This document shows positions 1 through 6,515 of a DNA stretch of 6,515 bases, piece after piece. Below the pieces are notes generated by a model. That model was not told the DNA's origin. It worked only from the letters and a program-made list of their open reading frames with translations, and did no database searches. Both the position numbers and the translations under genes were made by a program. The stretch lies in UHGV virus genome UHGV-1327195, one strand, 5' to 3'. The DNA is from a virus. Positions within the stretch are counted from its first letter, which is position 1; each line of letters begins with the position of its first letter.

Positions 1-67
1 TGTTGATGAAAGCTGGCTACAGGAAGGCCAGACGCGAATTATTTTTGATGGCGTTCCTATTGGTTAA
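1..67 (+). CDS. lacZ: 3' end of a lacZ-alpha reading frame (5' part outside window). Frame from nt 2 reads VDESWLQEGQTRIIFDGVPIG then TAA at 65..67; the last three codons and the stop come from phage DNA after the junction at 55/56.
   Basis: Translation matches the E. coli beta-galactosidase N-terminal region (...NVDESWLQEGQTRIIFDGV) by recall. Lac-derived DNA ends in GTT at 53..55, half of a GTTAAC (HincII/HpaI) site, then phage sequence CCTATTGG resumes. Confidence 0.8.
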   Translation, partial: VDESWLQEGQTRIIFDGVPIG

Positions 68-192
68 AAAATGAGCTGATTTAACAAAAATTTAATGCGA
101 ATTTTAACAAAATATTAACGTTTACAATTTAAATATTTGCTTATACAATCTTCCTGTTTTTGGGGCTTTTCTGATTATCAACCGGGGTACAT
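56..192 (+). promoter_or_regulatory. Distal part of the Ff intergenic region: AT-rich remnant of plus-strand origin domain B (replication enhancer) followed by the gene II promoter and leader.
   Basis: AT-rich non-coding DNA directly upstream of the gene II ATG. Together with 6093..6460 it adds up to the 505-nt intergenic region expected for Ff phage (recalled figure). Confidence 0.75.
121..149 (+). promoter_or_regulatory. Putative sigma70 promoter for gene II: -35 TTTACA (121..126), 17-bp spacer, -10 TACAAT (144..149). The resulting short leader is where gene V protein is known to repress gene II translation.
   Basis: Hexamers and spacing read directly from the sequence; location fits the known gene II promoter region. 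Exact transcription start not determined. Confidence 0.5.
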
Positions 193-1425
193 ATGATTGA
201 CATGCTAGTTTTACGATTACCGTTCATCGATTCTCTTGTTTGCTCCAGACTCTCAGGCAATGACCTGATAGCCTTTGTAGATCTCTCAAAAATAGCTACC
301 CTCTCCGGCATTAATTTATCAGCTAGAACGGTTGAATATCATATTGATGGTGATTTGACTGTCTCCGGCCTTTCTCACCCTTTTGAATCTTTACCTACAC
401 ATTACTCAGGCATTGCATTTAAAATATATGAGGGTTCTAAAAATTTTTATCCTTGCGTTGAAATAAAGGCTTCTCCCGCAAAAGTATTACAGGGTCATAA
501 TGTTTTTGGTACAACCGATTTAGCTTTATGCTCTGAGGCTTTATTGCTTAATTTTGCTAATTCTTTGCCTTGCCTGTATGATTTATTGGATGTTAATGCT
601 ACTACTATTAGTAGAATTGATGCCACCTTTTCAGCTCGCGCCCCAAATGAAAATATAGCTAAACAGGTTATTGACCATTTGCGAAATGTATCTAATGGTC
701 AAACTAAATCTACTCGTTCGCAGAATTGGGAATCAACTGTTATATGGAATGAAACTTCCAGACACCGTACTTTAGTTGCATATTTAAAACATGTTGAGCT
801 ACAGCATTATATTCAGCAATTAAGCTCTAAGCCATCCGCAAAAATGACCTCTTATCAAAAGGAGCAATTAAAGGTACTCTCTAATCCTGACCTGTTGGAG
901 TTTGCTTCCGGTCTGGTTCGCTTTGAAGCTCGAATTAAAACGCGATATTTGAAGTCTTTCGGGCTTCCTCTTAATCTTTTTGATGCAATCCGCTTTGCTT
1001 CTGACTATAATAGTCAGGGTAAAGACCTGATTTTTGATTTATGGTCATTCTCGTTTTCTGAACTGTTTAAAGCATTTGAGGGGGATTCAATGAATATTTA
1101 TGACGATTCCGCAGTATTGGACGCTATCCAGTCTAAACATTTTACTATTACCCCCTCTGGCAAAACTTCTTTTGCAAAAGCCTCTCGCTATTTTGGTTTT
1201 TATCGTCGTCTGGTAAACGAGGGTTATGATAGTGTTGCTCTTACTATGCCTCGTAATTCCTTTTGGCGTTATGTATCTGCATTAGTTGAATGTGGTATTC
1301 CTAAATCTCAACTGATGAATCTTTCTACCTGTAATAATGTTGTTCCGTTAGTTCGTTTTATTAACGTAGATTTTTCTTCCCAACGTCCTGACTGGTATAA
1401 TGAGCCAGTTCTTAAAATCGCATAA
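193..1425 (+). CDS. II: Gene II protein (pII), 410 aa: site-specific nicking endonuclease that initiates rolling-circle plus-strand replication.
   Basis: ORF 193..1425 with ATG start; translation recognised as Ff pII. It sits immediately downstream of the intergenic region as in M13, f1 and fd. Confidence 0.97.
   Translation: MIDMLVLRLPFIDSLVCSRLSGNDLIAFVDLSKIATLSGINLSARTVEYHIDGDLTVSGLSHPFESLPTHYSGIAFKIYEGSKNFYPCVEIKASPAKVLQGHNVFGTTDLALCSEALLLNFANSLPCLYDLLDVNATTISRIDATFSARAPNENIAKQVIDHLRNVSNGQTKSTRSQNWESTVIWNETSRHRTLVAYLKHVELQHYIQQLSSKPSAKMTSYQKEQLKVLSNPDLLEFASGLVRFEARIKTRYLKSFGLPLNLFDAIRFASDYNSQGKDLIFDLWSFSFSELFKAFEGDSMNIYDDSAVLDAIQSKHFTITPSGKTSFAKASRYFGFYRRLVNEGYDSVALTMPRNSFWRYVSALVECGIPKSQLMNLSTCNNVVPLVRFINVDFSSQRPDWYNEPVLKIA
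1090..1425 (+). CDS. X: Gene X protein (pX), 111 aa, translated from an in-frame internal ATG of gene II (pII codon 300); replication regulator identical to the pII C-terminus.
   Basis: In-frame ATG at 1090..1092 (MNIYDDSAVLDAIQ...), sharing the gene II stop. (1090-193)/3 = 299, so it begins at pII residue 300 and gives 111 aa, as known for Ff phage. Confidence 0.9.
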   Translation: MNIYDDSAVLDAIQSKHFTITPSGKTSFAKASRYFGFYRRLVNEGYDSVALTMPRNSFWRYVSALVECGIPKSQLMNLSTCNNVVPLVRFINVDFSSQRPDWYNEPVLKIA

Positions 1426-1436
1426 GGTAATTCACA

Positions 1437-1700
1437 ATGATTAAAGTTGAAATTAAACCATCTCAAGCCCAATTTACTACTCGTTCTGGTGTTTCTCGTC
1501 AGGGCAAGCCTTATTCACTGAATGAGCAGCTTTGTTACGTTGATTTGGGTAATGAATATCCGGTTCTTGTCAAGATTACTCTTGATGAAGGTCAGCCAGC
1601 CTATGCGCCTGGTCTGTACACCGTTCATCTGTCCTCTTTCAAAGTTGGTCAGTTCGGTTCCCTTATGATTGACCGTCTGCGCCTCGTTCCGGCTAAGTAA
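1437..1700 (+). CDS. V: Gene V protein (pV), 87 aa: single-stranded DNA-binding protein that also represses gene II translation.
   Basis: ORF 1437..1700, translation MIKVEIKPSQAQFTTRSGVSRQGKPYSLNEQLCYVDLGNEYPVLVKITLDEGQPAYAPGLYTVHLSSFKVGQFGSLMIDRLRLVPAK recognised as Ff pV. AAGG ribosome-binding site about 10 nt upstream. Confidence 0.97.
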   Translation: MIKVEIKPSQAQFTTRSGVSRQGKPYSLNEQLCYVDLGNEYPVLVKITLDEGQPAYAPGLYTVHLSSFKVGQFGSLMIDRLRLVPAK

Positions 1701-1701
1701 C

Positions 1702-1803
1702 ATGGAGCAGGTCGCGGATTTCGACACAATTTATCAGGCGATGATACAAATCTCCGTTGTACTTTGTTTCGCGCTTGGTATAATCGCTGGGGGTCAAAGA
1801 TGA
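1702..1803 (+). CDS. VII: Gene VII protein (pVII), 33 aa: minor coat protein at the virion tip that emerges first.
   Basis: ATG at 1702, one nt after the gene V stop; translation MEQVADFDTIYQAMIQISVVLCFALGIIAGGQR; TGA at 1801..1803. Below the length cut-off of the ORF track. Confidence 0.9.
   Translation: MEQVADFDTIYQAMIQISVVLCFALGIIAGGQR
1757..1784 (+). promoter_or_regulatory. Putative sigma70 promoter inside gene VII: -35 TTGTAC (1757..1762), 16-bp spacer, -10 TATAAT (1779..1784); would drive gene IX and gene VIII transcripts.
   Basis: Consensus -10 and near-consensus -35 read from the sequence. Ff phage are known to have internal promoters feeding the abundant gene VIII message; the exact assignment is not verified. 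Confidence 0.45.
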
Positions 1804-1898
1804 GTGTTTTAGTGTATTCTTTTGCCTCTTTCGTTTTAGGTTGGTGCCTTCGTAGTGGCATTACGTATTTTACCCGTTTAATGGAAACTTCCTCATGA
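1800..1898 (+). CDS. IX: Gene IX protein (pIX), 32 aa: minor coat protein at the same virion tip as pVII.
   Basis: ATG at 1800..1802 overlaps the gene VII TGA (ATGA); translation MSVLVYSFASFVLGWCLRSGITYFTRLMETSS; stop TGA 1896..1898 overlaps the gene VIII ATG. Confidence 0.9.
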   Translation: MSVLVYSFASFVLGWCLRSGITYFTRLMETSS

Positions 1899-2116
1899 AA
1901 AAGTCTTTAGTCCTCAAAGCCTCTGTAGCCGTTGCTACCCTCGTTCCGATGCTGTCTTTCGCTGCTGAGGGTGACGATCCCGCAAAAGCGGCCTTTAACT
2001 CCCTGCAAGCCTCAGCGACCGAATATATCGGTTATGCGTGGGCGATGGTTGTTGTCATTGTCGGCGCAACTATCGGTATCAAGCTGTTTAAGAAATTCAC
2101 CTCGAAAGCAAGCTGA
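1895..2116 (+). CDS. VIII: Gene VIII major coat protein precursor (pVIII), 73 aa: 23-aa signal peptide (MKKSLVLKASVAVATLVPMLSFA) plus 50-aa mature coat protein AEGDDPAKAAFNSLQ...
   Basis: ORF 1895..2116; translation recognised. The mature protein has Asn at position 12, the residue recalled as distinguishing M13 from fd/f1 (Asp). Confidence 0.97.
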   Translation: MKKSLVLKASVAVATLVPMLSFAAEGDDPAKAAFNSLQASATEYIGYAWAMVVVIVGATIGIKLFKKFTSKAS

Positions 2117-2131
2117 TAAACCGATACAATT

Positions 2132-2157
2132 AAAGGCTCCTTTTGGAGCCTTTTTTT
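2132..2157 (+). terminator. Rho-independent terminator after gene VIII: stem AAAGGCTCC / GGAGCCTTT with a TTTT loop, followed by a T-run.
   Basis: Perfect inverted repeat 2132..2140 / 2145..2153 and a run of 7 T at 2151..2157, read directly; position matches the known central terminator of Ff phage. Confidence 0.85.
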
Positions 2158-2170
2158 GGAGATTTTCAAC

Positions 2171-3445
2171 GTGAAAAAATTATTATTCGCAATTCCTTTA
2201 GTTGTTCCTTTCTATTCTCACTCCGCTGAAACTGTTGAAAGTTGTTTAGCAAAATCCCATACAGAAAATTCATTTACTAACGTCTGGAAAGACGACAAAA
2301 CTTTAGATCGTTACGCTAACTATGAGGGCTGTCTGTGGAATGCTACAGGCGTTGTAGTTTGTACTGGTGACGAAACTCAGTGTTACGGTACATGGGTTCC
2401 TATTGGGCTTGCTATCCCTGAAAATGAGGGTGGTGGCTCTGAGGGTGGCGGTTCTGAGGGTGGCGGTTCTGAGGGTGGCGGTACTAAACCTCCTGAGTAC
2501 GGTGATACACCTATTCCGGGCTATACTTATATCAACCCTCTCGACGGCACTTATCCGCCTGGTACTGAGCAAAACCCCGCTAATCCTAATCCTTCTCTTG
2601 AGGAGTCTCAGCCTCTTAATACTTTCATGTTTCAGAATAATAGGTTCCGAAATAGGCAGGGGGCATTAACTGTTTATACGGGCACTGTTACTCAAGGCAC
2701 TGACCCCGTTAAAACTTATTACCAGTACACTCCTGTATCATCAAAAGCCATGTATGACGCTTACTGGAACGGTAAATTCAGAGACTGCGCTTTCCATTCT
2801 GGCTTTAATGAGGATTTATTTGTTTGTGAATATCAAGGCCAATCGTCTGACCTGCCTCAACCTCCTGTCAATGCTGGCGGCGGCTCTGGTGGTGGTTCTG
2901 GTGGCGGCTCTGAGGGTGGTGGCTCTGAGGGTGGCGGTTCTGAGGGTGGCGGCTCTGAGGGAGGCGGTTCCGGTGGTGGCTCTGGTTCCGGTGATTTTGA
3001 TTATGAAAAGATGGCAAACGCTAATAAGGGGGCTATGACCGAAAATGCCGATGAAAACGCGCTACAGTCTGACGCTAAAGGCAAACTTGATTCTGTCGCT
3101 ACTGATTACGGTGCTGCTATCGATGGTTTCATTGGTGACGTTTCCGGCCTTGCTAATGGTAATGGTGCTACTGGTGATTTTGCTGGCTCTAATTCCCAAA
3201 TGGCTCAAGTCGGTGACGGTGATAATTCACCTTTAATGAATAATTTCCGTCAATATTTACCTTCCCTCCCTCAATCGGTTGAATGTCGCCCTTTTGTCTT
3301 TGGCGCTGGTAAACCATATGAATTTTCTATTGATTGTGACAAAATAAACTTATTCCGTGGTGTCTTTGCGTTTCTTTTATATGTTGCCACCTTTATGTAT
3401 GTATTTTCTACGTTTGCTAACATACTGCGTAATAAGGAGTCTTAA
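2171..3445 (+). CDS. III: Gene III protein (pIII), 424 aa including an 18-aa signal peptide: minor coat and adsorption protein with N1 (TolA-binding) and N2 (F-pilus-binding) domains, two Gly/Ser linkers and a C-terminal anchor domain. Starts at GTG.
   Basis: Translation from GTG 2171 ([28 protein letters not shown]...) recognised as Ff pIII; GGAG ribosome-binding site at 2158..2161. The ORF-track start at 2156 is a TTG 15 nt upstream and is not the real start. Confidence 0.95.
2426..2485 (+). repeat. Four tandem 15-bp units (GAGGGTGGYGGYWCT) encoding the EGGGS x3 + EGGGT linker between pIII domains N1 and N2.
   Basis: Direct tandem repeats read from the sequence; they correspond to the first glycine-rich linker of pIII. 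Confidence 0.9.
2874..2992 (+). repeat. Longer degenerate tandem array encoding the GGGS/EGGGS linker between pIII N2 and the C-terminal domain.
   Basis: Repeated GGTGGYGGYTCT / GAGGGTGGYGGYTCT units read directly; translation [39 protein letters not shown]. Confidence 0.9.
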
Positions 3446-3447
3446 TC

Positions 3448-3786
3448 ATGCCAGTTCTTTTGGGTATTCCGTTATTATTGCGTTTCCTCGGTTTCCTTCT
3501 GGTAACTTTGTTCGGCTATCTGCTTACTTTTCTTAAAAAGGGCTTCGGTAAGATAGCTATTGCTATTTCATTGTTTCTTGCTCTTATTATTGGGCTTAAC
3601 TCAATTCTTGTGGGTTATCTCTCTGATATTAGCGCTCAATTACCCTCTGACTTTGTTCAGGGTGTTCAGTTAATTCTCCCGTCTAATGCGCTTCCCTGTT
3701 TTTATGTTATTCTCTCTGTAAAGGCTGCTATTTTCATTTTTGACGTTAAACAAAAAATCGTTTCTTATTTGGATTGGGATAAATAA
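3448..3786 (+). CDS. VI: Gene VI protein (pVI), 112 aa: hydrophobic minor coat protein at the pIII end of the virion.
   Basis: ORF 3448..3786, AAGGAG ribosome-binding site at 3434..3439; translation recognised as Ff pVI. Confidence 0.95.
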   Translation: MPVLLGIPLLLRFLGFLLVTLFGYLLTFLKKGFGKIAIAISLFLALIIGLNSILVGYLSDISAQLPSDFVQGVQLILPSNALPCFYVILSVKAAIFIFDVKQKIVSYLDWDK

Positions 3787-3787
3787 T

Positions 3788-4834
3788 ATGGCTGTTTATT
3801 TTGTAACTGGCAAATTAGGCTCTGGAAAGACGCTCGTTAGCGTTGGTAAGATTCAGGATAAAATTGTAGCTGGGTGCAAAATAGCAACTAATCTTGATTT
3901 AAGGCTTCAAAACCTCCCGCAAGTCGGGAGGTTCGCTAAAACGCCTCGCGTTCTTAGAATACCGGATAAGCCTTCTATATCTGATTTGCTTGCTATTGGG
4001 CGCGGTAATGATTCCTACGATGAAAATAAAAACGGCTTGCTTGTTCTCGATGAGTGCGGTACTTGGTTTAATACCCGTTCTTGGAATGATAAGGAAAGAC
4101 AGCCGATTATTGATTGGTTTCTACATGCTCGTAAATTAGGATGGGATATTATTTTTCTTGTTCAGGACTTATCTATTGTTGATAAACAGGCGCGTTCTGC
4201 ATTAGCTGAACATGTTGTTTATTGTCGTCGTCTGGACAGAATTACTTTACCTTTTGTCGGTACTTTATATTCTCTTATTACTGGCTCGAAAATGCCTCTG
4301 CCTAAATTACATGTTGGCGTTGTTAAATATGGCGATTCTCAATTAAGCCCTACTGTTGAGCGTTGGCTTTATACTGGTAAGAATTTGTATAACGCATATG
4401 ATACTAAACAGGCTTTTTCTAGTAATTATGATTCCGGTGTTTATTCTTATTTAACGCCTTATTTATCACACGGTCGGTATTTCAAACCATTAAATTTAGG
4501 TCAGAAGATGAAATTAACTAAAATATATTTGAAAAAGTTTTCTCGCGTTCTTTGTCTTGCGATTGGATTTGCATCAGCATTTACATATAGTTATATAACC
4601 CAACCTAAGCCGGAGGTTAAAAAGGTAGTCTCTCAGACCTATGATTTTGATAAATTCACTATTGACTCTTCTCAGCGTCTTAATCTAAGCTATCGCTATG
4701 TTTTCAAGGATTCTAAGGGAAAATTAATTAATAGCGACGATTTACAGAAGCAAGGTTATTCACTCACATATATTGATTTATGTACTGTTTCCATTAAAAA
4801 AGGTAATTCAAATGAAATTGTTAAATGTAATTAA
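3788..4834 (+). CDS. I: Gene I protein (pI), 348 aa: inner-membrane assembly ATPase with Walker A motif GKLGSGKT at residues 8..15 (nt 3809..3832).
   Basis: True start ATG 3788 (MAVYFVTGKLGSGKTLVS...), 2 nt after the gene VI stop. The ORF-track start at 3740 is an upstream in-frame ATG that overlaps gene VI and is not the biological start. Confidence 0.93.
   Translation: MAVYFVTGKLGSGKTLVSVGKIQDKIVAGCKIATNLDLRLQNLPQVGRFAKTPRVLRIPDKPSISDLLAIGRGNDSYDENKNGLLVLDECGTWFNTRSWNDKERQPIIDWFLHARKLGWDIIFLVQDLSIVDKQARSALAEHVVYCRRLDRITLPFVGTLYSLITGSKMPLPKLHVGVVKYGDSQLSPTVERWLYTGKNLYNAYDTKQAFSSNYDSGVYSYLTPYLSHGRYFKPLNLGQKMKLTKIYLKKFSRVLCLAIGFASAFTYSYITQPKPEVKKVVSQTYDFDKFTIDSSQRLNLSYRYVFKDSKGKLINSDDLQKQGYSLTYIDLCTVSIKKGNSNEIVKCN
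4508..4834 (+). CDS. XI: Gene XI protein (pXI, also called pI*), 108 aa: in-frame internal initiation at pI codon 241; membrane assembly protein identical to the pI C-terminus.
   Basis: In-frame ATG at 4508..4510 (MKLTKIYLKKFSRVLCLAIGF...); (4508-3788)/3 = 240, and 108 aa to the shared stop, as known for Ff phage. Confidence 0.85.
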   Translation: MKLTKIYLKKFSRVLCLAIGFASAFTYSYITQPKPEVKKVVSQTYDFDKFTIDSSQRLNLSYRYVFKDSKGKLINSDDLQKQGYSLTYIDLCTVSIKKGNSNEIVKCN

Positions 4835-6092
4835 TTTTGTTTTCTTGATGTTTGTTTCATCATCTTCTTTTGCTCAGGTAATTGAAATGAATAATTCGCC
4901 TCTGCGCGATTTTGTAACTTGGTATTCAAAGCAATCAGGCGAATCCGTTATTGTTTCTCCCGATGTAAAAGGTACTGTTACTGTATATTCATCTGACGTT
5001 AAACCTGAAAATCTACGCAATTTCTTTATTTCTGTTTTACGTGCAAATAATTTTGATATGGTAGGTTCTAACCCTTCCATTATTCAGAAGTATAATCCAA
5101 ACAATCAGGATTATATTGATGAATTGCCATCATCTGATAATCAGGAATATGATGATAATTCCGCTCCTTCTGGTGGTTTCTTTGTTCCGCAAAATGATAA
5201 TGTTACTCAAACTTTTAAAATTAATAACGTTCGGGCAAAGGATTTAATACGAGTTGTCGAATTGTTTGTAAAGTCTAATACTTCTAAATCCTCAAATGTA
5301 TTATCTATTGACGGCTCTAATCTATTAGTTGTTAGTGCTCCTAAAGATATTTTAGATAACCTTCCTCAATTCCTTTCAACTGTTGATTTGCCAACTGACC
5401 AGATATTGATTGAGGGTTTGATATTTGAGGTTCAGCAAGGTGATGCTTTAGATTTTTCATTTGCTGCTGGCTCTCAGCGTGGCACTGTTGCAGGCGGTGT
5501 TAATACTGACCGCCTCACCTCTGTTTTATCTTCTGCTGGTGGTTCGTTCGGTATTTTTAATGGCGATGTTTTAGGGCTATCAGTTCGCGCATTAAAGACT
5601 AATAGCCATTCAAAAATATTGTCTGTGCCACGTATTCTTACGCTTTCAGGTCAGAAGGGTTCTATCTCTGTTGGCCAGAATGTCCCTTTTATTACTGGTC
5701 GTGTGACTGGTGAATCTGCCAATGTAAATAATCCATTTCAGACGATTGAGCGTCAAAATGTAGGTATTTCCATGAGCGTTTTTCCTGTTGCAATGGCTGG
5801 CGGTAATATTGTTCTGGATATTACCAGCAAGGCCGATAGTTTGAGTTCTTCTACTCAGGCAAGTGATGTTATTACTAATCAAAGAAGTATTGCTACAACG
5901 GTTAATTTGCGTGATGGACAGACTCTTTTACTCGGTGGCCTCACTGATTATAAAAACACTTCTCAGGATTCTGGCGTACCGTTCCTGTCTAAAATCCCTT
6001 TAATCGGCCTCCTGTTTAGCTCCCGCTCTGATTCTAACGAGGAAAGCACGTTATACGTGCTCGTCAAAGCAACCATAGTACGCGCCCTGTAG
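4812..6092 (+). CDS. IV: Gene IV protein (pIV), 426 aa with a 21-aa signal peptide: outer-membrane secretin forming the phage export channel.
   Basis: True start ATG 4812 (MKLLNVINFVFLMFVSSSSFAQ...), with AAGG ribosome-binding site upstream; overlaps the gene I 3' end by 23 nt in another frame. The ORF-track start at 4773 is an upstream in-frame ATG. Confidence 0.95.
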   Translation: MKLLNVINFVFLMFVSSSSFAQVIEMNNSPLRDFVTWYSKQSGESVIVSPDVKGTVTVYSSDVKPENLRNFFISVLRANNFDMVGSNPSIIQKYNPNNQDYIDELPSSDNQEYDDNSAPSGGFFVPQNDNVTQTFKINNVRAKDLIRVVELFVKSNTSKSSNVLSIDGSNLLVVSAPKDILDNLPQFLSTVDLPTDQILIEGLIFEVQQGDALDFSFAAGSQRGTVAGGVNTDRLTSVLSSAGGSFGIFNGDVLGLSVRALKTNSHSKILSVPRILTLSGQKGSISVGQNVPFITGRVTGESANVNNPFQTIERQNVGISMSVFPVAMAGGNIVLDITSKADSLSSSTQASDVITNQRSIATTVNLRDGQTLLLGGLTDYKNTSQDSGVPFLSKIPLIGLLFSSRSDSNEESTLYVLVKATIVRAL

Positions 6093-6175
6093 CGGCGCAT
6101 TAAGCGCGGCGGGTGTGGTGGTTACGCGCAGCGTGACCGCTACACTTGCCAGCGCCCTAGCGCCCGCTCCTTTCG
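6093..6175 (+). promoter_or_regulatory. Packaging signal hairpin region (hairpin A) at the start of the intergenic region.
   Basis: GC-rich segment with extensive imperfect dyad symmetry (for example GTAGCGG 6089..6095 pairs with CCGCTAC 6137..6143) directly after the gene IV stop; position matches the Ff packaging signal. Boundaries approximate. Confidence 0.7.
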
Positions 6176-6345
6176 CTTTCTTCCCTTCCTTTCTCGCCAC
6201 GTTCGCCGGCTTTCCCCGTCAAGCTCTAAATCGGGGGCTCCCTTTAGGGTTCCGATTTAGTGCTTTACGGCACCTCGACCCCAAAAAACTTGATTTGGGT
6301 GATGGTTCACGTAGTGGGCCATCGCCCTGATAGACGGTTTTTCGC
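6176..6345 (+). promoter_or_regulatory. Minus-strand origin region (hairpins B and C), where host RNA polymerase makes the primer for complementary-strand synthesis.
   Basis: Location between the packaging signal and the plus-strand origin; contains dyad elements such as GGGTGATGG ... CCATCGCCC around 6297..6327. Boundaries approximate and based on the known Ff intergenic layout. Confidence 0.6.
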
Positions 6346-6460
6346 CCTTTGACGTTGGAGTCCACGTTCTTTAATAGTGGACTCTTGTTCCAAACTGGAA
6401 CAACACTCAACCCTATCTCGGGCTATTCTTTTGATTTATAAGGGATTTTGCCGATTTCGG
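6346..6460 (+). promoter_or_regulatory. Plus-strand (viral-strand) origin core: hairpin GAGTCCAC (6358..6365) / GTGGACTC (6377..6384) with the pII nick site in its loop (TTCTTT^AATAGTGG, between 6372 and 6373), a second palindrome TGTTCC-AAACT-GGAACA (6386..6402), and the start of domain B, cut by the vector junction at 6460/6461.
   Basis: Inverted repeats read directly; the nick position is assigned from the recalled pII recognition sequence of f1/M13. Confidence 0.75.
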
Positions 6461-6461
6461 A

Positions 6462-6515
6462 ACCACCATCAAACAGGATTTTCGCCTGCTGGGGCAAACC
6501 AGCGTGGACCGCTTG
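6462..6515 (+). other. lacI: Internal 3' fragment of lacI (vector-derived); translation TTIKQDFRLLGQTSVDRL in the lacI frame, running off the window end. Not a functional repressor gene.
   Basis: Matches the recalled C-terminal region of E. coli lacI (...PPLTTIKQDFRLLGQTSVDRLLQLSQ...). The fragment starts with AAC at 6461, the other half of a GTTAAC site, right after the phage sequence ...CCGATTTCGG. Confidence 0.8.

Follow-up and report, generated by a model that had tools for sequence, protein, structure and literature searches.

A 6,515-nt stretch of DNA filed as a virus is almost certainly the backbone of an M13mp cloning vector at the M13mp18/mp19 stage

The window, by which we mean the whole 6,515-nt stretch of DNA analysed, carries a complete M13 genome between bases 56 and 6460, circularly permuted and with all 11 genes intact. 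Open reading frames, alignment and Pfam domains together show the full Ff gene set in the M13-type order II-X-V-VII-IX-VIII-III-VI-I-XI-IV (Table 1). A megablast search against phage records matches bases 56..6460 to complete Ff genomes, with identities of 99.8% for M13 JX412914, 99.6% for NC_003287 and about 99% for f1. In the alignment, M13 position 1 falls on window position 595, and the two ends of the phage part, window 6460 and window 56, are the neighbouring M13 positions 5868 and 5869, respectively. Most of the phage proteins are identical to their wild-type counterparts, as listed in Table 1, and the amino-acid changes are limited to published ones. These comprise Met40Ile (G6125T, window 312), Thr184Ile and Gln206Tyr in gene II, and the two gene III changes given in the table.

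Table 1. Features of the 6,515-nt window, in window coordinates
Feature	Position	Strand	Evidence and remarks
lacZ-alpha segment, 3' end of the lac insert	1-55	+	100% match to E. coli lacZ; ends in GTT, the left half of HincII/HpaI GTTAAC
Distal intergenic region, M13 5869-6005	56-192	+	Alignment; second half of domain B (~56-97), gene II promoter, 5' UTR
Gene II, replication initiator nickase, 410 aa	193-1425	+	ORF; Pfam Phage_CRI, G2P_X_C
Gene X, in-frame internal start within gene II	1090-1425	+	ORF
Gene V, ssDNA-binding protein	1437-1700	+	Identical to wild type; Pfam
Gene VII, minor coat protein	1702-1803	+	Protein identical to wild type; Pfam
Gene IX, minor coat protein	1800-1898	+	Wild-type protein; mp18 marker C1229T (window 1823) is silent
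Gene VIII, major coat protein	1895-2116	+	Identical to wild type; Pfam
Gene VIII/III intergenic hairpin GGCTCC-TTTT-GGAGCC with downstream T run	2133-2157	+	Alignment
Gene III, attachment protein, GTG start, 424 aa	2171-3445	+	Pro29Ser, Pro216Leu; Pfam
Gene VI, minor coat protein	3448-3786	+	Identical to wild type; Pfam
Gene I, assembly ATPase (Zot family)	3788-4834	+	Identical to wild type; Pfam
Gene XI, in-frame internal start within gene I	4508-4834	+	Identical to wild type
Gene IV, outer-membrane secretin	4812-6092	+	Identical to the JX412914 protein; C at M13 5092 (non-M13KE state)
Proximal intergenic region, M13 5501-5868	6093-6460	+	Alignment; ends in GG, the left half of a HaeIII site
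lacI 3' coding fragment, start of the lac insert	6461-6515	+	100% match to E. coli lacI; begins with AAC, the right half of GTTAAC

The intergenic region is present as two separate pieces of 368 nt (6093-6460) and 137 nt (56-192), which together make up M13 5501-6005 and add up to the 505 nt that an earlier note on this DNA had counted. The proximal piece contains the long hairpin of the packaging signal at about 6091-6168 (z = -4.3 relative to shuffled sequences), the hairpin of the (-) origin at 6216-6270 and the palindrome of domain A at 6377-6411. An Rfam scan of the window returned no family at the gathering score. The motif CTTT^AATA, mapped by alignment with its cut between window 6372 and 6373, is what we take to be the nick site of the gene II protein. 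Following the published limits, domain A of the (+) origin (M13 5769-5819) corresponds to window 6361-6411 and is intact, while domain B (M13 5820 to ~5910) corresponds to window 6412-6460 and ~56-97, at opposite ends of the window (PMC5405960). The distal intergenic piece also carries the mp18 marker C5909T, at window 96.

At both ends of the window the phage sequence passes abruptly into lac DNA. On the lacI side, positions 6451-6460 read CCGATTTCGG and are followed by AACCACCATC from 6461; on the lacZ side, positions 47-55 read GATGGCGTT and are followed by CCTATTGG from 56. Reading the sequence thus places the boundaries at 6460/6461 and 55/56, exactly where the earlier note had drawn them. 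At the insertion point wild-type M13 reads ...GATTTCGG/CCTATTGG, with a GGCC (HaeIII) site at 5867, which agrees with the proposal that the GG and CC flanking the insert are the two halves of a HaeIII-type site. Each terminal 55-mer has 100% matches in thousands of records, one to E. coli lacZ and the other to lacI, and the two always lie 789 bp apart. In native lac DNA (F' lac record), ccgccgtt stands directly before the lacI-side 55-mer (ccgccgtt/AACCACC) and aactcgg directly after the lacZ-side one (GATGGCGTT/aactcgg). Because of these native flanks, both ends of the lac fragment can be recognized as halves of GTTAAC, bearing out the HincII half sites suggested for AAC and GTT, and the two GTTAAC at the fragment ends are the only HincII-type sites in that native stretch. 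The insert is oriented with its lacI end adjoining M13 5868 and its lacZ end adjoining M13 5869. Across the lacZ junction, a reading frame at 2-67 runs through lacZ-alpha (...IIFDGV), continues for three phage codons (PIG) and then stops. The position 5868/5869 is the one published for the lac insertion in M13mp18 (PMC5405960). It falls within the limits of domain B (5820 to ~5910; PMC5405960), in line with the earlier reading of a blunt lac fragment placed in the intergenic region, inside that domain.

The backbone was compared with S1 Table of PMC5405960, which sets out the differences among wild-type M13, M13mp18 and M13KE. All 13 M13mp18 substitutions are present in the window, at M13 positions 3, 149, 213, 214, 216, 1229, 1663, 2224, 2225, 2229, 5909, 6095 and 6125. 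When compared with JX412914, the phage part differs at 15 positions only, in M13 numbering: 12 substitutions (the positions just listed, from 3 to 6095), two missing T's, and position 2095, which is a variant private to JX412914. The remaining substitution, G6125T (Met40Ile), also occurs in JX412914, a record labelled 'wild-type', so that on its own it is not diagnostic of M13mp18.

The same comparison accounts for the restriction sites of the backbone. In gene III, the wild-type BamHI site GGATCC (M13 2220) has become GGATTT at window 2812-2817. In gene II, the wild-type AccI site (M13 6090) is destroyed and a BglII site is gained at window 279-284, and the wild-type HincII site (M13 6405) is destroyed at window 597. 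The window contains no site for EcoRI, SacI, KpnI, SmaI, BamHI, XbaI, SalI, AccI, HincII, PstI, SphI or HindIII.

No M13mp record was found in the phage, plasmid and E. coli genome collections, where the best matches are natural Ff phages (<=98% coverage) and short f1-origin or lac pieces. The vector was therefore sought in public assemblies, and the identity of the window is based on public contaminant contigs together with the published difference table (S1 Table, PMC5405960). A public assembly collection lists the window's exact gene II protein in 110 indexed blocks. Four contigs (L007, L008, L009 and L011) carry the mp18 polylinker ATGACCATGATTACGAATTCGAGCTCGGTACC...AAGCTTGGCACTGGCC. Two of these, L007 and L008, align with the window from 1 to 6515 in one piece, free of mismatches and interrupted by only one 1-nt gap. 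L009 aligns in two pieces covering most of the window, equally free of mismatches and with one 1-nt gap, and L011 does so in two pieces with the same gap and two mismatches of its own. L009 holds the whole insert between both phage junctions, 843 nt in length, corresponding to 789 nt plus a 54-nt polylinker. In this contig, 733 nt lead from the end of the window back to its start, consisting of the remaining lacI 3' sequence, the lac promoter, the operator, the mp18 polylinker and lacZ-alpha. Alignment with the public contigs bearing M13mp18 thus gives the result that the earlier note had anticipated, with about 100% identity to M13mp18 and both window ends inside the 843-nt lac insert. Judged at the sequence level, the matches of the junctions and of the backbone are full-length, essentially identical and not due to chance.

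Searches with the junctions themselves returned few further contigs. Exact-junction scans of IMG/VR gave no match, and junction scans of genomes and of metagenomes gave one contig each. In one of these two contigs (L004), the lac promoter, the operator and a polylinker follow the lacI junction, and the contig ends exactly where the lacZ sequences of pUC19 and M13mp diverge; its 'mp19' polylinker may belong to pUC19. The other (L005) contains only about 350 nt of the phage/lacI junction, within a different engineered construct. Among the contigs with the window's gene II protein, a TARA Oceans scaffold (L006), whose first base is the same as that of the window, was considered as a full M13mp19 and rejected as a reference, since beyond the lac sequence common to both vectors it continues into a pUC19 backbone and is a chimera. 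The phage/lacI junction also turns up in a contig assigned to a SAR11 single-cell genome. Vector contamination is common in public assemblies, and it can create chimeric contigs via shared lac sequence.

That the window opens inside lac is probably an artefact of assembly rather than a feature of the molecule itself. The lac flanks measure 55 and 55 nt in the window, and 119 and 119 nt in a contig with a SPAdes-type name (L010) derived from the same vector. Such equal flanks are what a contig break at a repeat would give, the unique segment of the de Bruijn graph being bounded by lac and the flank being equal to k. Native E. coli lac DNA in the sample would be the other copy of the repeat, because the shared sequence starts exactly at the HincII half sites. 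Misassembly related to lac is seen elsewhere as well, in L006, which is joined to pUC19, and in L004, which stops at the divergence of the pUC19 and M13mp lacZ sequences.

The hairpin and T run downstream of gene VIII, which in Ff phages serve as the gene VIII terminator, were not called by a simple terminator scan. It is in the T run (2151-2157) alone that the window differs from M13mp18: the run has seven T's (T7) in the window, eight (T8) in 8 of 8 public M13mp contigs and nine (T9) in wild-type M13 (1557-1565). The claim that every base of the window is accounted for by the vector consequently holds except for this one T, which is missing relative to the M13mp18 contigs. The state published for M13mp18 is the loss of one T from the T9 run, giving T8 (S1 Table, PMC5405960). 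The T7 of the window could be either genuine variation or a homopolymer error. The run lies 13 nt upstream of the GTG start of gene III, and we consider it very improbable that T7 is a heritable variant of M13mp18/19 stocks that measurably changes read-through or gene III expression.

Taken together, the two junctions, the 13 of 13 markers and the contigs bearing mp18 support the reading of the window as an M13mp-type vector backbone opened within its lac insert, as the earlier note had proposed. We are nearly certain that it represents a Messing M13mp vector backbone of the M13mp18/mp19 stage, that is, a whole M13 genome whose domain B is split by a lac fragment. Since the polylinker falls outside the window, mp18, mp19 and derivatives carrying inserts look the same from within it. 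The molecule could accordingly have been a derivative of the same mp18/19 backbone, for example a recombinant clone, or a DNA-origami scaffold lengthened by additional DNA at the polylinker. This backbone is common to many derivatives, and the polylinker region (733 nt in M13mp18) lies beyond the window ends and is not constrained by it. Nothing within the window speaks against a derivative, but in those public contigs that could be read and that have the identical gene II protein, the mp18 polylinker is the plain one, and we regard a derivative as rather unlikely.

M13KE, the Ph.D. phage-display vector descended from M13mp19, has the lac insertion site and all 13 mp18 substitutions in common with the window. 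However, positions 1611, 1614, 1632, 1635 and 5092 are all in the mp18 state, and gene III contains no KpnI or EagI site. The five M13KE changes T1611G, T1614A, C1632G, T1635C and C5092T are thus absent, which refutes this identity and leaves it a negligible probability. A natural Ff phage that had taken up host lac DNA, or an assembly chimera of wild-type M13 and E. coli lac, is just as remote. In its favour, natural Ff isolates match the phage part at 98-99.8% identity and lac belongs to the host. Against it, each of the two junctions coincides exactly with a blunt restriction half site, the backbone carries engineered site removals and every published mp18 marker, and the same junctions, enclosing a synthetic polylinker, are found again in independent contigs from unrelated samples, so that both a natural lac-transducing phage and a chimera are effectively refuted.

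With the M13mp18/mp19 backbone as the preferred reading, the window is an ordinary man-made construct and no new biological system. Its source is most likely a contaminant or a spike-in. The importance of the window is one of data hygiene only: it should be flagged as cloning-vector sequence and not be counted as an environmental or novel inovirus.

The way in which such a vector works is known. Through alpha-complementation, the lac insert allows blue/white screening, and the removal of BamHI, AccI and HincII from the backbone serves to make the polylinker sites unique. Rolling-circle replication starts at the nick site of domain A, which is intact in the window. The blunt 789-bp HincII fragment, comprising lacI', the promoter, the operator and lacZ-alpha, splits the domain B enhancer at the HaeIII site at 5868/5869. 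Domain B is an IHF-binding replication enhancer, and the Met40Ile change of the gene II protein lowers the dependence of initiation on it, so that M13mp phages tolerate the split (PMC5405960). Propagation of M13mp18 nevertheless still lags about 100-fold behind that of the wild type at early times (PMC5405960).

When the window is set beside known systems, wild-type M13 (NC_003287 and JX412914) shares with it the 11 genes and the 505-nt intergenic region, at 99.6-99.8% identity. In wild-type M13, however, the intergenic region is continuous and the BamHI, AccI and HincII sites are kept, whereas in the window the region is split by lac and these sites are gone. Relative to NC_003287, the window shows 12 substitutions, the 2-T deletion and, in addition, G6125T. 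M13KE resembles the window in its lac insertion site and its mp18-derived backbone markers, and differs from it in having engineered KpnI and EagI sites within gene III as well as a T at 5092, the gene III leader of the window being wild-type. The closest likeness in kind is to M13mp18 and M13mp19 (7249 nt), with which the window agrees in gene order and content, in the insertion site, in the 13 substitutions, in the loss of BamHI, AccI and HincII and in the gain of BglII. These two vectors are told apart by the 54-nt polylinker, which lies in the early codons of lacZ-alpha and separates mp18 from mp19 by its orientation; in L007, L008, L009 and L011 it has the mp18 orientation. The window departs from M13mp18 in its T run, one T shorter (T7 against T8); the construct and its mode of action are already known, and the window holds nothing new.

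M13mp18/19 DNA is a widespread contaminant of, or spike-in to, public metagenomes. The vector-type gene II protein (M40I, T184I, Q206Y) is indexed as an exact match in 110 blocks of the public assembly collection, which span ENA, JGI and Logan assemblies. At the level of single records, JPUP01000095.1, a contig of 4.1 kb that belongs to a marine single-cell genome assembly and is deposited under the name SAR11 cluster bacterium PRT-SC02, is M13mp vector DNA with 99.97% identity to the corresponding part of the window. This contig carries the lac promoter, the operator and a HindIII-first polylinker, and stops exactly where the lacZ sequences of pUC19 and M13mp diverge. Its presence represents contamination within a public genome record.

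A TARA Oceans scaffold (L006) shares its starting base with the window, passes through the phage and then into lac, beyond which it continues into what we take to be the pUC19 backbone. Since it leaves the M13mp circle unclosed, this scaffold is a vector-vector chimera, joined via the shared lac sequence. In a metagenome contig (L005), the phage origin region is reduced to its last ~150 nt, and this remnant abuts the insert's lacI end. The junction piece is flanked on one side by pBluescript-like polylinker sequence and on the other, presumably, by a T-DNA border region from a binary vector of the pBIN19 type. L005 is another engineered descendant of the same phage/lacI junction.

The lac flanks of the window are exactly symmetric (55/55), as are those of L010, a contig of this vector with a SPAdes-style name (119/119). 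This symmetry suggests that both contigs were cut at a lac repeat, with a flank length equal to the k-mer size, in which case native lac DNA, probably from E. coli, would be present in the same samples. The window and M13mp18 differ only in the T run that follows the gene VIII hairpin. Comparison of the sequences gives T7 in the window, T8 in all eight public M13mp contigs read and T9 in wild-type M13; the T7 run could be either a homopolymer error or a genuine stock variant.

Coordinates of the features compared
Record	Position	Feature
Window	1-55, 6461-6515	lac flanks
Window	2151-2157	T run after gene VIII hairpin
Window	2929-6515	part matched by JPUP01000095.1
Window	6314-6460	phage origin remnant kept in L005
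L005	2520-2837	region with reduced phage origin
L006	6517-7332	region of the vector-vector chimera
L010	1-119, 6526-6644	lac flanks
NC_003287	1579, 1737, 2710, 4453-4489, 4747, 4786, 5374, 5443	examples of the 13 differences (M13 numbering)
JX412914	6125	T, gene II Met40Ile

When compared with the RefSeq M13 record (NC_003287), 13 further differences are common to the window, the wild-type M13 record JX412914 and all the vector contigs, one of them being an ATG in NC_003287 at the GTG start of gene III. These differences look like errors in the 1980 reference or strain differences rather than vector features.

The gene II Met40Ile allele is generally cited as M13mp1's compensating mutation. 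In the marker comparison, JX412914 ('wild-type Rutgers' M13) carries this allele while lacking every other mp18 marker, and a separate Yale M13 stock has been reported to be identical to JX412914 (PMC4888304). Met40Ile therefore also circulates in laboratory M13 without the insert, and the allele may have preceded the lac insertion.

Follow-up and report, generated by a model that had tools for sequence, protein, structure and literature searches.

A Met40Ile allele of the gene II replication initiator in an M13mp-type vector backbone with a split plus-strand origin

The window, by which we mean the whole stretch of 6,515 nt analysed here (UHGV-1327195), is the backbone of an M13mp7-or-later cloning vector, and at window position 312 it has the G6125T transversion (M13 numbering) known from M13mp vectors, which replaces Met40 of the replication initiator pII by Ile. 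With a probability of roughly 0.9, this transversion provides an enhancer-independent Ile40 pII that partly restores replication where domain B of the origin is split. For M13mp vectors, both the allele and this interpretation are already known from the literature. The features on which the analysis relies are compiled in Table 1.

Table 1. Positions of the gene II, origin and insert features in the window, with the corresponding M13 coordinates where available.
Feature	Window position	Strand	M13 position	Basis or state
lac insert, 3' end (lacZ alpha)	1..55	+		GTT half of HincII joined to CC half of HaeIII
Distal half of (+)-origin domain B	56..97	+	5869..~5910	domain limits from PMC5405960
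Gene II 5'-UTR (pV operator and Shine-Dalgarno)	161..192	+	about 5974..6005	wild type
Gene II (pII, 410-aa rolling-circle replication initiator)	193..1425	+		ORF translation; Pfam
Gene II codon 40	310..312	+	nt 6125	ATT = Ile; T at 6125, wild type G (Met40Ile)
Gene X (in-frame internal start within gene II)	1090..1425	+	496..831	M13 annotation mapped via alignment
Gene V	1437..1700	+	843..1106	identical to wild type, no alignment differences
Domain A, core (+) origin bound and nicked by pII	6361..6411	+		coordinates from PMC5405960
pII nick (ttcttt/aatagtgg)	between 6372 and 6373	+		sequence; coordinates from PMC5405960
Proximal half of domain B	6412..6460	+	5820..5868	coordinate mapping from whole-genome alignment
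Stronger IHF site, in proximal domain B	6417..6449	+	5825..5857	sites from PMC5405960
lac insert, 5' end (end of lacI)	6461..6515	+		AAC half of HincII after GG half of HaeIII

An earlier note on this DNA had placed Ile at pII residue 40, nt 310..312, in the context ATLSG-I-NLSAR. Coordinates and context are exact in the translated ORF 193..1425: the codon position follows from the gene start (193 + 39*3 = 310), and the surroundings of residue 40 read KIATLSGINLSART (KIATLSG-I-NLSART). The same note had taken ATG to be the wild-type codon, and ATG, not ATT, is indeed what the M13 (NC_003287), f1 (J02448) and fd (J02451) references all carry. The six recent environmental Ff isolates FfAmethyst, FfViolet, FfIris, FfLilac, FfLavender and Copypasta have ATG as well, so that the codon is ATG in nine of the ten complete Ff genomes compared, the exception being JX412914 (see below).

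A census was carried out with two 41-nt probes differing only in the base at nt 6125, which were compared with the 33 Ff records of a phage collection. The G probe matched 23 of these perfectly, and the T probe found a perfect match only in JX412914 and its RefSeq copy NC_074765, i.e. in one distinct sequence. The other eight records are mutagenised f1 lines which differ from the G probe at one base and from the T probe at two and, being closer to the former, carry G too. Two of these lines were read directly; Met40 is present in both, accompanied by a silent change in codon 46 in one and by G39D in the other.

The pII encoded in the window comprises the Pfam domains PF05144 (residues 1–274; E = 4e-76) and PF05155 (residues 319–407; E = 4e-35). 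In comparison with wild-type M13 pII it shows T184I (742..744) and Q206Y (808..810) in addition to M40I. These two substitutions, both listed as M13mp18 changes in PMC5405960 (S1 Table), flank Tyr197, the catalytic tyrosine (PMC5405960), which is invariant in 119 homologues; Ile184 and Tyr206 each occur in none of the 119. No report of an effect of T184I or Q206Y on pII activity was found in the literature. Gene X is unaffected by codon 40. The pII of the helper phage VCSM13 keeps Met40 and carries I51V in the same N-terminal region.

The origin of the window was established by a megablast search of its full length against the phage collection. Ff genomes match positions 56..6460, with identities of 99.8% (M13 JX412914), 99.6% (NC_003287), 99.1% (f1) and 96.9% (fd); positions 1..55 and 6461..6515, at the two ends, are 100% identical to lacI-lacZ sequence of phage DE3. 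The junctions read gg/aac at 6459–6463 and gtt/cc at 53–57. The HaeIII site at M13 5868/5869, in origin domain B, has received a HincII lac fragment by blunt ligation, and the window is an Ff genome opened inside this lac insert. The junction sequence confirmed the lac insertion at 6460/6461 that had been noticed before, and the other junction was located at 55/56.

Changes specific to the window were defined in a whole-genome alignment as differences from both M13 records (NC_003287 and JX412914). Substitutions of this kind are found at M13 3, 149, 213, 214, 216, 1229, 1663, 2224, 2225, 2229, 5909 and 6095, and a T-run near M13 1557–1565 is shortened; G6125T is common to the window and JX412914 only. 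The window substitutions, which represent site-removal changes of mp7 and later vectors together with hitchhikers, all match the list of differences between M13mp18 and wild-type M13 given in PMC5405960 (S1 Table), and this list includes G6125T as 'Gene II: ATG to ATT (Met40Ile)'. None of the M13KE-specific changes (1611, 1614, 1632, 1635, 5092) is present in the window. As Ile40 co-occurs with both lac junctions and with all other published M13mp18 markers, it is a real inherited allele rather than noise. The window does not extend to the polylinker, which sits in the middle of the lac insert, and hence mp18, mp19 and other mp7-or-later members are indistinguishable here.

C6095T, at window 282, is silent (Asp30) and changes the AccI site GTAGAC to GTAGAT, whereby a BglII site (AGATCT) arises. 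Lying 30 nt upstream of codon 40, it distinguishes the late M13mp backbone from the Rutgers stock represented by JX412914. A public contig of mp19 type (L021, a TARA metagenome scaffold with the polylinker in mp19 orientation) is identical to the window over its first 6516 nt except for one T. This sole difference falls into a T-run at window 2152..2158, in the gene VIII terminator/gene III upstream region, which counts seven T in the window, eight in eight public M13mp18/19-type contigs and nine in wild-type Ff. The seven-T state may reflect either a sequencing error in the homopolymer or true variation.

The lac fragment interrupts domain B 49 bp downstream of the core origin. The core origin and the stronger IHF site (6417..6449) lie on one side of it, the distal part of the enhancer (56..~97) on the other. 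Between the insert and gene II (window 56..192) C5909T, at window 96, is the only departure from wild type. This substitution is situated at the distal end of domain B, within the weaker IHF-binding region (M13 5886–5942) and upstream of the reported sites of compensating 5'-UTR mutations (M13 about 5974–5998, corresponding to window 161–185; PMC5405960); it is probably a hitchhiker from mutagenesis. A mutation in the gene II leader had been put forward in the earlier note as an alternative compensator. Comparison of 161..192 showed the leader to be wild type, and this alternative is ruled out for the window. The Arg-to-Cys class of pV compensators is likewise absent, gene V being unchanged in the window. 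Leader and gene V both being wild type, no pII-overproducing (quantitative) compensator is present.

The function of the allele is documented in the literature. As told by Zygiel et al. (2017; PMC5405960), Dotto and Zinder found G6125T, i.e. Met40Ile, in Messing's M13mp1, which as a helper rescued plasmids and origins without domain B, and the allele was handed down from M13mp1 to M13mp18 and M13KE. N-terminal pII mutations including Met40Ile leave the pII level unchanged and restore initiation without IHF or domain B, and some of the N-terminal mutants show more cooperative origin binding or need less supercoiling (PMC5405960). A helper phage bearing a large intergenic insert gave an 8-fold higher yield once Met40Ile had been introduced, a gain ascribed to increased cooperativity with reference to Dotto and Zinder (1984) and Greenstein and Horiuchi (1990) (PMC10359598). 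Compensation by Ile40 is only partial: at 135 min M13mp18 and M13KE, both Ile40, reach titres ~100-fold lower than wild type, and the wild-type rate is regained by further 5'-UTR mutations or by ejection of the insert (PMC5405960). The attribution of Met40Ile to M13mp-derived vectors made in the earlier note agrees with PMC5405960, which names M13mp1, M13mp18 and M13KE; the ability to replicate with a disrupted domain B, also mentioned there, finds support in both papers, to the partial extent just described.

According to these accounts, efficient plus-strand initiation by wild-type pII requires the enhancer (domain B) and IHF, while Ile40 pII is a qualitative, enhancer-independent variant made at normal levels. 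In the summaries given by later papers, Ile40 pII is described as binding the core origin more cooperatively, so that productive initiation complexes form without an intact enhancer; replication would in this way be partly restored despite the lac insert. Residue 40 would, as we infer, work via protein-protein contacts or conformation and not via contact with DNA.

An AF2 model of pII (pLDDT 85.5; residues 31–40 at 94) predicts, at the level of secondary structure, that residue 40 is in a turn between a helix (31–38) and a strand (43–49). In folds of the Rep_trans/TBP-like kind, the sheet is turned toward the DNA, with the helices packed on the opposite side. The N-terminal domain of pII may well adopt such a fold. 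The Rep_trans initiators of the pT181/RepD type (PDB 4cwc and 4cij) show only 12–14% sequence identity to pII, which is in a different Pfam family (PF05144). A sequence search of the PDB with pII gave no match. If the modelled turn placement is combined with the rule that the sheet faces the DNA, a role in conformation or subunit contact would be slightly favoured over one in DNA contact.

Across 119 pII homologues (44–66% identity), the residue aligned to position 40 is Leu in 86, Ile in 16, Cys in 11, Val in 6 and Met in none. The position lies inside a conserved S-G-aliphatic-x-L-S/T-A motif. Leu is found in IKe and in Erwinia phage PEar1; among the six homologues of highest similarity that fall outside the Ff cluster, five have Ile. 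By this alignment, Met40 is peculiar to Ff, and Met40Ile brings pII closer to what is usual in the family. One may go further and, tentatively, regard Met40 as a derived Ff peculiarity and Met40Ile as a return to the family aliphatic, with strong dependence on enhancer and IHF as a tuned-down, Ff-specific state instead of the family default; we hold this extension possible but doubtful.

Ile40 also occurs without any insert. JX412914 (6407 bp), deposited as 'M13 isolate WT variety Rutgers', has an intact GG/CC at 5868, contains no insert and carries T6125, i.e. Ile40. This record and NC_074765 agree with the window in T6125 and in the remaining M13 background, but they lack the lac insert and the other vector substitutions and possess a private G2095T in gene III which is missing from the window. 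According to PMC4888304, JX412914 is identical to a stock obtained from K. B. Low (Yale). Another laboratory's M13 (mSystems 2025; PMC12455974), on the other hand, equals JX412914 apart from positions 2095 and 6125, where it has G, and NEB's own resequenced wild-type M13 also has G at 6125 (PMC5405960 S1 Table). Several papers take JX412914 as their M13 reference; the provenance of the Rutgers stock is not given in the papers citing the accession.

Because insert-free 'wild-type' stocks (the Rutgers record and the Yale stock) carry Ile40, the allele was not necessarily a response to the insert; it may be older than M13mp1, and hence than the insert, in which case selection by the insert would not explain it. 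Ile40 would then have been a laboratory polymorphism already present in the M13 stock behind M13mp1, where the insertion was tolerated by luck, with the same function and a different history. We regard this as possible, though on balance unlikely. It would be in keeping with the Rutgers record, in which T6125 stands beside an intact 5868 site and no other vector mutations, and with the reported identity of the Yale stock; moreover, any third-position change of ATG yields Ile, so that the allele arises easily, and aliphatic residues are the family norm at the position. Yet G is found at 6125 in the NEB stock, in the mSystems 2025 laboratory strain and in V00604, and a literature link between the Rutgers stock and the parent of M13mp1 was not found. 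Nucleotide 6125 is also the sole derived marker shared, the Rutgers-specific G2095T having no counterpart in the window, and this sharing could equally stem from recurrence, or from recombination with an early M13mp phage or helper phage. The Rutgers stock may have acquired its Ile40 by recombination of the latter kind. A late M13mp vector is unlikely as the donor, as C6095T, only 30 nt away, is absent from JX412914. Another reading takes ATT for the true wild-type state of M13 and the ATG of the 1980 reference for a sequencing error or strain oddity, so that the mutation would not be vector-specific. The old reference does have idiosyncrasies, NC_003287/V00604 differing from every other Ff genome at, e.g., M13 1579 and 2710, positions at which f1, the window and JX412914 share one base. 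At 6125, however, it agrees with f1, fd and the six environmental isolates; two independently resequenced wild-type M13 stocks have G, and T is known from only one distinct deposited sequence. Genomes, census and resequenced stocks refute this reading in practice, and we give it hardly any credence.

It has further to be considered whether Met40Ile is a neutral passenger, the vector being viable simply because disruption of domain B is not lethal. Insertions into or deletions of domain B leave about 1% or more of activity (PMC5405960), M13mp18 is still slow despite Ile40, and Met to Ile is a conservative exchange, all of which would suit a passenger. The 8-fold yield obtained with engineered Met40Ile in an insert-bearing helper phage (PMC10359598) and the rescue of plasmids without domain B by M13mp1 helper (Dotto and Zinder, summarised in PMC5405960) speak against neutrality, and we consider it very improbable. 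The preferred reading remains that of Ile40 as an enhancer-independent initiator variant partly compensating for the split domain B.

The exact pII of the window (M40I, T184I, Q206Y) was found on 58 public contigs, some of them named 'synthetic construct'. They include the TARA ocean metagenome scaffold and single-cell genomes labelled SAR11, Psychromonas and Marinosulfonomonas (loci L021–L028). The occurrence of an M13mp pII on marine assemblies looks like laboratory contamination of public data. At its end the scaffold L021 runs into pUC/pBR-like sequence; it is apparently a chimera, assembled through the shared lac region. Gene II gave no match in complete E. coli genomes and none in the plasmid collection, where only f1-origin phagemid fragments and lac were matched. 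Identification of the window as an M13mp-type laboratory vector with a textbook allele is useful mainly for flagging synthetic or contaminant sequence. What is mildly new is the presence of Ile40 in a widely used 'wild-type' reference and the lack of Met at this site across the family. Users who treat JX412914 as 'wild-type M13' should know that it carries an enhancer-independence allele, and the family-wide lack of Met40 may bear on how initiator cooperativity sets enhancer dependence.

With M13mp18 and M13mp19 the window shares the lac HincII fragment at HaeIII 5868/5869, Met40Ile and the published M13mp18 substitution set. Like Met40Ile, the known leader compensators, the gene V Arg-to-Cys compensators and other N-terminal pII substitutions lower the need for domain B and IHF (PMC5405960). 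The leader and gene V compensators do so by raising the amount of pII, whereas Met40Ile alters the protein and not its level (PMC5405960). Since M40I is combined here with a wild-type leader and a wild-type gene V, the window carries only the qualitative type of compensator.
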